Made by a program: the position numbers and the translations under genes
Part shown: positions 1-64,000 of the stretch, piece by piece
Layout: each line of letters begins with the position of its first letter
Numbering within the stretch: position 1 is the stretch's first letter
The notes under the pieces: generated by a model
Told to the model about the DNA's origin: nothing
The model's input: only the letters and a program-made list of their open reading frames with translations
Database searches by the model: none
Assembly: GCA_963716935.1 (NCBI GenBank)
Contig: CAVQUN010000002.1
Span: 149,830 to 213,829, forward strand
Source of the DNA: an uncultured Actinomycetes bacterium
Lineage (GTDB): Bacteria; Actinomycetota; UBA4738; HRBIN12
Direction of reading: 5' to 3'
Length of the DNA stretch: 64,000 nt

Positions 1-1
1 T

Positions 2-55
2 CGCCCGTCGCGGGCCAAGGTGCCGGCCGCGACCGGCGCCCAGGCGTCCTCGTAA
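2..55 (+). CDS. 3' end of upstream gene, probably the RecA C-terminal tail (partial)
   Basis: Open frame RPSRAKVPAATGAQASS ending at TAA 53-55, 27 bp before recX. The recA identity rests only on the usual recA-recX synteny. Confidence 0.4.
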   Translation, partial: RPSRAKVPAATGAQASS

Positions 56-82
56 CTCGGGCCGGCACGGGTCGACGGAACC

Positions 83-562
83 ATGCCGCCGAAGGCCCCC
101 CTCGACTGTCACGAGCGCGCGTTGGGGCTGCTCGCGGTCCGGGCCCGGTCCCGGCGCGAGCTCGAGTCCCGTCTCCTGCGGGCGGGGTTCGACGCCGCGG
201 AGGTCGGCGACGAGCTCGCCCGGCTCGAGGCCGTTGGGCTGGTCGACGACGAGGCGTTCGCTCGCCAGGTCGCCGAGCACGAGCTCGTCAACCGCCGCGC
301 CGGCCGCCGGGCGATCGTGAGCCGGCTGACGGCCAAGGGGCTCGACCGCCGGGCGATCGACCAGGTCCTAGACGAGTTCGCGGGCGAACCCGACGAGGTG
401 CGGGCGATCGAGCTCGCCCGCACGCGGACCCGGCGCCTGCAAGCCCTTGCCCCGGAGCAGGCGCTCTCGAGGCTGGTGGGGTTCCTGGCGCGGCGCGGGT
501 ACGACCTGGACGTCGCCCGGCGCGCCGCCCGGACGGCCCTACAGATGGACGTGCCGGACTGA
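83..562 (+). CDS. recX: Regulatory protein RecX
   Basis: ALGLLAVRARSRRELESRL, LVDDEAFA and FLARRGY helical repeats typical of RecX; recX-rny-miaB context. Confidence 0.93.
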   Translation: MPPKAPLDCHERALGLLAVRARSRRELESRLLRAGFDAAEVGDELARLEAVGLVDDEAFARQVAEHELVNRRAGRRAIVSRLTAKGLDRRAIDQVLDEFAGEPDEVRAIELARTRTRRLQALAPEQALSRLVGFLARRGYDLDVARRAARTALQMDVPD

Positions 563-592
563 GCGCGGGTCCCCCGAGGCGGGCCCCGGCCC

Positions 593-621
593 TTGCCTCG
601 CGACCACGGACGCCGTACCCT
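593..621 (+). promoter_or_regulatory. Sigma-A-type promoter for the rny leader
   Basis: TTGCCT (593-598), 17-bp spacer, TACCCT (616-621). Confidence 0.55.
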
Positions 622-627
622 CGCGGG

Positions 628-818
628 AAGAAGGTTCATCGGATCGTCAACTGTTCGACACGTGCCTGAATCGATCGTCTTGAGCAACCAGTCGCCGCAG
701 GGAGCAGATCGGATCTGGGGCCGCGAGGGCCCGCCAGGCCACCGCACGCCGTAGATCGCCTCTTTCGGACGCACGGCCGAACAGGCCCGATGGGCCTTGG
801 TTCGGCCGTTTGTTCTTT
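628..818 (+). ncRNA. Candidate structured RNA/leader upstream of rny (possibly 6S-like)
   Basis: About 190 nt of non-coding sequence between the promoter and a strong hairpin; contains TGTTCG, CCTGAA, TTGAG and GGGAGC elements reminiscent of 6S RNAs. Confidence 0.35.
773..818 (+). terminator. Terminator/attenuator-like hairpin directly before the rny RBS
   Basis: ACGGCCGAAC-AGGCCC-gat-GGGCCT-tg-GTTCGGCCGT followed by a T-rich tract, then GGAGG at 819-823. Confidence 0.6.
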
Positions 819-829
819 GGAGGCGAGCG

Positions 830-2362
830 ATGGAAGCGGTGGTGGTGGGCATCGTGGCCCTCGCTCTCGGCGTCGCGATCGGCTTCGTGGTTCGCAAGGC
901 CGTCGCGCAATCGCAGGCTCAGAGCGCCGAAGCCCGGGCGCAGAAGGTGATCCTGGAAGCCGAGCGCGAAGCGGAGCGCCTCACGCGAGAGGCGCTCGTG
1001 GTCGCAAAGGACGAGATCGGGGCCCTCCGGCGGGACGCCGAGGAGGATCTGCGGTCGCGGCGCGAGGAGGTCAAGCGCCAGGAGGATCGGTTCGCGCAGA
1101 AGGAGCGCGCGATCGACCGCAAGCTCGACGAGGTCGACAAACGCTCCGAGGAGCTCGAGGACCGCGACGCGAAGCTCCAGATGGTGCGGCAGCAGCTCGA
1201 GCACGCCGCCGAGCAGCATCGCCGGCGCCTCGAGGAGATCGCGCAGATGACCGGCCAGGAGGCCCGGGAGGCGCTGCGCGGCCAGGTGGTCGACGAGGCC
1301 AAGCGCGAGGCGATGTCGACCGTCCGCGAGATCGAGCAGCGGGCGCGCGAGGAGGGCGAGGAGCGCGCGCGCAAGATCGTGACGATCGCGATCCAGCGGG
1401 TCGCGTCCGAGCAAACCAGCGAGTCCACCGTGTCCGTGTTCTCGCTTCCGAGCGAGGACATGAAGGGGCGGATCATCGGCCGCGAGGGGCGCAACATCCG
1501 CGCGTTCGAGGCCGCCACGGGCGTCAACCTCATCATCGACGACACCCCAGAGGCGGTCGTGCTCTCATGCTTCGACCCGGTCCGGCGCGAGACCGCGCGC
1601 CTCACGCTCGAGAAGCTCGTGCAGGACGGGCGGATCCATCCGGCGCGGATCGAGGAGACGTACGAGCGTTCGCAGAAGGAGATCGAGGAGCAGATCAAGC
1701 GCGCGGGCGAGGAGGCGGTCCTCGACGTCGGGATCCCCGACATCCACCCGGAGATGATCCGGCTCCTCGGGCGCCTGCAGTTCCGCACGTCGTACGGGCA
1801 GAACGTCCTCAAGCACCTGGTCGAGTCCGCGCACATCGCCGCGGCGATCAGCGCCGAGCTCGGTCTCGACCCGACGGTGCCCAAGCGCGGGGCGCTCCTG
1901 CACGACATCGGCAAGGCCGTGACGCACGAGGTCGAGGGATCGCACGCGATCATCGGCGCCGAGATCGCCCGGCGGATGAAGGAGTCCCCCGAGGTGGTCC
2001 ACTGCATCGAGTCGCACCACGGGGAGGTCGAGCAGCGCACGATCGAGGCCGTGATCGCGCAGATCGCCGACGGGATCTCGGGCGGGCGGCCCGGAGCCCG
2101 GCGGGAGAGCCTGGAGACCTACGTGAAGCGGCTCGAGCGCCTCGAGGAGATCTGCTCGAGCTACCCGGGGGTCGAGAAGGTCTACGCGATGCAGGCCGGG
2201 CGCGAGGTGCGGGTCATGGTCAAGCCGCTCGACGTCGACGACCTGGCCGCGCAGGTGATGGCGCGCGACATCGCGAAGCAGGTCGAGGAGGAGCTGCAGT
2301 ACCCCGGCCAGATCAAGATCACGGTCGTGCGCGAGACGCGCTCGGTCGAGTACGCGAAGTAG
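830..2362 (+). CDS. rny: Ribonuclease Y
   Basis: N-terminal TM segment, coiled coil, KH domain (KGRIIGREGRNIR), HD domain (LLHDIGK); RBS GGAGG at 819-823. Confidence 0.97.
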   Translation: MEAVVVGIVALALGVAIGFVVRKAVAQSQAQSAEARAQKVILEAEREAERLTREALVVAKDEIGALRRDAEEDLRSRREEVKRQEDRFAQKERAIDRKLDEVDKRSEELEDRDAKLQMVRQQLEHAAEQHRRRLEEIAQMTGQEAREALRGQVVDEAKREAMSTVREIEQRAREEGEERARKIVTIAIQRVASEQTSESTVSVFSLPSEDMKGRIIGREGRNIRAFEAATGVNLIIDDTPEAVVLSCFDPVRRETARLTLEKLVQDGRIHPARIEETYERSQKEIEEQIKRAGEEAVLDVGIPDIHPEMIRLLGRLQFRTSYGQNVLKHLVESAHIAAAISAELGLDPTVPKRGALLHDIGKAVTHEVEGSHAIIGAEIARRMKESPEVVHCIESHHGEVEQRTIEAVIAQIADGISGGRPGARRESLETYVKRLERLEEICSSYPGVEKVYAMQAGREVRVMVKPLDVDDLAAQVMARDIAKQVEEELQYPGQIKITVVRETRSVEYAK

Positions 2363-2395
2363 GCGCCGGCGCCGGCCGGGGGTAGCCTCGACGCG

Positions 2396-3736
2396 ATGAC
2401 CGAGCCCCGCTACCTGCTGCGCACCTTCGGGTGCCAGATGAACGAGCACGACTCCGAGCGGATCGCCGGGCTGCTCACCGCCGACGGCTACGTGCCGACC
2501 GAGCAGGCCGCCGAGGCCGACGTCGTCGTCTTCAACACGTGCGCGATCCGCGAGAACGCCGACAACCGGCTGTACGGGAACCTCGGGCATCTGCGGCCGC
2601 TGAAGGAGGCGAACCCGCGGATGCGCGTCGTGGTGGCGGGGTGCCTGGCGCAGAAGGACGGCGGGCGGATCCAGGAGCGCGCGCCGTGGGTCGACGTCGT
2701 CGTGGGCACGCACGCCCTGCCCGAGCTCCTCGAGCTCCTGCGCCGCGCCGAGGCCGAGGGGCCCCAGCTGGACGTTCGCGAGCAGACCGAGATCTTCCCG
2801 AGCGCCCTGCCGGCGCTGCGCGAGGTCGCGCACCACGCGTGGATCTCGATCGCCGTCGGGTGCGACAACGCGTGCACGTTCTGCATCGTGCCGCTCGTGC
2901 GCGGGCCGCAGCGATCGCGGCCGATCGGCGACGTCCTCGCCGAGGTGCAGGGCCTCGCGCGGGCGGGGGTGGTCGAGGTGACGCTGCTCGGGCAGAACGT
3001 CAACACGTACGGCCGCGACGTCACCGTCCCCGGCTCGCCGCGGCGGCCGCTCTTCGCCGAGCTGCTGCGCGCGGTGAACGAGGTCGACGGGATCCGCCGC
3101 ATCCGTTTCACGAGCCCGCACCCGCACGACTTCACGCCGGACGTGATCGACGCGATGGCCGAGGGCGAGAAGGTGTGCGAGCACATCCACTTCCCGCTCC
3201 AGTCCGGCTCGGACGCCGTGTTGCAGGCGATGCGCCGGTCGTACCGGCGCGAGCGGTACCTCGAGTGGCTCGAGCGGATCCGGGCCGCGATCCCGGGCAT
3301 CGCCGTCAGCACCGACGTCATCGTCGGGTTCCCGGGCGAGACGGAGGCCGACTTCGCCGGCACGCTCGAGGCCGTGGAGCGCGCGCGGTTCGACCAGGCC
3401 TACACCTTCCAGTACTCGCCCCGACCGGGGACGCGGGCCGCGACCATGGACGGCGCCGCCCCGAAGGAGCTCGTGCAGGAGCGGTTCGACCGCCTCGTCG
3501 CGCTCCAGGAGCGCATTTCGATGGAGCGCATGCAGGCGCAGGTGGGGGCGACGGCCGAGGTCCTGATCGAGGGCACCGGCCGCAAGGGCGGCGCGCAGGG
3601 CCGGACCCGGACGAACCGGGTCGTGCACCTGGGCTCCGACCTCGCGCGGGGGACGTTCCTCGACGCGCGGATCGTCGCGGCCCACCCGCACCACCTGGAC
3701 GGCGAGCTCGTCCGGGAGCCGGCCTCGGTCGGCTGA
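2396..3736 (+). CDS. miaB: tRNA-2-methylthio-N6-dimethylallyladenosine synthase
   Basis: TFGCQMNEHDSE, NTCAIRE, radical-SAM CDNACTFC, C-terminal TRAM domain. Confidence 0.96.
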   Translation: MTEPRYLLRTFGCQMNEHDSERIAGLLTADGYVPTEQAAEADVVVFNTCAIRENADNRLYGNLGHLRPLKEANPRMRVVVAGCLAQKDGGRIQERAPWVDVVVGTHALPELLELLRRAEAEGPQLDVREQTEIFPSALPALREVAHHAWISIAVGCDNACTFCIVPLVRGPQRSRPIGDVLAEVQGLARAGVVEVTLLGQNVNTYGRDVTVPGSPRRPLFAELLRAVNEVDGIRRIRFTSPHPHDFTPDVIDAMAEGEKVCEHIHFPLQSGSDAVLQAMRRSYRRERYLEWLERIRAAIPGIAVSTDVIVGFPGETEADFAGTLEAVERARFDQAYTFQYSPRPGTRAATMDGAAPKELVQERFDRLVALQERISMERMQAQVGATAEVLIEGTGRKGGAQGRTRTNRVVHLGSDLARGTFLDARIVAAHPHHLDGELVREPASVG

Positions 3737-4662
3737 TGAGCACGAGCGGCGAGCCGTTCCTCGCGCTCGTCGGGCCGACCGCCTCCGGCAAGACCGCCGC
3801 CGCGGTCGCCCTCGCAGAGCGCCTCGGCGCCGAGATCGTGTCGGTCGACTCGATGCTCGTCTACCGGGGGATGGACGTCGGGACGGCCAAGCCGACGCCA
3901 CGGGAGCGAGCCCGCGTCCCGCACCACCTGATCGACGTCGTGGAGCCGTCCGAGCCCTTCAGCGTGGCTCGCTACCAGGAGCTCTGCCGGACCGCCGTGG
4001 GCTCGATCCGGGGCCGGAACCGGCGCGTCCTGCTCGCGGGCGGCACGACCCTCTACCTGCGGGCCGTCGTCGACGACCTCGAGTTCCCGGGGACCGACCC
4101 GTCCGTGCGGGCCGCGCTCGAGCGGGAGGCCGAGCGCCTGGGCGCGGTCAGGATGTACGAGCGCCTCGCCGCGAGCGACCCGGTCGCGGCGGCGAAGATC
4201 GAGCCCGCCAACGTCCGCCGCGTGGTCCGGGCGCTCGAGGTCGCCGAGCTCACGGGGCGGCCCTTCTCGAGCTTCGCGCGGGCATGGGGTCGCTACGACC
4301 CGGGGCGGCTGCGCGCGGCCGGCGTCGCCATGCAGCGCGAGGTGCTCGAGGACCGGATCCGGGCGCGCGTCGCGTCGATGCTCGGTGCCGGGCTGCTCGA
4401 GGAGGTTCGCGCGCTCGTCGATAGCGGCCTCGGCCGATGGCTCACCGCGGCGCAGGCCATCGGGTACGCTGAGTTCGCCCGCCACCTCGCCGGCGAGCTC
4501 TCGCTCGAGGACGCGGTCGCGGGCACCGTGAAGCGCACGAAGTCGCTCGCGCGCCGGCAGCTGGCGTTCCTGCGCCGCGACCCGCGGATCCGGTGGTTCG
4601 AGGCGGGACCCGACGGCGCGACGGCGTTCGTCGACGAGATCGCGGAGCACCTCGATGGATGA
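3736..4662 (+). CDS. miaA: tRNA dimethylallyltransferase
   Basis: GPTASGKT P-loop, SVDSMLVYRGMDVGTAKP, PHHLID; ATG overlaps the miaB stop. Confidence 0.96.
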   Translation: MSTSGEPFLALVGPTASGKTAAAVALAERLGAEIVSVDSMLVYRGMDVGTAKPTPRERARVPHHLIDVVEPSEPFSVARYQELCRTAVGSIRGRNRRVLLAGGTTLYLRAVVDDLEFPGTDPSVRAALEREAERLGAVRMYERLAASDPVAAAKIEPANVRRVVRALEVAELTGRPFSSFARAWGRYDPGRLRAAGVAMQREVLEDRIRARVASMLGAGLLEEVRALVDSGLGRWLTAAQAIGYAEFARHLAGELSLEDAVAGTVKRTKSLARRQLAFLRRDPRIRWFEAGPDGATAFVDEIAEHLDG

Positions 4663-5530
4663 GCTGAGGATCGGGAAGTACCACGGGACCGGGAACGACT
4701 TCGTCCTGCTCGAGGACCTCGACGACGAACGGCCGCTCGACCCCGCGCTCGTCGCCGCGCTGTGCGATCGCCATCGCGGCGTGGGCGCCGACGGCGTGAT
4801 CCGGGTAACCCGGGGGTCTGAGCCCGGGACTGACTTCTTCATGGACTATCGCAACGCGGACGGCTCGCTCGCCGAGATGTGCGGCAACGGCGTCCGGTGC
4901 CTCGGGAAGCTGGTGTTCGACCGCGGCCACACGGCGGCAACGGAGCTCGAGATCGGCACTCGCGCCGGGATCAAGCACCTGTCCCTGGACGTCCGCGACG
5001 GTGTCGTGCGCGCGGTCACGGTGGGGATGGGCCCGCCCGCGTTCCGGCGCGGGGACATCCCGATGGCGGGACCGGCCGACGAGCCGTTCCTCACCGAGGC
5101 CTTCGAGATCGACGGTCAGACCTTCAAGGCGAGCGCCGTCTCGATGGGCAACCCGCACCTCGTGCTGTTCGTCGAGCGCGACCCCAGCGAGCTGGACGTG
5201 CGCGAGATCGGACCGCGGATCGAAACCGATCCCCGGTTCCCCGAGAAGACGAACGTCGAGTTCGTGGACGTGCAGGACGGCGGCGTGAAGGCCCGGGTCT
5301 GGGAGCGCGGCTCGGGCGAGACGATGGCCTGCGGCACCGGCGCGTGCGCCGCGCTCGTCGCCGCGAACGAGGCAGGGCTCGTACCCGCTCGCGCCGAGGT
5401 GCGGTTCCCCGGCGGCACGCTCGTCGTCGAGCGCGCGGAGTCCGAGGTGCTGCTGACCGGGCCGGCCGAGCGCGTCTTCGAAGCGACGATCGACCCGGCG
5501 TGGCTCGCCGCCCGGGGGTTGCCCGCGTGA
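4655..5530 (+). CDS. dapF: Diaminopimelate epimerase
   Basis: KYHGTGNDF, EMCGNG, SMGNPH and ERGSGETMACGTG catalytic motifs. Confidence 0.96.
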   Translation: MDELRIGKYHGTGNDFVLLEDLDDERPLDPALVAALCDRHRGVGADGVIRVTRGSEPGTDFFMDYRNADGSLAEMCGNGVRCLGKLVFDRGHTAATELEIGTRAGIKHLSLDVRDGVVRAVTVGMGPPAFRRGDIPMAGPADEPFLTEAFEIDGQTFKASAVSMGNPHLVLFVERDPSELDVREIGPRIETDPRFPEKTNVEFVDVQDGGVKARVWERGSGETMACGTGACAALVAANEAGLVPARAEVRFPGGTLVVERAESEVLLTGPAERVFEATIDPAWLAARGLPA

Positions 5531-6681
5531 GGGTCGCCCGCCGCATCGAGACGCTCCCGCCGTACCTGTTCGCCGAGCTCGACAAGAAGGTGTCGGCCAA
5601 GCGCGCCGAGGGCGTCGACGTCATCTCGCTCGGCGTCGGCGACCCGGACCTGCCCACGCCCGAGTACGTCCTGGACGCCATGCGCGAGGCGATCGCCGAC
5701 CCGGAGACCCATCGCTACCCGAGCTACTGGGGCTCGGCGGAGTTCCGGGCCGCCGTCGCGAGCTGGTACCGGCGCCGGTTCGGGGTGGAGCTCGATCCCG
5801 AGCACGAGGTGATCGCGCTGATCGGCTCGAAGGAGGGGATCGGCCACATCGCCTTCGCGTACCTGGACCCGGGAGACGAGGCCCTGATCCCGGACCCCGG
5901 CTACCCCGTCTACGGCGTCTCGACCCGCCTCGCGGGCGCCACGCCGGTGTCCCTGCCGATGTCGCCCGATCGCGGCTTCCTCCCGAACCTGTCGTCGGCG
6001 CCGGTGAGCGAGCGGACCAAGCTGCTCTGGCTGAACTTCCCGTCCAACCCCACGGCCGCCGTCGCTGACCCCGACACGTTCGCGGAGGCGGTGGTGTTCG
6101 CGCGGGCGCACGACCTGCTCCTGCTCCACGACGCGGCGTACAGCGAGATCACGTTCGACGGCTACGTGGCGCCCTCGGTCCTGCAGGTGCCGGGGGCGAA
6201 GGACGTCGCGCTTGAGTTCGGCTCGGCGTCGAAGTTCTCGAACATGACCGGGTGGCGCATCGGCTGGGCGGCGGGATCGGCCGATGCGGTCCGTGCGCTC
6301 GGCGTCGTGAAGACCAACCTCGACAGCGGGCAGTTCACGGCGATCCAGCGGGCGGGCATCGCCGCGCTCGACGGTCCGCCCGAGTTTCTGGACGAGCTCC
6401 GTGCCACGTACCAGCGCCGGCGCGACCTCGTCATCGAGACGCTGAACGGGCTCGGCTGGTCGCTCAAGCCGCCGCTCGGATCGTGCTACGTCTGGGCGCC
6501 GGTTCCGCCGGGTCACACGTCCGCGTCGTTCGCGGACCGGCTGCTCGACGAGGCGGGGGTGTTCGTCGCCCCCGGCAGCGGGTACGGCGAGCACGGCGAG
6601 GGGTACGTGCGCCTCTCGCTCACCGTGCCCGACGATCGGCTCGCCGAGGCGATGGAGCGCCTCGGCGGGATCGTCGCCTGA
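5527..6681 (+). CDS. dapL: LL-diaminopimelate aminotransferase (PLP class I/II)
   Basis: LPPYLFAE, LGVGDPD, LIGSKEGIGH, NFPSNPT, DAAYSE, SKFSNMTGWRIG; translationally coupled to dapF. Confidence 0.85.
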   Translation: MRVARRIETLPPYLFAELDKKVSAKRAEGVDVISLGVGDPDLPTPEYVLDAMREAIADPETHRYPSYWGSAEFRAAVASWYRRRFGVELDPEHEVIALIGSKEGIGHIAFAYLDPGDEALIPDPGYPVYGVSTRLAGATPVSLPMSPDRGFLPNLSSAPVSERTKLLWLNFPSNPTAAVADPDTFAEAVVFARAHDLLLLHDAAYSEITFDGYVAPSVLQVPGAKDVALEFGSASKFSNMTGWRIGWAAGSADAVRALGVVKTNLDSGQFTAIQRAGIAALDGPPEFLDELRATYQRRRDLVIETLNGLGWSLKPPLGSCYVWAPVPPGHTSASFADRLLDEAGVFVAPGSGYGEHGEGYVRLSLTVPDDRLAEAMERLGGIVA

Positions 6682-8027
6682 TGTCGCAGGACGGCCGCAA
6701 GCGCCCGCGGGGCGTCCACGAGACCACCACGCTCGAGTCGCCGCTTGCGGCGACCTGGCGCCCCCGCGTGCCCGAGAAAGCGGTGCTCGTCGGCGTCGGC
6801 CGCGGGATCGAGGAATCCGACCTCGACGAGCTCGCGGCGCTCGCCGACAGCGCCGGCGCCGAGCCCGTAGCGCGCGTCCTGCAGACGCGGCAGGACCCGA
6901 ACCCCACGACGTTCGTCGGCAAGGGCAAGCTCGACGAGGTCCACCAGGCCGTGCATCGCACGGGGGCGGGGGCCGTGATCCTGGACGACGAGCTCTCGCC
7001 GGGGCAGCTCCGGAACCTGGAGGAGCGGCTGAAGGTCAAGGTGGTCGACCGCACCGCCCTGATCCTGGACATCTTTGCGCTGCACGCCCGCAGCCGCGAG
7101 GGCAAGGCGCAGGTGGAGCTCGCCCAGCTCAACTACCTCCTGCCGAGGCTCCGGGGCTGGGGCGAGGCCATGAGCCGGCTCGGGGGTGGAATCGGCACTC
7201 GCGGTCCCGGCGAGACGAAGCTCGAGGTTGACCGGCAGCACATCCGGCGGCGGATCTCCAAGCTCCGCAAGGACCTGAAGGACCTTGCCCGAACGCGCGA
7301 GGTCAAGCGCTCGGGGCGCGAGCGCTCCGGCGTGCCGCAGATCGCGATCGCCGGCTACACGAACGCGGGCAAGTCGACGCTGATGAACGCGCTCGCGCGC
7401 TCGGACGTCCTGGTGGCCAACCAGCTGTTCGCGACGCTCGACCCGACGGTCCGCCGCATCGAGCTGCCGAGCGGGCGCGCGGCCACGATCTCGGACACGG
7501 TCGGCTTCGTGAGCAAGCTCCCTCACGAGCTCGTCGAGGCGTTCCGCTCGACCCTCGAGGAGGTCGCGCGCGCGACGCTCGTCCTGCACGTCGCGGACGC
7601 GTCCTCGCCCGAGCTCGCGCAGCAGATCGACGCCGTCCGCGCGGTACTCCACGAGATCGGCGCCTCGCAGGTTCCGGCGGTCGTGGCGCTGAACAAGGCC
7701 GACCGCTTGTCGCAGCACGAGCGGGCGCGGATCCTCGCACGCGTCGACGATCGCGCGGTCGCGATCTCGGCGCTCACCGGCGAGGGGCTCGGCGAGCTCA
7801 TGGAGCGGGTCGAGGCCGCGATCCCGCGGTTCCCGGTCGAGGTGGCGCTCCTCGTCCCGTTCGGCCGCGAAGACCTCACCGCGATGCTGTACCGGGAGGC
7901 GGAGGTACTGTCCGAGGACGCCATCGAGACCGGGACGATGGTTCGGGCGCGCGTGGGGGAGCGCGCGCTCGCCGCGGTGCGCGAGTTCCAGGTGGACGAG
8001 CCGGGCCGCAAGGCCGGCCTCGGGTAG
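6681..8027 (+). CDS. hflX: Ribosome-splitting GTPase HflX
   Basis: GGGIGTRGPGETKLE, GYTNAGKS, DTVGF, NKAD. Confidence 0.96.
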   Translation: MSQDGRKRPRGVHETTTLESPLAATWRPRVPEKAVLVGVGRGIEESDLDELAALADSAGAEPVARVLQTRQDPNPTTFVGKGKLDEVHQAVHRTGAGAVILDDELSPGQLRNLEERLKVKVVDRTALILDIFALHARSREGKAQVELAQLNYLLPRLRGWGEAMSRLGGGIGTRGPGETKLEVDRQHIRRRISKLRKDLKDLARTREVKRSGRERSGVPQIAIAGYTNAGKSTLMNALARSDVLVANQLFATLDPTVRRIELPSGRAATISDTVGFVSKLPHELVEAFRSTLEEVARATLVLHVADASSPELAQQIDAVRAVLHEIGASQVPAVVALNKADRLSQHERARILARVDDRAVAISALTGEGLGELMERVEAAIPRFPVEVALLVPFGREDLTAMLYREAEVLSEDAIETGTMVRARVGERALAAVREFQVDEPGRKAGLG

Positions 8028-8080
8028 GCGAGGGGAAACCGCCGTTGCCCCGACCGCGCACCAGCCCCCATACTCCCGGC

Positions 8081-8413
8081 ATGTCGCCGCCCGAGGACGC
8101 CGCCGAGCGCCACCGCGAGAAGCTCGAGGCCCTGCGCGCCGCCGTCCTCGACGGACCCGGGCTGCTGTCGCCGGAGGCCCGGCGCGCCGCCGCAAGCGGG
8201 GAGGGCGCCCCCGAGCCGTTCGCCGACTACGTGGGGACGATCCACCGAAACGCTTACCGGGTCACCGACCGGACGGTGGCGGGACTCGCCGAGGCCGGCG
8301 CGAGCGACGACCAGGTGTTCGAGATCAGCGTCGCGGCGGCCTACGGCGCCGCGCGCGCCCGGCTGGACGCCGGGCTCCGGGCCCTCGACTCCGCCCGGGA
8401 GAAGGCCCGATGA
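8081..8413 (+). CDS. Small AhpD/CMD-fold-like protein without cysteine
   Basis: IHRNAYRVTDRTVAGLAEAGASDDQVFEISVAAA resembles the helical half of AhpD/CMD proteins. Putative leaderless promoter TTGCCC-N18-CATACT-N6-ATG. Confidence 0.65.
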   Translation: MSPPEDAAERHREKLEALRAAVLDGPGLLSPEARRAAASGEGAPEPFADYVGTIHRNAYRVTDRTVAGLAEAGASDDQVFEISVAAAYGAARARLDAGLRALDSAREKAR

Positions 8414-8991
8414 GGCTCGAGTCCGTCGCGCGCGGCCGGGGCCTCGGCGCCAAGGCCAAGTTCGCGATGATCCGGCTGATGTCGGGGGCGCCGACGCTCG
8501 ACGTCGTGAAGACGCTCTCGTTCCGGCCGGCGTTCTTCGGGAACCCGTTCAACCAGCTGATCGAGGAGGTCATGCGCGGTCCGTCGGAGTGGACGGTCGG
8601 CGAGCGAGAGCTGTTCGCCGCGTTCGTCTCCGAACGGAACCGATGCGAGTTCTGAACGGGAGCCCACGGCGCGGTCGCGTCGAAGAGCTTCGGGGACGAG
8701 GAGACGCGCGCCGTCCTTCGGGACTGGCGATCGGCGCCGGTCGAGCCGAAGGTACGCGCGGCGCTCGCGATGCTCGAGACGCTGACGCTGCGGCCCGACG
8801 AGCTCGACGGGGTGGACGTGGCGCCGATGCTCGAGGCCGGAGTGAGCGAGGCGGCCGTCGTCGACGCCATGTACGTCGGCTTCCTGTTCAACACGATCGA
8901 CCGGATCGCCGACTCGCTCGGGTTCCTCACCGTGACGCCGGAGGGCTACGGCAAGAGCGCCGACCGGCTCCTGAAGCACGGGTACCTGTAG
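8410..8991 (+). CDS. AhpD/carboxymuconolactone decarboxylase-like selenoprotein (TGA 8653-8655 read as Sec)
   Basis: ERELFAAFVSERNRCEF-TGA-TGAH matches the AhpD E..N.CxxC...H motif. The frame stays open past the TGA and joins ORF 8770..8991. Confidence 0.85.
8659..8691 (+). promoter_or_regulatory. Bacterial SECIS-like hairpin
   Basis: Lower stem GGAGC/GCTTC, upper stem CGGCGC/GCGTCG, apical loop GGTC starting 18 nt after the UGA. Confidence 0.7.
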
Positions 8992-8994
8992 GGC

Positions 8995-9999
8995 CTACGC
9001 GCGGTGCGACTCGGGCGAGCCGATCGCCCACAGGCCCTCGTCCGCCCACGCCCGCTCGATCGCGACGTCCGGATCGAAGCCTCGCGCGACGGCGAACCGC
9101 AGGGCGAGCAGCTGCACCCGGGCGACGAGCGGGATCTGGGCGAGCAACGGCGGCAGGTCGGCGGTCTCGACGACACGGGTGACCGGGACGCCCTCGGCCT
9201 CGGCGGCCCGGGCGACGCCGGTGACCAGGCCGTCCGAGTCCGGCGGCTCCACGAGCACGAGGCGGTCCTGCGCTCCGAGCGGCACCGCGTGCCCGTGGAG
9301 CAGGTACTCGATGTCGTAGCCCTCGCAGGGAAAGCGCGCGGCCTCCCGGACCTTCAGCGCGCCCTCGCGAGCGGTCACGGAGGCGGGGCCCTCGCCCGAG
9401 AGCACGAGCAACCGGGCGGGGGGCGCGAAGCCGTCGGTCCCCGGATCGGCGATCGCCTCGCGCACCGCGCCGGGGATCCTCGCGAGCGCGGCCGAGTCGA
9501 CCGCCTCGGCGCCGAGCTCGTTGGCGACCCGTGCGAGCAGCAGCAGCGCCGCGGTGTAGCTCACCGAGTACGTGTGCGAGCTCTCCTTCTCGACGGTCTC
9601 GAGCGCGCCCGGCATCTCACCCCCGATCCGCGTGATCGGCACCACGCCGAGGCCGGCGTGGATCGAGATGGTCCACGCGGAGCCGGCGTACGCCGTCTCG
9701 GTGCCGGCGTTGTGGCTGATGAGGATCAGGGTGTCGCGGGGATCGATCGGCGGCGCCCAGTTCACGAAGTGCATCGAGCTCATCGCGTGAGCGCCCCGGC
9801 CCGCGTCGTGGAACATCATCGCGCCGAGCTCGGCGGCGTGCTGGCTGGTGCCGGTCCCGACGAGCCAGATGCGATGGGACTGCCGGATGCCCTCGATGGT
9901 CTGATGGGGCAGCGGTTGCTCGAGCAATCGCGCGAGCTCGTCGGGCTGCGATTCGATCTGGCGTTGAAGCGCGGGCGAAGATGGGCGGACCTCGGACAT
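8995..9999 (-). CDS. SIS-domain sugar-phosphate isomerase/deaminase (GlmS C-terminal-like)
   Basis: IESQPDEL, VGTGTSQHAA, AREGALKVRE and EYLLHG tandem SIS motifs; no glutaminase domain. Confidence 0.8.
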   Translation of the reverse strand: MSEVRPSSPALQRQIESQPDELARLLEQPLPHQTIEGIRQSHRIWLVGTGTSQHAAELGAMMFHDAGRGAHAMSSMHFVNWAPPIDPRDTLILISHNAGTETAYAGSAWTISIHAGLGVVPITRIGGEMPGALETVEKESSHTYSVSYTAALLLLARVANELGAEAVDSAALARIPGAVREAIADPGTDGFAPPARLLVLSGEGPASVTAREGALKVREAARFPCEGYDIEYLLHGHAVPLGAQDRLVLVEPPDSDGLVTGVARAAEAEGVPVTRVVETADLPPLLAQIPLVARVQLLALRFAVARGFDPDVAIERAWADEGLWAIGSPESHRA

Positions 10000-10034
10000 C
10001 GCTCTGCCTCCGGCGGTCGCGGGTGTGACGGAGC

Positions 10035-10703
10035 CTAGAGCTTGCGCAGCACGGCCACCACCGTGCCGAGGATGCGTCCGCCCGGGTCCATCGGGAACGG
10101 CTCGAGCGCCGGGTTCTCGGGCACGAGCAGCACGCGGCCCTTCTGCCGCTTCAGCCGCTTGACCGTAGCCTCGTCCTCCGCCGGGCCGGGCAACAGGACC
10201 GCGACTACGTCGCCGTCCTCGGCCGACTCGCCGGCGCGGACGACCACGACGTCTCCGTCCAGGATGCCCGCGCCGGTCATCGAGTCTCCGCTCACCCGCA
10301 GGGCGAAGTGCTCGCCGCCGCCGGCGAACCCGATGGGGACCGTGAGGTACTCCTCGACGTGCTCGGCCGCGAGCACCGGGGCGCCGGCGGCGATCCGTCC
10401 GACGAGGGGCACGACGACGCCCTCCACCCGGGGCTCGGACAGGGTCATCGCGCGGGGCTTGGTGGGGTCCTTGTGGAGCAGCCCGCGCCGCTCGAGGTTC
10501 TCGAGCTGGGCGTGGACGCTGGAGGAGGAGGTCAGCCCCACGGCCTCTCCGATCTCGCGGACGGTGGGCGGGTAGCCGCGCTCGTGCACGGTCTGCGAGA
10601 TGAAGTCCAGGATCCGGCGCTGCCGATGCGTGAGCGGGGGGACCGAACGTCCCCCGGGAACGATCGCGGTCTTCCCCGTCTCGGCCTGTCCCGATACCGG
10701 CAT
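10035..10703 (-). CDS. lexA: SOS repressor LexA
   Basis: GYPPTVREIGEAVGLTSSSSVH HTH, IAAGAP cleavage site, GDSM serine, EATVKR lysine; RBS GGAGGAGG. Confidence 0.97.
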   Translation of the reverse strand: MPVSGQAETGKTAIVPGGRSVPPLTHRQRRILDFISQTVHERGYPPTVREIGEAVGLTSSSSVHAQLENLERRGLLHKDPTKPRAMTLSEPRVEGVVVPLVGRIAAGAPVLAAEHVEEYLTVPIGFAGGGEHFALRVSGDSMTGAGILDGDVVVVRAGESAEDGDVVAVLLPGPAEDEATVKRLKRQKGRVLLVPENPALEPFPMDPGGRILGTVVAVLRKL

Positions 10704-10754
10704 GTCGGTGCCTCCTCCTAGGCTGGCGACGGTAGCACGAGACCCGGGAGCGAG

Positions 10755-10768
10755 CAAACATATGTTCG
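10755..10768. promoter_or_regulatory. LexA (SOS) box 1
   Basis: CAAAC-ATAT-GTTCG, one mismatch to CGAAC-N4-GTTCG, upstream of lexA. Confidence 0.8.
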
Positions 10769-10784
10769 GTTTCGCCCTTGACCC

Positions 10785-10798
10785 CGAACGCGCGTTCG
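10785..10798. promoter_or_regulatory. LexA box 2, in the spacer of the LysM-gene promoter
   Basis: CGAAC-GCGC-GTTCG between TTGACC (10778-10783) and TAGGAT (10800-10805). Confidence 0.88.
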
Positions 10799-10811
10799 AT
10801 AGGATGCCGTC

Positions 10812-11102
10812 ATGAGTCGAACGTCCGTTCGACGCCGGCGCCTCGCCCTAACCGTGTCCGCTGCGCTGATCGCGGGGGCCTGGGCCGGGCCGGTGGCGCG
10901 GGCCATCGGGAGCGGGGGAGAGCCCGTTCCGACGTCACGGTCCAGCTACGTCGTCCGCGGCGGGGACACCCTGTGGTCCATCGCCGAGCGGCTGGCACCC
11001 GGGCGCGACCCGCGTCCGCTCGTGGACGCCATCGCAACGGCCAACGAGGTCGATCCGGGCGCGCTCGTTCCGGGGACGACCCTCGTGATCCCCGCGGGCT
11101 AG
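10812..11102 (+). CDS. LysM-domain membrane protein, probable SOS cell-division inhibitor (ChiZ/DivS/YneA-like)
   Basis: TM segment plus [13 protein letters not shown] LysM motif; divergent from lexA with SOS boxes. Confidence 0.85.
10818..10831. promoter_or_regulatory. LexA box 3, inside the LysM coding sequence
   Basis: T-CGAAC-GTCC-GTTCG-A spanning codons 3-7. Confidence 0.8.
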
Positions 11103-11725
11103 GGCCGCAGCGCCACCGGCTCCGGCACGCCGACCAGCGCCCTGCGGGTCACGACCTCGTCGACCAGACCGTACGCGAGCGCCTCGTCCGGCCCGAGGAT
11201 GAAGTCCCGCTCGGTGTCCTCGTGGATCCGCTCGACGGTCTGGCCCGTGTGCTCGGCGAGCAGCTCCTCGACGCGTAGCCGCTGGCGAGCGATCTCGCGC
11301 GCGTGGATCTCGATGTCGGCGGACTGTCCCTCGACCCCGCCGTGGGGCTGGTGCAGCAGCACGCGCGAGTTCGGCAGCGCGAACCGTTTGCCGCGGGTGC
11401 CCGACGCGAGGATCACCGCCGCCGCCGACGCCGCCTGCCCGAGGCAATACGTCGCGACGTCGGACTTCAGGAACTGCATCGTGTCGTAGATCGCGAACAG
11501 CGCCGTGGACGAGCCGCCCGGGCTGTTCACGTAGAGCGAGACGTCCTTGCCCGGCTCGACCGAGTCGAGGAACAGGAGCTGCGCGACGACCGTGTTCGCC
11601 ACGGCGTCGTCGATCGCCTCGCCGACGAACACGATGCGCTCGCGCAGGAGCCGGGAGTAGACGTCGAACGCCCGCTCCCCGCGGGCGGTCTCCTCGATGA
11701 CGGTCGGGACCAGCGTGCCGGCCAT
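11099..11725 (-). CDS. clpP: ATP-dependent Clp protease proteolytic subunit (orphan paralogue)
   Basis: [26 protein letters not shown] (Ser), LLHQP (His), DTERD (Asp). Confidence 0.93.
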
Positions 11726-11748
11726 GGCGGATCCTTTCGGGCTAGGAT

Positions 11749-11809
11749 GCAACCGTGCGGTTGCGCCAAGCCTACGGGGAAGCCGACTCAAAGGCAACCG
11801 AGAAGTTGC
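11749..11809. promoter_or_regulatory. Two palindromic operator-like sites between clpP and the SRPBCC gene
   Basis: GCAACC-GTGC-GGTTGC (11749-11764) and GCAACC-GAGA-AGTTGC (11794-11809). Confidence 0.65.
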
Positions 11810-12180
11810 GTAACTCGGAACGCCCGCCGGTCACCCGGGAGATCCTGCTCCCCGCGACGCGCGCGGAGGTCTGGGTCGCGCTCACGAGCGTCGAGCTCTC
11901 CTCGAGGTGGCTCGGCGACGTGATCGAGCTGGAGCCCCGCCCGGGCGGCGCGGTCCTCGTCCGCGACGCCGACGGCATCCTGCGCCGAGGGCTCGTCGAG
12001 CTCGCCGAGCCGGAGGAGGTGCTCGTGCTCCGGTGGCGGCGCCTCGAGGATGCGGGGGGATCGCTCGCCGTGGGCGCGGCCTCTCGCGTGACGTTCCGCC
12101 TCGAGGACGACGGGCCGGCCACCCGGCTCGTGGTGGTCGAGGAGCCCGCGGCGCTCGTGGCTTCCCGGGAGGGTCCGTGA
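11806..12180 (+). CDS. SRPBCC/AHSA1-domain protein (start uncertain)
   Basis: [22 protein letters not shown] and [20 protein letters not shown] pattern; coupled to an ArsR gene. Confidence 0.8.
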
Positions 12181-12509
12181 CCGAGGAGCGGGTCGACGCC
12201 GTCTTCTCGGCGCTCTCGGACCCGACGAGGCGGGCCGTGATCCGGAGCCTGTCCGAGGACGGGCCGAGCACGGTGACCGAGCTCGGCGACCGGCTCCCGG
12301 TCACCCGTCAGGCCGTTGCGAAGCACCTGGACGCGCTCGAGGAGGCGGGCCTCGTGTCCTCGGTGACCGAGGGGCGGAGCCGCCGGTACACCCTCACGCC
12401 CCGTCCGATGACGGAGGCGATGGGGTGGATGGCCGACGTCGGCGCCGAGTGGGACGAGCGCCTCGGCTCGCTCCTTCGGCTCTTCGAGCGGCGCCAGGGC
12501 GGCGGTTGA
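12177..12509 (+). CDS. ArsR/SmtB-family transcriptional regulator
   Basis: VFSALSDPTRRAVI, VTRQAVAKHLDALEEAGLV. Confidence 0.9.
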   Translation: MTEERVDAVFSALSDPTRRAVIRSLSEDGPSTVTELGDRLPVTRQAVAKHLDALEEAGLVSSVTEGRSRRYTLTPRPMTEAMGWMADVGAEWDERLGSLLRLFERRQGGG

Positions 12510-12542
12510 CCCATCATCGGCCTGCCCGTACGGTCTGGCCGA

Positions 12543-12558
12543 CCACCACATCTTGGGG
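12543..12558. promoter_or_regulatory. NrdR box upstream of nrdR (possible autoregulation)
   Basis: CCACCACATCTTGGGG, nearly identical to the box at 13042. Confidence 0.65.
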
Positions 12559-12566
12559 CGGAGCGC

Positions 12567-13040
12567 ATGCGGTGTCCGTGGTGCGGACAGACCGACGATC
12601 GGGTCGTCGACTCGCGACCGGCGGAGCGCGACGAGGCCATCCGGCGTCGCCGCGAGTGCGTCTCGTGCGGGCGGCGGTTCACGACCTACGAGCGCGTCGA
12701 GGAGCTCGGGCTGATGGTCGTCAAGCGTGACGGGACGCGGGAGCCGTGGAACCGGGGCAAGGTCCTCGCGGGGATCCGCAAGGCGCTCACGAACCGTCCC
12801 GTGAGCGAGGAGCAGGAAGCCATGCTCGTCGCCCGGGTGGAGGCGCGCCTGCGCCGCAAGGGCCCCGAGGTCACGTCCCAGCAGGTCGGGCTCGAGGTGC
12901 TCCAGGGCCTCCAGAAGCTCGACCAGGTGGGCTACCTGCGGTTCGCGAGCGTCTACAAGGACTTCCAGGAGGCGGGCGACTTCGAGCGCGAGCTCGGCCG
13001 CCTGCAGAAGAAGGAGCCCGCAAAACCGCGTTTGCGCTGA
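12567..13040 (+). CDS. nrdR: Transcriptional repressor NrdR
   Basis: CPWC..DSR..RRRREC..C zinc ribbon, ATP-cone VVKRDG, YLRFASVY. Confidence 0.97.
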   Translation: MRCPWCGQTDDRVVDSRPAERDEAIRRRRECVSCGRRFTTYERVEELGLMVVKRDGTREPWNRGKVLAGIRKALTNRPVSEEQEAMLVARVEARLRRKGPEVTSQQVGLEVLQGLQKLDQVGYLRFASVYKDFQEAGDFERELGRLQKKEPAKPRLR

Positions 13041-13041
13041 A

Positions 13042-13089
13042 CCACAACATCTTGTGGTCGACACTCCATCGAACCACTAGATATCCTCT
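13042..13089. promoter_or_regulatory. Tandem NrdR boxes upstream of nrdJ
   Basis: CCACAACATCTTGTGG (13042-13057) and CCACTAGATATCCTCT (13074-13089), with starts 32 bp apart. Confidence 0.75.
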
Positions 13090-13195
13090 TTCTCAGCCTT
13101 GACTCGGGTCATCGCCGGGTGTTGAATCACAGCCCTGTAGTTCTGCACAGAACGTCCACAGTGGTGGAAAACAGGGATGGGAAAGGGGGGTGGCC

Positions 13196-15934
13196 GTGGC
13201 CACGAAGGAGGGGGACGTGCGGGTCGTCCGCGAGGGCGGACTCACGTTCAGGCGGTACTTCACCAGGGACGGGGTGCACCCGTTCGACGACATCGAATGG
13301 GAGCAGCGCGACGCCGTCATCCCGAACTACAAGGAGGGCGGCAACGCGTTCGAGCAACGGGACGTCGAGTTCCCGGTCTCCTGGTCCCAGAACGCGACGA
13401 ACATCGTCGCGCAGAAGTACTTCCGCGGCCCCCTCGGCAGCCCGGAGCGCGAGTCCAGCGTCCGACAGCTCGTCGGCCGCGTCGTCGACACCATCACCGG
13501 CTGGGGCCGCAAGGGCGGCTACTTCGCGAGCGACCACGACGCCCAGGTCTTCGCGGAGGAGCTCTCCCACCTGCTCGTGAACCAGAAGGCGGCCTTCAAC
13601 TCGCCGGTGTGGTTCAACCTGGGCGTGCCCAACACCGCCCAACAGTGCAGCGCGTGCTTCATCCTGGCCGTTGACGATCAGATCTCCTCGATCCTGAACT
13701 GGTACGCGGAGGAGGGGGTCATCTTCAAGGGCGGATCCGGCTCCGGCATCAACCTGTCCACGCTTCGCTCGTCGAAGGAGCGCGTGAACGGCGGGGGCAC
13801 GGCCTCGGGGCCGGTCAGCTTCATGCGCGGCGCCGACGCGAGCGCCGGCACCATCAAGTCCGGCGGCAAGACGCGCCGCGCGGCCAAGATGGTGATCCTG
13901 AACGCCGACCACCCGGACGTCCGCGACTTCATCTGGTGCAAGGCCCACGAGGAGCGCAAGGCGCGGGCGCTTCGCGACGCCGGGTTCGACATGGACCTGG
14001 ACGGCCGGGACGCCTACTCGATCCAGTACCAGAACGCGAACAACTCGGTCCGCGTGACCGATGAGTTCATGAAGGCCGTCGAGCAGGACCAGGACTGGAA
14101 GCTGAAGGCCGTCCTGTCCGGCGAGACCGTGGAGACGGTTCGCGCGCGCGCCCTCATGCGGGAGGTCGCCGAGGCCGCGTGGGAGTGCGCCGATCCCGGC
14201 ATGCAGTACGACACGACCATCAACGAGTGGCACACGTGCCCGGCGACCGGCCGAATCAACGCCAGCAACCCGTGCTCGGAGTACATGCACCTCGACAACA
14301 GCGCCTGCAACCTCGCCTCCCTGAACCTGATGAAGTTCGTCGACGCCGACGGCACGTTCGACGTGAAGGCGTTCCGCAAGGCCGTCGACGTGGTGTTCAC
14401 CGCGCAGGAGATCGTGGTCGGCAACTCCGACTACCCGACGCAGAAGATCGGCGAGAACGCGCGGGCGTTCCGCCAGCTCGGCCTCGGGTACGCGAACCTC
14501 GGCGCGCTGCTCATGGCGCGAGGGCTGCCGTACGACTCGGACGCCGGACGGGCGTGGGCGGGGGCCATCACCGCGCTCATGACCGGGCAGGCGTATCGGA
14601 CCAGTGCGCGGATCGCCGAGGTCATGGGCCCGTTCGACGGCTACGAGCCGAACGCCGACGCGATGCTGCGCGTGATGCGCAAGCACCGCGCCGCCGCCGA
14701 CGGGATCGACGGCGAGCACGTGCCGGAGGCACTCCTGTCGGCGGCCAGGCAGTCCTGGGACGACGCGATCGCGTTCGGGGCCAAGCACGGGTTCCGCAAC
14801 TCGCAGGCGACGGTGCTCGCGCCGACCGGCACCATCGGCCTGATGATGGACTGCGACACGACCGGCATCGAGCCCGAGCTCGCGCTCGTGAAGACGAAGA
14901 AGCTCGTCGGCGGCGGGACGATGCAGTTCGTGAACCAGACGGTGCCGCGGGCGCTCGAGCGTCTCGGCTACGCCGCCGAGGAGATCGACGACGTCGTGGC
15001 CTACATCGCCGAGCACAACTCGGTCGCCGACGCGCCGCATCTCAAGCAGGAGCACTACGCCGTGTTCGACACCGCGATGGGCGCCGAGCCCATCCACTAC
15101 ATGGGACACGTGCGCATGATGGCGGCGGCCCAGCCGTTCATCTCGGGTGCGATCAGCAAGACCGTGAACATGCCCGAGCACGTCACGGTCGAAGAGGTCG
15201 AGCAGCTGTTCGTCGAGTCCTGGAACCTCGGGCTGAAGGCCGTCGCGATCTACCGGGACAACTGCAAGGTGGCCCAGCCGCTGTCGGCGGACAAGAAGAA
15301 GTCGGCGGTCGCGCCGGAGCCGGCGGAGCTCCCGACGCCAGAGCGCAAGCGCCTGCCGCAGAGCCGGCCCTCGATCACGACGAAGTTCGAGGTCGGCGAC
15401 GCCGAGGGGTATATCACCGCCAGCAGCTACCCGGACGACGGGATCGGGGAGATCTTCCTGAAGACCTCGAAGCAGGGCTCGACCCTGTCGGGGATCACGG
15501 ACGCGTTCTCCATCGCGATCTCGATCGGACTGCAGTACGGCGTGCCGCTCGAGACCTACGCGGCCAAGTTCATCAACATGAAGTTCGAGCCGAGCGGCAT
15601 GACGAACGACCCGGACATCCGGTTCGCCACGTCGATCGTCGACTACGTGTTCCGCCGACTGGCGCTCGACCATCTGCCGAAGGAGCAGCGCGAGAACCTC
15701 GGGATCCGCTCGATCGAGGAGCGCAAGGAGACGGCCGCGGCGGAGGCGGCGGAGAGGCTGGGCGGCACGAGCGCGCCCGCCCCCGCGCCGGTGGAGACCG
15801 AGCCGGCGCCGGTCCCCAGGGCCGAGGCGCACGCAGCCGACGCCCCGCTCTGCTACTCGTGCGGCTCGAAGATGCAGCCCGCCGGCAGCTGCTACGTCTG
15901 CCCGAGCTGCGGCTCCACGAGCGGCTGCTCGTAG
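13196..15934 (+). CDS. nrdJ: Vitamin B12-dependent (class II) ribonucleotide reductase
   Basis: FNSPVWFN, QCSACFI, NASNPCSEY, APTGTI, C-terminal CYSC..CPSC; preceded by nrdR. Alternative GTG start at 13190. Confidence 0.96.
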   Translation: MATKEGDVRVVREGGLTFRRYFTRDGVHPFDDIEWEQRDAVIPNYKEGGNAFEQRDVEFPVSWSQNATNIVAQKYFRGPLGSPERESSVRQLVGRVVDTITGWGRKGGYFASDHDAQVFAEELSHLLVNQKAAFNSPVWFNLGVPNTAQQCSACFILAVDDQISSILNWYAEEGVIFKGGSGSGINLSTLRSSKERVNGGGTASGPVSFMRGADASAGTIKSGGKTRRAAKMVILNADHPDVRDFIWCKAHEERKARALRDAGFDMDLDGRDAYSIQYQNANNSVRVTDEFMKAVEQDQDWKLKAVLSGETVETVRARALMREVAEAAWECADPGMQYDTTINEWHTCPATGRINASNPCSEYMHLDNSACNLASLNLMKFVDADGTFDVKAFRKAVDVVFTAQEIVVGNSDYPTQKIGENARAFRQLGLGYANLGALLMARGLPYDSDAGRAWAGAITALMTGQAYRTSARIAEVMGPFDGYEPNADAMLRVMRKHRAAADGIDGEHVPEALLSAARQSWDDAIAFGAKHGFRNSQATVLAPTGTIGLMMDCDTTGIEPELALVKTKKLVGGGTMQFVNQTVPRALERLGYAAEEIDDVVAYIAEHNSVADAPHLKQEHYAVFDTAMGAEPIHYMGHVRMMAAAQPFISGAISKTVNMPEHVTVEEVEQLFVESWNLGLKAVAIYRDNCKVAQPLSADKKKSAVAPEPAELPTPERKRLPQSRPSITTKFEVGDAEGYITASSYPDDGIGEIFLKTSKQGSTLSGITDAFSIAISIGLQYGVPLETYAAKFINMKFEPSGMTNDPDIRFATSIVDYVFRRLALDHLPKEQRENLGIRSIEERKETAAAEAAERLGGTSAPAPAPVETEPAPVPRAEAHAADAPLCYSCGSKMQPAGSCYVCPSCGSTSGCS

Positions 15935-15949
15935 CCCGATCCGGAGCGC

Positions 15950-15981
15950 GGGCCGGGGGCCCCTCGAGGGGCCCCCGGCCC
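15950..15981. terminator. Perfect 32-bp palindrome after nrdJ
   Basis: GGGCCGGGGGCCCCTC-GAGGGGCCCCCGGCCC. Confidence 0.75.
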
Positions 15982-16005
15982 GTGCCGAACGATAGGCTCC
16001 CCGCG

Positions 16006-16377
16006 ATGGCGTACGAGGTCACCGGCATCCATCACGTCCAGCTCGCCATGCCGCCGCAGGAGGAGGAGGCGGGCAGGAAGTTCTACGGCGACCTGCTCGG
16101 CCTGCCCGAGGTGCCGAAGCCGAGCGAGCTCGCGCCCCGAGGCGGGCTCTGGTTCCGCTCGGGGTCGCTCGAGGTACACCTCGGCGTCGAGCGCGAGGAC
16201 TTCACGCCGGCCCGCAAGGCGCACCCGGCGTTCCAGGTGAACGGTCTCGACGAGCTGCGCGAGCGGCTCGGCGCGGCGGGCTACCGCATCGACGAGGACG
16301 TGCAGCTCGGGGGGTACCGGCGCTTCCACGTGCGCGATCCCTTCGGCAACCGGATCGAGCTCGTCGAGCCGGCGTGA
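16006..16377 (+). CDS. VOC/glyoxalase family protein
   Basis: IHHVQLAMP, FYGDLLGL, KAHPAF, DPFGNRIEL. Confidence 0.9.
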   Translation: MAYEVTGIHHVQLAMPPQEEEAGRKFYGDLLGLPEVPKPSELAPRGGLWFRSGSLEVHLGVEREDFTPARKAHPAFQVNGLDELRERLGAAGYRIDEDVQLGGYRRFHVRDPFGNRIELVEPA

Positions 16378-16814
16378 GCGCGCGGCTCTCTTTCACCCGG
16401 CTGCACCCCGACGCCGTGCTTCCCGAGCGGGCTCACCCCGGCGACGCCGGGCTCGACCTCCGCTCGATCGCCGAGCTCGAGGTCGCGCCGGGGGAGCGGG
16501 CGATGGTGCCGACCGGGCTCGCCGTGGCGATCCCCGAGGGTCACGCCGGGCTGGTGTTGCCGCGGAGCGGGCTCGCGACCAAGCAGGGGCTCACGCTCGC
16601 GAACGCGCCGGGGCTGATCGATGCGGGGTATCGGGGCGAGATCATCTGCGCGGTGATCAACCTCGACCCGACGACGCCGGTGCGGATCGCGCCGGGGGAC
16701 CGGGTGGCACAGCTCGTGATCGTGGCCCTGCCAGAGGTCGAGCCCCAGTGGGTGGACGAGCTCCCGCCCTCGACCAGGGGCGAGGGCGGGTTCGGCTCGA
16801 CGGGCACGTCCTGA
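16374..16814 (+). CDS. dut: dUTP diphosphatase
   Basis: AGLDL, PRSGLA, GLIDAGYRGEI, RGEGGFGSTG. Confidence 0.96.
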   Translation: MSARLSFTRLHPDAVLPERAHPGDAGLDLRSIAELEVAPGERAMVPTGLAVAIPEGHAGLVLPRSGLATKQGLTLANAPGLIDAGYRGEIICAVINLDPTTPVRIAPGDRVAQLVIVALPEVEPQWVDELPPSTRGEGGFGSTGTS

Positions 16815-16835
16815 CCAGCGACGATCGAGCGTCGG

Positions 16836-16864
16836 TTGAAGCCCTTGGACGGGCTCTCTAGACT
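16836..16864 (+). promoter_or_regulatory. Promoter of tRNA-Gly
   Basis: TTGAAG-N17-TAGACT. Confidence 0.7.
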
Positions 16865-16873
16865 CGGTCGTAC

Positions 16874-16949
<76 letters not shown>

Positions 16950-17027
16950 CTCGCACGACCCCCACGAAACCAGGGAGCGCCTCACCTTCACCGAGCTCCC
17001 AAGCACAAGACCGAGGCGGTCGTGCGG

Positions 17028-17756
17028 CTACGTGGAGCCGACGAACCGGACTGAATGCACGACCCGGTCCTCCTCGTCGCGCTGCGCCTGCGTCGTGTCG
17101 GGCGAGTAGCTGGCGTCGACCACCAGCCGCTGTCCGTTGACGTCGAGGACCCAGAGCCGATCGACCTGGCCTGCCATCAGCTGCCAGCGCTCGCCCACGC
17201 CTCCCGCGCCCACCCAGCTGACGAAGTTGCGACGTCCGTCTGGCTGAACGTCGCAGCCCGCGAAGTCCGAATCCCCGGTCACCACCATGTCGGCCGGCAC
17301 CGACCACTCGAGGTACTTCCCCTGGTACCCGGCGAGCGTCACGTCGGTCGGCTTTGTGGCGTGGCGCATCAACTGCGCCTCGAGCGCGGCGACGAGGTCA
17401 TCGACCGTGGGGCCGGGATCGTAGAGGTGCCCGATCGAGTGGCAGGGGTTCCGAGCGACCTCGCCGACGTCCCAGAAGCTGACGCCGAGCAGTCCTCCTC
17501 CTTCAGTGTCTTGCGTCAGGGCGAACCCCTTGAACAGGGTCCACGGAGGAGAGGGCGCCTCCACGGTGACCGTCGGGTGAGTGCCCGCTCCAATGAAGTT
17601 CGCCTGAATGGGCGTGACCCCGGTCGTCGATGACGGCCCGATCGTCGGGCTCGACGCGGATCCCGTCGTCGCACCGCTCGAGCAGGCGGCCGACAGGAGC
17701 AGCGCCAGCGAGAGCACCCATAGAGCGCTCGCCGGTCGGAACGGATATCTGGTCAT
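17028..17756 (-). CDS. Hypothetical lipoprotein
   Basis: Signal peptide with LSAAC lipobox, Ser/Thr linker, Cys-containing globular domain; RBS GGAGG. Confidence 0.7.
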   Translation of the reverse strand: MTRYPFRPASALWVLSLALLLSAACSSGATTGSASSPTIGPSSTTGVTPIQANFIGAGTHPTVTVEAPSPPWTLFKGFALTQDTEGGGLLGVSFWDVGEVARNPCHSIGHLYDPGPTVDDLVAALEAQLMRHATKPTDVTLAGYQGKYLEWSVPADMVVTGDSDFAGCDVQPDGRRNFVSWVGAGGVGERWQLMAGQVDRLWVLDVNGQRLVVDASYSPDTTQAQRDEEDRVVHSVRFVGST

Positions 17757-17779
17757 CCTCGATCCTCCTCTCCGTCGCG

Positions 17780-19306
17780 TCATGCCGTGCCGGGCGGCGG
17801 GAAGGAACCGTTCCCGATCACCTGACCGAGGTCCGGCCACGCCACCTGTGCCTCCGGTCGCCGCCCCTGGTCGGTCTGGCCGTCGCTCAGGTGGTAGACG
17901 AGCCGGCCACTCCCCGCTCCCTCGAGGGCGATGACGGCGACGCTCCCGCGGCCGGTGGGAACCATCACCGCGTGGAACACGCGGCCGTCGTCCGCGAGGA
18001 GCTCGATCGCCGTGATGGTGTCACCGACCTCTTCGGTGACGAACACCGCGGGGTTCCGGCCGTCGATGGCCTGGACGAGGAGCCCGTCACCCGGGGCGCG
18101 CTCGCAGGGGGCAAGGGTGGCGGTCGCCGCGGGCTCGACGCAGGTGGCGGCCCAGTATCCGTCCGCGGCCGTTGAGCGCTTGACGGTCCACGTCGTCCCG
18201 AAGGCCTGCACGGTCCCGACCCGAGCGGTGTTGACGAGGGGCGGGAGGTTGGATCCCAAGACGCTGCCGTCGGGTCCGATCGCCGTGACCTCGGAGGGTC
18301 CCCCCGTCGGCTGCGGCTCGAACACGTACGCGTCGAACGCGGCATGGAGGCTCGGCGGCAGATCGATGAGCCTCGCCCGGAGCGGGGTCTCGACGCCCGC
18401 ATGCCGGTACTCCACCGCCGTGGCGTCCTCCGTCACGGCGCCGAACGTGCCTCCCTCGATCGGGTTCGGTTGTGGGACCCCGACGTCCGAGATCTCGTCA
18501 CCACCGATGCCGGTCGGACCGACCTGGATCAATGAGAGCTCGACGTTCTTCGTCGAGGGGAGCGCCTCGAGGAGGCTGGCCGAGCCCGAGTCCCGCCAGC
18601 CGTCGAGGACGTACCGAGGGCTTCGCTCTCTGCCGTAGAAGCTGAGGCGATCGTTCCACGCCATCGAACGCCAGATCTGGTCGGCGGTGGCTCGCTCTGC
18701 CTCGGTCACGTCCGCGCCGACCGTCATCACGCTCGTGAAGGCAGCCGACCCGACCGTCCCCGTCGAGGATCTCGCCACGTTCCCACCGCACAGATCGGCC
18801 GCGCTCCCCTCGCCGTCGCCGACCATCACGAAGATCGCGACCCCGCCGAATGGCAGACGTGTCGGCTCGTCGCCGCGCCTGACGGCGCAGACGGGCGTGG
18901 ACAGCCCTGGGTCGAAGTTGGTCACCTCTAGCAGGGCGATCGCGTGGGTGTCCAAGGATGTGCCGTCGGGGTTCCAGTCGCCCCAGTAGTCGACGAGGAA
19001 CCAGTCGCTGGGGCTCGTGACGGTGAGGCCGCCGATCGTCGCGGTGCGCTCGAACACGGGCCGAGTACCGGGCGGGACCGGTCCCTGCGTCGGCTCCTCG
19101 GCCGGCTTGGGCGGCGTCTCCGTGAGCCAGCGCACCCCGATCGAGCCCGTGGCCACGATCGCCGCGACGATCACGACGACGGCCGCCAGCGAGACCGAGC
19201 GGTGGCGCCGAGCCCGCTTGACCGGACGCCGCGGGTCGGGCGACGTGACGTCGATCTCGTTGGCCATCCGGTGGAGGAAGTCGCGCACCTGCGTGTCGTT
19301 GGTCAT
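17780..19306 (-). CDS. Single-pass membrane protein, putative anti-sigma/sensor
   Basis: Short cytoplasmic N-terminus, RARRHR plus TM segment, large extracytoplasmic domain; start overlaps the ECF sigma stop. Confidence 0.7.
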   Translation of the reverse strand: MTNDTQVRDFLHRMANEIDVTSPDPRRPVKRARRHRSVSLAAVVVIVAAIVATGSIGVRWLTETPPKPAEEPTQGPVPPGTRPVFERTATIGGLTVTSPSDWFLVDYWGDWNPDGTSLDTHAIALLEVTNFDPGLSTPVCAVRRGDEPTRLPFGGVAIFVMVGDGEGSAADLCGGNVARSSTGTVGSAAFTSVMTVGADVTEAERATADQIWRSMAWNDRLSFYGRERSPRYVLDGWRDSGSASLLEALPSTKNVELSLIQVGPTGIGGDEISDVGVPQPNPIEGGTFGAVTEDATAVEYRHAGVETPLRARLIDLPPSLHAAFDAYVFEPQPTGGPSEVTAIGPDGSVLGSNLPPLVNTARVGTVQAFGTTWTVKRSTAADGYWAATCVEPAATATLAPCERAPGDGLLVQAIDGRNPAVFVTEEVGDTITAIELLADDGRVFHAVMVPTGRGSVAVIALEGAGSGRLVYHLSDGQTDQGRRPEAQVAWPDLGQVIGNGSFPPPGTA

Positions 19307-19818
19307 CGGCTCACCTCGGGACTCTCGCGGAGCGCTTGCAGACCGCGCGAGACCAACGAGCGCACCGTGGCGGGTCGGCAACGGAGCACGTCGGCGATCT
19401 GGGATTCGGGCAGATCCTCGTAGTAGCGAAGGACGATCGCGGCCCGCTGGCGGACCGGCAGGCCGAGGAGCGCTTGCCGCATCGTCTCGAACTCGGAGAC
19501 GTCGCGTTCCTCGTGGACCTGCTGTGGCTGGCGGGCTTGGCGTTCGAGATCGGAGCGTTCGATCGCCCGGCGACGGAAATGGTTCTTCGACAGGTTGATG
19601 ACCGTGCGCCGCAGGTAGGCCTCGAAGGCGCCGGGATCGCGCAGCGAGTGGAGCCGACCCACGAACCGGACGAACGCGTCCTGGACCAGATCCTCGGCCA
19701 CCACCCGATCGCCGGTCATCAGGTACGCCAGGCGGATACCCCCCGGCGCGAAGCGGACGTACATCTCTTCGAGCGGGTCCCCGGAGACGTCCGCGTCTCT
19801 ACCCATCGGGGTCACCAT
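19303..19818 (-). CDS. ECF RNA polymerase sigma factor (actinobacterial SigE-like family)
   Basis: AEDLVQDAF, YLRRTVIN, LPVRQRAAIVLRYYEDL, TVRSLVSRGL. Confidence 0.92.
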   Translation of the reverse strand: MVTPMGRDADVSGDPLEEMYVRFAPGGIRLAYLMTGDRVVAEDLVQDAFVRFVGRLHSLRDPGAFEAYLRRTVINLSKNHFRRRAIERSDLERQARQPQQVHEERDVSEFETMRQALLGLPVRQRAAIVLRYYEDLPESQIADVLRCRPATVRSLVSRGLQALRESPEVSR

Positions 19819-19954
19819 CGTGCCCCGTTCCCCACCCACGCAACTAGGACACGCGAGGGTGGAGATCCGTGGCAGCATCTTGACTCGGGGCGCGATAAGA
19901 CCGATGGCTGTTCCCGACGGTCGTGCGCGGTCCGGAATCGGCGAAGATGCACCG

Positions 19955-21112
19955 ATGCGGGTGGAGCCGTTCTCGATCGCGGTCGACCCGGCTGCGCTGG
20001 AGGATCTCCTCGCACGCATCCGGCGGACTCGACTTCCAGAACCGGCGCCGGGCGAGCCGTGGGAGCAGGGAACCGATCGCGAGTATCTGAGCGACCTCCT
20101 TGCCTACTGGGTGGAGGAGTTCGACTGGCCCGCCCAGGAGCGCCACCTCAACCGCTTCGCGCATTTTCGGGCGGAGATCGATGGAACGCGTGTGCATTTC
20201 GTTCACGAGCGTGCGGCACATGGCGATGGGGTTCCGCTCCTTCTCGGCCACGGCTGGCCGAGCGCGTTCGTCGAGCTCCTACCGCTCGTCCCGCTCCTGA
20301 CCGACCCGGAGGCGAACGGGATCGAGGGGCCGGCATTCGATCTGGTCATCCCGTCCCTGCCCGGCTACGGCTTCTCCGAGCGACCCGGTCGCCGCCTGGT
20401 GTACCGCGACGTCGCCCGCCTGTTCGGGCGGCTGATGGGTGGCCTCGGCTACACGCGGTACGGGGCCGGCGGCGGGGACTTCGGCGCGGGCGTCGCCACG
20501 TTCATGGCACTGGACGAGCCGCAACCGCTGATCGGATTGCATCTCACGAACCTGGAGCTGTCTCCGTACCTCGGTTCGGGTTCGCGGCCCCTCTCCGACG
20601 CCGAGCGGCGGTACCTGCAACAGGCCGACCAGTGGGATGCGACCGAACGTGGCTACACGGCGATCCAGTCGACCAAGCCGCAGACCCTCAGCTACGCGCT
20701 CACGGATTCGCCGGCGGGGCTGGCTGCCTGGATCCTCGAGAAGTGGCGCTCGTGGAGCGATAGCGGCGGGGAGGTCGAATCGAGATTCTCTCGCGACTTC
20801 TTGTTGACCATTCTCACGATGTACTGGGTGACCGGGACCATCGGTCCATCCATGCGGGACTACTTCGACAACAGGCGATGGCAAGGGGAGCCCCGGCTCG
20901 GCCCCGGCGACCGTGTTCGAGTACCGACCGCGGTGGCCGTGTTCCCTCACATGTTCGTGCCCGAGGGCGAACCCCCACGAGAGTGGGCCGAGCGCCTCTA
21001 CGACATCCGACGTTGGACCCGGATGTCGAGCGGAGGACATTTCGCCCCCTCCGAGGAGCCTGAGCTCGTCGCTCGGGACATCGCGGAGTTCTTTGCGACG
21101 CTGGATCTATGA
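19955..21112 (+). CDS. Epoxide hydrolase (EHN domain plus alpha/beta hydrolase)
   Basis: HGWP, SLPGYGFS, GGDFG nucleophile elbow, DSPAGLAAWI, GGHFA. Confidence 0.92.
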   Translation: MRVEPFSIAVDPAALEDLLARIRRTRLPEPAPGEPWEQGTDREYLSDLLAYWVEEFDWPAQERHLNRFAHFRAEIDGTRVHFVHERAAHGDGVPLLLGHGWPSAFVELLPLVPLLTDPEANGIEGPAFDLVIPSLPGYGFSERPGRRLVYRDVARLFGRLMGGLGYTRYGAGGGDFGAGVATFMALDEPQPLIGLHLTNLELSPYLGSGSRPLSDAERRYLQQADQWDATERGYTAIQSTKPQTLSYALTDSPAGLAAWILEKWRSWSDSGGEVESRFSRDFLLTILTMYWVTGTIGPSMRDYFDNRRWQGEPRLGPGDRVRVPTAVAVFPHMFVPEGEPPREWAERLYDIRRWTRMSSGGHFAPSEEPELVARDIAEFFATLDL

Positions 21113-21144
21113 GGGCTGCCGTCGCACATCCATCGGATACGGCA

Positions 21145-21183
21145 GGTACTCCCGAGACCCGATTGTCGAGTCTCGGGAGTACC
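21145..21183. terminator. Bidirectional terminator hairpin between convergent genes
   Basis: 14-bp stem GGTACTCCCGAGAC/GTCTCGGGAGTACC. Confidence 0.75.
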
Positions 21184-21200
21184 GACGTTGCATGCGTTCG

Positions 21201-21641
21201 TCAGTGGTCGATGCTTTGCCGAGGGATCAGTCCCTGGTTGACGAGGCGCTTGATGAGGAACGAGTCGCCGTCGAGCGTCTCGGCGGGAACCTGTCCGCTC
21301 GCCACCGCCGCCATCAGCGCGCGGTCCTGCGCCGTGTAGAGCGAACCGACGCTCCTCGGCTCGAGCGTCTCGGCGGGCACGACGCCGGCGTTCACGAGCT
21401 GCTCCGTGGTGCTCGGCTCGAGGGTCTCCGCCGGCACGACCCCCGCGTTGACGAGCTGCTCCATCGTGGTGCTGCTCGCGGTCGCGGTCGACTCGGCACC
21501 GGTCACCTGACCCCCGGAGCCGCCGAGGCTCGCGTACGCGGCGAAGGCGGCGGCCACGACCACGACCACGACGCCCACCCAGAGCCAGGCCCGCGGGGCG
21601 TGGGCCCTGGGAAGGTGCAGCGTTCCCTGACTGGCGCTCAT
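21201..21641 (-). CDS. Membrane-anchored hypothetical protein with internal repeats
   Basis: TM segment, then EQLVNAGVVPAETLEP twice plus two degenerate copies; RBS GGAGG. Confidence 0.75.
   Translation of the reverse strand: MSASQGTLHLPRAHAPRAWLWVGVVVVVVAAAFAAYASLGGSGGQVTGAESTATASSTTMEQLVNAGVVPAETLEPSTTEQLVNAGVVPAETLEPRSVGSLYTAQDRALMAAVASGQVPAETLDGDSFLIKRLVNQGLIPRQSIDH
21357..21470 (-). repeat. 57-bp coding tandem repeat (2 copies)
   Basis: Copies start at 21357 and 21414 and differ mainly at synonymous positions. Confidence 0.8.
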
Positions 21642-21819
21642 CGCGTCCTCCTTCCATCGGGTCCGCCGAACCTACGTCCGAGCGCGACGCCCGTCGGTGC
21701 GCGCCGTCACCGGGGGTCCGTGATCCCTCGCACCGCCGGCTGGTGAAGGTGACCGGGTTGGGACGAAGGACCCCGCACAGGAGATGCGCGGCCCCGACGG
21801 GTTGCGGTACAGTCGGCTC

Positions 21820-21903
21820 GCCGAGCCAGATGACTCGCCGCGAGGTTGAGGGAAAGCTTGGTGCCGAGCCCCGGGGGGCGAGGAGGCTTCCCGGGGCTCC
21901 TTT
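21820..21903 (+). ncRNA. Candidate small RNA
   Basis: -10-like TACAGT (21808-21813); stem GCCGAGC/GCTTGGT enclosing CTCG/CGAG; 14-bp terminator stem (21866-21899) with GAGGAG loop followed by CTTT. Confidence 0.4.
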
Positions 21904-22008
21904 CATCCGACGACCTCCCGTCCGACTCAGTGTCGCGAACGCGAGCCCGGGTTCGTGTGTCGCAACTGCAAGTAGACTGCCAGGCCGGTCCGGCGAGTTG
22001 GGCCGAGC

Positions 22009-22079
22009 GGCGGGGTGGCCGAGTGGTTAGGCAAGGGTCTGCAAAACCCTGTACACCGGTTCAATTCCGGTCCCCGCCT
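22009..22079 (+). tRNA. tRNA-Cys (GCA)
   Basis: Acceptor GGCGGGG/CCCCGCC, anticodon arm AGGGT-CTGCAAA-ACCCT, GGTTCAATTCC T-arm. Confidence 0.96.
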
Positions 22080-22105
22080 CGAGACCGGGTAGCATGCCGG
22101 TCCTC

Positions 22106-22180
22106 GGGCGCTTAGCTCAGGGGTAGAGCGCTTCCTTGACGCGGAAGAGGCCAGAGGTTCAAATCCTCTAGCGCCCACCA
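22106..22180 (+). tRNA. tRNA-Val (GAC)
   Basis: Acceptor GGGCGCT/AGCGCCC, anticodon arm CTTCC-TTGACGC-GGAAG, encoded CCA. Confidence 0.96.
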
Positions 22181-22329
22181 AAGCTGCAGGTCAAGGGTCC
22201 TTTTCGTCGGCCGTCGGCCTCTTCCTCGGCACAGAAGAGCGCTTGTCGGAGCGCTCGGACGTGCAAACGCGCAGGCCAGGCCGTGTGCGGATCTAGCGAG
22301 TCGCGTGCTGCGTCAAGCTCTGAGGGCGG

Positions 22330-22351
22330 AGAAGTTGACGAGAAGTTGACA
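22330..22351 (+). repeat. Putative integrase arm-type sites, left end
   Basis: AGAAGTTGACG-AGAAGTTGACA, 11-bp period. Confidence 0.7.
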
Positions 22352-22398
22352 CGCTGAGTTGGCGTCCGCGGTAAGCCTTCGTCCGTCCGGCTCCGTCT

Positions 22399-22928
22399 AT
22401 GGTCGGGATGGTCATCTCGCAGACGGAGGCGCGGCTGAGCCGGGAGACGACGAACGCAAACGTGAGGTCCGATGCCGCCGGGTGGCTCGTTCTTCGAGGC
22501 GCATGCCGGCGCGATGTACCGCACGATCCTCGCGTACACGGGCGGGCGGGGCGATCGCCGAAGAGGCGGTAGGCGAGGCGTTCTCTCGGGCCGCGACTAC
22601 CACTGCACGGCTGCGGGATCCCGTGGCCTGGCTGTACCGGGTAGCTTTCAACGTCGCCAACGACGAGCTCCGCCGTGAGCGCCGCGAAGGCATCGGCGTC
22701 CGCGACACGGTTCAGGAGCCGCCTGACCTGAGCGAGGTCCTCGAGGCACTGAAGCGACTCCCGCCACGCGAGCGCGCCGTCATGGCCCTCTTCTACATCC
22801 TGGACCTGCCAGTGCGAGAGGTGGGCTCCCGGCTCGGGATCTCGGGCGCCACGGTGCGGGTCCATCTCACTCGCGGCCGCCGGCACCTGGCCGCGCTGCT
22901 GGGCGACGAGGAGGAGACCGACCGATGA
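22399..22928 (+). pseudogene. Frameshifted ECF sigma factor
   Basis: FFEAHAGAMYRTILAYTGGR (frame of 22472) continues as AIAEEAVGEAF..PVAWLYRVAFN..LPPRERAV..TVRVHLTRGR in another frame, shifting near 22550. A second shift near 22485 is possible. Confidence 0.75.
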
Positions 22929-23899
22929 CAGGACGGTGGGAACGGCAGCTGCATCGTCTCCGCGAGGCCCCAGTGCCTCTCGATCGCGTGCGCGAGCGGG
23001 CGCAGCAGCCACCGCGACCGAGCTCGCCGCTGCCGCCGACGCGCGAACGGGTCATCGCGGGGGTCGTTGCGATCGCCGTCTTCGTCGCGGTGGCCGCCTT
23101 CGCTTGGCGCGCGTTCACCACAACAGGTGACGACACGGCCCCGCTCGGGCCACCGCCGGCGCTACCGGCGTCGCCGTTCTCGCTTTGGCTGAGCGCCGAG
23201 CGGGTGCCGCCCGGCCCGGTCGATCTCGTAGCGCTCCTCGTCAACCACGAGGGCGCCGACGCGATCTTCGGCGTCTTCGCAACGGTCGACCGTTGGAACG
23301 GGGACGAGTGGGAACCGTACGGCGAGCTCGTGATGTGCATGGATCACTGGCACTGCACGGCACGCATCCAGCCGCCCGGGGAGATCGACGGCGTTCCTGC
23401 CCTCGGCCTGAGCGCCGAGCCCGAGAGGCCGGGCCCCGTGGAGCGATTCACCACCGGCGGTCTCGACGTCGGGTGGTACCGAATCTCGCAGGAGGCGAAC
23501 GAGGGGATCGTCGCGGCCGCGGTGGTTGAGATCGCCGAGGGCGTCCCCGCCCCGGTGCCCCTCGTCTCCATCGATGCACCCGCCATCTCGGTGGCTCCTG
23601 CCCTGGTATCGCCCGCTGGCGGCGAGATCTACCTCTATCCGTTGATTCCGACCCCAACGGGGGCACAGTCGCGCGAGGATGTGTTGCAGGCGATTCGTGG
23701 GCTGTCCGAGGTCGCGCGGATCGAGCGGTGGGACGGTTCGACGTGGGAGCCCGCGGGGGAGATCCAGCTCATCGCGGCAGCCGACGACCTCGCGCGTACC
23801 GCCGAACTCCCGCCGCTTCCTGAGGGCGAGTACAGGCTCGTCCGCGGCGGCCCGGATGAACGGCACACCGGCAACTTCTGGGTCGCCAACACGACGTAG
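22925..23899 (+). CDS. Single-pass membrane protein, putative anti-sigma/sensor
   Basis: Overlaps the sigma stop (ATGA); cytoplasmic N-terminus, TM segment, extracytoplasmic domain containing CMDHWHC. Confidence 0.7.
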   Translation: MTGRWERQLHRLREAPVPLDRVRERAQQPPRPSSPLPPTRERVIAGVVAIAVFVAVAAFAWRAFTTTGDDTAPLGPPPALPASPFSLWLSAERVPPGPVDLVALLVNHEGADAIFGVFATVDRWNGDEWEPYGELVMCMDHWHCTARIQPPGEIDGVPALGLSAEPERPGPVERFTTGGLDVGWYRISQEANEGIVAAAVVEIAEGVPAPVPLVSIDAPAISVAPALVSPAGGEIYLYPLIPTPTGAQSREDVLQAIRGLSEVARIERWDGSTWEPAGEIQLIAAADDLARTAELPPLPEGEYRLVRGGPDERHTGNFWVANTT

Positions 23900-23992
23900 G
23901 AGGTTCTCGCGAACGCCAAGTGAAACGGTCGCGCCCGAGCTTGCCGGCTCCACGATTTCCGCTAACAACCGGATATCGAGCGCGGTATGCCG

Positions 23993-24850
23993 TTACCAGC
24001 GCTCCCGCATCCCCGTGGGTCGAGGGTTCACCCGGTCCGACCAGAGATCGAACCGGAGATCGACTGACGAGGGGAGCGCCTCGAGCCGTTGATCGGCCAG
24101 GATGGCCTCGACGCACCGAGCCGATCCGCCGACGTACGTCGAGTAGCCGTCGATCTCGGTCGCGACGCACCACGCTCGATCGTTAGACCACCACAGGTTC
24201 GGCGCCTGGCCCAATCCGTTGAACTCGAGCCCGGATGCCGCGTCGATCGAGCCGCGGAAGATGAAGTAGCTGCGCATGGCCCCACCCTCCGGTGAAGGGT
24301 GGATCGCGAGCTTGGGGACGGCATCCAGCTGCGCGGCGGCGCGGCGCGCGCGTTCGAGCTCCGCGCGCTCTCGCGCTCGCACGATGGCCGGGTCTTCGTC
24401 CGGCGACCAGGACAACGAGACGCCGCCACCGAAGAAGCCGTAGCCCTCCCACACGGCGAACCAGCACACCGACGGCGTCGCCGTGAACGTCCAGAGTACC
24501 TCGACGAGCGCTTTGAGTTGCTCACTGGGGAGATCGCCCTCGAGCGGCGATTCGAGACCGGGCACGCCGCTGATGTCCAGGACGCCGACGATGTGCTCCA
24601 GCTGCATCTCTGGATGGACGACGCGTTCGTTTCGTTCCGCGAGCTCGGACCAGCTACGTGGCTCCATGGCGTCGCCCTCGCGTGCGGGGTGGAAGACCCG
24701 GGCGTAGGCGTCGAATCCGGTCGGGATGATCTCGCCGACCCGGACGCCGAGGCGTCGGTCCTGCGGCAGCAGGCGCGGCTGGATCCAGTCCGCCGTCGAG
24801 AGGTCCGTGACGAGCTCGACCCCGGCGGGCACCTCGAACGGCAACTCCAT
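23993..24850 (-). CDS. Hypothetical protein
   Basis: Well-formed ORF with IPTGFDAYARVFHP, CWFAVWEGYG and PNLWW..DRAWCVATEID motifs. Confidence 0.75.
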   Translation of the reverse strand: MELPFEVPAGVELVTDLSTADWIQPRLLPQDRRLGVRVGEIIPTGFDAYARVFHPAREGDAMEPRSWSELAERNERVVHPEMQLEHIVGVLDISGVPGLESPLEGDLPSEQLKALVEVLWTFTATPSVCWFAVWEGYGFFGGGVSLSWSPDEDPAIVRARERAELERARRAAAQLDAVPKLAIHPSPEGGAMRSYFIFRGSIDAASGLEFNGLGQAPNLWWSNDRAWCVATEIDGYSTYVGGSARCVEAILADQRLEALPSSVDLRFDLWSDRVNPRPTGMRERW

Positions 24851-25041
24851 CGGCTACCGAGTGTGACCCGTCCTCGGCGCCAGGTCGAGTGGCGGTTGCG
24901 GCTACCCGCCGGAGGATACCCGGCGCTGGAAACCCGTAAGGGATCGACGTCCGGTGGATGGTGTACGCGTGGCGCCAAGGGTTCGATCACTTCCGGTGTG
25001 CGTGGCTCGGCACGAAGACTGAACGTGCCGTGCCTCCGGGA

Positions 25042-25908
25042 CTAAGGAGGAGGTTCGCTCCCCGTGATCAGCCGGAGGAGCCATCGAAGACGGTCCTCGG
25101 TTCCCACAAATGCGGGCTCGTTCTCGACACCCCACGAGTGATCGTCGACCCCAGACAAGGATCGGAGCTCAGGGTCGTCCATCGCCACGCCCGGCTGGCC
25201 AGGGTGATCGAATCCCGGCCAGACTGATGTCACGACGGCAGCGACCTCGGGAGCGGGATGCATGGGCCAGATCTGGGCAAGCTTCGGGAGGAACTCGTCC
25301 TTCGGTGGAAGCACGAGGGCGTTTCGCACACCCACCCCATCGTCGATCAGGGTCTGATACGCGAAGCACCCGACGTTGCCGGTGATCCGCACGCCGTCCG
25401 GCTCGATGAACTCCGCCGATTGGCTCGCCGGATAGCGGTTGACCCGGTAGGCGCCGATCCAGACGACCGAGTCGAGCAGGGGACGCCGTGTCATGTAGAG
25501 CTCATGGAAGTACCTCGCCGGAATCGTCGCGTGGTCGGTCTCCGGATACACCAGGGATCCCGTGAGAGCCGTCTTGGTCACCCACGTGGCCAAGATGAGA
25601 GCCTCGTCGTCCGTGAGAGGACGGGGTCCCGTCGACGTGATCATCGGCGTCAGGATCGGTGCAACCGCTTGCTCGAGGTCCGACATCCATCCGTTGTTGC
25701 ACAGTGCGCAGACCTTGCGCGCCTTGTGGTCGATCGTGTCGGTTCCCCACACGTTGTGCACATGCTCCCCGTGGTCGGATACACGCGTTGAGCTCCTGAT
25801 CGGGCCGAGGGTCTGGATGTGAGGCACTGTCCAGCGTGGGAACGTGTGCTCCAAGGTCACGGGCCGGCTCCCGCAGAAGACGCACGAACGAGGTTCCGTC
25901 GATGCCAC
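25042..25908 (-). CDS. HNH-like zinc-finger nuclease-domain protein
   Basis: CVFC....TLEHTFPRW ... VCALCNNGWMS.LE N-terminal signature; putative leaderless start (TACGGT-N6-GTG). Confidence 0.7.
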   Translation of the reverse strand: MASTEPRSCVFCGSRPVTLEHTFPRWTVPHIQTLGPIRSSTRVSDHGEHVHNVWGTDTIDHKARKVCALCNNGWMSDLEQAVAPILTPMITSTGPRPLTDDEALILATWVTKTALTGSLVYPETDHATIPARYFHELYMTRRPLLDSVVWIGAYRVNRYPASQSAEFIEPDGVRITGNVGCFAYQTLIDDGVGVRNALVLPPKDEFLPKLAQIWPMHPAPEVAAVVTSVWPGFDHPGQPGVAMDDPELRSLSGVDDHSWGVENEPAFVGTEDRLRWLLRLITGSEPPP

Positions 25909-26010
25909 GGAGTCACCGTACCGGGGCCAAAGGGAAGTTCAACACGCGGTTGGGCTTGGGGACTGCAGGAGGTTGATTCGATCAGTCAAGGCGGATTCGC
26001 CCAACAGCGC

Positions 26011-26032
26011 GTTGACGGAAAGTTGACGGAAG
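26011..26032 (+). repeat. Putative integrase arm-type sites, right end
   Basis: GTTGACGGAAA-GTTGACGGAAG, same core and 11-bp period as the left pair. Confidence 0.7.
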
Positions 26033-26145
26033 GGCGCGACGAGAGGGTGGTCACAGGAATCGAGGGAACGGGGGAGAATGGCCCTGACCAGCAGCTTCAC
26101 CGAGCCAGGGCCATGACCAGCGGCGCTGAGGAGCACCCGGTCATG

Positions 26146-26190
26146 CTTGACGCGGAAGAGGCCAGAGGTTCAAATCCTCTAGCGCCCACC
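26146..26190 (+). repeat. attR-like duplicate of the tRNA-Val(GAC) 3' half
   Basis: CTTGACGCGGAAGAGGCCAGAGGTTCAAATCCTCTAGCGCCCACC, identical to 22135-22179. Confidence 0.92.
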
Positions 26191-26468
26191 GAAAAGCCCA
26201 GGTCAGAACCCCTCATCGGGGACTCCTTGCCAGGATGCGCCGCCTGCTCGGCGACAGCTTGGAAGGAGGAGTCGGAAACACTCGTTCGCACCGCCCTGTG
26301 ACAGTCAGTTTCGATGCTCCTCCGCAACTTCCTGGGCGAGGCCTTGCGCACGAGACGCGGACGTCTGCGGCGCCGGCGCTCGCGGAGACGGACGCGCTCC
26401 TTCAGGAGGCGACGGCGCTCAGCTCGTAAGGGCGATCGGATCCGCGACCAAAGACCGAGGGAACTCCG

Positions 26469-27128
26469 TCACTCGATCTTGTTCTTCACGTCGACCCCGC
26501 CGAAGATCGCCGTGGCGTGGACGTTCAGCGTCGGCGCGTCCTCGGGGAGCGATCCGTCGGCCTCGGTCTTGTCCTCGCAGCCGCCGAGGATCGGCATGCC
26601 GCCGAGCTCGACCCTCCATCCCTTCGGGACCAGGACGTCCACCCCGCCGAACACGGCGAGCGCGTCGACCGAGGCTTGCTGGTCGACGTGGGCCTCGCGC
26701 AGGTCGAGCGTGGCGCCGCCGAAGATGGCGGACACGTCCGCGTGCGTGAAGTGCTCGGAGCGATCCTTGACCTTCGTGCCTCCGAACATCGCGAGCGCAT
26801 TCTCGTGATGCCCAACCTCGACGCGCCGTCGCCACAGGCCCGACAGCACGACGACGCCGATGAGGACGAGCAGCACGGGGCCGAAGAGGTCCTCGTTCGT
26901 CCACCCCTGCTGGTCCGCAAGCAGCAGGAATCCGATGCACACGACGATCCCGGGCCCGAGCGAGACCCTGCGGTCGACCAGCATCCCGATCAGCCCGAGG
27001 CCGATGATGGCGACGGGCCACCACGAGTCGATCCACGCGCTCGACTCGAGCGTCCCGGTGGCGTCCAAGATCCCGAAGACGCCCAGCGTCAGCAACACCA
27101 GTCCGATCCACAGCCGGATAGGCTTCAT
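26469..27128 (-). CDS. LiaF-like cell-envelope stress membrane protein
   Basis: Four TM helices with WWP, followed by a beta-rich domain with repeated A.FGG motifs. Confidence 0.8.
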   Translation of the reverse strand: MKPIRLWIGLVLLTLGVFGILDATGTLESSAWIDSWWPVAIIGLGLIGMLVDRRVSLGPGIVVCIGFLLLADQQGWTNEDLFGPVLLVLIGVVVLSGLWRRRVEVGHHENALAMFGGTKVKDRSEHFTHADVSAIFGGATLDLREAHVDQQASVDALAVFGGVDVLVPKGWRVELGGMPILGGCEDKTEADGSLPEDAPTLNVHATAIFGGVDVKNKIE

Positions 27129-27267
27129 CGCGTCCTCCCACGTCGCACGGTTTCCTTCAGCGTCGCCGCGTGACCGCGATCCCGGCAGGGCCGTTCCGAC
27201 CGCCGGCCGCGGGCCGCAAGGCGGGGGACGACCCGAACGCAACGCCCGCCTCGTCGGTTCATGAGTC

Positions 27268-27774
27268 GTGCCCGTGCTCCAGACTCTCGACGTGACCGCC
27301 GAGACGCCCGAGTTCGGCGATTTCTTCGCCGAGCAGTTCCGCCGCCTGGCCAAGGCCTGCCTCCTGCTCACGGGGAGCGCCGCCGAGGCCGAGGACCTCG
27401 CCCAGGAGGCGATGGCCCGCGTGCTCGAGCGCTGGGATCGCGTCTCGGGCCTCGAGGATCCCGAGGGCTACCTCTACCGGACGGCCCTGAACCTGCACCG
27501 CAGCGCCGTGCAGCGCCTGGCGATGGCGGCGCGGCGGCAGGTGCATCGCGACCACGCGGAGGAGCCGGACGCGGCCGAACGTCGCCTCGATCTGCTGCGT
27601 GCGATCCGCTCCCTGCCGCGGACGCAGCGGGAGGTGCTGGTCCTCGTCGAGTGGCTCGGTTACTCGGCCGAGGAGGCGGGGCGGATCCTCGGCATCGAGG
27701 CGGTCTCGGTGCGGGGCCGGCTCCACCGAGCGCGAGCGACCCTGCGGCAACGTTTCGGAGGGACCGATGACTGA
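27268..27774 (+). CDS. ECF RNA polymerase sigma factor
   Basis: AEDLAQEAM, DPEGYLYRTALN, LPRTQREVLVL, SVRGRLHRAR. Confidence 0.92.
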   Translation: MPVLQTLDVTAETPEFGDFFAEQFRRLAKACLLLTGSAAEAEDLAQEAMARVLERWDRVSGLEDPEGYLYRTALNLHRSAVQRLAMAARRQVHRDHAEEPDAAERRLDLLRAIRSLPRTQREVLVLVEWLGYSAEEAGRILGIEAVSVRGRLHRARATLRQRFGGTDD

Positions 27775-28816
27775 CCTGCGAGACCTGCTCCAGGAGGCGG
27801 TCGGCTCCTTCGAGCCGCGCGGCGACGAGCGGTCGGTCGAGGGCCGCGTCCGGCGCCGCCACCGCCGACAGCAGCGGAGTGCCGCGATCGTCGCGCTCGG
27901 CCTGCTCGCGGCCGGCGGGCTGCTCGCCTGGACCGCGCTCCGGCCTGCGGGATCCACGCTCGGGTCCACCGGATCGGCATCGGGCTCGCCGGGCGCGCGG
28001 GAGATCCTCGTTCCCGACGTCGTCGGGCTGCCGCCCGCCGAGGCGCGGGCGAGCCTGGACGCACTCGGCCTGACCGTGTTCGTCGCGACGGGGACGTCGG
28101 ACCAGGTGGACCCCGGGCTCGTGGCCGCGCAGGAGCCGCCGGCCGGAGTGGCCGTCGCGCAGGGAACGAGCGTCACGATCGTGGTGAACGGGGGTGCGCC
28201 CGTGGCCGCGCCCGTTCCCCTCGGCGATCTCCCCGACGCCGGCGTGGCGATCTCGTCGGCCGAGGGAGTGCAACTCGTCGCCCTCGACGGGACCACCGTG
28301 GCGACGTTGCCCGGCTACGCGCTGGCGGGCAACCCCGGCGCGCCGGGTGTGTGGCTGCAACGGGGGGACGAGTACTTCCTGTTGAACGTCGACGACGGCG
28401 CCCTGGTCCCGGTCGCCGCCGACGAGGCGCGCGCGGTGTTCGACAACGAGGGACCTGGGTTGCCGCCATCGAACATCTCCGCCTCCGGTCAGGTGCGGTA
28501 TACGGTCGAATCACCCTCGGGCATCACGCTGCTTGAGTTCCAGTGGTCGGGCCAGTGTGAGGCGGCAATGGCGTACTGGATCGATCGGGGCTCGGCCCGG
28601 ATCTTGACGGGCGACTCCGATCCCGCGAGCGCGCCCGAGTCGATCGCCCTCGGATGGTCATCCGACGGCGACGCGATCGCGCTCGTCGGCGGGTCGTGCC
28701 GACCGAGCCCTGACCAGCCGGGGATCTACCGGTACTCGGCGCCCGGACAAGGACGGCTCGTGGCCGCGACCGACGCCGAGCCGGTCACGGTCGACGCGTG
28801 GGGGACCGGGATCTGA
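27767..28816 (+). CDS. PASTA-domain single-pass membrane protein, putative anti-sigma
   Basis: Arg-rich N-terminus plus TM segment; VPDVVGL...A...L...GL...VAAQEPPAG..V..GTSVTIVV PASTA repeat; overlaps the sigma gene. Confidence 0.8.
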   Translation: MTDLRDLLQEAVGSFEPRGDERSVEGRVRRRHRRQQRSAAIVALGLLAAGGLLAWTALRPAGSTLGSTGSASGSPGAREILVPDVVGLPPAEARASLDALGLTVFVATGTSDQVDPGLVAAQEPPAGVAVAQGTSVTIVVNGGAPVAAPVPLGDLPDAGVAISSAEGVQLVALDGTTVATLPGYALAGNPGAPGVWLQRGDEYFLLNVDDGALVPVAADEARAVFDNEGPGLPPSNISASGQVRYTVESPSGITLLEFQWSGQCEAAMAYWIDRGSARILTGDSDPASAPESIALGWSSDGDAIALVGGSCRPSPDQPGIYRYSAPGQGRLVAATDAEPVTVDAWGTGI

Positions 28817-28851
28817 CCTCGGCCCGTTTCCAAGAAGAGAAAGGAGCACCG

Positions 28852-29502
28852 ATGTTCCGACCGACCGAACGCACACGAGTTCGCTGCCACGTCACGGCTG
28901 CGATCCCGACGCTGATGCTCATGGTCCTGCTCGCCGCGCCGGCCTCCGCCGGCGTGCTCGGGCGGGCCACGCCGTCGAGCCCGCCGACGCTCTCGAAGCT
29001 CGAGGCCCGGCAGTTCGACCGGTGGTGGAAGGGGCATACGCTGGGGATGTCGCTCGCGCTGGCCGATATGCCCGTGACCCAGCTCCGCGAGGCCGCCGAG
29101 CAGGCCTGGGCGTCGGGGGCGGTGCGGAAGAACATTGCGGCGGTCTTGTTCACCGACTCCGGACAGACCGTCTTCGCGAGGAACGCCGCCGGGGGCGAGG
29201 GGCAGCCGAGCCCGTACGTCACGTACTTCACGAACAACCCGAGCCAGCTCGCGGAGCTCGGCGCCTATCTCGCCGACCATCCCGAGTACGTCGGGGGTCC
29301 GGGCGGGATGCAGGACGAGCTCTTCGGGATGTTCACCGGGCTCCGCGAGTCCTATCTTGCGTCGCTCGGCCTCGTCGAGGTGAACGGCCTGATCGTCGAC
29401 CCGCGCGAGCCGCGGCTCTCGCCGTATCTCGTCGCGCTCCTCTTCGGCCCGCCGAGGCCGCTGGCGCAGCCGGCGGTGGCGCTCAACGTGGGGAGCTCAT
29501 AG
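28852..29502 (+). CDS. Secreted hypothetical protein
   Basis: RBS AAAGGAG; signal peptide ending APASA. Confidence 0.7.
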   Translation: MFRPTERTRVRCHVTAAIPTLMLMVLLAAPASAGVLGRATPSSPPTLSKLEARQFDRWWKGHTLGMSLALADMPVTQLREAAEQAWASGAVRKNIAAVLFTDSGQTVFARNAAGGEGQPSPYVTYFTNNPSQLAELGAYLADHPEYVGGPGGMQDELFGMFTGLRESYLASLGLVEVNGLIVDPREPRLSPYLVALLFGPPRPLAQPAVALNVGSS

Positions 29503-29513
29503 CCCTTCGGCCG

Positions 29514-30291
29514 TCAGCGGGAGCCGGCGAATCGCGCGGGCGTCGTTCCCACGTGCCGCTTGAAGTGTCGCGTGAGGTGGGCCTGGTCGTGGAAGCCGAC
29601 GCGGGCGGCGACCCCGGCGACGGGCTCGCCCTCGAGAAGGCCTCGCCGGGCCGCCTCGATGCGACGCGCGACGACGTACCGATGCGGCGCCATGCCGAAG
29701 GCTCGCGTGAAGGCCCGAATAAGGTGCGCCGGCGAACGGTGGAGGATGCCGCTCGCTTCGGCGAGCGTGAACGGCTCGAACCGATGCTCGTCGAGGAGTT
29801 CGCGAAGGTCGGTCGCGATCGTCACGCCCGGCCTCGGGAGCGTCGCCAAGGTGCATCCGCAGGCGGCTCATCACCGCGGTGAACCTCTCCTCGGCCTCCA
29901 GGGCGTCGTCGGGATCGCGGAGCGCGCGATGGAGTGACCCGAGCTCCCGGACGACTTCGGGATCCCGCACGTCGGGATCGTCCACGGCCGGACCGATCAG
30001 ACGCTCCTCGAGTACCTCGGTGTCGACGTAGAGCACGCGTTTGCGAAAGCCGTCGGGGGTGGCGGGCCGACCGTCGTGCACGACGTGAGGCGGCAGGAGC
30101 GTCACGCGAGCGCCGCCGGCGCCACGGTGTCGGGAGTCGAGGTCGTAGCGGATCGCACCCTCGTCGACCACGAACACCGTCCAGGTGTCGTGGGTGTGGC
30201 GGGGATACACATGCTCCACGAACCGCGCGTGGAACACCTCACGGATGCCGGGCACCGCCGGCCTCCATGCGCGCACCCATTCGCGGGGCAT
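29514..30291 (-). pseudogene. Frameshifted AraC-family regulator
   Basis: Cupin domain (YPRHTHD, VVHDG) in one frame and double HTH (HLIRAF..GFHDQAHLTRHFK) in another, shifting near 29812-29822. Confidence 0.8.
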
Positions 30292-30372
30292 GGCCACGAC
30301 GCGTGGATCGTACAAGACCCCTCACGACTCCCGCGGTTGGATTGCGTGAATGCGAGCGAGCCAGACACGCGG

Positions 30373-30960
30373 GTGAACGAGGTCGCCGCGCTCGTGGGGT
30401 TCGCCTTCGTCGGCTCGGTCTCGCCGGGGCCGAACAACGCCGTGCTGTGGGCCTCGGGGATGCGCTTCGGGTTCGCCCGAACGCTCCCACATGTCCTCGG
30501 TACGGCGATGGGGATCGGTGCGCTCGTGCTCGGGGTCGCCGCCGGTCTGGGAGTTCTGCTCGAGGCCGTTCCGATGGCGGCGGTGACGCTGAAGCTCCTC
30601 GGCTCCGCCTATCTGCTGCTGGTGGCCTCTCGGGTGCTGCGATCCGGCGGCTTCGGGCCGAGCGACGTGGCGCGGCCGTTCGGGCTCCGGCAGGCCATGG
30701 TCTTTCAGTGCGTGAACCCGAAGGCCTGGATCTTCGCGATCGCCGCGGTGGGCACGTTCCTCTCGTCCGAGCTCCATCGTCTGTTCGGAGTCCTGCTCGT
30801 GACCGCCGTCCTGATGATCGTGGTCGTCGCGTCCTCGTCGATGTGGGCTGCCGGCGGTGCCGTGCTTGGCCGGATCGCCGACGACGAGCGGTCGCGTCGC
30901 GTCGTGAGCGTGATGCTCGCAGCGCTCCTGGTTGCCTCGGTCGCGCTCATCTGGGTGTGA
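30373..30960 (+). CDS. LysE-family exporter
   Basis: SPGPNN, LKLLGSAYLL, QCVNPKAW; hydrophobic. Confidence 0.9.
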   Translation: MNEVAALVGFAFVGSVSPGPNNAVLWASGMRFGFARTLPHVLGTAMGIGALVLGVAAGLGVLLEAVPMAAVTLKLLGSAYLLLVASRVLRSGGFGPSDVARPFGLRQAMVFQCVNPKAWIFAIAAVGTFLSSELHRLFGVLLVTAVLMIVVVASSSMWAAGGAVLGRIADDERSRRVVSVMLAALLVASVALIWV

Positions 30961-31201
30961 CTTCGGCGGGCCGACGCCCGGCCGCGCGGTCGAGAAGGAG
31001 GGCCTGGAGGGCCAAGAGCTCGGCTCGCTGCCGATCGAACGATTCCTCGAGTCGCTCGCCATGCAGCTCGAGGTGTCGGCGGACGAGCTCGGGGTCGTCC
31101 GAGGTCGCGACGAGCCGGATCTCCTCCTGTGGCATCTCCTGCGAGCGCAGCGTTTCGACGACGGGGGCGATCGGGTCGGTGAGTGGAGTGGCGGCGTACA
31201 T
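30947..31201 (-). CDS. Small protein resembling a MerR dimerisation helix without an HTH
   Basis: LRSQEMPQEEIR...VRRHLELHGERLEE pattern. Confidence 0.5.
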   Translation of the reverse strand: MYAATPLTDPIAPVVETLRSQEMPQEEIRLVATSDDPELVRRHLELHGERLEESFDRQRAELLALQALLLDRAAGRRPAEVTPR

Positions 31202-31226
31202 ATCGTCGTCCCGGTGGCCGGGGTTG

Positions 31227-31261
31227 GGTGGTCCCGCCCCGCTCGGCGGAGCGGGACCACC
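31227..31261 (-). terminator. Hairpin downstream of the SRPBCC gene
   Basis: Stem GGTGGTCCCGC/GCGGGACCACC. Confidence 0.6.
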
Positions 31262-31270
31262 TTCCTCCCG

Positions 31271-31813
31271 CTAGCCCTGGTTGAGAGAGTCCTCGGGATC
31301 GAGCGGCGACCCGGTCTCCAGGAGCGACTTGAGGTCGCTGAGGATCCAGCTCCATCCGCCGCCAGCCCCGGTCTCCTCGATGGCGCCGCTCACCAGGAGC
31401 GCGAGCTTCGGTGCCCCCTCGAGCTCATGCGTCACCGTGAGCTTCGAGACGCCGCCCTTGCCCTCGGCGATCTCGTACGTCAGGCGGGTGAATCCCTCGG
31501 CCGCCGCCTCCGGGTCCATAAGCATCCGGAACGTCTGCACGAGCCGGTGCGGTGGTTCCGCCGCGATCACCTCGCCGTCCACCACGACGTCGGGGAGCGG
31601 GAACCCCATGGCCTCGGCTCCCTTCTTCATCCCCTCGCTCGGATACGACCGGTATGCGCCTCCCGGTCGCAGGTCGTAGTCGGCCCGGTTGGTGTAGCCG
31701 TAGCGCTCGGTCCACTCGGGTTTGGTGATCGCGTCCCAGATGGCCTGCGGCGTCGCCTTGATGTAGACGCGGTAAACCTGGGTGGTGACGCTCGTCTCCG
31801 TGGTCGTCGTCAT
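31271..31813 (-). CDS. SRPBCC/AHSA1-domain protein
   Basis: VYIKATPQAIWDAIT, EPPHRLV, GWSWILSDLKSLLETG. Confidence 0.9.
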   Translation of the reverse strand: MTTTTETSVTTQVYRVYIKATPQAIWDAITKPEWTERYGYTNRADYDLRPGGAYRSYPSEGMKKGAEAMGFPLPDVVVDGEVIAAEPPHRLVQTFRMLMDPEAAAEGFTRLTYEIAEGKGGVSKLTVTHELEGAPKLALLVSGAIEETGAGGGWSWILSDLKSLLETGSPLDPEDSLNQG

Positions 31814-32136
31814 GCCATGTCCTCCTGTTCCAGCTCGGTCTTGAGCTCGGCGAGCGCCGACACCTGACGCTCCCGGTACTTGTCGATCCACCGGTCGTGG
31901 ATCAGCCGGATCGGGACGGGGTTCAGGAAGTGGAGCTTCTCCCTGCCCGACCGGCGCGTGACCACGAGGCCCGCGTCCTCGAGAACCCGCAGGTGCTTCA
32001 TGACGCCGAACCGCGTCATCTCCAGCCCGAACTCGAGGTCGGTGAGCGTGCGGCCGTCACGCTCGAAGAGCCGGTCGAGCAGGAGACGACGGGTCGGGTC
32101 CGCGAGTGCCCGGAACACGAGGTCGTCGTCGGTCAT
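31810..32136 (-). CDS. ArsR-family transcriptional regulator
   Basis: VFRALADPTRR, MTRFGVMKHLRVLEDAGLV. Confidence 0.92.
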   Translation of the reverse strand: MTDDDLVFRALADPTRRLLLDRLFERDGRTLTDLEFGLEMTRFGVMKHLRVLEDAGLVVTRRSGREKLHFLNPVPIRLIHDRWIDKYRERQVSALAELKTELEQEDMA

Positions 32137-32143
32137 GGCGTCG

Positions 32144-32173
32144 AGAATAGGTGACCGTATGGTCACCTGTCAA
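32144..32173 (-). promoter_or_regulatory. Leaderless promoter with an ArsR-type operator palindrome
   Basis: TTGACA-N18-TATTCT-N7-ATG on the minus strand; AGGTGACC-GTAT-GGTCACCT (32149-32168) fills the spacer. Confidence 0.8.
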
Positions 32174-32900
32174 CCGGGTCGACGTGCCCTCGTTGGGGCG
32201 CCGCGCCGGGGACGTCCGGGACCGGCGGAAGCGTCACACGCCCCACCAGAGCGCCGGCGACCGCAGCGAGCACGACGTCGACGAGGAGGAAGGCCGGGAT
32301 GGTTTCGTAGCCCGAGCCCATCATCCCGGACAACACCGCCATGGCGACCGTCCAGGCGGCGACGAGTCCCGTGGCCACTGTCGCGACGACCGCGACGGCG
32401 ACCGCGCGCCCGCGCGCCCGCGCAGGCGTGGACGTCCGCCCGAGCACGACTCCGGCCACGAGCGCGATGCCGACCGCGGCGACGTCCAGCGCGGGGATCA
32501 CCGTCGGACGCCCGTGCCAGTAGAAGTAGCCGCAGAAGGGGTCGACGCAGCCCGAGCCGAGTGCCAGTGGGTGCGCCACGGCCGGGATGAGCAGGAATGC
32601 CGCCGCAGTCCGCGGTCGTCGAGCGAAGGCGGCCGCGGCGATCCCACAGACCACCCAGAGCGCTCCCACCCCGATCGGCCACTCGGGCTCCTGGTACCGC
32701 CAGAGCCAGCCCCAACCCGGGTGGCCAACCGTCCACGGGGTGGCGATCGCGAGCAGGCCGAGGGCGACGGTGACGGCGCTCAGGAGGAAGATCGCCGTCC
32801 GGGTTCCGGCGGTGCCGAGGTGAGCCGGTGCGCGCGACAGCGGCGACGGACGATTCCCGTACTGGCCTGCGACCGTCGACCCACCGGGCACGCTCCTCAC
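32163..32900 (-). CDS. Integral membrane hypothetical protein (start uncertain)
   Basis: About six hydrophobic segments in the C-terminal part of ORF 32163..33281. Confidence 0.55.
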   Translation of the reverse strand: MRSVPGGSTVAGQYGNRPSPLSRAPAHLGTAGTRTAIFLLSAVTVALGLLAIATPWTVGHPGWGWLWRYQEPEWPIGVGALWVVCGIAAAAFARRPRTAAAFLLIPAVAHPLALGSGCVDPFCGYFYWHGRPTVIPALDVAAVGIALVAGVVLGRTSTPARARGRAVAVAVVATVATGLVAAWTVAMAVLSGMMGSGYETIPAFLLVDVVLAAVAGALVGRVTLPPVPDVPGAAPQRGHVDPVDR

Positions 32901-33094
32901 CCGAGGCAAGCATGGGTCTGTCCGCCTCGAGCGGACAGGGTCGGTGGACCCGTTCACGCGCTCCACCCGGCCGCGACCTCGGCGTCGTCGTCCGAGACCG
33001 AGCACACGAAGGCCTGCGGGTCTGCGGACGACCGACCTGTCTCCGCGAGGCCACGATGTCGCAGACTGAGCGCGCAGCTGGTGGAAGCGGGCCG

Positions 33095-34333
33095 ATGATG
33101 AGAACGGCGGCGCTCGCGTGCGGGTTCGCGCTGGTGATCGTCGCCGCCGCGAGTTGCAGCCGGCCCGCCGAGCGGGTGGAGCGACATTCGCCTCGCGTTC
33201 AGGAGTCGCCGAGCGTTGCCCCCACCGGGACGCCTGCGGCCGATTCGACCGTGCCGTCGGAGGCGACGACTGCGTCGGCACCGCCGAGTCCGTCCGAGAC
33301 AGAAGCGCTCGCGTGGCATCGCTCGCTCGGGTTCTCCGTGGCGGACGTGGCGACCGACGGCGAGGGCAACGCGTACGTCACCGGGTTTGCGCCGTTCGGA
33401 CTCTCGACCGAGACCGGCCGGCGCGTCGTCATGGAGCTCGAGAAGTTCGATCCGGCCGGCGATCGGATCTGGACGGCCCGCGGGGAGAGCCCCTCGAGGC
33501 GCTTCCCGGACGCGGCTGGTCGAGCGGTCGCGGTGACGCCGGACGGGAGCGTCGTGTACGTGGTGGGGGCCATCATGCTCCCGCCCTGGGAGGCGCAGCA
33601 GCCGAGGTTGTGGGCGTATGCCGCAGATGGGGAGCTGCTCTGGTCCATCAGGACTCGGATGTCGCTCGGCGTCGCGGCGAGCGCCGAGGGCGCGTTCGTC
33701 GGCGGGGCCGGGTGGCTCGGCGCGTACGGGCCGGGCGGCGACCGGCTGTGGACCGAACCCTTCGAGGAGCCGGCGGGCGCGCACTGCGACGTGGTCCAGG
33801 CGCTTGCGATCGGGGACGGCGGAGACGTCGTCGCGGTCGGCTTCCTGGACACGACCCCCACCTGCGGCTCGATCGAGGGCGGGGCCTACGAGGACGCGGA
33901 CGTGGTCATCCAGCGGCGATCCTCCACCGGAGCTCTCGTCTGGTCTCGGATCCTCGTGGATTCCGGCGTCACGGACAACGACAGGGCGGTCGCGGCAGAC
34001 GTGGATGGACCGCGCATCCTCGTGGTGGGTGAGCGCGACGGCACCCCTTGGCTCGCCCGCCTGTCTCCCGGCGGCGAGATCGTGTGGGAGCGATCCTGGG
34101 TAGGGACGACGATGCGGGTCGACGTGAGCGCGTCGGCCTGGGGCGCCATCTACGTGGCGGACCACCGTGCGCTCCGCCGGTACACGTCGGACGGCGATCT
34201 CGTGTGGGAACGGCGTCTCCGGCTCGCGACGAACGAGGAGGGGTCCGGAGTGGCGACCGCCGCCGGCGGGATCGTGTACGTAACCGCAGACGTCTTCGCG
34301 GAGTCGGGAGACCTGTGGCGAGTGCTTCCGTGA
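33095..34333 (+). CDS. Beta-propeller lipoprotein (SBBP/PQQ-like repeats)
   Basis: AASC lipobox, Ser/Pro/Thr linker, repeated D.GNAYVTG and G..LW motifs. Confidence 0.7.
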   Translation: MMRTAALACGFALVIVAAASCSRPAERVERHSPRVQESPSVAPTGTPAADSTVPSEATTASAPPSPSETEALAWHRSLGFSVADVATDGEGNAYVTGFAPFGLSTETGRRVVMELEKFDPAGDRIWTARGESPSRRFPDAAGRAVAVTPDGSVVYVVGAIMLPPWEAQQPRLWAYAADGELLWSIRTRMSLGVAASAEGAFVGGAGWLGAYGPGGDRLWTEPFEEPAGAHCDVVQALAIGDGGDVVAVGFLDTTPTCGSIEGGAYEDADVVIQRRSSTGALVWSRILVDSGVTDNDRAVAADVDGPRILVVGERDGTPWLARLSPGGEIVWERSWVGTTMRVDVSASAWGAIYVADHRALRRYTSDGDLVWERRLRLATNEEGSGVATAAGGIVYVTADVFAESGDLWRVLP

Positions 34334-34352
34334 TCGGGACGGTTACCGCGGA

Positions 34353-34997
34353 TCAGGTCACGGTCACGGATGCCGAAGGGGACCATCCCGACGCGCCCGC
34401 GGATTGCCGGCGGAGCCGGGCGCGAAATCGGTACCGCCCCGCGCGGGTTGGCTCGAACGATGCCGTCGCGACGGTCGCGTCCGAGAGCCAAGGGGCCCAC
34501 GAGCCGTCGTTGCGGCGGCGCTGCACGTCGTAGACGAAGCCGGCCGGCGCCGGCGCGGTCGACCAGCGAACGGCGAACGTGTCTCCCGGCGCTCCCGATT
34601 GCGGCGAGACGCGGACCGGCACCTGGATCCGACCGTTCATCTCGGCCGAGTGGATTGTGCACGTGTACGGATAGGTGCCGGCGGCCGTGAACGTGTAGGC
34701 GAAGCTCGGCCCGCCGGGGGAGATCAGGCCCGAATCGAACAGGGCCATCCCCGACGTGTCGGTGGCGCTGTGGCTGCGATCGGCCTGCGAGAAGTCCCAC
34801 ACCACCGTCTCCCCCCGCGACGCCTCGGCGAGCGAGGGGAGAAAGTAGTCGTCGAGGGCGAGCACCCGTGTCTCGGCCCCGCGCTCGATCGCCGTCCCGT
34901 CGACGGAAGCCGACAGGGCGGTCGAGACGACGACGACGGCGAGGAGGCTTCGGACGCGCACGATGGCCGTATCGGCATCCGCGGCCCGCGGGTTCAC
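34353..34997 (-). CDS. Secreted cupredoxin/plastocyanin-like copper protein with a C-terminal beta domain
   Basis: HSAT ... YTCTIHSAEMNG type-1 copper ligands (His, Cys, His, Met); start uncertain. Confidence 0.8.
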   Translation of the reverse strand: MNPRAADADTAIVRVRSLLAVVVVSTALSASVDGTAIERGAETRVLALDDYFLPSLAEASRGETVVWDFSQADRSHSATDTSGMALFDSGLISPGGPSFAYTFTAAGTYPYTCTIHSAEMNGRIQVPVRVSPQSGAPGDTFAVRWSTAPAPAGFVYDVQRRRNDGSWAPWLSDATVATASFEPTRAGRYRFRARLRRQSAGASGWSPSASVTVT

Positions 34998-35048
34998 CCG
35001 GGAGGCGACCAGGCGCGTGGAAGGCGACGGTATCCGCGAGGGCCTCGG

Positions 35049-37430
<2,382 letters not shown>

Positions 37431-37489
37431 GGTCGTCGTCTCCCGACCGCGGTCCCGTCTTGGGCGGGGCCGCGTGGCGAGATCGGTCC

Positions 37490-37981
37490 TCAGCTCACCG
37501 CCTTCTTCACGAGCGCGGCGATCTTCTTTTCGTCGGCGGCGTTCAACTCCTTCACTGCGAAGGAGGTCGGCCACATGGCGCCCTCGTCGAGGTTCGCCGC
37601 TTCCTCGAAGCCGAACGTGGCGTACCTGGAGTTGAACTTCTCCGCGCTCTTGAAGAAACAGACGACCTTGCCGTCCTTGGCATACGCGGGCATCCCGTAC
37701 CAGGTCTTCGGCCAGAGGGCCGGGGCGGTTGCTTCGATGATCGCATGGAGCCGCTTGGCCATCGCGCGATCCGGCTCCTTCATCGCGGCGATGGCCGCGA
37801 GGACGTCGCGCTCCCCTGCCGCCTTGTCCCGGTCCGCGCGCGCCTCCGCCTTCAGCTCCCGGGCACGCTCCTTCATCGCGGCCCGTTCGTCGTCCGTGAA
37901 TCCCTTGGACGTCGTGCCGCTCGAGGTCGTGCGCTTGGCGGACCTCTGCGCGTCCTTCGTTGCCGGCTTCCTCTCAGCCAT
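37490..37981 (-). CDS. DUF1801/YdhG-like protein
   Basis: [27 protein letters not shown]. Confidence 0.85.
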
Positions 37982-38049
37982 CGCGAAGCACCTCCTTCTG
38001 TGCCGAGTGAGTCGCGGCCGCTTGCCGTCCGGCGCGAGCGCCGGACGGC

Positions 38050-38460
38050 TCAGCGCAGCTCCTGGATGCGGATCAGGTTGCCCGCGGGATCGCGGAAGGC
38101 ACAGTCGCGGATCCCGTACGGTTGGTCGGTCGGCTCCTGGACGACATCGGCGTCGCCGGCCTGCAGGCGCTCGAAGGTCGCGTCGAGGTCGGTGGTGGCC
38201 AGGTTGATGCTGGCGTAGGTGCCTTTGGCCATCATCTTGGCGATGGTGCGCCGCTCGTCGTCGGTGAGGCCGGGAGTGGCGGCCGGCGGATACAGGACGA
38301 TCGACGTGTCCGGCTGGTCGGGGGGGCCGACCGTGATCCAGTGCATCCCGCCGTACTCGACGTCGTTTCGAACCTCGAAGCCGAGGGTGTCGCGATAGAA
38401 GGCCAGGGATGCGCCGGGGTCGTCGTGCGGGAGCATGGCCTGGTGGATGGTGATGTCCAT
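38050..38460 (-). CDS. VOC family protein
   Basis: [29 protein letters not shown]. Confidence 0.9.
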
Positions 38461-38465
38461 GGCGG

Positions 38466-38915
<450 letters not shown>

Positions 38916-39105
38916 CTACGAGATCCTGCCACGTCGCGCCGGAGGTGCCCAGCGACGCCGGCGGGCCTACCCCATTCAGTGCGGTGACGTGATCGTCTCG
39001 ACGCGGAGTCCGGGGCGCCGTCACCCTCTCCGAGGCGACAGGTACCCGCGGTCCGTCCCCCGCCCGGTTCGCAACCGGGAGGGGGAGAGCCCCGGAATGA
39101 TGCGG

Positions 39106-39812
39106 TCAGACGGTGTCCGGGTCCGCCTCTCGCCGGGCAGAATCGGCTCGCCGATTGCCGGCCTCGTCGTGCTCCACCCCGGCTCTCTCGCTCCAGGCCG
39201 GCCACAGGCGCCGCGCCGTGGCCTCGGACACGCGGCCGCCGAGGTGCATCGCGCGCCAGACGCCCCGGTAGCCCGGGAGCAGCCCGCTCACGACGAGGAG
39301 ATGCGCCGCGACGACGGGCGTTACCACGAAGGTTGCCCATCGGTGGACCTGGTGCAGACGGACGAACACCGGACCTCCGTGCAGCAGCGTCAGCCCGATC
39401 CCGCTCGCCGTGAGGGTGACGAGGCCGAGGACCAGGACGACGTTGGCCACCCGCTGCCCCGGATCGAAGTGGCCCTCGTGCCGCGCGAACCGGCCCGAGA
39501 ACGCGGCCGTCGGCAGCCGCTTCCACCATCGCGCGTCGCCGTGGTCGACCCGGAGCGTCTCGCGAACGAACGCGACGATCCCGCGCCGGCCGAGCAGGAG
39601 CGCCGCCATGCCCACCGCCGCGAGCGCGACGCCGAGGCGACGATGGAGCAGGGCGTCGGGCTCGCCCACCATGCGAGCGAGCGGACTCGGACGGCCCTCG
39701 CGGCCGAGCAGCAGCCACCACCCGGTGCCGATGAGCGGCAGCGTGAGCAGGAAGACGCGGTGTACAGGAGCCGGCCTCGCCGGCTCGATCGCCGGACCCG
39801 CTCAGTAGCCAC
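39106..39812 (-). pseudogene. Frameshifted cytochrome b-like (FdnI-type) membrane protein
   Basis: RBS plus GTG start VATERVRR..LLYTA, shifting near 39757 into VFLLTLPLIGTGWW..LHRRLG..FDPGQR..HRWAT..AHL. Confidence 0.65.
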
Positions 39813-39921
39813 GGCCGCCTCCCGACCCGATGGAACCGGTCGGCGCTCGTGGGCGAGAAGTTCTTTGGGTTCGAGCAATCCGAATCGGGGGCGGGGTCGG
39901 TAGTACCAGTCATGCGAACCG

Positions 39922-40488
39922 GTGGATCCCGGCGTGGTGTGGGACCTGTCTGACGAGTCGCTGCTCGTCGGGGTCGGGTCCGGCGATGCGGACGCGACGG
40001 CGGCGTTCGTCCGGCGATTTCAGCGTCGCGTGTACGGGCTGACCTACATGATCCTTCGCGATCGCGGCGCCGCCGAGGACGCGGCGCAGGAGACGTTCGT
40101 GCGCGCGTGGCGTCACGCCGGTGCGTATGACTCGCGCCGGGGCAGCGTGGCCGCGTGGCTCCTGAAGATCGCCCGCAACGTCTCGCTCAACATGCTGCCG
40201 GCCCGGCGGCCCGATCCCGTTGACCCGCAGGTGCTGCTCGAGATGGCGACGCCCGAGCGCGACACTGTGAACGATCATGGGGCCTGGGTGGCGGACGTGC
40301 AGCCGTTGCGCGAGGCCCTCCGCCGACTTCCCCCGGAGCAGCGACGCGCGGTCGTCCTCGCCGCCTTCTACGGCCTCACGGCGAGCGAGGTGAGCGATCT
40401 GGACGGCGTACCGCTCGGGACGGTGAAGACGCGGATCCGAGCCGCGCTCTCGAAGCTGCGATCGGAGCTGGTGTCCGATGATCGATGA
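39922..40488 (+). CDS. ECF sigma factor (SigK-like)
   Basis: AEDAAQETF..W...YDSRRGSVAAWL, LPPEQRRAV, PLGTVKTRIR. Confidence 0.9.
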   Translation: MDPGVVWDLSDESLLVGVGSGDADATAAFVRRFQRRVYGLTYMILRDRGAAEDAAQETFVRAWRHAGAYDSRRGSVAAWLLKIARNVSLNMLPARRPDPVDPQVLLEMATPERDTVNDHGAWVADVQPLREALRRLPPEQRRAVVLAAFYGLTASEVSDLDGVPLGTVKTRIRAALSKLRSELVSDDR

Positions 40489-41176
40489 GATGGGTTGCAA
40501 GCAGGTCGAAGAGCTGGCGCCGGAGCTGGCGCTCGACGTCGTCGGCGGCCAGGAGCGCGACGCCGCCCTCCGCCACGTGGCCGGGTGCGCGAGCTGCCGG
40601 CGGCTCGTGTCAGATCTCACGTCGGTGGGCGAGGACCTCCTGCTCCTCGCCCCGCCCCGGGACCCACCCGCGGGGTTCGAGGAGCGGGTGCTCGCGCGGG
40701 TCGTGGCGCCCCCGGCTCGCGAGCGAACGCCCCGGCGATGGCTGCGGGCCGCCGCGGCCATGGCGGCGGTCTTCCTCGCGGCGGCGATCGCGGCGGGATC
40801 GATGTACGTCGCGACGGCCGACGACCGGCGGCTGGCCGGGACGTACCGGGGACTGCTCGGGGAGGCGGGGGGCTCGTACTTCGCCGTCGCGACGCTCGAC
40901 GATGACGCAGGCCGCGTGGGGACGGTGTTCGGGTATCAGGGGAATCCATCGTGGATCTTCGTCAGCGTCCCGTCGGACGCCGCGCAGCGGTTCACCGTCC
41001 GTCTCGTGACCCGCGACGGCGACGTGATCGAGCTCGGCGACGCGACCCTCGGCGGAGCCGACTCGGGCTGGGGTCGGGCGATCCCGGTCCTGCTCTCGGA
41101 CGTGAGCGCCGTGCGGCTCTCGGGTCCCGACGGCGACCTGGTTGCGAGCTTCGGCGACGCGAACCCCTGGGACTAG
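40478..41176 (+). CDS. Zinc-finger anti-sigma factor (ZAS/RskA-like)
   Basis: C..........HVAGCASC (HxxxCxxC), TM segment, extracytoplasmic domain. Confidence 0.85.
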   Translation: MIDEMGCKQVEELAPELALDVVGGQERDAALRHVAGCASCRRLVSDLTSVGEDLLLLAPPRDPPAGFEERVLARVVAPPARERTPRRWLRAAAAMAAVFLAAAIAAGSMYVATADDRRLAGTYRGLLGEAGGSYFAVATLDDDAGRVGTVFGYQGNPSWIFVSVPSDAAQRFTVRLVTRDGDVIELGDATLGGADSGWGRAIPVLLSDVSAVRLSGPDGDLVASFGDANPWD

Positions 41177-41198
41177 GTTGCCGCTCGGCCGTCGCGGC

Positions 41199-42260
41199 TC
41201 AGGCTCCGAGGCGCTCCTCCGCCATACGGGTGCCCTCGATCCGCGCCCGGATCTTCTCGAACGCGACGTCGCGCGACGTCGACGTGTCGTCGGCGAAGGG
41301 GGCGAAGCCGCAGTCGTCGGTGGTGCCGAGCCGGGCCACGGGCAGGTGCTCCGCGGCCTCGAGGATCCGATCGCGAACCTCCTCCGCCGATTCCACTCGA
41401 GGGTCGATCGGATCGATCACGCCGACGAAGACTCGCTGGTTCGGGCGCAGGTTCTCGGCGATGATGTCGAGGACCCTGCCGCGGTCGCCCTCGCCGGCGA
41501 GCTCCACGTACACGTTGCCGACGCGCAGCTCGAAGAGCTCAGGCAGGAGTCCCGCGTAGTCGACGTCGGCGCTGTGGGTGGAGTCCCGATCGCCTCCCGG
41601 GCACGTGTGCACGCCGATCCGAGCCCGGTCGTCGTCCGAGAAGCGATTGAGCACCCGGTTGTTGAGCGCCACGAAGTCGCGAAGGAGCCCACCCGACGGA
41701 TCCAGCTTGAGCGAGAGCCGCCCCTCCGTGAAGTCGACCTGCACGCAGTGCGCACCCTTCCCCAGGCAACCCCGGATGTCGGCCTCGCACTCCTCGACGA
41801 GATCGTCGAGGAAGGCCTCTCGCGAGTACCCCTCGATCCCGTCCTGCGGGTAGATCAGGCCGAGCGCCGACGCGGCGATCACAGCCTGCTTCACCGGCAC
41901 GCGCGCGTACCGCATGGCGCGCTCGAGGTACGCGTCGGCGTGCCGGCCGAACCGAAAGGGTCCCGCGGAAAGCCGCGGAAGCTGCCGCGTGTGGCCGTCC
42001 GCGAACGGGATCACCACGCCGTCGGCCGAGAGGTTCTCGAGCCCTTCCAAGGGATAGGTGACGAAGCTCGACTTCGACTGCTCGCCGTCGGAGATCACGG
42101 GGGACCCCGTCGCCTGGAAGCGTTCGATCGTGTCGCGCACCGCCTCGTCCTGAAGGGCGCCGAGCTCCTCGAGCGAGATCTCGCCCGCGGCGTGCGCCCC
42201 CATGCCGTCGATCAGCTCCTGCGGCCTCGGGATGCTTCCGATGGGTTCGGTTGGGATCAT
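41199..42260 (-). CDS. Cobalamin-independent methionine synthase II family protein
   Basis: IGSIPRP, ISDGE, GVHTCPG (His/Cys zinc ligands), DDCGF; RBS GGAGG. Confidence 0.88.
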   Translation of the reverse strand: MIPTEPIGSIPRPQELIDGMGAHAAGEISLEELGALQDEAVRDTIERFQATGSPVISDGEQSKSSFVTYPLEGLENLSADGVVIPFADGHTRQLPRLSAGPFRFGRHADAYLERAMRYARVPVKQAVIAASALGLIYPQDGIEGYSREAFLDDLVEECEADIRGCLGKGAHCVQVDFTEGRLSLKLDPSGGLLRDFVALNNRVLNRFSDDDRARIGVHTCPGGDRDSTHSADVDYAGLLPELFELRVGNVYVELAGEGDRGRVLDIIAENLRPNQRVFVGVIDPIDPRVESAEEVRDRILEAAEHLPVARLGTTDDCGFAPFADDTSTSRDVAFEKIRARIEGTRMAEERLGA

Positions 42261-42347
42261 TCTGGCCTCCTGGCGTCGGTGGTCGGACGTGAAATCGCGA
42301 GGGATTGTAGCGGGCCGTCTTCCGGAGACCCCGGATGATGCGACGGC

Positions 42348-44051
42348 GTGTACGATGCTGCTTCGCCAGCTCGGAGGGCCAGCAAGCTGAAGCGGAGCGC
42401 CGTCGACGAGTCGTCCCGCCCGCCGGCGGACCGGGTGGCAGTCGCCGAGCCCCCCGCCGGACCGGCCGGAGAGGTTGCCGCGCACAGCCTCCGGCTCGGC
42501 AAGAAGCGCTATCCGGTCGTGCTCCCCAGCATCCACGACCCGCGGTTGCACCTGGCGGCGGTCATCCTCTCGATCCACGTCCTCGGCCAGGTGGGGCTCG
42601 GGTTCCGCGTCTCGGTCGTGCAGATCCTCGTCGCGCTCCTCGCCGCCGCCGTGGTCGAGGTCGTCTGGACGTTCGCCCAATCGCGAGCGTTGGTGTGGCC
42701 CGCGAGCGCGCTCCTGACAGGAAGCGCCGTCGCGCTCATCCTGCGCGTGCTCGGAACGGAGAACGGCGACTACTGGAGCACGCGCGGCTGGTACATCTTC
42801 GCGATCGTCGCGGCGCTCGCCGTCGCGACGAAGTACGTGATCCGGTTTCGCGGCGCCCACGTCTTCAACCCGGCGAACGTGGCCCTCGTGGCGGCGTTCG
42901 TGCTCCTCGGGAGCACGCGGGTCGAGCCGCTCGACTTCTGGTGGGGGCCGCTCGACGTTTGGATGGTCGCGGCGTACGCGATCATCCTCACGGGCGGGAT
43001 CCTGATCACGCGGCGCCTGCATCTCCTGGCGATGTCGGCGGCCTTCTGGATCACGCTGACCGCGGCGATCGGCATCCTCGCGGCCTCGGGCCACTGCATG
43101 ATCGCCCGCTGGTCCTTCACGCCGGTCTGCGGCGCGCGGTTCTGGTGGATCATCGTGACCTCGCCCGAGATCCTGATCTTCCTGTTCTTCATGATCACCG
43201 ACCCGAAGACCGTGCCGAGCGGACGCGTAGCGCGGATCGCCTTCGGGGCCGCCATCGCCGTCGTGAGCACGCTCCTGATCGCGCCGCAGACGACCGAGTT
43301 CGGGGCGAAGGTGGGACTCCTGGCCGGGCTGGTCGTCCTCTGCGTGGCGCGCCTGCCCTTCCGCCGTCTCCTGCCCGCGCCGGACTCCGAGCTCGACCGG
43401 TTCGGGACGTTCGTCGGACGGCTCGCCGAGGAGGACGGACGCGTTGTCGCGCCCCGGTGGGCCGTCGCGAGGGGAGCGGTCCTCGGCGCCGTGACGGTGA
43501 TCCTGTCGACCGCGATCGTCGCGGCCGGCGCGCCGGCGCGGGAGACTTTCGATCGGGCCTCGGTGTCGCCGGAGCCGGTCGTCGAGATCGATCCCGCCAC
43601 CCTGCCGCCCGTTACCGTCGACGCCGAGGTCGTGGCGGCGCTGCCCGATCTGGCGGGCGACGGCGCCACCGAGGTGGCCGTCGAGCTCGCGGAGGACCTC
43701 GAGATCGAGACGCGCGGCCTGCTCGGGGTGGATAAGGAGACGCTGCTGGATGCCGACGCCGGCGCCCGGTTGGCGCAGATGCAGGGCCGGATCGACGACG
43801 CCATAGCGACGGGGGAGGTCACGGTCCGGCACTACACGTTCGACTCGTTGCGGCTGTCCGGTCTCGTCCTGGCTACGGGCCAGAGCAGCCTCTCCCTCGG
43901 GCTCGATGCCCGCGGGACGGTGGAGCGGGTCACGTTCGACGCCGGTGGCAACGAGATCGACCGCTCGAGCGCGCCCTTCTCGACGACCTTCGTGTTGAGC
44001 CAGCCGACAGGCAGCCGCTGGCTGATCGTGCAGACACAGCCGCTGGACTGA
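42348..44051 (+). CDS. RnfD/NqrB (UnbU-like) integral membrane protein with a C-terminal extracytoplasmic domain
   Basis: DPRLH, SALLTG, TKYVIR...HVFNPAN and FFMITDPKT motifs; start uncertain. Confidence 0.75.
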   Translation: MYDAASPARRASKLKRSAVDESSRPPADRVAVAEPPAGPAGEVAAHSLRLGKKRYPVVLPSIHDPRLHLAAVILSIHVLGQVGLGFRVSVVQILVALLAAAVVEVVWTFAQSRALVWPASALLTGSAVALILRVLGTENGDYWSTRGWYIFAIVAALAVATKYVIRFRGAHVFNPANVALVAAFVLLGSTRVEPLDFWWGPLDVWMVAAYAIILTGGILITRRLHLLAMSAAFWITLTAAIGILAASGHCMIARWSFTPVCGARFWWIIVTSPEILIFLFFMITDPKTVPSGRVARIAFGAAIAVVSTLLIAPQTTEFGAKVGLLAGLVVLCVARLPFRRLLPAPDSELDRFGTFVGRLAEEDGRVVAPRWAVARGAVLGAVTVILSTAIVAAGAPARETFDRASVSPEPVVEIDPATLPPVTVDAEVVAALPDLAGDGATEVAVELAEDLEIETRGLLGVDKETLLDADAGARLAQMQGRIDDAIATGEVTVRHYTFDSLRLSGLVLATGQSSLSLGLDARGTVERVTFDAGGNEIDRSSAPFSTTFVLSQPTGSRWLIVQTQPLD

Positions 44052-44067
44052 GCGCGACCGCCGAGCC

Positions 44068-44862
44068 TTAATGGAGCTCGGCGAGGTCCCTCTGAGTCAC
44101 CTCGCCGGGCTTCTTCCCGAGGATGATCATCGCCAGGACCTCGTCCGTGGTCACCTCGGCCTTGTTGACGGTGCCGACCAGCTTGCCCTGGAGCATGACG
44201 CTGATTCGGTCCGACAGATCGAACACGTCGTGGATGTCGTGGCTGATCAGGAAGATCCCGATCCCCTCGGCCTTCAGCTGTCGGATCAGGTCGCGCACCT
44301 GCGACGTCTCGGCGGGTCCGAGCGCCGCCGTCGGCTCGTCCATGATCAGGATCCGCGCGTTGAAGTGGACCGCGCGAGCGATCGCGACCGACTGACGCTG
44401 TCCACCGGACAGGGACTGCACCGACGCCACGAAGTTCTGGAACTTCGGGTTCAGCCGGCCCATCAGCTTGCGCGTCGCGTCCTCCATCGCGCTGCTGTCG
44501 AGGTTGCCGAACCGCGTCGTGATCTCGCGCCCGAGGAACACGTTGCCGGGCGCATCGATGTTGTCCGCGAGCGCCAGCGTCTGATAGATCGTCTCGACCC
44601 CGAGGTTCTTCGCGTCCCTCGGATCGGTGATCGTCACGGGCACGCCGTCGATCCGGATCTCGCCCGAATCCGCCTTGTGCGCCCCCGAGAGCGTGCGGAT
44701 CAGGGTGGTCTTCCCGGCCCCGTTCCCGCCGACGAGCCCGACGACCTCGCCGGGGTACAGGTCGATGCTGACGTCGTCGACCGCGTGGACGCCGCCGAAG
44801 GCGACACGGATGTTCCGCATCTCGGCGAGCGGCGAGGCCGCCTCCGGAGCGACTGCGCTCAT
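44068..44862 (-). CDS. xylG: Sugar (xylose) ABC transporter ATP-binding protein
   Basis: [23 protein letters not shown]; single ATPase domain. Confidence 0.85.
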
Positions 44863-46178
44863 CTCGCCGACCTCCTGCGCACGATCGTGTCCAGCGCGAC
44901 CGCGATGACCAGGACGATCCCGACGACGATGTCCTGCAGCGGCGCCTCGATCCCCATGAGGACCATCCCCGACACGAGCGACTGCATCACGAGGGCGCCG
45001 AGCACCGCGCCCGTGATCGTGCCGATCCCACCCGCGAACGAGGTCCCACCGATCACCGCGGCGGCGATCACGTTGAGCTCCATCCCGGTCCCCAGGCTGC
45101 TCACGGCCGCGTTCAGCCGCGCGATCTGCACCGCGCCGGCCAGCCCGACCAGGAGGCCCATCAGCGCGAACGTCTTGACGATCGTCCGCTTCGTCTTGAT
45201 GCCCGCCAGCTCGGCCGCCTCCGGGTTGCCTCCGATCCCGTAGACGTATCGCCCGAACCGACGCCGGTTGGCGATGAACGTCATCACGACCGTCACGCCG
45301 AGCACGATCAGGACGGGGACAGCCAGGCCGAGCGAGATGTTGGTGCCGGGGGGCGCACCTCGCTGCTCGGCGAGCCCGGGCGGCAGGTAGTAGCGGTTCA
45401 GGTACCAGATCGCGAGCAGCACGGCGCCGCACGAAACGACGCCGAGCGTGATCTCCGCCCACATCGGGCGGAGCCGGAACCCGTACCGCGCGCGTTGTCG
45501 GCGCCGAACGACCTGCAGCATCACGATCCCGACGCAGACGAGGATGCCCACGATCCAACTCCAGGTGCCGCCGATCGTCCCTTCCGCGCCGCCCCCGAGC
45601 CGCCGGAAGAGCGTGTCCATCGGCGCGATCGTCTGGCCGCTCGCGATCCACCAGGCCACCCCGCGCCAGACGAGGAAGCCGCCGAGCGTCACGATGAACG
45701 AGGGCACGCCCACGTACGCAACGATCGAGCCCTGGAACGCGCCGATCGCGGCTCCGAGGATCAGTCCCACGACGACCGCGATCACCCACGTCACAGGGCG
45801 GTCGAACCCGATCAAGTCGGGGAGCCAGTCGTGTTGGAGGACGGCCATCACCATCCCGACGGCGGCCATGACTGCCCCCACGGAGAGGTCGATGTTGCGC
45901 GTGACGATGATCAGCACCATCCCGGTGGCCATGATCGCCACGACCGAGGTCTGCACCGAGAGGTTCCACAGGTTCCGAGGGGTCAGGAACGTATGGCCCG
46001 GCGTGATGACCTGGAACACGACCCAGATGATCGCCAGGGCGCCGAGCATCCCCGCGAGGCGGGCATCGATCTCGGCCGACCGCAGCGCCGAGCGGATCGA
46101 GCGGGGTTCGCGTTCCTCCCGCTCGGGAACCTGAGCCTCCGGCAACGGCCCGGCTGCGGAAACCTGGGTCTCAGCCAC
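44859..46178 (-). CDS. xylH: Xylose ABC transporter permease
   Basis: [38 protein letters not shown]. Confidence 0.88.
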
Positions 46179-46201
46179 GCGTGTGCATCCTACGCCGACC
46201 G

Positions 46202-46245
46202 GGACCGGCGCTTCGCACGGGATCGCCCGTGCGAAGCGCCGGTCC
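46202..46245. terminator. 20-bp intercistronic hairpin after the binding-protein gene
   Basis: GGACCGGCGCTTCGCACGGG-atcg-CCCGTGCGAAGCGCCGGTCC. Confidence 0.75.
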
Positions 46246-46273
46246 AGCGGTCACGCGGATCGGTCAGGATCGG

Positions 46274-47371
46274 TCAGCCGCAGGCATCCACCGTGCCCGG
46301 GTCGACCCCCTGGCACAGCTCTTCCTGCGTGATCCAGCCGGCGTCGAGCACGATGTTGAGGTTGTCCGGCGTGATCGCCTGCGGCGTCAGCAGGATTGCG
46401 GTCATCGAGTTCCCGCCCGGTGAGTCGAACGCGACGGTCCCTGCGACGTCCGCGAGCGCCGTGCCGGTCGCGAGCGCGACCGCGGCCTCGCCGGCCGCCT
46501 TGCCGAGCTCCCGCGAGTCCTTCCACACGTCCACGGTCTGCGTGCCGAGCGCGACGCGGTTCAACGCCGCGGCGTCGCCGTCCTGTCCGGACACCGCCAC
46601 CTGGCCCGCCAGGCCCTGGGCCTCGAGCGCAGCCACGACGCCGCCGGCCATCCCGTCGTTCTCCGCGACGACCGCCTGCACGTCGTTGTTGTTCTCGGTC
46701 AGGAACTGTTCCATCTCGGTCTGCGCGAGCGCCGGGTCCCAGTTGTCGGTGTAGGTCTCGCCGACGTTCTTGATGTCACCCGCGTCCTCCGCGTCCTGCA
46801 GGACCTCCTGCTGGCCGCTCCGGAGGAAGTCCGCGTTCGCGTCGGCGGAGTTGCCCTTGATGTAGACGTAGTTCCCCTTCGGGACCTGCGCGAGCACCGC
46901 CTCCGCCTGCATGCGTCCGACCTCGACGTTGTCGAACGTGATGTACAGGGCGCCCGGGTCCTCGATCAGCCGGTCGTACGCGATCACCGGGATTCCCTGC
47001 TCGAGTGCGCTCTGCACCGCCGGCAGGATCGCCTCGCCGTCCTGGGCCAGGATGATCAGCGCGTCGGCACCCTGCGAGATCAGGTTCTCGACGTCGGTCA
47101 GCTGCTGCTCGGCCGACGATCCGGCGTCCGTCGAGATGTACTCGGCGCCGCCCGCTTGCAGGGCCTCCTGGATCGCGGGCTCGTCCCACTTCGCCCAGCG
47201 CTCCTCGTTGTAGTTGTTCCAGGAGACGCCGACAGTGATCGCTTCGCCGCCTCCCGTCGTTCCGGTGGTCCCACCGGTCGTTCCGGTCGTCCCACCGCCG
47301 TTGTCGTCGCTGCACGCGGCCAGCACGAACAGAGAGGCCGCGAGGACTACCCACAACTTCCGCTTCAACAC
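46274..47371 (-). CDS. xylF: D-xylose ABC transporter substrate-binding lipoprotein
   Basis: LAAC lipobox, EERWAKWD, IAYDRLI, FDNVEVG, VSGQDGD, TVDVWKD. Confidence 0.88.
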   Translation of the reverse strand: MLKRKLWVVLAASLFVLAACSDDNGGGTTGTTGGTTGTTGGGEAITVGVSWNNYNEERWAKWDEPAIQEALQAGGAEYISTDAGSSAEQQLTDVENLISQGADALIILAQDGEAILPAVQSALEQGIPVIAYDRLIEDPGALYITFDNVEVGRMQAEAVLAQVPKGNYVYIKGNSADANADFLRSGQQEVLQDAEDAGDIKNVGETYTDNWDPALAQTEMEQFLTENNNDVQAVVAENDGMAGGVVAALEAQGLAGQVAVSGQDGDAAALNRVALGTQTVDVWKDSRELGKAAGEAAVALATGTALADVAGTVAFDSPGGNSMTAILLTPQAITPDNLNIVLDAGWITQEELCQGVDPGTVDACG

Positions 47372-47410
47372 ATTCCCCCCCTTCCCGATGGCGACGTCCC
47401 AGCGACGCGC

Positions 47411-47468
47411 CACGCCTTCCTCACTACCCACGCCTTCCTCACTACCCACGCCTTTCCTCACTACCCAC
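47411..47468. repeat. 18-bp tandem repeat (3 copies) in the xylF leader
   Basis: CACGCCTTCCTCACTACC twice, plus a third copy with one extra T. Confidence 0.85.
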
Positions 47469-47776
47469 CACCACATACGACCCGTCACGCCCCGCGGGTT
47501 TGCACGCAGACACCGTCGACGGCGCCCTTCGACGAACCCCGCTCCTTCGTCTGACCGCCGAGGCGCAGAAACGATGGCACAATTCCTCTGAGTGCGCAAC
47601 AAACCCTTGCGCCACTCGCGCCATGCAAACGCCCCAGGTGTCGTCGCGCGTCTTGCGTCCGTTCCGTGCGCTCGGATACCCTGCGTCGCGGGTGGGGGGA
47701 TCGTTGCTTCGCCGGCCGTGATTCCCGGTCGTCGCTCGCCCACCCGTGCATGGCGAGGTCCACGGCGGTGCATACG

Positions 47777-49048
47777 ATGGAGTCCCCAACAAACGGTGGA
47801 GCGGGCGGCGGCGGCGGCGACCCGAGCTGGCGCCGCGGCGTCGCGGCCGACGAGCTTCGCCGTCACAACCTGAGCGCGGTGCTCGAACCGCTCCACCTGT
47901 CCGGACCGCTGTCTCGTTCCGAGCTCGCCGCGATGACCGGACTGAATCGCTCCACCATCGCGGACCTTCTCGCCGAGCTCGCGGCTCTCGGGCTGGTCGA
48001 GGAGCGCCCAGCCGCGGCAACGGGCCCCGGCCGACCATCGCCCGTGGTCCAGGTGCGGCCCGAGGGCGCGGTCGTGCTCGCGGTCGAGCTCGACGTCGAC
48101 TCGATCGCCGTGGCGACGGTCGGGCTCGGCGGCCAGGTGTACAACCGGCTCCGGGTCGCCCGACCCCGTCAGCGTTTCTCCCCGGCCGAGTCGGTCCAGG
48201 ACATCGCGAAGCTCGCCGGACCGCTGTTGGATTCGCTTCCCGCGAACCACGTGCTCGTCGGCGTGGGCGCCGGCGTCGCCGGCATCACGCGACGGTCCGA
48301 CGGGTTCGTGCACCTCGCTCCCAACCTCGGGTGGCGCGATGTTCCCCTCGCGGCGATGCTCGACGCCGAGCTCGGGCTGGGCGTCACCGTCCTTGCGGCG
48401 AACGAGGCCGACCTCGGCGCCCTGGCCGAGCATCGCCGGGTCAGCCCCGGGGTGGCCAACCTCATCTACCTCTCGGGTGAGGTCGGGATCGGCGCGGGGG
48501 TCATCGTGGACGGCAAGCCGCTGCTCGGGTCCGCGGGGTACGCCGGGGAGGCCGGGCACATGCTCGTCAACCCCGCGGGGCAGCGATGCCGATGCGGAGC
48601 GGTCGGCTGCTGGGAGACCGAGGCGGGCGAGTCGGCGCTCCTTCGGCTCGTCGGGGCGGGCGACGGATCCGCGGGCCTCGAGGACATCCTCACCCGCGCG
48701 AGATCCGGCGACGCCGCCGTGCACCAGGCCATCGCCGAGATCGGGCGCTGGCTCGGGCTCGGCATCGGCAACCTCATCAACCTGTTCAACCCCGATCTCG
48801 TGGTGCTCGGCGGCCTGTACCAACGCCTGTTCCCCCATCTCGAGGCCGCTGTGGTGGAGAGCGCCGGGCTGCGAACCCTCGATGCGCCCGGGGGGCTGGC
48901 GACGATCGCCCGCAGCGGCCTGGGGCAGGATGCGCCGCTCATCGGGGCCGGGGAGCTGGTCCTTTCGGGGGTGATCGCCGACCCCGCCGACACGGACGGC
49001 CGCCGCGTGAGCGGCCGCGCGCTTGCGGGCGGCGGGGTCGGGCCGTGA
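47777..49048 (+). CDS. ROK-family repressor (XylR-like)
   Basis: N-terminal HTH (SRSELAAMTGLNRSTI), GRP, NEADLGALAE, GEAGH, CRCGAVGCWE. Confidence 0.92.
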   Translation: MESPTNGGAGGGGGDPSWRRGVAADELRRHNLSAVLEPLHLSGPLSRSELAAMTGLNRSTIADLLAELAALGLVEERPAAATGPGRPSPVVQVRPEGAVVLAVELDVDSIAVATVGLGGQVYNRLRVARPRQRFSPAESVQDIAKLAGPLLDSLPANHVLVGVGAGVAGITRRSDGFVHLAPNLGWRDVPLAAMLDAELGLGVTVLAANEADLGALAEHRRVSPGVANLIYLSGEVGIGAGVIVDGKPLLGSAGYAGEAGHMLVNPAGQRCRCGAVGCWETEAGESALLRLVGAGDGSAGLEDILTRARSGDAAVHQAIAEIGRWLGLGIGNLINLFNPDLVVLGGLYQRLFPHLEAAVVESAGLRTLDAPGGLATIARSGLGQDAPLIGAGELVLSGVIADPADTDGRRVSGRALAGGGVGP

Positions 49049-49079
49049 GCTGTTGCGGCGCGCGCGCGACAATGTCGCG

Positions 49080-50813
49080 ATGACCACGACGCCCACACGG
49101 CCGGCGCCGGGTACCGAGTCCGCATCCCGTCCGGCTCCGGTCGATCCTCCCGCGCCCGGGCGTGGGTCGGCGATCGCGTGGCTAGTCGTCGGGGTCGTCG
49201 TCGGCGCGCTGGTCGCGCTCGGCGCCGTGATCGCGGTCGACGCGCTGCGGACTCGCGAGCGCGCGACCGCGATGGCCGCGCCGCACTACGTGGCGGAGGC
49301 GTCCGCGGCCGGCATCGACCACGTCTACGACGGCGACTTCACCTACTTCGTCGGGGGCGGCGTCGCCACGTTCGACTGCGACGCCGACGGCCGGCCCGAC
49401 CTGTACTTCGCCGGGGGTACGAACCCCGCGGCCCTGTACCGAAACCAGAGCACGGTCGGCGGCCCGCTGCGGTTCGCGCAGGTCGCGAGCCCGGTGACCG
49501 ACCTCCCGCGGGTCGTGGGCGCCTATCCGATCGACGTCGACGCCGACGGCATCGTCGACCTCGCCGTGCTCCGCGTGGGCGAGAACGTCCTGCTTCGCGG
49601 GCTCGGCAACTGCCGCTTCTCGCGCGCGAACGAGACGTGGGGGTTCGACGGCGGCGACGCGTGGACGGCGGCGTTCAGCGCCACCTGGGAGCCGGGGATG
49701 CCGCTCCCGACCCTGGCGTTCGGGAACTACCTCGACCGCGGCGATCCCGACCGGGCGACCTGCGCCGACAACGCGCTGGTGCGGCCGCTGCCGGACGGGA
49801 CGGGCTACGCGGCCCCCACGCCACTCACGCCCGGCTGGTGCACGCTCTCGATCCTGTTCAGCGACTGGGATCGGTCGGGCCGGGTCGACCTTCGGATGAC
49901 GAACGACCGCCACTACTACACCGACGGCGAGGAGCAGCTCTGGCGGGTGGCCGCGGGCGAGGCTCCGCGGCCGTACACGAGCGCGGAGGGGTGGCAGCAG
50001 CTCGAGATCTGGGGCATGGGCATCGCGAGCTACGACGTCACCGGCGACGGCCTGCCCGAGGTCTTCCTCACGAGCCAGGGCGACAACAAGCTGCAGACGC
50101 TCGTGGGCGGCGCCGCGCGGCCCGACTACACCGACATCGCCGCCGAGCGGGGCGTGACGGCCACCCGTCCGTACGAGGGCGACACCTCGTTGCCGTCGAC
50201 CGCGTGGCACGCCGAGTTCCAGGACGTCAACAACGACGGCTCCATCGACCTGTTCGTCTCGAAGGGCAACGTCGAGGCGCAGCCCGACTACGCGGCGAAG
50301 GACCCGAGCAACCTGCTGATCGGACAGGGCGACGGCACCTTCTCCGAAGGTGCCAAGGCCGCCGGGATCGTGAGCTTCGTCCGCGGTCGCGGCGCCGCCC
50401 TCGTGGACCTGAATCTCGACGGGCTCCTCGACCTCGTCCAGGTGAACCGGCGAGAGCCCGTGAGCGTATGGCGCAACGTCGGGTCGGGCGACGCCGACGC
50501 GCCGGCGCCGATGGGCAACTGGATCGCGGTGCGGCTCGAGCAGCCGGGACCCGACCGGGACGGGATCGGCTCCTGGATCGAGGTGCGAGTCGGCGACCGG
50601 ACGATCCAGCGCGAGGTGACGATCGGCGGCGGCCACGCGAGCGGGGAGCTCGGCTGGATCCACTTCGGGCTGGGCGATGCGACGGCCGCGGCGGTTCGCG
50701 TCCAGTGGCCGGACGGCGAGACCGGGCCGTGGCTCGAGCTGTCGGCGAACGGGTTCGCGACGATCGAGCGCGGCGCGACGACGCCCACGCCGTGGACCCC
50801 GCCGACGGGATGA
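49080..50813 (+). CDS. CRTAC1-family protein (FG-GAP repeats plus ASPIC/UnbV domain), membrane anchored
   Basis: Repeated DxD/NxDGxxDL motifs; C-terminal GNWIAVRL..GIGSWIEV..HFGLG..VQWPDG. Confidence 0.88.
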   Translation: MTTTPTRPAPGTESASRPAPVDPPAPGRGSAIAWLVVGVVVGALVALGAVIAVDALRTRERATAMAAPHYVAEASAAGIDHVYDGDFTYFVGGGVATFDCDADGRPDLYFAGGTNPAALYRNQSTVGGPLRFAQVASPVTDLPRVVGAYPIDVDADGIVDLAVLRVGENVLLRGLGNCRFSRANETWGFDGGDAWTAAFSATWEPGMPLPTLAFGNYLDRGDPDRATCADNALVRPLPDGTGYAAPTPLTPGWCTLSILFSDWDRSGRVDLRMTNDRHYYTDGEEQLWRVAAGEAPRPYTSAEGWQQLEIWGMGIASYDVTGDGLPEVFLTSQGDNKLQTLVGGAARPDYTDIAAERGVTATRPYEGDTSLPSTAWHAEFQDVNNDGSIDLFVSKGNVEAQPDYAAKDPSNLLIGQGDGTFSEGAKAAGIVSFVRGRGAALVDLNLDGLLDLVQVNRREPVSVWRNVGSGDADAPAPMGNWIAVRLEQPGPDRDGIGSWIEVRVGDRTIQREVTIGGGHASGELGWIHFGLGDATAAAVRVQWPDGETGPWLELSANGFATIERGATTPTPWTPPTG

Positions 50814-50832
50814 TCGCGCGCCGGGCGACGAG

Positions 50833-52212
50833 ATGAGCCCCGCCCGGCTCGCCGACGTGACCCTTCCCGACTTCGGGATGCCCGAGGCCATGCCCGAGAT
50901 CCCCGCCTCCATCTATCGCGATCGATTGCGGCGGTTGCGGGAGCGGGCAGACGAGCAGGGCTACGACCGTCTCGTCGTGTACGCCGACCGCGAGCACAGC
51001 GCGAACCTCGCGTACCTCACGGGCTTCGACCCGCGGTTCGAGGAGGCCATGCTGGTCGTCGGAGAGCAGGAGGAGCCCGCGATCCTCGTCGGCAACGAGT
51101 GCTACGGCATGGCGGGGGCGGCGCCGCTGCCGATGCGGCGCGTCCGATTCCAGGACTTCAGCCTCCCGGGCCAGCCTCGGGACCGCTCGCGGCCGCTCGT
51201 GGACATCCTCGCCGAGGAAGGCATCCGCAGCGGCAGTCGGGTCGGGGTGATCGGCTGGAAGGAGTACGCGGATCGGGGGACGCTCGAGGTGCCGGGGTTC
51301 ATCGTCGACCGGCTGCGAGCCATGACCCCCTCGGGCGCGGTCGAGAACGCGGCGCACCTGCTCATCGCGGCCGCGGACGGGTTGCGGGTGATCAACGAGG
51401 TGGAGCAGCTCGCGGCGTTCGAGCACGCGGCGTGCTGGACGTCCTTCGGCGTCCGCCAGCTGCTCCACGGGCTGCGGCCGGGGACCCGGGAGCGGGAGGC
51501 CGTCGGCCTCTTGCAATGGAACGGCATGCCGTTGTCCTGTCACCTCATGCTGACGAGCGGCGACCGCGCCTCGTTGGGACTCCTCAGCCCCGGCGACCGC
51601 CGGATCGAGCGCGGCGACCGTTTCACCGTCGCGTTCGGGATCTGGGGCGCGTTGAACTGCCGGGCGGGCTTCGTGGTGGAGGACGCGGCCGAGCTGCCGG
51701 ACGGTGTCCGCGACTACGTCGACCGGCTGGTCGGCCCCTATTTCGAGGCGATCGCCGCGTGGTACGGCGCGCTGCACGTCGGCCAGACCGGCGGCGCGCT
51801 CTTCGAGATCATCCGGACGCGTCTCGGCGACCCGTTCTTCGGCATCTTCTTGAACCCCGGCCATCAGATCCACCTCGACGAGTGGGTCAACTCGCCGGTC
51901 GCCGCCGGATCGACGACGGAGCTCCGCTCGGGCATGGCGATGCAGGTCGACGTCATCCCCGCGACCGGGACCGACTACTTCACGACCAACATCGAGGACG
52001 GGATCGCGCTCGCCGACGAGTCCCTGCGCGCCGAGTTCGCGCGGGGCTACCCCCACGCGTGGGGGCGCATCCAGGCCCGCCGCGACTTCATGCGCGACGC
52101 CCTCGGCATCGAGCTCCATCCCGACGTGCTCCCGTTCTCCAACATCCCGGCGTGGCTGCCTCCGTTCCTGCTGAATCCCGCCCGCGCCATGACCCTGGAC
52201 GGTGTGGGGTGA
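50833..52212 (+). CDS. Divergent M24 (creatinase/Xaa-Pro peptidase) fold protein
   Basis: [24 protein letters not shown]-terminal domain; GHQIHLDEW and NIEDGI C-terminal motifs. Confidence 0.7.
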
Positions 52213-52348
52213 CGGGCGTCGGGTCGGCCAGGGGTGGGACGGCGCGCTCGTCGAGCTACCGTTTGCTTGTGTGGTGTCCGCAGACCGCGGGGGCACGTCC
52301 CCCGCACGAGCGCCGGGGAGCGATCCCGGCGGCGGAGGTGAGGTCGGC

Positions 52349-53512
52349 ATGACGTACGAACCCACGGCGGCGCACAAGTTCACGTTCGGGTTGTGGACCG
52401 TCGGCAACATCGGCATCGACCCGTTCGGCGAGCCCGTTCGCGAGGCGCTCTCGCCGGTCCAGCTCGTCGAGCTGCTCGCGGACGTCGGGGCCTGGGGCGT
52501 GAACTTCCACGACAACGACCTCGTCCCGATCGACGCGAGCGCCCACGAGCGCGACCAGATCGTGTCGGACTTCAAGAAGGCCCTGGACGCGACCGGCGTC
52601 GTCGTGCCGATGGCCACGACGAACCTGTTCCGGGACCCCGTCTTCCGCGACGGCGCGTTCACGGCGAACGACCCGAAGGTGCGAGCCTTCGCGATCCAAA
52701 AGACGATGCGCGCGATCGACCTCGGCGTGGAGCTCGGCGCCACGACGTACGTCTTCTGGGGCGGCCGCGAGGGCGTCGAGACCGACTCGTCGAAGGATCC
52801 ACTTCGCGCGCTCGGCTGGTATGCGGACGCGCTGAACTTCCTCTGTGGCTACGTGAAGGACCAGGGCTACGACCTGAAGTTCGCGCTCGAGTCCAAGCCG
52901 AACGAGCCTCGCGGCGACATCTACCTGTCCACCACGGGCGCGATGCTCGCCTTCATCTCGACGCTCGGGCACTCGGAGATGGTGGGCGTCAACCCCGAGG
53001 TGGCGCACGAGCACATGGCGGGGCTGAACTTCACCCACCACGTCGCACAGGCATGGTCGATGGGGAAGCTCTTCCACATCGACCTGAACGACCAGATCCC
53101 CGGCCGCTACGACCAGGACCTGCGGTTCGGCTCGGCGAACCCCAAGGCCGCGTTCTTCCTCGTGAAGCTCCTGGAGGACGTCGGGTACGCGGGCAGCCGG
53201 CACTTCGACGCGCACGCGTATCGGACCTCGGACTACGAGGACGTGAAGGCGTTCGCCCGGGGCTGCATGCGCACGTACCTCATCCTGAAGGAGCGGGCGG
53301 AGCGCTGGAACGCCGACCCGGAGATCCAGGCGCTCGTGGCGGAGATCACGGCGGACGACGGAGCGATGGCGGCCCTCCTCGGCCCGTACTCGGCGGAGCG
53401 AGCGGCCGCGCTCGGCGAGCTCGAGGTCGACCGCCGGGCCCTGGCCGCGCGCGGCCAGCCATACGAGCGGCTCGATCAGCTCACGGTCGAGCTGCTGCTC
53501 GGGGCTCGTTGA
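52349..53512 (+). CDS. xylA: Xylose isomerase (actinobacterial type)
   Basis: [48 protein letters not shown]. Confidence 0.96.
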
Positions 53513-53540
53513 CGAAGGACGGCGTCGCGGAGGGCGGGCG

Positions 53541-55028
53541 GTGAGCCACGTCCTCGGGCTCGACGTTTCGACGACGGCGACGAAGGCCGTCCTGCTCGAC
53601 GGAGACGGCCGCGTCGCCGCGACGGGGGTGGCCGAGTATCGGTACGAGACCCCGAAGCCGCTGTGGAGCGAGCAGGACCCGTCTCGATGGTGGGACGCGA
53701 CCGCGGCGGCCGTTCGCGGCGCCCTCGAGGAGGCGAGCCTCGGCCCCGCCGACGTGGACGCCGTCGGCCTCGCGGGGCAGATGCACGGGTTGGTGGCCCT
53801 CGACGCGGACGACCGGGTCTTGCGGCCGGCGATCCTGTGGAACGATCAGCGCACGGGGGCGGAGTGCGAGCTCATCCGGGAGGCGCTCGGACTCGAACGG
53901 CTCATCGCCATCACCGGGAACGACGCCCTCCCGGGGTTCACCGCCCCGAAGCTGCTGTGGGTTCGCCGGAACGAGCCGGAGGTCTGGTCCCGGATCGCGC
54001 ACGTCCTCCTGCCGAAGGACTACGTCCGGCTCCGTCTGACCGGTGACCACGCGGTGGATCGAGCCGACGGCGCCGGGACGCTGCTGCTCGACCTCGGACG
54101 ACGGGACTGGTCGACCGAGGTGCTCGAGGCGCTCGAGCTCGACCCCGGCTGGCTGCCGCGGACGTTCGAAGGGCCGGAGATCACCGGGGCCGTCTCGGCC
54201 GAGGCCGCCGAGGTCGTCGGCCTCGCTCCCGGGACGCCGGTCGTCGCCGGGGGCGGCGACCAGGCCGCGGCCGCGGTCGGCGTCGGCGCGGTCGAGCCGG
54301 GAGTGCTCTCGCTCTCGCTCGGCACGTCCGGGGTGGTCTTCGCCACGACCGCCACGCCGCTCGTCGAGCCGCGCGGCCGGCTCCACGCGTTCTGCCACGC
54401 CGTGCCCGACCGCTGGCACGTAATGGGGGTGATGCTCTCGGCGGCCGGGAGCCTCCGCTGGTTCCGCGATGCTTTCGCGCCCGAGATGGACTTCGCCGAG
54501 CTCGTCGAGGAGGCCGCGCCGATCCCGAGCGGCAGCGACGGGCTGCTCTTCCTTCCGTACCTGACGGGCGAGCGGACGCCGCACCCGGACCCGCGCGCCC
54601 GCGGAGCGTTCGTGGGTCTCACCGTCCGCCACGGAAGGGCCCACGCGACGAGGGCCGTCCTCGAGGGCGTCGCCTTCGGGCTGCGGGACTCGCTCGAGCT
54701 CATGCGCTCGATCGGGCTCGGGGACGCGAGCGAGATCCGGGCCACCGGCGGCGGCAGTCGCAGCCCCCTGTGGCGGCAGATCGTCGCCGACGTGCTCGAC
54801 ACGACGGTCGTGACGACGTCGAGCACCGAGGGCGCGGCGCAGGGCGCCGCGATGCTCGCCGCCGTCGGCGTCGGGTGGTTCGACTCGGTGGAGTCGGCGT
54901 GTCGAACCCTGGTGGAGGTGGCGGGCGCGACCGAGCCTTCGGAGGCCGTGGGGGCCTACGCCGAGCCCTACGATCGGTACGTGGGGCTCTACCCGGCGCT
55001 GGCCGAGACGTTTCACGCCATCTCGTGA
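53541..55028 (+). CDS. xylB: Xylulokinase
   Basis: GLDVSTTATK, GQMHG, ILWNDQR, GGGDQAA, YLTGERTPH. Confidence 0.93.
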   Translation: MSHVLGLDVSTTATKAVLLDGDGRVAATGVAEYRYETPKPLWSEQDPSRWWDATAAAVRGALEEASLGPADVDAVGLAGQMHGLVALDADDRVLRPAILWNDQRTGAECELIREALGLERLIAITGNDALPGFTAPKLLWVRRNEPEVWSRIAHVLLPKDYVRLRLTGDHAVDRADGAGTLLLDLGRRDWSTEVLEALELDPGWLPRTFEGPEITGAVSAEAAEVVGLAPGTPVVAGGGDQAAAAVGVGAVEPGVLSLSLGTSGVVFATTATPLVEPRGRLHAFCHAVPDRWHVMGVMLSAAGSLRWFRDAFAPEMDFAELVEEAAPIPSGSDGLLFLPYLTGERTPHPDPRARGAFVGLTVRHGRAHATRAVLEGVAFGLRDSLELMRSIGLGDASEIRATGGGSRSPLWRQIVADVLDTTVVTTSSTEGAAQGAAMLAAVGVGWFDSVESACRTLVEVAGATEPSEAVGAYAEPYDRYVGLYPALAETFHAIS

Positions 55029-55052
55029 CGGAGCGAGCGGCGTCCCCGCGGA

Positions 55053-55760
55053 CTAGCCCCAAGAGGTCTCGGTGACCGGCCGGAAGGCGACCTCGAGGAT
55101 GCGGTGCGTGCGCGGCCGCGTGAGGACGAAGACCACCGCCTCGGCCACGTCGTCGGCGGTCATCATGCCGGCCAGCTCCGGCATCTCGGGGGTTCGGCCG
55201 TGACCCATGGCGAAGTCCGTCGCGACCCCGCCGGGACACACGTTCGTGCAGCGGACCCCCTGCGGCCGGAGCTCGTGGTCGAGCGCACGCGTGAACCCGA
55301 CCTGCGCGAACTTCGAGGCGCAATAGACCGCCTCGAACGGCAGACCGCGGCGGCCGGCCTCGGAGGCGAGCGTCACGATGTCGGCGGCGTCGCTGCGCAG
55401 CAGGTGCGGGAGCGCCGCCCGAACCGTGTAGATCGTCCCCTTCACGTTGAGGTCGATCATCTCCTCGATGTCCTCGGCGGGCAGGTCGAGGAACGGCCCG
55501 TAGGCGCCGGCGCCGGCGTTCGCCACCACGATGTCGAGCCCGCCGAACCGGTCGACGGTCTCGGCGACCAGCGACGCGATCGCCGCCGGGTCGCGCACGT
55601 CGCAGGGCCCGGCCACGGCGTCCTCGATGCCGAGGTCGTCGCCGCTGCGAGAGGCCAGCGCGAGCCGGACGCCCTGGCCGGCGAGCGCCCGCGCCACGGA
55701 CGCGCCGATCCCGCGGCTCGCGCCCGTGACGAGCGCCACCCGCCCCCGAAGATCCGTCAT
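55053..55760 (-). CDS. Short-chain dehydrogenase/reductase
   Basis: TGASRGIG, NAG, YCASK. Confidence 0.92.
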   Translation of the reverse strand: MTDLRGRVALVTGASRGIGASVARALAGQGVRLALASRSGDDLGIEDAVAGPCDVRDPAAIASLVAETVDRFGGLDIVVANAGAGAYGPFLDLPAEDIEEMIDLNVKGTIYTVRAALPHLLRSDAADIVTLASEAGRRGLPFEAVYCASKFAQVGFTRALDHELRPQGVRCTNVCPGGVATDFAMGHGRTPEMPELAGMMTADDVAEAVVFVLTRPRTHRILEVAFRPVTETSWG

Positions 55761-55896
55761 CTCGCGCTCCTTTCCGCTGGAGGTGGTTCGTGGTCGTGCG
55801 CATCCTCCCGCACCGACGTGTCGGCTGCATCGTGACCGACGTCGACGCGCCCGCCGGGCGATCCATCGGCCCCGTTGCGTGGCGGACGGCGACGCG

Positions 55897-56955
55897 ATGA
55901 CCGATCCCGTCCGCGTCGCCGTCGTCGGGTTCGGCCTTGGTGGCCGGGTCTTCCACGCCCCGCTGGTCGAGGCGGCCCCCGAGCTCCGGCTCGTCTCGAT
56001 CGTGACCGCGGACCCGTCCCGGGCGGAGGCGGCGAGAGCGCGTTACCCGAACGCTCGGGTCCTGCCCGGCGTGGACGCGCTGCTCGCGGCCGCGTCCGAT
56101 CACGACCTCGTCGTCGTGACGACCCCGAACCGCTCCCACGTCCCGATCGCGCTCGGCGCGATCGAGGCCGGGCTGCACGTGGTCGTCGACAAGCCCCTCG
56201 CGCCCCGCGCCGAGGAGGCGCGGAGCGCCGTCGAGGCCGCCGCCCGCGCGGGCCGGCTCCTCACGGTGTTCCAGAACCGGCGGCTCGACGGCGACTTCCT
56301 CACCGTTCGGCGGCTGGTCGAGGACGGCGCGCTCGGCCACATCGTCCGGTTCGAGTCGCGCTTCGAGCGCTGGCGCCCGGAGGTCGACGCCGGCGGATGG
56401 CGTGAGCTCGGCGCACCGGAGGAGGGCGGCGGCGTGCTGTTGGACCTCGGCGCGCACCTCGTCGACCAGGCGGTCCAGCTCTTCGGCCTGCCGGTCTGGG
56501 TCTACGCGGAGGTGGAGCGGCGGCGGGACGGAGCCGTCGTCGACGACGACGTGTTTGTCGCGCTCACCCACGACGGCGGGGTCCGGAGTCACCTGTGGAT
56601 GAGCCTCGTCGCCGCGTCGCTCGGCCCGAGGTTCCGGGTGCTCGGGCTCGAGGGGGCCTACGAGAAGGAGGGGCTCGACCCGCAGGAGGATCAGCTGTCG
56701 GAGGACGCGATGCCGGGCGACCCGGACTACGGCGTGGAGCCGAGCGATCGATGGGGACGACTGGTCCGCGGCGAGCGGTCCGAGCCCGTCGCCACGGAAC
56801 GGGGGGACTACGGACGGTTCTACGCCGACGTGGCCGACGCGGTCCGAAACGGCACGCCGCCGCCCGTCGACCCCGACGATGCGGTGCGCACCCTCGAGAT
56901 CCTGGAGGCCGCGGGGCGCTCGGCCGCGACGGGCGCGGTCGTCCCGATCTCCTAG
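55897..56955 (+). CDS. Gfo/Idh/MocA oxidoreductase
   Basis: GFGLGG, VVDKP, FQNRR.DGDF, LDLGAHLVD. Confidence 0.9.
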   Translation: MTDPVRVAVVGFGLGGRVFHAPLVEAAPELRLVSIVTADPSRAEAARARYPNARVLPGVDALLAAASDHDLVVVTTPNRSHVPIALGAIEAGLHVVVDKPLAPRAEEARSAVEAAARAGRLLTVFQNRRLDGDFLTVRRLVEDGALGHIVRFESRFERWRPEVDAGGWRELGAPEEGGGVLLDLGAHLVDQAVQLFGLPVWVYAEVERRRDGAVVDDDVFVALTHDGGVRSHLWMSLVAASLGPRFRVLGLEGAYEKEGLDPQEDQLSEDAMPGDPDYGVEPSDRWGRLVRGERSEPVATERGDYGRFYADVADAVRNGTPPPVDPDDAVRTLEILEAAGRSAATGAVVPIS

Positions 56956-57419
56956 CCGAGGCTGCTCCGGAGCATCCAGGCCGCCTTCTCGTGAACGCGG
57001 ATGCGCGCGGTGAGCAGGTCGGCCGTCGCGACGTCGCCGGCCTCATCGGCCACGCGCACGAGCGGCCGGGCGGTCCTCGCGATGGCCTGGTGACCGTCGG
57101 CGAGCCGGCGGACCATGTCCTCGTCGGTGGGGACGCGCTCCTCGTCGGGCATCGTCGCCAGCACGGAGAGCTCGGCGAACGAGCCGGGGGCGAACGAGCC
57201 CAGCGCCCGGATGCGCTCGGCGAGGTCGTCGATCGCGACCTGGAGCTCGAGGTACTGCTGCTCGAACAGCAGGTGGAGCTGCGCGAATCGCTGCCCGCCG
57301 ACGTTCCAGTGGTACCCCTGAGTCTTGACCAAGAGCGTGTACGAGTCGGCGAGCACGCCCGCCAGCTCCTCCGCGATCTCCTTGCGCGCCTGCTCGTCGA
57401 TGCCGGTGTCGACCTCCAT
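56952..57419 (-). CDS. dps: Dps DNA-protection/ferritin-like protein
   Basis: YHWNV, LHLLFE, DDLAERIRALG, HEKAAWML. Confidence 0.93.
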   Translation of the reverse strand: MEVDTGIDEQARKEIAEELAGVLADSYTLLVKTQGYHWNVGGQRFAQLHLLFEQQYLELQVAIDDLAERIRALGSFAPGSFAELSVLATMPDEERVPTDEDMVRRLADGHQAIARTARPLVRVADEAGDVATADLLTARIRVHEKAAWMLRSSLG

Positions 57420-57536
57420 GGTCGCCTCCTTCGGCTTGGCCTGCGATCGACGATAGGGAGCGCCGAGCCCGCGTCGCGAGGCCGAGCGGCTCGCGACTCG
57501 CGGGTCTTCGGGGCCCGCGAGCGCGAGCGTGGTCCC

Positions 57537-58730
57537 TCAGGCTCCGTACTTGGCGAGGCGGCCCGCGTTCGCCATGAGGATCGGCAGCAGCTCCCGTGCG
57601 GGGCGCCGGCCGAGCCCACCCCGGCGGCACCATCGCTCGCCGAAACGCTCGACCTCGTCGCGGCCGCAGCGGGGACCGTGCACCAGCACCGGCACCGGAT
57701 GCCAGGAGTGGGCGGCCATCTGGGAAGGGGTCGCGTGGTCGCCGGTTACGGCGATGACGTCCGGCTCGAGCGCGAGCAGGTCGGGCACCACGGCGTCGAG
57801 GCGCTCGATGGCCGCGATCTTGGCCTCGCGGTCGCCGTCCTCGCCGGCCGCGTCGGCGTCCTTGTGGTGCAGGAAGAAGAAGTCCGCGTCGGATCGATGC
57901 TGACGAAGGAGCGCGAGCTCTCCGGCGAGATCCTCGGGAGGGCCGAGCACCCGGAAGCCCAGGAGCCGGGCGATCCCGCGATACATCGGGTAGACGGCGA
58001 CCGCGGCCGCCCGCATGCCCGTCCGCTCCTCGAACGCGGGCAGCTCGCGATGCGCGTCGAACCCGCGGAGCAGGATCCCGTTGGCGGCCGGCTCGTCGGC
58101 GAGCACCTCGCGCGCCTGCCGGATCACCTGGGCGACGAGGTCGGCCGTCGGTTCGGCCGCGGGGTCGAGCGCACGGGGCTCGAGCGGCGGCACCCCGGTG
58201 TGCTGCGGATCGGTGTCCGCCAGCCGTGGGTCCAGCCCGTCGCCGCGAAGCACCAGGAGGAAGCGATGGCCGCGCTCGTGCCGGAAGACGAGCTCGGCGC
58301 CGGGCACCACGACTCTGGCGGCGAGCCGGTCGATCACCCGTCGCGCGTCGGCGTCGGCGGGCCGGCCCGCGCGGCGGTCCTGGACCGCGCCGTCCGCGCC
58401 GATCGTGCAGAGGTTGCCCCGCGCGGCCACGTCTCCCGGGTTCAGGGGGACGTCGAGCCCCGCCGCCGAGAGCGCCCCGCGGCCGAGGAGGTGCTCGAGC
58501 GGGTCGTAGCCGAAGAGCGCGAGGTGACCGGGGCCCGAGCCGGGGGTGATCCCGGGGCCGACCGGGTCGAGCAGGCCGGTCACCCCGCCGGACGCCAGCT
58601 CGTCCAGGTTGGGCGTGCGCGCCTCTTCGAGCTCCGTCCCGTGCACGGCGTCGGCCATTCCCCCGAGCCCGTCGAGGACGACCAGCACGATGGTGGAGTC
58701 GCTCTGCACCGCGAGCTCACGAACCAGCAC
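57537..58730 (-). CDS. apgM: 2,3-BPG-independent phosphoglycerate mutase (archaeal ApgM type)
   Basis: VLDGLG, TPNLD, PGSGPGHLALFGYDP, DAAGEDG, TGDHATP, HSWHPVP. Confidence 0.88.
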   Translation of the reverse strand: MLVRELAVQSDSTIVLVVLDGLGGMADAVHGTELEEARTPNLDELASGGVTGLLDPVGPGITPGSGPGHLALFGYDPLEHLLGRGALSAAGLDVPLNPGDVAARGNLCTIGADGAVQDRRAGRPADADARRVIDRLAARVVVPGAELVFRHERGHRFLLVLRGDGLDPRLADTDPQHTGVPPLEPRALDPAAEPTADLVAQVIRQAREVLADEPAANGILLRGFDAHRELPAFEERTGMRAAAVAVYPMYRGIARLLGFRVLGPPEDLAGELALLRQHRSDADFFFLHHKDADAAGEDGDREAKIAAIERLDAVVPDLLALEPDVIAVTGDHATPSQMAAHSWHPVPVLVHGPRCGRDEVERFGERWCRRGGLGRRPARELLPILMANAGRLAKYGA

Positions 58731-58841
58731 GCACCGATGGTAGACAACCTCCCGTCCGCGCGAGAGCGACGGTCCGACGCCGCCCGCGACCTCGGGAAAT
58801 GGGTCTTGCGCCCGGAAGCTTGCAGGTGCCACACTTCGGCC

Positions 58842-58912
58842 TGGCGTCCGAGCTGCAAGGCTCGGCCGATGGACGGCGGCGCGACGCGGGCACGCGCCGC
58901 CGTCTGCTTTGT
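58842..58912 (+). ncRNA. Candidate small two-hairpin RNA
   Basis: TTGCGC-N18-CACACT promoter (58806-58835); hairpin CCGAGC-tgcaag-GCTCGG; 12-bp stem (58872-58904) followed by TGCTTTGT. Confidence 0.35.
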
Positions 58913-58978
58913 CGGGAAGGGTCAAGCCCCTCCGGCGCGAAAGGCACGCCGACCTCCGGTGCTACCCTGGGCGGCTCC

Positions 58979-59050
58979 GGGCGCGTAGCTCAGCGGGAGA
59001 GCGCTCGCCTCACACGCGAGAGGTCGCAGGTTCAAAACCTGCCGCGCCCA
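58979..59050 (+). tRNA. tRNA-Val (CAC)
   Basis: Acceptor GGGCGCG/CGCGCCC, anticodon arm CTCGC-CTCACAC-GCGAG, GGTTCAAAACC T-arm. Confidence 0.96.
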
Positions 59051-59130
59051 CCGGGACACGTTGCGGACGGTCGTGTCAGCCGGAGACCCGTTCGGTAGCG
59101 TTGGGCCGGATCGGCGAGGGGGCACCGTAC

Positions 59131-59895
59131 ATGTCCGCGACCATCGAATCCGTTCCGCCGGCTCCGGCGACCGCCGGGGCCGCGAGGGCGATCGCGCTCT
59201 CCAAGGTTTACGGCCGCGGCGACGCCGAGGTCCGCGCGCTCGACGCCGTGTCGGTGGAGTTCGAGCGGGGCCGGTTCAGCGCCATCATGGGTCCCTCGGG
59301 CTCGGGGAAGTCGACGCTGCTGCACTGCATGGCGGGACTCGATGCGCCGACGTCCGGCCAGGTGTTCATCGGGGACGTCGACCTCACGACCCTGTCCGAG
59401 AAGCAGCTGACGCTGCTTCGACGCAAGAAGGTCGGGTTCGTCTTCCAGACGTTCAACTTGATCCCGACGCTCACCGCCGCCGAGAACATCACGCTCCCGC
59501 TCGACATCGCCGGCGACGAGCCCGATCGGGCCTGGTTCGACACCGTGGTGGACACGGTTCGCCTTCGCGATCGGCTCGACCACCGCCCGAGCGAGCTCTC
59601 GGGCGGCCAGCAGCAGCGCGTCGCCGGGGCGCGGGCGCTCGTCAGCCGCCCGGAGATCGTCTACGCCGACGAGCCGACGGGCAACCTGGACTCGAAGGCG
59701 AGCCACGAGCTCCTGGAGTTCCTGCGCAGCGCGGTGAAGGACCACGGTCAGACGATCGTCATGGTGACCCACGACGCCGTCGCGGCGTCCTTCGCCGACC
59801 GCATCGTGTTCCTCGAGGACGGACGTATCGTCGACGAGATGCTCGAGCCCACCACCGAGCGCGTGCTCGATCGCCTCAAGTCCTTGGAGGCGTAG
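59131..59895 (+). CDS. ABC transporter ATP-binding protein (LolD/MacB-like)
   Basis: GPSGSGKS, LSGGQQQR, DEPTGNLD. Confidence 0.93.
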   Translation: MSATIESVPPAPATAGAARAIALSKVYGRGDAEVRALDAVSVEFERGRFSAIMGPSGSGKSTLLHCMAGLDAPTSGQVFIGDVDLTTLSEKQLTLLRRKKVGFVFQTFNLIPTLTAAENITLPLDIAGDEPDRAWFDTVVDTVRLRDRLDHRPSELSGGQQQRVAGARALVSRPEIVYADEPTGNLDSKASHELLEFLRSAVKDHGQTIVMVTHDAVAASFADRIVFLEDGRIVDEMLEPTTERVLDRLKSLEA

Positions 59896-62430
59896 GTGCT
59901 TCGGGCGGCGCTCCGCAGCGTCCTCGCGCGCAAGGTCCGGCTGATCCTCACGGGGATCTCGATCCTCGTCGGCGTGGGATTCATGGCCGGGACGTACGTC
60001 CTCACCGACACGATGACCCGGGCCTTCGACCAGCTCGTCACCGCGGGCACCTCCTCGATCGACGTCCTCGTTCGCAGCTCGAACGCGTTCACGGCGCAGA
60101 CCAGCAGCCTCGAGGAGCGCGAGCCGATGCCGGATTCCGTGCTGGCGGACGTGGAGTCGGTCCCCGGGGTCGCCAGGGCGGTCGGCGACGTGCTCGGGTA
60201 CGCGCAGATCGTCGACCCGTCGACGGGAAAGGTGATCGGCACAGTGGGGCCTCCGACGGCCGCCTCCGCGTGGAACGACCTCAACGGCTTCCGGCTGAAG
60301 CCGGGGGGCTCGCCGCCGCAGGGGGAGCACCAGGTCGTGATCGACGCCGCGACCGCCGAGAGCCACCACATCCAGGTGGGCGACCAGGTGCAGATCCTGT
60401 TCGAGGGTCCCCCCGGTGAGTTCGACGTCGTCGGGGTCGCCGGCTACGGAGACAGCGACAGCCTCCTCGGCGCGACGTGGGCGCTGTTCGACCTGCCCAC
60501 CGCACAACACGTGCTCGGCAAGGACGGCGAGCTGGATTCGGTCTCCGTGGTCGCCGAGCAGGGGGTGTCGGGGGTCGAGCTTCAGCGCAGCATCGCCGCC
60601 GTGCTGCCCGAGGGCACCGAGGCCGTCACCGCGGCCACGCTGACCTCGGAGGCCCAGGACCAGATCGCGACCGGTCTCGGGTTCCTGCGGACCGCCTTCC
60701 TCGTGTTCGCGTTCGTCGCGCTGTTCGTCGGGGCGTTCATCATCTTCAACACGTTCGCGATCATCGTCGCGCAGCGAACGCGCGAGCTGGCGCTGTTCCG
60801 CGCGCTGGGGGCGACCGGGCGGCAGGTGATGACGTCGGTGGTCGTCGAGGCGTTCATCGTCGGGGTCGTGTCGTCGGCGCTCGGCGTGCTCTGCGGGATC
60901 GGCATCGCGATCGGGCTCAAGGCGCTGTTGTCCGCCGTCGGCCTCGACATCCCCGCGTCGGGGACGGTGATCCTGGCGCGCACGTTCATCGTGTCGGTCG
61001 TCGTCGGAACGATCGTGACGGTCGTGGCGGCGATCGTGCCCGCGCGTCGTGCCGCGAGGGTGGCGCCGATCGAGGCGCTTCGCGAGGCGCAGGACCGCCC
61101 CGGCCGCTCGCTCCGGTTCCGCTTGATCACTGGCGCGATCGTCCTGGCCCTCGGCGTCGTGCCGCTCGCCTACGGCCTCTTCGGCACGCCGGAGAACGCG
61201 CTCCAGCTCGTCGGCCTCGGAGTCGCGTTCACGTTCCTCGGGGTGGCGATGCTCACGCCCCTCATCGCGCGGCCCGTGGCGCGAGCGCTCGGCGCGCCCG
61301 TCCGGCTGCTGGGGGTGCCCGGCAAGCTTGCGAGCGAGAACTCGATGCGCAACCCGCGCCGGACCGCGGCGACCGCCTCGGCGCTGATGATCGGGCTCGG
61401 CCTCGTCGTGTTCGTCGCCGTGTTCGGCGCGTCGGCCAAGGCATCGGTCGACTCGACCCTGGAGAGGACGCTGAAGGCGGACTTCATCCTCACGTCGCCG
61501 ACGTTCAGCGGGTTCAGCACCGCCGCCGCAGACGCCATGCGGCCCGTGCCTGGCGTCGCCGTGGTCTCCGAGCTCCGGCAGGGGGAGGTGCATGTCCGCG
61601 GCGGGACCGCGTTCGTGACCGGGCTCGACCCGACCACCCTTCCGGCCGTCTCGGACGTCGGGCTCGTCGGAGGATCGATCACCGATCTCGCGCTGCCGAA
61701 CACGATCGCCGTCTACGACCAGGTCGCCGACGACAACGGTTGGGGCCTCGGCGACCACATCCGCATGGAGTTCCCGGCGACGGGCGTCGTCGACCTCGAG
61801 GTGGTCGGCCTCTACTCCGAGAGCGGGCTCATCGGCGACTACGCCGTCTCGCTGCAGACCTACGACGCGAACGTGGCGCAACAGCTCGACGTCTTCGTGC
61901 TGGTCAAGGCCGAGGACGGTGCGGACCTGGCGGCGGTGCAGTCGGACCTGGAGGCCGCCCTCGAGCCGTTCCCGAACATCGAGGTGCAGGATCAAGCCGC
62001 CTTCCGCGACAAGTACGCGACGTTCCTCAACCAGGTCCTGAACCTGGTGACGGCGCTGCTGGTCTTCGCGGTGGTGATCGCCCTGTTCGGCGTCATGAAC
62101 ACGCTCTACCTGTCGATCCACGAGCGAACGCGCGAGCTGGGCCTGCTTCGGGCGGTCGGGCTCACGAGACGCCAGACCCGGTCCATGGTGCGGCGAGAGG
62201 CCGCCATCATCTCCGTGATGGGGGCGCTGTTCGGCGTCGTCATCGGGATCGCCTTCGGCTGGGCGTTGCAGCAGGCGCTCGCGCCTCGGGGCTTCAGCGA
62301 CCTCGGCATCCCGGGCGGACAGCTGACGTTCTACGTGGTCGCCGCCGCCATCCTCGGGTGGCTGTTCGCGTTCCTTCCGGCTCGCCGCGCGGCCAAGCTC
62401 AACGTCCTCGAGGCCATCGCGTACGAGTAG
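59896..62430 (+). CDS. FtsX/MacB-like ABC permease (duplicated domains)
   Basis: QRTRELALFRALGA and ERTRELGLLRAVG FtsX motifs; many TM segments. Confidence 0.9.
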   Translation: MLRAALRSVLARKVRLILTGISILVGVGFMAGTYVLTDTMTRAFDQLVTAGTSSIDVLVRSSNAFTAQTSSLEEREPMPDSVLADVESVPGVARAVGDVLGYAQIVDPSTGKVIGTVGPPTAASAWNDLNGFRLKPGGSPPQGEHQVVIDAATAESHHIQVGDQVQILFEGPPGEFDVVGVAGYGDSDSLLGATWALFDLPTAQHVLGKDGELDSVSVVAEQGVSGVELQRSIAAVLPEGTEAVTAATLTSEAQDQIATGLGFLRTAFLVFAFVALFVGAFIIFNTFAIIVAQRTRELALFRALGATGRQVMTSVVVEAFIVGVVSSALGVLCGIGIAIGLKALLSAVGLDIPASGTVILARTFIVSVVVGTIVTVVAAIVPARRAARVAPIEALREAQDRPGRSLRFRLITGAIVLALGVVPLAYGLFGTPENALQLVGLGVAFTFLGVAMLTPLIARPVARALGAPVRLLGVPGKLASENSMRNPRRTAATASALMIGLGLVVFVAVFGASAKASVDSTLERTLKADFILTSPTFSGFSTAAADAMRPVPGVAVVSELRQGEVHVRGGTAFVTGLDPTTLPAVSDVGLVGGSITDLALPNTIAVYDQVADDNGWGLGDHIRMEFPATGVVDLEVVGLYSESGLIGDYAVSLQTYDANVAQQLDVFVLVKAEDGADLAAVQSDLEAALEPFPNIEVQDQAAFRDKYATFLNQVLNLVTALLVFAVVIALFGVMNTLYLSIHERTRELGLLRAVGLTRRQTRSMVRREAAIISVMGALFGVVIGIAFGWALQQALAPRGFSDLGIPGGQLTFYVVAAAILGWLFAFLPARRAAKLNVLEAIAYE

Positions 62431-62479
62431 CCGCTTCCACGGCGGCCGCGAGAGCGGCGGCCGATATCATGGCCGTCCC

Positions 62480-64000
62480 ATGCCCCGGATCGAGCTTCCC
62501 GACGGGACCTCGACCGAGCTTCCGCAGGGGGAGCCGGTCGGCTCGGTCCTGCCGCCCGGGGCCGTCGCGGCCCGTTTCGGCGGCGAGCTCGTGGACCTCT
62601 CGTTCATTCCGAGCGCCGACGGGAGCGCCGAGCCCGTCGCCGCGTCCGAGCCCGACGGGTTGCACGTCATCCGCCACTCGACCGCCCACGTGCTGGCGCA
62701 GGCCGTCTGCGACCTGTGGCCCGGGTCGCGCTACGCCATCGGGCCGGCGATCGAGGACGGCTTCTACTACGACCTCGATCTGCCCGGGCCGATCTCCGAA
62801 TCCGACCTCGCCAAGATCGAGGACCGGATGCGCGAGATCGCGGCCGCGGACCAGCCGTTCGTGCGCGAGGAGCTCTCGCGGGCCGAGGCGCTCGGGCGCT
62901 TCGCGGACCAGCCCTACAAGAAGGAGATCATCGAGTCGCTCGACGTCGGGGAGGTGGGGTCCGGGGACTCGGTGACCGTGTATCGCAACGACGGCTGGTC
63001 GGACCTCTGCCTCGGGCCGCACGTGCCCTCGAGCGGACACCTCGGGGCCTTCAAGCTGATGAAGCTCGCCGGCGCCTACTGGCGGGGCGACGAGTTGCGG
63101 CCGATGCTGCAGCGGATCTACGGGACCGCGTGGGCCACGCAGGCCGACCTCGAGGAGTACCTGCGCCGCCTGGAGGAGGCCGAGAAACGCGATCATCGCC
63201 GTCTGGGCCGCGAGCTCGATCTGTTCAGCTCTCCCGAGGAGCTCGGCCCGGGCCTGTGGATCTGGCACCCACGGGGCGGGATCTTCCGCAAGGAGCTCGA
63301 GAGCTACGTTCGAGACCTCCACCTGGAGCGCGGCTACGACCTCGTGGTGACCCCGCACATCGCGCGCTCGGTGCTCTGGGAGACGAGCGGCCACCTCGCG
63401 AAGTACGCGGACAACATGTACCCGCCGATGCACGACGAGCAGGGCGACTACTACGTCAAGCCGATGAACTGCCCGTTCCACGTCCTCGTCTACAAGTCCC
63501 AGATCCGCTCGTACCGCGACCTGCCGATGCGGCTGTCTGAGCTCGGCACGGTCTACCGGCACGAGCGGATCGGCACGCTCCACGGCCTGCTGCGCATCCG
63601 GGGCCTCACCATGGACGACTCGCACATCGTCTGCACGCCCGACCAGCTGATCGACGAGATTCTCGGCGTGTTCGACTTCACGTTGGAGATCCTGCGCACG
63701 TTCGGGTTCGCCGAGCCGATCATCAAGCTGTCGACGTTGCCCGGGCAGACGATCGTCACGCCGGAGATGGCGGAGCGGGCGACCGAGGCGCTCACCAACG
63801 CGCTCGAGAAGAGCGGGCTCCCGTATCAGGTCGCCGAGGGCGAGGGCGCCTTCTACGGCCCGAAGGTCGACTTCGACTTCCGCGACGCCATCGGGCGACC
63901 GTGGCAGCTCACCACCGTGCAGTGCGACTTCGGTCTGCCCGAGCGGTTCGACATGGAGTACGTCGGCGAGGACAACCAGCGGCACCGACCCGTCATGATC
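62480..64000 (+). CDS. thrS: Threonine--tRNA ligase (3' end beyond the window)
   Basis: RHSTAHVLAQAV, IGPAIEDGFYYD, DLCLGPH, AGAYWRGD, RDHRRLG, KPMNCPFH, GAFYGPK. Confidence 0.96.
   Translation, partial: MPRIELPDGTSTELPQGEPVGSVLPPGAVAARFGGELVDLSFIPSADGSAEPVAASEPDGLHVIRHSTAHVLAQAVCDLWPGSRYAIGPAIEDGFYYDLDLPGPISESDLAKIEDRMREIAAADQPFVREELSRAEALGRFADQPYKKEIIESLDVGEVGSGDSVTVYRNDGWSDLCLGPHVPSSGHLGAFKLMKLAGAYWRGDELRPMLQRIYGTAWATQADLEEYLRRLEEAEKRDHRRLGRELDLFSSPEELGPGLWIWHPRGGIFRKELESYVRDLHLERGYDLVVTPHIARSVLWETSGHLAKYADNMYPPMHDEQGDYYVKPMNCPFHVLVYKSQIRSYRDLPMRLSELGTVYRHERIGTLHGLLRIRGLTMDDSHIVCTPDQLIDEILGVFDFTLEILRTFGFAEPIIKLSTLPGQTIVTPEMAERATEALTNALEKSGLPYQVAEGEGAFYGPKVDFDFRDAIGRPWQLTTVQCDFGLPERFDMEYVGEDNQRHRPVMI

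What the first reader, a model, noticed from the sequence alone, without database searches (positions are those of the whole stretch)
8081..8991. Hidden CxxU selenoprotein of the AhpD/CMD fold with a Cys-free partner gene
Seen: ORFs 8410..8655 and 8770..8991 are one reading frame interrupted only by a TGA. The TGA sits exactly at the second Cys of the AhpD motif (N-R-C-E-F-[TGA]-T-G-A-H) and is followed by a two-stem hairpin with a GGTC apical loop. The upstream 110-aa gene overlaps by ATGA, looks like a half CMD fold and has no Cys. Known: bacterial Sec insertion needs a SECIS just 3' of the UGA, and Sec-containing AhpD-like proteins have been predicted computationally. Inference: a two-subunit selenium-dependent redox module of unknown substrate that standard annotation would split in two.
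Basis: partly seen in the sequence, partly recalled or inferred. Interest (0 to 1): 0.8.

Follow-up and report, generated by a model that had tools for sequence, protein, structure and literature searches.

The report
AhpD-like selenoprotein with cysteine-free partner
What looks like a gene broken by a stop codon is very probably one intact redox enzyme that reads the stop as selenocysteine, a kind of selenoprotein known since 2005, whose gene always follows a small cysteine-free relative that probably forms a complex with it.

Summary
Frame 8410..8991 is one 193-codon gene with a single in-frame TGA (8653-8655) at the second Cys of an E-x11-C-x-x-[C/U]-x-x-x-H AhpD motif.

It is almost certainly a selenocysteine codon:
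- 76 of the 80 closest loci from at least nine phyla carry TGA at this column and 4 carry TGC.
- The frame continues under purifying selection past the TGA.
- A 6-bp hairpin with a GGUC loop starts 11 nt after the UGA and shows compensatory changes.
- The genome has selA, selB, tRNA-Sec, selD (frame-split in this assembly) and a TGA-containing FdhA.

The protein belongs to, or sits at the edge of, the AhpD-like CxxU selenoprotein family (COG2128/TIGR01926). This part is a known kind.

The less ordinary point is the 110-aa Cys-free gene (8081..8413):
- It is a truncated, divergent paralogue.
- It lies directly upstream in 78 of 80 loci.
- It occurs in exactly the same 7 of 41 related genomes as the selenoprotein gene.
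- A complex model of a natural Cys-form pair supports binding (score 0.93, best control 0.09).

I found no description of this partner in print. The scan has noted the same pair before on other DNA. Substrate unknown.

The parts
8081..8413 (+). Partner gene: a 110-aa, Cys-free, truncated and divergent paralogue of the AhpD/CMD fold. Its stop TGA (8411-8413) overlaps the next gene's ATG as ATGA.
   Evidence: ORF and sequence. Homologues begin near this ATG. Weak CMD match, E 0.021. 11 of 28 family members match TIGR01926 (best E 8.6e-6) and 11 of 28 match Pfam CMD (best E 1.6e-4). Model pLDDT 92.8, with the best PDB folds all AhpD-like (TM 0.64-0.71, but E >= 0.086). Found upstream on the same strand in 78 of 80 loci.
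8397..8405 (+). Purine-rich GGGAGAAGG stretch 5-13 nt before the ATG at 8410, inside the partner gene's end. Possible Shine-Dalgarno site for coupled translation.
   Evidence: Read directly from the sequence. Not tested.
8410..8991 (+). Selenoprotein gene: 193 codons, AhpD-like/peroxidase-related (CMD fold), stop TAG at 8989-8991. Ordinary gene calling splits it into 8410..8655 and 8770..8991.
   Evidence: Pfam CMD E 2.9e-6 and TIGR01926 75.5 bits (cut-off 81.8). Profile against PDB 6K40 E 3.9e-31. dN/dS 0.09-0.48 before the TGA and 0.18-0.55 after it.
8608..8610 (+). Codon for Glu67, invariant. It lies 12 residues before Cys79, the same spacing as Glu118-Cys130 in M. tuberculosis AhpD.
   Evidence: Invariant column in A1. 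Proton-relay residues of AhpD and PA0269: PMC3141380 passages.
8644..8646 (+). Codon for Cys79, first residue of the C-x-x-U motif.
   Evidence: Cys in 100 of the 103 database homologues that cover the column (the query excluded).
8653..8655 (+). In-frame TGA, read as selenocysteine 82.
   Evidence: TGA at this column in 76 of 80 related loci and TGC in 4. TGA at this column in the 10 best matches among 41 related genomes.
8665..8667 (+). Codon for His86, invariant, four residues after Sec82 (C-x-x-U-x-x-x-H).
   Evidence: PMC3141380 passages.
8667..8682 (+). SECIS upper hairpin: CGGCGC (8667-8672), loop GGTC (8673-8676), GCGTCG (8677-8682). It follows an 11-nt spacer (8656-8666), so 17 nt separate the UGA from the loop.
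   Evidence: 98.9% of cells paired. 26 cells carry a change on both sides, against 0 of 500 shuffles as high. The central G and T of the loop are invariant in 75 distinct sequences.

Best explanation
Window 8081..8991 is a two-gene, translationally coupled operon.

The second gene (8410..8991) encodes a 193-residue AhpD-like thiol/selenol oxidoreductase. Its UGA at 8653-8655 is decoded as selenocysteine by SelB and tRNA-Sec. The signal is a 16-nt hairpin (6-bp stem, GGUC loop) that begins 11 nt after the UGA, inside the coding sequence. Sec82 occupies the second position of the E67-x11-C79-x-x-U82-x-x-x-H86 motif. This matches the proton-relay active site of AhpD. The protein should therefore cycle between a selenol/thiol form and a selenenylsulfide form while reducing a peroxide or an oxidised protein or small-molecule substrate. 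The substrate is unknown.

The first gene (8081..8413) encodes a Cys-free, truncated paralogue of the same fold. It most likely binds the catalytic chain through its long C-terminal helix, close to the active-site helix, as a non-catalytic subunit.

Shown by computation: the recoding signals and their conservation, the family membership, and the conserved gene pair. Inferred: selenium insertion itself, the heteromer, and the chemistry.
For: Cys/Sec column.
- Among 120 database homologues, column 82 is Cys in 82 and Trp in 12. The Trp calls are probably TGA read as Trp by the gene caller. It is Arg in 2 and Leu in 1.
- 6 proteins end at residue 81 and 17 start at residues 83-85, as expected of split Sec forms.
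- In genome contigs, 583 relatives were confirmed and the best 80 were examined: 76 have TGA and 4 have TGC at this column.
- In 75 of the 76 TGA loci the profile match runs on to position 192-193.
- In 41 related genomes, 11 have a match and all 10 best matches have exactly one TGA, always as C-x-x-TGA.
- 2 of the 7 full-length orthologues are from the unpublished genomes G011 and G029.

Selection. dN/dS for codons 93-193 is 0.18-0.55 in 7 comparisons. These are not independent.

SECIS.
- Of the 76 TGA loci, the best simple hairpin starts 11 nt after the UGA in 65. The loop is GGUC in 68 and AGUU in 6.
- On 75 distinct sequences, 98.9% of cells pair and 26 cells have changes on both sides, with 0 of 500 shuffles as high. 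Slid controls pair in 17-69% of cells.
- Pair 17-28 is G-U in 61 and C-G in 14. Pairs 15-30 and 16-29 each have 3 U-A.
- The loop ends covary (G..C in 69, A..U in 6) around an invariant GU.
- Several of these changes are non-synonymous, such as Gly/Ser to Ala/Ala. The pairing is therefore not a by-product of the peptide.
- The 17-nt distance from UGA to loop lies within the 16-37 nt stated for bacteria (PMC10778597, passage). A G in a small apical loop is the stated common feature (PMC1088965, passage).

Machinery in the same genome.
- selA scores 492 bits, selB 306 bits and selD 282 bits. tRNA-Sec scores 76 bits and has anticodon TCA.
- FdhA has TGA at its canonical site, with a similar GGUC(U)-loop hairpin.
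- selA is over its cut-off in 36 of 41 relatives.

Family.
- 35 of 35 aligned homologues match TIGR01926.
- The Cys-homologue model has pLDDT 92.0. The best PDB folds are 2PFX, 6K40, 2OYO and 3C1L at E about 3e-8 and TM 0.73.

Partner.
- It lies upstream on the same strand in 78 of 80 loci. One of the two misses is at a contig edge.
- It is present in 7 of 7 orthologous loci of relatives, overlapping by 4 or 1 nt or separated by 2 nt.
- A partner profile hits exactly the same 7 of 41 genomes, once each.
- No third gene is conserved across phyla.

Complex model. It was run on the natural Cys-form pair of locus L083. The protein is 52% identical in its best tblastn segment to the window's catalytic chain. 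Its partner is 42% identical to the window's partner.
- Score 0.93, best of 3 controls 0.09.
- The mark was reached by 58 of 80 solved complexes and 2 of 110 mismatched pairs. These counts hold only roughly, because my own alignments were used.
- The runs agree in at least 99% of contacts. Partner pLDDT is at least 93.
- The interface includes catalytic residues 76-79 and 149-170, and partner residues 79-102. The partner's invariant F76, E77, A83, G85, A86, R90 and G94 (L083 numbering) all fall within its listed interface residues.
Against: - No measurement of selenium insertion or of expression exists.
- The window's own 68 nt after the TGA do not fold better than shuffles (z = 0.19).
- No Rfam family matched the region.
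- selD is split between two frames in this assembly. It is in one frame in 5 of 5 relatives that carry the module. This is either a sequencing error or a recent lesion.
- The window protein scores 75.5 bits against TIGR01926, under the 81.8 cut-off.
- For the heteromer, the complex model used a stand-in pair, not the window's own proteins. AhpD-like proteins are homo-oligomers in solved structures (PMC3141380 passages), so a paralogue may score high by likeness to a known homo-interface.
- The partner's fold matches have weak E-values (>= 0.086, none <= 0.001). Its profile match to the catalytic family is modest (48% probability, E 1.8e-4, over 48 columns).
- The substrate is unknown, and no peroxiredoxin or other redox gene is conserved nearby.
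Confidence: 0.82

Rival explanations
1. The selenoprotein is real, but the upstream protein is not a subunit. It is merely a co-transcribed paralogue with a separate role, for example a regulator, a chaperone for folding or selenium handling, or an independent binding protein.
For: Binding rests on a model only. That model could echo the homo-oligomer interfaces of solved AhpD-like proteins. The partner has lost the whole C-x-x-C helix and shows only weak similarity to the fold. Among the 120 listed homologues the only apparent fusions are four read-through artefacts and one odd 233-aa protein (P0104) from a single short contig.
Against: Coupled translation is seen in 7 of 7 orthologous loci (overlap of 4 or 1 nt, or a 2-nt gap). 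The distance from the partner profile match to the next gene's start is at most 38 nt in 71 of 78 loci. Presence and absence are identical in 41 genomes. The partner's invariant residues fall within the predicted interface. The score is 0.93 against a best control of 0.09.
Confidence: 0.13
2. The TGA is a true stop. The locus then makes an 81-residue N-terminal fragment, and perhaps a separate 73-residue protein from the ATG at 8770.
For: This is what standard gene calling gives. Database entries end at residue 81 or start at 83-85. Some termination at UGA always competes with Sec insertion (general knowledge of bacterial recoding).
Against: The fragment would end inside the active-site motif, before the invariant His86. 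Codons 83-120, between the TGA and the ATG at 8770, are conserved in frame in 75 of 76 TGA loci. The first ten of these codons carry the conserved hairpin. The split database entries start right after the TGA, not at a conserved internal start.
Confidence: 0.03
3. A nonsense mutation has produced a decaying pseudogene.
For: There is an in-frame stop, and selD is frame-split in this assembly.
Against: The same TGA occurs in 76 of 80 loci from at least nine phyla. dN/dS after the stop is 0.18-0.55. The window gene has no further stops or frameshifts. FdhA keeps its own TGA.
Confidence: 0.01
4. The organism reads TGA as an ordinary amino acid (Trp or Gly), or the codon is read through by a near-cognate tRNA without selenium.
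For: 12 database gene calls show Trp at this column.
Against: TGA ends the partner gene at 8411-8413. It also ends 4 of the 7 orthologous selenoprotein genes. The long calls with Trp also read the partner's stop as Trp, which marks them as caller artefacts. The genome has a tRNA-Sec with anticodon TCA, plus selA and selB. The aligned residue in homologues is Cys, not Trp.
Confidence: 0.01

Closest known systems
AhpD-like selenoprotein family (COG2128 / TIGR01926, motif CxxU). It was predicted from Sargasso Sea and GOS metagenomes and is listed in the 2026 review of prokaryotic selenoproteomes and in BSepDB.
   Same: Same fold family, the same CxxU position of Sec, a Cys/Sec split among homologues, and a SECIS with a G in a small apical loop. 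Sources: PMC1088965, PMC2398784, PMC13188914 and PMC13326102, passages read. 35 of 35 aligned homologues match TIGR01926.
   Different: The window protein scores just under the curated cut-off (75.5 against 81.8 bits). This subgroup has an N-terminal extension and comes with a conserved Cys-free partner gene. The passages and the operon section I read do not mention such a partner. Supplements were closed and might list gene neighbourhoods.
DR1765, the AhpD-like protein of Deinococcus radiodurans (PDB 6K40), and the structural-genomics 'peroxidase-related' proteins 2PFX, 2OYO, 3C1L and 2PRR.
   Same: These are the best sequence and fold matches: profile E 3.9e-31 to 1.8e-23, and Foldseek E about 3e-8 with TM 0.73 on the Cys-homologue model. 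They share the same C-x-x-C-x-x-x-H helix. A DR1765 mutant is H2O2-sensitive and its CxxC is needed for complementation (PMC8945050 passage citing Zhao et al. 2020).
   Different: They have Cys, not Sec. Several of them (2OYO among them) were reported as homo-oligomers (PMC3141380 passages). No separate partner chain is reported in the passages read. Identity is about 25-29%.
Mycobacterium tuberculosis AhpD (the AhpC reductase).
   Same: The active-site spacing E-x11-C-x-x-C-x-x-x-H and the proton-relay idea. Its residues are Glu118, Cys130, Cys133 and His137 (PMC3141380 passages). Here they are E67, C79, U82 and H86.
   Different: The fold match is distant (1LW1, E 0.27). The motif lies in the N-terminal half here, not the C-terminal half. 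No ahpC is conserved next to the gene. The claim that the second Cys is the attacking residue in AhpD is my recollection and was not checked here.
NCBIfam pair TIGR04029 (CMD domain protein, Avi_7170 family) and TIGR04030 (alkylhydroperoxidase domain protein, Avi_7169 family).
   Same: A precedent for two different CMD/AhpD-fold proteins that appear to be neighbours. I infer this from their consecutive locus-tag names and did not check it. The catalytic chain matches TIGR04030 weakly (36 bits).
   Different: Scores are far under the cut-offs (36.2 against 233; 17.8 against 101). The window's partner matches neither model, and only 2 of 28 partner homologues touch TIGR04029 (best E 0.0025). This is not the same pair.
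The SECIS of Escherichia coli fdhF.
   Same: A short GC-rich stem capped by a loop that presents G and U, placed about 11 nt after the UGA. The fdhF details (GGUC loop, 11-nt spacing of the minimal element, SelB contacting the loop's G and U) are recalled, not read here. This genome's own FdhA gene has a GUCGUC-GGUCU-GGCGAC hairpin after its TGA.
   Different: No bulged U or long lower stem is conserved here. No Rfam model matched.

Membership tests
Bacterial selenoprotein gene (SelB-dependent UGA recoding) | In-frame UGA aligned with Cys in homologues | tested here: met
   82 of 120 database homologues have Cys at column 82. 76 of 80 loci have TGA and 4 have TGC.
Bacterial selenoprotein gene (SelB-dependent UGA recoding) | Reading frame conserved and under purifying selection downstream of the UGA | tested here: met
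   The profile match reaches position 192-193 in 75 of 76 TGA loci. dN/dS for codons 93-193 is 0.18-0.55 in 7 comparisons.
Bacterial selenoprotein gene (SelB-dependent UGA recoding) | SECIS hairpin just 3' of the UGA, with a small apical loop containing G, 16-37 nt from UGA to loop | tested here: met
   The hairpin is at 8667-8682, 17 nt from UGA to loop. 98.9% of cells pair. Compensatory changes occur in 4 of 7 pairs, with 0 of 500 shuffles as high on cells with changes on both sides. Single-sequence stability is not above chance. There is no Rfam hit.
Bacterial selenoprotein gene (SelB-dependent UGA recoding) | selA, selB, selC and selD present in the genome | tested here: inconclusive
   selA, selB and tRNA-Sec (anticodon TCA) are over their cut-offs. 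selD is present and over its cut-off but split between two frames in this assembly. It is intact in 5 of 5 relatives with the module.
Bacterial selenoprotein gene (SelB-dependent UGA recoding) | Selenium actually incorporated at the UGA | not testable with these tools
   Needs 75Se labelling or mass spectrometry.
AhpD-like selenoprotein / peroxidase-related enzyme (TIGR01926, COG2128) | Score over the curated TIGR01926 cut-off (81.8 bits) | tested here: not met
   The window protein scores 75.5 bits with near full-length alignment (30-173 to 30-174 of 178). The homologue from L083 scores 85.1 bits, and 35 of 35 homologues match at E <= 0.001, best 8.7e-32. The subgroup straddles the cut-off.
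AhpD-like selenoprotein / peroxidase-related enzyme (TIGR01926, COG2128) | C-x-x-C/U-x-x-x-H motif with an upstream Glu, on the conserved helix pair | tested here: met
   E67, C79, U82 and H86 are invariant columns in A1. The spacing is the same as in PA0269 and M. tuberculosis AhpD (PMC3141380 passages).
AhpD-like selenoprotein / peroxidase-related enzyme (TIGR01926, COG2128) | All-helical AhpD-like fold | tested here: met
   Tested on a natural Cys homologue, not on the window protein itself. pLDDT is 92.0 and the top 16 ranks of the Foldseek table are all AhpD-like/peroxidase-related entries, E 2.5e-8 and upwards.
Canonical AhpC/AhpD alkylhydroperoxide reductase system | Genomic or functional link to AhpC | tested here: not met
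   No conserved peroxiredoxin gene within 2.5 kb in the 80 loci. Activity towards AhpC is not testable here.
TIGR04029/TIGR04030 CMD-AhpD gene pair | Both proteins over the curated cut-offs of the two models | tested here: not met
   The catalytic chain scores 36.2 against 233.15 and 17.8 against 100.75. The partner has no match at E <= 1.
CMD/AhpD fold (partner protein) | Pfam CMD over the gathering score, or a clear fold match | tested here: inconclusive
   Pfam CMD scores 15.2 bits against a cut-off of 23. 11 of 28 homologues match CMD and 11 of 28 match TIGR01926, both weakly. The top-ranked Foldseek hits (through rank 14) are all AhpD-like, at TM 0.64-0.71 but E >= 0.086. hhalign gives 48% probability.

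The most novel reading that the evidence does not exclude
The AhpD-like CxxU selenoproteins of this subgroup are obligate heteromers. A cysteine-free pseudo-enzyme paralogue replaces one protomer of the ancestral homo-oligomer, sits against the active-site helix, and tunes or gates access to the selenol. The real unit would then be a two-component selenoenzyme, spread as a two-gene cassette through soil bacteria of at least nine phyla. Its substrate would differ from that of classical AhpD.
Probability: 0.45. Interest if true: 0.55.

Novelty: new variant of a known kind. Interest (0 to 1): 0.4.

Why it matters
Annotation. Gene callers cut this gene in two at the UGA, as seen in the window's own ORF list and in 23 of 120 database entries. 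Some read it through as Trp and fuse it to its neighbour. Soil genomes of Gemmatimonadota, Myxococcota, Actinomycetota, Chloroflexota and others therefore under-report a selenoprotein.

Biology. AhpD-like selenoproteins are among the most abundant predicted selenoproteins in metagenomes: 299 AhpD-like 1 sequences in the GOS table (PMC2398784). None has a known substrate. A strictly co-inherited, probably bound partner gives a concrete experimental handle. One could co-express the pair, solve the complex, and compare activity with and without the partner and with Sec against Cys.

Recoding. The hairpin is nearly invariant across phyla and has clean compensatory changes. This makes it a compact natural example of a minimal bacterial SECIS.

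Tried and rejected
- Rfam scan of 8400-9000 at E <= 10. Only four chance-level hits, no SECIS family.
- Single-sequence folding of the 68 nt from the TGA. Not better than shuffles, so I turned to comparative evidence.
Tested on 75 distinct sequences and not conserved.
- A third conserved gene. I clustered 1213 flanking ORFs of the 80 loci. The largest cluster (34 loci) is a long repeat protein, chiefly in the Gemmatimonadota loci as far as I looked (not tallied). Nothing is shared across phyla.
- Natural fusions of partner and catalytic chain. Among the 120 listed homologues, five are 225 aa or longer. Four (282-319 aa) carry Trp both at the Sec codon and at the partner's stop, so they are read-through artefacts. 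One (P0104, 233 aa, from a single 1,026-base contig) joins a partner-like piece to the catalytic domain from profile position 32. This is too thin to use. I did not run the 'longer' or 'shorter' length searches.
- The complex model of the window's own pair could not be run. The natural Cys-form pair of L083 was used instead. The window protein itself was therefore never folded.
- Sec/Cys history. A FastTree tree was built from 152 rows. Dropped rows were 7 loci with partial matches, proteins outside 185-210 aa, and those with Arg or Leu at the column. The tree needs 6 Sec/Cys changes (shuffled mean 51; starred branches force at least 2). It is unrooted, so no direction can be given.
- Earlier notes on this genome. 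None concern selenocysteine.
- Sequencing-run and read-mapping tools. Not used, because RNA coverage would not show Sec insertion.
Full report
**1. What is in the sequence**

The + strand frame from 8410 to 8991 has one internal stop, TGA at 8653-8655 (codon 82). The local peptide is N-R-C-E-F-[TGA]-T-G-A-H. The two ORFs that a mechanical ORF list gives (8410..8655 and 8770..8991) are parts of this one frame.

The preceding ORF runs from ATG 8081 to TGA 8411-8413 and overlaps the next start as ATGA. It encodes 110 residues without cysteine. Homologues start near this ATG rather than at the upstream TTG.

Eleven bases after the TGA lies CGGCGC-GGTC-GCGTCG (8667-8682).

**2. The TGA is a selenocysteine codon**

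*Family.* With the TGA read through, the protein matches Pfam CMD (E 2.9e-6) and NCBIfam TIGR01926 'peroxidase-related enzyme' over nearly the whole model (75.5 bits, cut-off 81.8, E 4.3e-21). The alignment runs across the TGA.

*Cys/Sec column in database proteins.* I aligned 120 database homologues to the protein. At column 82:
- 82 have Cys, 12 have Trp, 2 have Arg and 1 has Leu.
- 6 end at residue 81.
- 17 begin at residues 83-85.

The last two groups are what gene callers make of a Sec gene. The Trp calls are probably TGA read as Trp. In the four long ones, the partner's stop is also read as Trp.

In the best 80:
- The column is TGA in 76 and TGC in 4 (three Catellatospora and one uncultured Actinomycetota).
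- In 75 of the 76 TGA loci, the profile match continues to position 192-193 of 193.

By record title, the 76 TGA loci are:
- 40 Gemmatimonadota
- 11 Myxococcota
- 7 Actinomycetota
- 6 Chloroflexota
- 2 Acidobacteriota
- 2 Planctomycetota
- 1 Thermodesulfobacteriota
- 1 Verrucomicrobiota
- 6 records without a phylum name

*Related genomes.* In 41 genomes of the window's own order, 11 have a match. The 10 best matches all contain exactly one TGA, always as C-x-x-TGA. Seven of them, G000 included, are full-length orthologues at 49-99% identity. Two of these seven (G011, G029) are unpublished genomes.

*Selection.* Against seven orthologues, dN/dS is 0.09-0.48 for codons 1-81 and 0.18-0.55 for codons 93-193 (the comparisons are not independent). 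The part after the TGA is therefore translated.

*Machinery.*
- The same genome has selA (492 bits) next to selB (306 bits). It also has a tRNA-Sec (76 bits, anticodon TCA) and selD (282 bits).
- Its formate dehydrogenase alpha subunit has a TGA at the canonical C-N-R-T-[TGA]-H-A-P-S site, followed by a GUCGUC-GGUCU-GGCGAC hairpin.
- selA is over its cut-off in 36 of 41 related genomes, so the whole group decodes Sec.
- One blemish: selD of this assembly is split between two frames. It is in one frame in 5 of 5 relatives that carry the module. I cannot tell a sequencing error from a real lesion.

*TGA is otherwise a stop here.* It ends the partner gene, and it ends 4 of the 7 orthologous selenoprotein genes.

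**3. The SECIS**

Taken alone, the window's 68 nt from the TGA fold no better than shuffles (z = 0.19). Rfam has no match. The evidence is comparative.

- Of the 76 TGA loci, the best simple hairpin starts 11 nt after the UGA in 65, and 10, 12 or 13 nt after in 9.
- In the other two loci my energy rule picked a different hairpin, although the same sequence is present.
- The loop is GGUC in 68 and AGUU in 6.

On the alignment of 77 sequences, 75 of them distinct:
- 98.9% of cells pair, against 17-69% for slid controls.
- 26 cells have changes on both sides, with 0 of 500 shuffles as high.
- Pair 17-28 is G-U in 61 and C-G in 14.
- Pairs 15-30 and 16-29 each show 3 U-A.
- The two loop ends covary (G..C in 69, A..U in 6) around an invariant G-U.

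Cells count sequences, not events. Even so, the variants occur in different phyla. Several require coordinated amino-acid changes, such as Gly...Ser to Ala...Ala or to Ser...Glu. The pairing is therefore not a side effect of the conserved peptide. Two third-codon positions inside the stem never vary.

The 17 nt between UGA and loop fit the 16-37 nt stated for bacterial SECIS (PMC10778597, passage). A G in a small apical loop is the stated common feature (PMC1088965, passage). That SelB reads the loop's G and U, and that the minimal E. coli fdhF element sits 11 nt from the UGA, is my recollection and was not checked here.

Its pairs 10-36 and 11-35 fail in 40 and 69 of 75 sequences.

**4. The enzyme**

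The family profile matches solved AhpD-like proteins: 6K40 (D. radiodurans DR1765, E 3.9e-31), 3C1L, 2OYO, 2PFX and 2PRR.

A model of a natural Cys homologue (pLDDT 92.0) superposes on the same entries (E about 3e-8, TM 0.73). It matches S. pneumoniae AhpD, the debrominase Bmp8 and PA0269 more distantly. The window protein itself was not folded.

The invariant columns include E67, C79, position 82 and H86. Their spacing is that of the AhpD proton relay:
- Glu118, Cys130, Cys133 and His137 in M. tuberculosis.
- Glu36, Cys48, Cys51 and His55 in PA0269 (PMC3141380, passages).

A DR1765 mutant is H2O2-sensitive, and complementation needs the CxxC (PMC8945050, passage).

I therefore expect a selenol/thiol redox couple that reduces a peroxide or an oxidised partner. 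The substrate is unknown. No peroxiredoxin or other redox gene is conserved within 2.5 kb in the 80 loci.

**5. The partner**

*Synteny and co-occurrence.*
- A profile of the 110-aa protein's family finds a copy directly upstream, on the same strand, in 78 of 80 loci. One miss is at a contig edge and one is unexplained.
- All four Cys-form loci have it as well.
- In the seven orthologous loci of relatives, the two genes overlap by 4 nt (the window) or 1 nt (five loci), or are 2 nt apart (one locus).
- Across 41 related genomes, the partner profile hits exactly the seven genomes that have the orthologue, once each. It hits none of the genomes that have only other AhpD-like selenoproteins of the C-H-Y-U type.

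The pair is thus inherited, and lost, as a unit.

*What the partner is.*
- Pfam CMD E 0.021 for the window's copy.
- 11 of 28 homologues match CMD (best E 1.6e-4). 11 of 28 match TIGR01926 (best E 8.6e-6).
- A profile-profile match places its residues 49-96 on residues 119-166 of the catalytic family (48% probability, E 1.8e-4).
- Its model (pLDDT 92.8) is all-helical. Its top-ranked PDB matches (through rank 14) are all AhpD-like proteins at TM 0.64-0.71, though with weak E-values (>= 0.086).

So it is a truncated, divergent paralogue that has lost the catalytic helix pair.

*Does it bind?* The job with the window's read-through protein was not accepted. I used the natural Cys-form pair of locus L083. 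The verdict was that the model supports binding and does not show it:
- Score 0.93, best of 3 controls 0.09.
- The mark was reached by 58 of 80 solved complexes and 2 of 110 mismatched pairs. These counts hold only roughly, since my own alignments were used.
- The three runs agree in at least 99% of contacts. The partner's pLDDT is at least 93.

The interface joins the partner's C-terminal helix (residues 79-102) to residues 149-170 of the catalytic chain. It also touches residues 76-79, next to the first catalytic Cys. The partner's invariant F76, E77, A83, G85, A86, R90 and G94 all fall within its listed interface residues.

*Caveat.* Solved AhpD-like proteins are homo-oligomers (PMC3141380, passages), so a paralogue may pass by likeness to those interfaces. 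No natural fusion supports the pairing.

**6. Known or new**

CxxU AhpD-like selenoproteins were predicted in 2005 (27 sequences, PMC1088965). They were counted at 299 (AhpD-like 1, COG2128) and 70 (AhpD-like 2, Pfam CMD) in the GOS data (PMC2398784). They are listed with TIGR01926 in a 2026 review (PMC13188914) and in BSepDB (PMC13326102). For all of these I read passages only. The selenoprotein is therefore a new member of a known kind, at the edge of the curated model.

I did not find the Cys-free partner in print:
- Searches gave nothing on it in their listings.
- The passages I read of the papers named above do not mention it.
- The review's operon section mentions only Prx-like/AhpD-like clustering.

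Supplements were closed and could hold neighbourhood tables.

The scan itself has met this before on other DNA. Note e1-4787116 describes the same coupled pair and reaches the same reading. Notes e1-3335553 and e1-1239125 describe the selenoprotein alone. I reached my reading before seeing them and tested the claims on my own data.

**7. Sec and Cys forms**

On a quick unrooted tree of 152 rows (75 Sec, 77 Cys), the state needs 6 changes, against a shuffled mean of 51. Dropped rows were 7 partial loci, proteins outside 185-210 aa, and those with Arg or Leu at the column. Switches are rare, and their direction is unknown.

One Cys form (L083) still carries a perfect CGAGGC-GGUC-GCUUCG hairpin at the same distance. 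This suggests a recent Sec-to-Cys change.

**8. Verdict**

- The gene is a real selenoprotein gene: about 0.9.
- The heteromer with the partner: about 0.6.
- Chemistry of the AhpD type is likely. The substrate is open.
- Interest is moderate. The recoding is textbook and the family is known. The strictly coupled, probably bound, cysteine-free paralogue is an apparently undescribed feature of a very common environmental selenoprotein.

Noticed in passing
L010:1218-2136 (G000:C1:85598-86516, minus strand); frame break near L010:1501-1508: selD of this genome is split between two reading frames in the middle of the gene. The N-terminal motif has Cys, not Sec. In 5 of 5 relatives carrying the module, selD is in one frame. 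This is either an assembly error or a recent frameshift.
   Followed up: partly
L119:1732-1734 (G000:C4:152880-152882): The formate dehydrogenase alpha subunit has an in-frame TGA at the canonical C-N-R-T-U-H-A-P-S site, followed by a GUCGUC-GGUCU-GGCGAC hairpin. This is a second selenoprotein gene in the genome.
   Followed up: partly
L083:2755-2770: A Cys-form (TGC) member from an uncultured Actinomycetota keeps a perfect 6-bp hairpin with a GGUC loop 11 nt after the codon. It looks like a fossil SECIS. The three Catellatospora Cys forms have lost it.
   Followed up: no
Proteins P0007, P0018, P0026, P0046: Database gene calls of 282-319 aa join partner and selenoprotein into one protein, with Trp both at the partner's stop and at the Sec codon. 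These are artefacts of a caller that reads TGA as Trp.
   Followed up: yes
Protein P0104: A 233-aa Cys-form protein from a single 1,026-base contig joins a partner-like segment directly to the catalytic domain from profile position 32. It could be a natural fusion with a deletion, or a chimeric contig.
   Followed up: no
L051, L052, L069, L094, L105, L116 (hairpin loops): The SECIS loop is AGUU instead of GGUC in Chloroflexota/Ktedonobacteraceae and in Opitutales/Moanabacter records. The two loop ends change together while the central GU stays.
   Followed up: partly
L118 (G000:C8:157553-158020, minus strand): A second TIGR01926-like gene in the same genome (61.9 bits) has no in-frame stop. 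The partner profile has only one hit in the genome, so this gene has no partner.
   Followed up: partly
L031, L032, L033 (genomes G027, G004, G008): A different AhpD-like selenoprotein type (motif C-H-Y-[TGA]) occurs in three relatives. None of these genomes has the partner family.
   Followed up: partly
G029:C73:20452-21369 (unpublished genome): selD of this relative has one in-frame TGA, so it may be a Sec-containing SelD.
   Followed up: no
window 6252..8027 (+) and 10035..10757 (-): By eye, from the translations, the flanking ORFs look like an HflX-type GTPase and a LexA repressor. Neither was checked with any tool, and neither is conserved next to the module in other phyla.
   Followed up: no

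Follow-up and report, generated by a model that had tools for sequence, protein, structure and literature searches.

Can a 4-kb islet that encodes no integrase, inserted between two copies of a tRNA-derived core, still be a mobile element? This question is raised by a tRNA-Val(GAC) locus in the genome of an uncultured Actinomycetes bacterium (G000), which we analyzed within one stretch of 64,000 nucleotides (the window). We favor, at a probability of roughly 0.6, that the islet is a non-autonomous, CIME-like integrative cassette whose four cargo genes are enclosed by the complete attL and attR of a tyrosine-integrase system directed at the anticodon loop and 3′ half of tRNA-Val(GAC) (Table 1).

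Table 1. Features of the islet and its borders in G000, in window coordinates.
Feature	Position	Strand	Description
tRNA-Cys(GCA), host gene	22009..22080	+	directly 5′ of the target tRNA; ARAGORN; Rfam RF00005, 64.7 bits
tRNA-Val(GAC), integration target	22106..22180	+	ARAGORN; Rfam, 70.9 bits
Left core, attL crossover region	22135..22179	+	45 bp, anticodon loop to discriminator base
P′ arm	22180..22352	+	CAGGTCA at 22187-22193; tandem AAGTTGAC (two copies) at 22332-22350, 11-bp period
ECF sigma-factor gene, disrupted	22462..22928	+	Pfam Sigma70_r4_2, 1.2e-14; partial r2 match
324-aa protein	22925..23899	+	start overlaps sigma stop (ATGA); 98.8% identical in G010
285-aa protein, function not known	23993..24850	-	common to the islet of another genus (G127)
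288-aa Cys-rich protein, CxxC...CxxCNNGWM	25042..25908	-	function not known; AlphaFold pLDDT 78.9
P arm	26008..26145	+	tandem GTTGAC (two copies) at 26011-26027; GGAATCGAGGGAAC at 26056-26069; CTGACCAG at 26084-26091; ATGACCAGCGG at 26113-26123
Right core, attR	26146..26190	+	exact copy of the 45-mer
Trailer, attR to LiaF-like gene	26191..26431		241 bp; seen only in G000

The first-pass annotation described an exact 45-bp core duplication that starts just before the tRNA-Val anticodon loop, and this is borne out at genome scale: the 45-mer occurs only twice in the whole 3,335,688-bp genome, once at each islet end. In a repeat search, the duplication appears as 48 nt with one mismatch (22135-22182 versus 26146-26193) at a spacing of 4011. 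The 5′ edge of the core lies 1 nt ahead of the 7-nt anticodon loop and the 3′ edge falls on the discriminator base; the core corresponds to the 3′ part of the tRNA from the anticodon loop, as in att sites of tRNA-targeting tyrosine integrases. From this loop onward, the tRNA-Val gene at attL is supplied by the islet and encodes the CCA end, whereas an islet-free tRNA-Val site in the metagenome bin G010 (version C22 of the locus) ends in ...CCCACGA without CCA.

Tyrosine integrases use tRNA cores with flanking arm-type repeats, and putative repeats of this type are found on both the P and the P′ arm. As first annotated, GTTGAC tandems with an 11-bp period lie in the same orientation at both ends; they are on the + strand, 155 bp past the left core (22334-22350) and 119 bp ahead of the right core. 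Single GTTGAC has 866 copies in the whole genome and AAGTTGAC has 27, three of them within the islet; GTTGAC-N5-GTTGAC occurs only twice in the 3.34 Mb (both strands), both times in the islet on the + strand. The CAGGTCA motif and its partner, reported next to the cores, were likewise recovered: CAGGTCA recurs at 26199-26205, and a second copy of TGACCAG (26114-26120) stands beside CTGACCAG. Moreover, the anticodon-arm sequence recurs in inverted orientation at 22216-22243 of the P′ arm, and the GTTGACG of the arm repeats is similar to TTGACGC in the anticodon-loop part of the core. A P′ arm homologue, 150 bp from the core, is present in the metagenome locus L097 and in G127. Heterobivalent tyrosine integrases targeting tRNA genes include, for example, those of mycobacteriophage L5 and phage lambda. 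Judged from its sequence, the islet site would share with their attP the directly repeated arm-site pairs about one helical turn apart on both arms and a length of ~350 bp; unlike them, it has no accompanying integrase, and its arm sites are putative. The likeness of arm repeat to core is not known to be a feature of L5 or lambda.

A role other than recombination for the conserved arm, be it as promoter or operator of the host or as a gene for a structured RNA with a tRNA-like 3′ half at its end, seems hardly credible. At one end the tandem precedes the core and at the other it follows it, always with a tRNA-Val core, an arrangement that fits att arms and not a transcription unit. A promoter scan of 21900-26500 returned no sigma-70-like site, Rfam matched the two tRNAs alone over the region, and for ten arms RNAalifold returned −15 kcal/mol, a covariation contribution of +0.8, and compensatory changes in 3 of 30 pairs. 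These results outweigh, in our view, the similarity of TTGAC to a −35 hexamer, the recurrence of ECF sigma genes as cargo, and a GGAAC-N17-GTC element in the right arm that resembles what we take to be the consensus of ECF-type promoters.

None of the four cargo proteins belongs to an integrase, excisionase, or replication family (Pfam, NCBIfam, PHROGs, PADLOC), in agreement with the first-pass annotation, and the cargo holds no resistance or virulence genes. Integration genes (int, xis) and transfer genes are missing from the cargo while attL and attR are both kept (identical cores, arm repeats at each end), two features of CIMEs. A decayed prophage was not supported, since PHROGs gives only sigma families and phrog_38451 and no phage structural, replication, or lysis genes. 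The proposed pair of an ECF sigma factor and a partner stands as to the sigma family and the adjoining 324-aa ORF, but the sigma gene is frameshifted in G000. Compared with G010 and soil contigs, two deletions have removed 14 bp after 22487 and 2 bp after 22554, and the N-terminal part of the gene lies in a different frame; contigs from runs X1 and X2 retain the missing bases. By its position, the 324-aa protein is a probable membrane-anchored anti-sigma partner; its sole profile match, DUF6087, is sub-threshold. The 285-aa protein shares 84.6% amino-acid identity over 285 aa with its homologue in the G127 islet, matches nothing in Pfam, NCBIfam, PHROGs, or PADLOC, and has hypothetical proteins as Atlas neighbours. 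For the 288-aa protein, the earlier HNH-like assignment goes back to a weak Atlas lead: Pfam and NCBIfam give no match, and the AlphaFold model reaches a top TM of 0.18 in Foldseek and a top Z of 3.6 in VIA-align. Its 26 homologues are all without name, and it matches phrog_38451, a phage family of no known function, at 3e-10. As a recombinase, it was rejected by every test applied.

This phage-family match and the broken sigma gene would both suit an alternative that we consider rather unlikely, namely that the islet is an inert deletion remnant of an integrative element or prophage at tRNA-Val, which lost its integrase and transfer genes and is now only chromosomal DNA. The integrase content of G000 points the same way. 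PF00589 has no match within the window; four non-Xer PF00589 genes or fragments elsewhere in G000 adjoin tRNA genes for Arg, Met, Ser, and Glu, respectively, and the assembly contains no cognate integrase for the islet att sites. Consequently, the G000 copy is probably immobile at present; it may be currently stranded, with its sigma gene decaying. However, the larger integrase-bearing parent with the same arms, put forward at first as the finding that would speak for a remnant, did not turn up: 294 genomes of the order, the ~185,000 species genomes covered by a pattern scan, and IMG/VR yielded neither such an element nor any integrase flanked by GTTGAC arms, and in IMG/VR the arm pattern gave no match. 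Further, PF00589 is absent from the arm-bearing contig in all of 11 genomes (G010, G007, G059, G127, G029, G166, G222, G171, G147, G292, G148), so that a remnant origin would need many independent losses. The closest arrangement is found in L097, where an integrase (PF00589, 6.2e-20) adjoins a P arm of the same design but with GTTGCC repeats. The G000 gene that matches this integrase best adjoins tRNA-Met, at an identity of 33-35%. In three other genomes (G048, G050, G055), integrases adjoin tRNA-Val(GAC) without a GTTGAC tandem.

A near-identical copy of the islet resides in a related genome of another species, G010, a metagenome bin with 9% contamination that contains two versions of the locus (C32 and C22). 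The islet differs from C32 by 23 substitutions in 4056 bp (0.57%; 99.4% identity), whereas the flanks are only 84-94.5% identical (167 of 3023 bp substituted on the right, 5.5%; 139 of 868 bp on the left, 16%). The islet is thus about ten times less diverged than the better-conserved flank, and a further 40 kb of the window contains no piece with at least 97% identity to G010. In G010, the attR core leads into a polysaccharide-synthesis cluster of 22.5 kb, which G000 lacks. The G000 trailer, in turn, has no match in C32 or C22, and its first ~20 bp resemble the tRNA-Val trailers of G003 and G005 in a trailer comparison. In C22, the same tRNA occurs without islet, second core, or GTTGAC tandem. 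The near-identity, the flank divergence, and the differing right junctions suggest a recent horizontal acquisition via the att sites. If the islet were inert, the near-identity would have to stem either from a chimeric assembly or from homologous recombination, for which the identical tRNA genes would provide the left stretch of homology and the 45-bp core the right one. A 1-bp difference at the attR junction argues that the G010 junction is real rather than chimeric, and merely 44-45 bp of homology were available for recombination on the right because the downstream DNA is wholly different. On the left, G000 and G010 do not differ in either tRNA gene, so that the edge of the low-divergence block is indistinct, which leaves room for recombination there.

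The arms define a family that extends well beyond these two genomes. Either the right arm with its core (185 bp) or the left arm that corresponds to it is present in 28 of the 294 order genomes and in 68 soil-metagenome loci; the pattern GTTGACGNNAAGTTGAC (at most one mismatch) yields 36 matches in 28 of the 294 genomes, as opposed to 5 for the reversed control. In an alignment of right arms from 12 genomes, three of them unpublished (G059, G292, G129), conservation, taken as the majority share, reaches 0.94 for the repeats, 0.87-0.88 for the TGACC motifs, and 0.86 for the core, but only 0.46-0.48 outside the unit, with 0.48 immediately upstream of the repeats. Such retention of arm motifs across genera is unlike a neutral scar. 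Arm similarity is not bound to taxonomy: the arm of G007 is 0.62 identical to that of G000 in the same genus and 0.84 to that of G222 in another. The comparison of cargo called for at the outset shows plain turnover between copies with homologous arms, which comprise PIN and APH genes in G222, an ECF sigma gene between two PD40 genes in G171, and PD40 together with a gene homologous to that of the 285-aa protein in G127; this turnover, too, counts against a remnant. The cassettes are small (1.7-10 kb). Decay in the family is nonetheless real, as seen from the sigma deletions in G000 and from eroded cores and arms in relatives (25 bp of the core left in G127 and 27 bp in G029, a truncated arm in G005), and this erosion would be expected of remnants.

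Tandem arrays of cassettes separated by cores are frequent. G032 has the tRNA and three further cores, and arrays also occur in G059, G166, L097, and L129; integrases are nearly never found nearby, which is weak evidence because many contigs are short. In 27 metagenome loci, the core begins at tRNA position 25-32. Contiguous P arm-core-P′ arm units are present in G166, in G152, and in 14 of the 27 metagenome loci whose left arm is preceded by a partial core. With the att architecture of the islet intact, such units accord with the original proposal that excision would rebuild a full attP. Like the tandem arrays, they would also be expected if the locus captured cassettes in the manner of an integron: the cassettes would never have had integrases of their own, and a single integrase gene outside the locus, chromosomal or plasmid-borne, would serve to insert and excise them at tRNA-Val, each with its attP-like unit, in a standing variable array. 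The everyday metabolic and regulatory genes in the cargo fit this view; so does the outcome of a Pfam scan in which none of 81 ORFs, taken from 10 metagenome loci, was a tyrosine or serine recombinase. We regard it as very unlikely, since no conserved integrase was found to co-occur with the arrays, G000 has an intact cassette and no candidate integrase, and ordinary integrase-bearing elements at tRNA-Val suffice for conventional accretion. Accretion with such elements does occur: L097 is ordered integrase, P arm with two copies of AAGTTGCC, core, 3.6-kb cassette, GTTGAC P arm, core, and G000-type P′ arm, and in G005 an integrase-bearing element lies upstream of a decayed islet. Distinctly unlikely, in our estimate, is the version in which tRNA-Val(GAC) anchors a standing integron-like array in this order, with recombinase-free cassettes shuffled within and between species at ~350-bp arm-core-arm sites by a dedicated integrase elsewhere, and with an IS110-family element that cuts exactly in CAGG^TCA as a parasite of those sites.

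Integrons comprise intI beside attI, a Pc promoter, and folded single-stranded attC sites. The islet family resembles integron cassettes in being promoter-poor, recombinase-less units with their own recombination site that are arrayed and exchanged between genomes, but it differs in the tRNA anchor, in sites that look like double-stranded arm-plus-core sites, and in having no adjacent integrase. An integron as such was rejected for the islet: the window contains no integrase, the anchor is a tRNA, and the arm-plus-core sites have no folded-structure support. AICEs such as pSAM2 and SLP1 carry int, xis, rep, and tra genes, all of which the islet lacks; it shares with them the Actinomycetota host, integration at the 3′ end of a tRNA gene, and bounding direct repeats of the tRNA end.

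For a non-autonomous cassette, we propose that an integrase with an arm-binding domain, provided by another element, would bind the GTTGAC arms and the core around the anticodon loop TTGACGC. Recombination of attL with attR would release a 4,011-bp circle with a ~350-bp attP and leave tRNA-Val intact again. A junction search of low-depth Logan contigs from public runs yielded no usable circle or empty-site junction; every joint had only 21-31 letters on its shorter side. Cell-to-cell transfer would require a helper, most likely by co-excision and transfer with a neighbouring integrase-bearing element. Such mobilisation in cis fits the tandem arrays no less well than a purely trans route would. 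The initial claim of a mobile non-autonomous cassette rather than mere decay is partly supported, by the intact att sites, the cargo turnover, and the G010 copy, while no cognate integrase was found in G000.

According to PMC5704250, streptococcal CIMEs of the ICESt1/ICESt3 family keep attL and attR, have lost integration and transfer genes, and are derived by decay, a derivation that would favor an inert remnant. The islet is alike in keeping attL and attR without int or transfer genes and in belonging to a family that sits in tandem with related elements, which makes mobilisation by co-excision with an integrase-bearing neighbour plausible. In contrast to these CIMEs, its host belongs to the uncultured soil Actinomycetota and not to the Firmicutes, and its target is tRNA-Val(GAC). 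Additionally, the searches recovered no parent ICE or IME that shares its arms, an element with an integrase and variant arms being present in L097, and it belongs to a large family whose arms are conserved between genera and whose cassettes are very small.

Integrase-less islets are usually dismissed as scars. The near-identity to G010, the differing right junctions, and the conservation of the arms across genera are evidence, at the level of sequence, for ongoing movement of recombinase-free cassettes between species within an uncultured lineage from soil. What they carry in G000 is regulatory, an ECF sigma/probable anti-sigma pair, together with two proteins without known function. If the helper integrase is found, the ~350-bp att unit would constitute a defined system for non-autonomous cassettes at Actinomycetota tRNA genes, and possibly a tool for site-specific integration in Actinomycetota.

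The attachment-site architecture of the islet, four cargo genes between the tRNA-Val(GAC) core and a second core copy, is genuine and lies far beyond chance. A repeat search pairs two 48-nt stretches in direct orientation, at a spacing of 4011 and differing at one base. They agree exactly over their first 45 bases, and this 45-mer, described as a core duplication in the first-pass annotation, occurs at two places only in the 3,335,688-bp, 11-contig assembly. The core spans from one base 5' of the anticodon loop (TTGACGC) to the discriminator base. The same-orientation GTTGAC repeats reported inside both ends are equally specific: whereas single GTTGAC sites number 866, GTTGAC-N5-GTTGAC has two copies genome-wide with both strands counted, set 155 bp in from the left core and 119 bp in from the right core. 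CAGGTCA follows each core, as had been claimed, CTGACCAG and TGACCAG lie ahead of the right core, and three of the 27 genomic occurrences of AAGTTGAC fall in the islet. The attP sites of mycobacteriophage L5 and of lambda carry paired, helically phased repeats on both arms; by analogy, the paired and phased repeats of the islet are reminiscent of such sites, and we refer to its right arm, before the attR core, as the P arm and to its left arm, after the attL core, as the P' arm.

Features of the islet, its flanks and related loci (bare coordinates are window positions; L, extracted loci; G010, a congener of this genome, G000)
Feature	Position	Strand	Remarks
Left flank	21141-22008		139/868 substitutions vs G010 (16%)
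146-aa ORF	21201-21641	-	upstream of tRNA pair
Two tandem 57-bp repeats	21355-21468		86% identical; inside 146-aa ORF
tRNA-Cys	22009-22080		ARAGORN
Two tRNA genes	22009-22134		0/126 substitutions vs G010 (0%)
tRNA-Val(GAC)	22106-22180		ARAGORN
Islet	22135-26190		23/4056 substitutions vs G010 (0.57%)
Left repeat copy	22135-22182		48 nt
Left GTTGAC tandem	22334-22350	+	
ECF sigma factor	22359-22928		Pfam: region 4 at 1.2e-14, region 2 partial only
ORF with N-terminal part of sigma region 2	22472-22678		different frame
ORF overlapping sigma stop	22925-23899		family matches all below threshold
285-aa protein	23993-24850	-	no Pfam, NCBIfam or PADLOC family
288-aa protein	25042-25908	-	no Pfam, NCBIfam or PADLOC family
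Right GTTGAC tandem	26011-26027	+	
Right repeat copy	26146-26193		48 nt
Right flank	26468-29490		167/3023 substitutions vs G010 (5.5%)
Polysaccharide-synthesis cluster, G010	C32:19873-42322 (L019:3873-18001 + L020:1-8322)		22.5 kb
ECF sigma + PD40/WD40-like cargo, G171	L044:6928-9722		
ECF sigma + PD40/WD40-like cargo, G148	L045:1930-5166		
ECF sigma + PD40/WD40-like cargo, G029	L039:9926-11770		
ECF sigma + PD40/WD40-like cargo, G127	L038:9648-10826		
HTH_17 gene, G166 contig C52	L042:8058-8351		98 aa
IS110-family element, G127	L038:12377-13429		
IS110-family element	L134:8098-9153		copies L145, L095
Integrase, G005	L023:6169-7503		444 aa
AAGTTGACGC tandems, L105	L105:144-165; L105:5916-5937		

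A near-identical islet resides on contig C32 of G010, a 4.4-Mb mixed bin of another species with 9% contamination. Divergence within the islet is about 10-fold below that of the better-conserved flank, and across a further 40 kb of the window identity to G010 ranges from 82 to 96%, every piece falling short of 97%. The right edge falls exactly at the core, beyond which the DNA differs. In G010, the right core is 44 bp (junction ...CCCAC/GAAC) and is directly followed by a polysaccharide-synthesis cluster encoding glycosyltransferases, Wzy/Wzz-like proteins, a flippase, UDP-GlcNAc 2-epimerase, a DegT aminotransferase, and three LuxR-type regulators. This cluster has no counterpart in G000, contains no integrase, and ends without another core. 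It separates the right core from the LiaF-like flank; in G000, the right core precedes a 241-bp trailer of its own. This combination of low divergence and a core-delimited edge with different DNA beyond is the pattern expected from recent acquisition through the att site, the left boundary being hidden by the invariant tRNAs, although homologous exchange using the 45-bp core could also have produced the near-identity. On a second G010 contig (C22), two unrelated genes separate tRNA-Val from the LiaF flank, with neither a second core nor a GTTGAC tandem present. The flank holding the 57-bp repeats is the most diverged part between the two genomes.

Arm-plus-core units of the same design recur across the order. 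A BLAST search of 294 genomes of the order with the right arm, the core being left out of the query, gives alignments running from the tandem onward in G127, G029, G147, G007, G292, G166, G222, G171, G148, and G059, and weakly in G129; a weak match in G089 (contig C50, L046) had neither tandem nor core and was dropped from alignment and counts. With at most one mismatch, the pattern GTTGACGNNAAGTTGAC occurs in 28/294 genomes, giving 36 matches versus 5 for the reversed control. Alignment of 12 right arms, including those of the unpublished genomes G059, G292, and G129, delimits a 185-bp unit that starts at GCGTTGAC and ends with the last base of the core. Majority shares are 0.94 in the arm repeats, 0.88 in CTGACCWG, 0.87 in GTGACCAGCGG, and 0.86 in the core, compared with 0.59-0.73 in the spacers and 0.46-0.48 outside the unit. 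Arm identity cuts across taxonomy: the arm of G007, from the genus of G000, is 0.62 identical to that of G000 and 0.84 to that of G222 from another genus. Left arms (AAAAGTTGACGAAAAGTTGACGCGACGCG) lie ~70 bp past tRNA-Val in G151, G146, G121, G123, and G292, and those of G152 and G166 follow a distal core, forming contiguous P arm-core-P' arm units. Directly after the left arm of the G166 unit lies an excisionase/MerR-like HTH_17 gene, the only gene of recombination-directionality type seen beside these att sites.

Two other readings of the arm were discarded. As a promoter, it yields 0 sites in a promoter scan of 21900-26500; as a structured RNA, it lacks covariation support (RNAalifold on 10 arms: -15 kcal/mol, covariation term +0.8, 3/30 pairs compensated), and Rfam recognizes the two tRNAs only. 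An IS110-family element (DEDD_Tnp_IS110 + Transposase_20) is inserted in the P' arm exactly within the conserved CAGG^TCA, a few bases past the tRNA-Val core and equivalent to window position ~22190. Insertion at this point recurs in two distinct arm subtypes, suggestive of a target-specific IS parasitizing these att sites.

The islets between tRNA and arm-plus-core are small, and a comparison of cargo between copies, as proposed in the first-pass annotation, reveals differing gene content: PIN and APH genes in G222 (2.6 kb), PD40, ECF sigma, and PD40 in G171 (3.3 kb), and, in the 4.1-kb islet of G127, where IS110 has inserted, PD40 plus a homologue sharing 84.6% identity with the 285-aa protein. 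The G166 islet spans ~10 kb. ECF sigma genes flanked by PD40/WD40-like beta-propeller genes are recurrent cargo adjoining the right arm in several genera; the G000 ECF sigma with its putative membrane partner is unrelated to these. Up to three extra partial tRNA-Val cores occur within 4-23 kb downstream of the tRNA in G032 (contig C16, L024/L025), G059 (C32, L027/L028), and G018 (C1, L036), which makes tRNA-Val(GAC) a general hot spot for accretion in this order.

Within the G000 islet, the proposed ECF/partner pair holds in part. Pfam identifies the ECF sigma factor, but its gene is broken here: aligned to the G010 copy, it lacks 14 bp following 22487 and a further 2 bp following 22554. Both segments are present in soil contigs of the public runs X1 and X2, and once they are restored the reading frame stays open from a GTG at 22462; it is thus a pseudogene (or an assembly error) in G000 only. 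The overlapping ORF is a putative anti-sigma gene by position. No recombinase, excisionase, replication, or transfer gene is found among the cargo, in agreement with the first reading of the islet. The "HNH-like" label of the 288-aa protein is backed solely by a weak Atlas lead and was abandoned: Pfam and NCBIfam give no nuclease match, and its model (pLDDT 78.9) finds nothing convincing (Foldseek TM <=0.18, VIA-align Z <=3.6). The protein matches phrog_38451 (unknown function) at 3e-10 and has 26 homologues, all unnamed. A novel recombinase was likewise considered; besides the missing family or fold match, homologues are absent from other family members, and the protein therefore cannot be the family's recombinase.

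In metagenomes, the left-arm pattern occurs at 68 loci. Upstream of it lies a whole tRNA-Val in 17/68 loci, a partial core starting at tRNA position 25-32 in 27 (with a right-arm tandem at most 200 bp upstream in 14 of these), and a shorter core in 3; a further 17 have no core despite room, some through IS insertion, and 4 have no room for one. The spacing from core to left arm is 63-72 bp in 46/47 loci and 150 bp, the G000 type, in L097. The right-arm pattern has 0 matches in IMG/VR and 18 in the species-genome collection, nine with a tRNA-Val core, all in Actinomycetota or Actinomycetes MAGs; the other nine (including Arthrobacter, Leuconostoc, and Prevotella) lack it and were taken as chance.

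The search for a tyrosine integrase flanked by GTTGAC repeats, suggested alongside the original observation, found none in G000 or on the arm-bearing contigs of 11 relatives. PF00589 matches six places in G000, none within the window. Two are probably Xer, judging by score, and the other four adjoin tRNA-Arg(TCT), tRNA-Met, tRNA-Ser(TGA), and tRNA-Glu(CTC), the last two being fragments; none of these four is associated with tRNA-Val or a GTTGAC tandem. PF00589 is also missing from the arm-bearing contigs of G010, G007, G059, G127, G029, G166, G222, G171, G147, G292, and G148, and from the core-bearing contigs of G032 and G059. ORFs behind left arms are ordinary genes. A five-integrase blastp panel, of limited sensitivity, was run on the 346 ORFs of the 68 metagenome loci and has matches in L097 and L105 only. 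Pfam detects no tyrosine or serine recombinase in 81 ORFs from 10 of these loci; DDE "rve", Mutator, IS110, and IS4 transposases are present.

L097 encodes a 424-aa integrase (PF00589 at 6.2e-20), followed by an ISL3 fragment. Next comes a P arm of the family design, with AAGTTGCC x2 as its repeat, and a core; beyond a 3.6-kb cassette, this order is repeated with a GTTGAC P arm and another core, and a P' arm of the G000 type ends the series. The best match of this integrase in G000, beside tRNA-Met, is 33-35% identical, and a 75% homologue in G070 has an internal TGA. In G005, an integrase lies in an element between tRNA-Val and a decayed islet in which the trailer is still P'-like and the right arm is truncated; it was rejected as helper, as the arm repeats of its element differ (CCGTTTC-type) and include no GTTGAC tandem. 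Integrases directly beside tRNA-Val(GAC), all without the tandem, occur in G048, G050, and G055. Together, these cases show that the order has integrases using tRNA-Val(GAC), and they document tandem accretion with such integrases. L105, from an unrelated, lower-GC organism with a different tRNA in opposite orientation, was left out of the family count; its tandems flank a 445-aa tyrosine integrase gene, one lying 4.4 kb upstream and the other directly behind it, and this integrase may belong to a family reading a similar arm motif.

Twenty public soil and sediment runs, searched as Logan contigs, reach a best word share of 0.36. Runs X1, X2, X5, and X7 yield 150-577-bp pieces at depth 2-9, whose joints, with only 21-31 letters on the shorter side, are uninformative on excision.

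Between the two readings originally set against each other, a non-autonomous cassette, possibly mobilised in trans, is better supported than a decayed prophage, and we assign it a probability of roughly 0.6, short of proof. No integrase reading GTTGAC arms was found on the arm-bearing contigs checked in the order, in the metagenome loci, in IMG/VR, or in the species-genome collection. On cis-mobilizable elements (CIMEs), PMC5704250 reports that they undergo accretion with incoming elements and that CIME-ICE tandems are transferred. The islet displays both structural hallmarks of a CIME as given there; a decay origin and cis-mobilisation are putative here. In a lineage and at a scale that the parts of the literature searched do not describe, the islet is an added member of a CIME-like class of cassettes.
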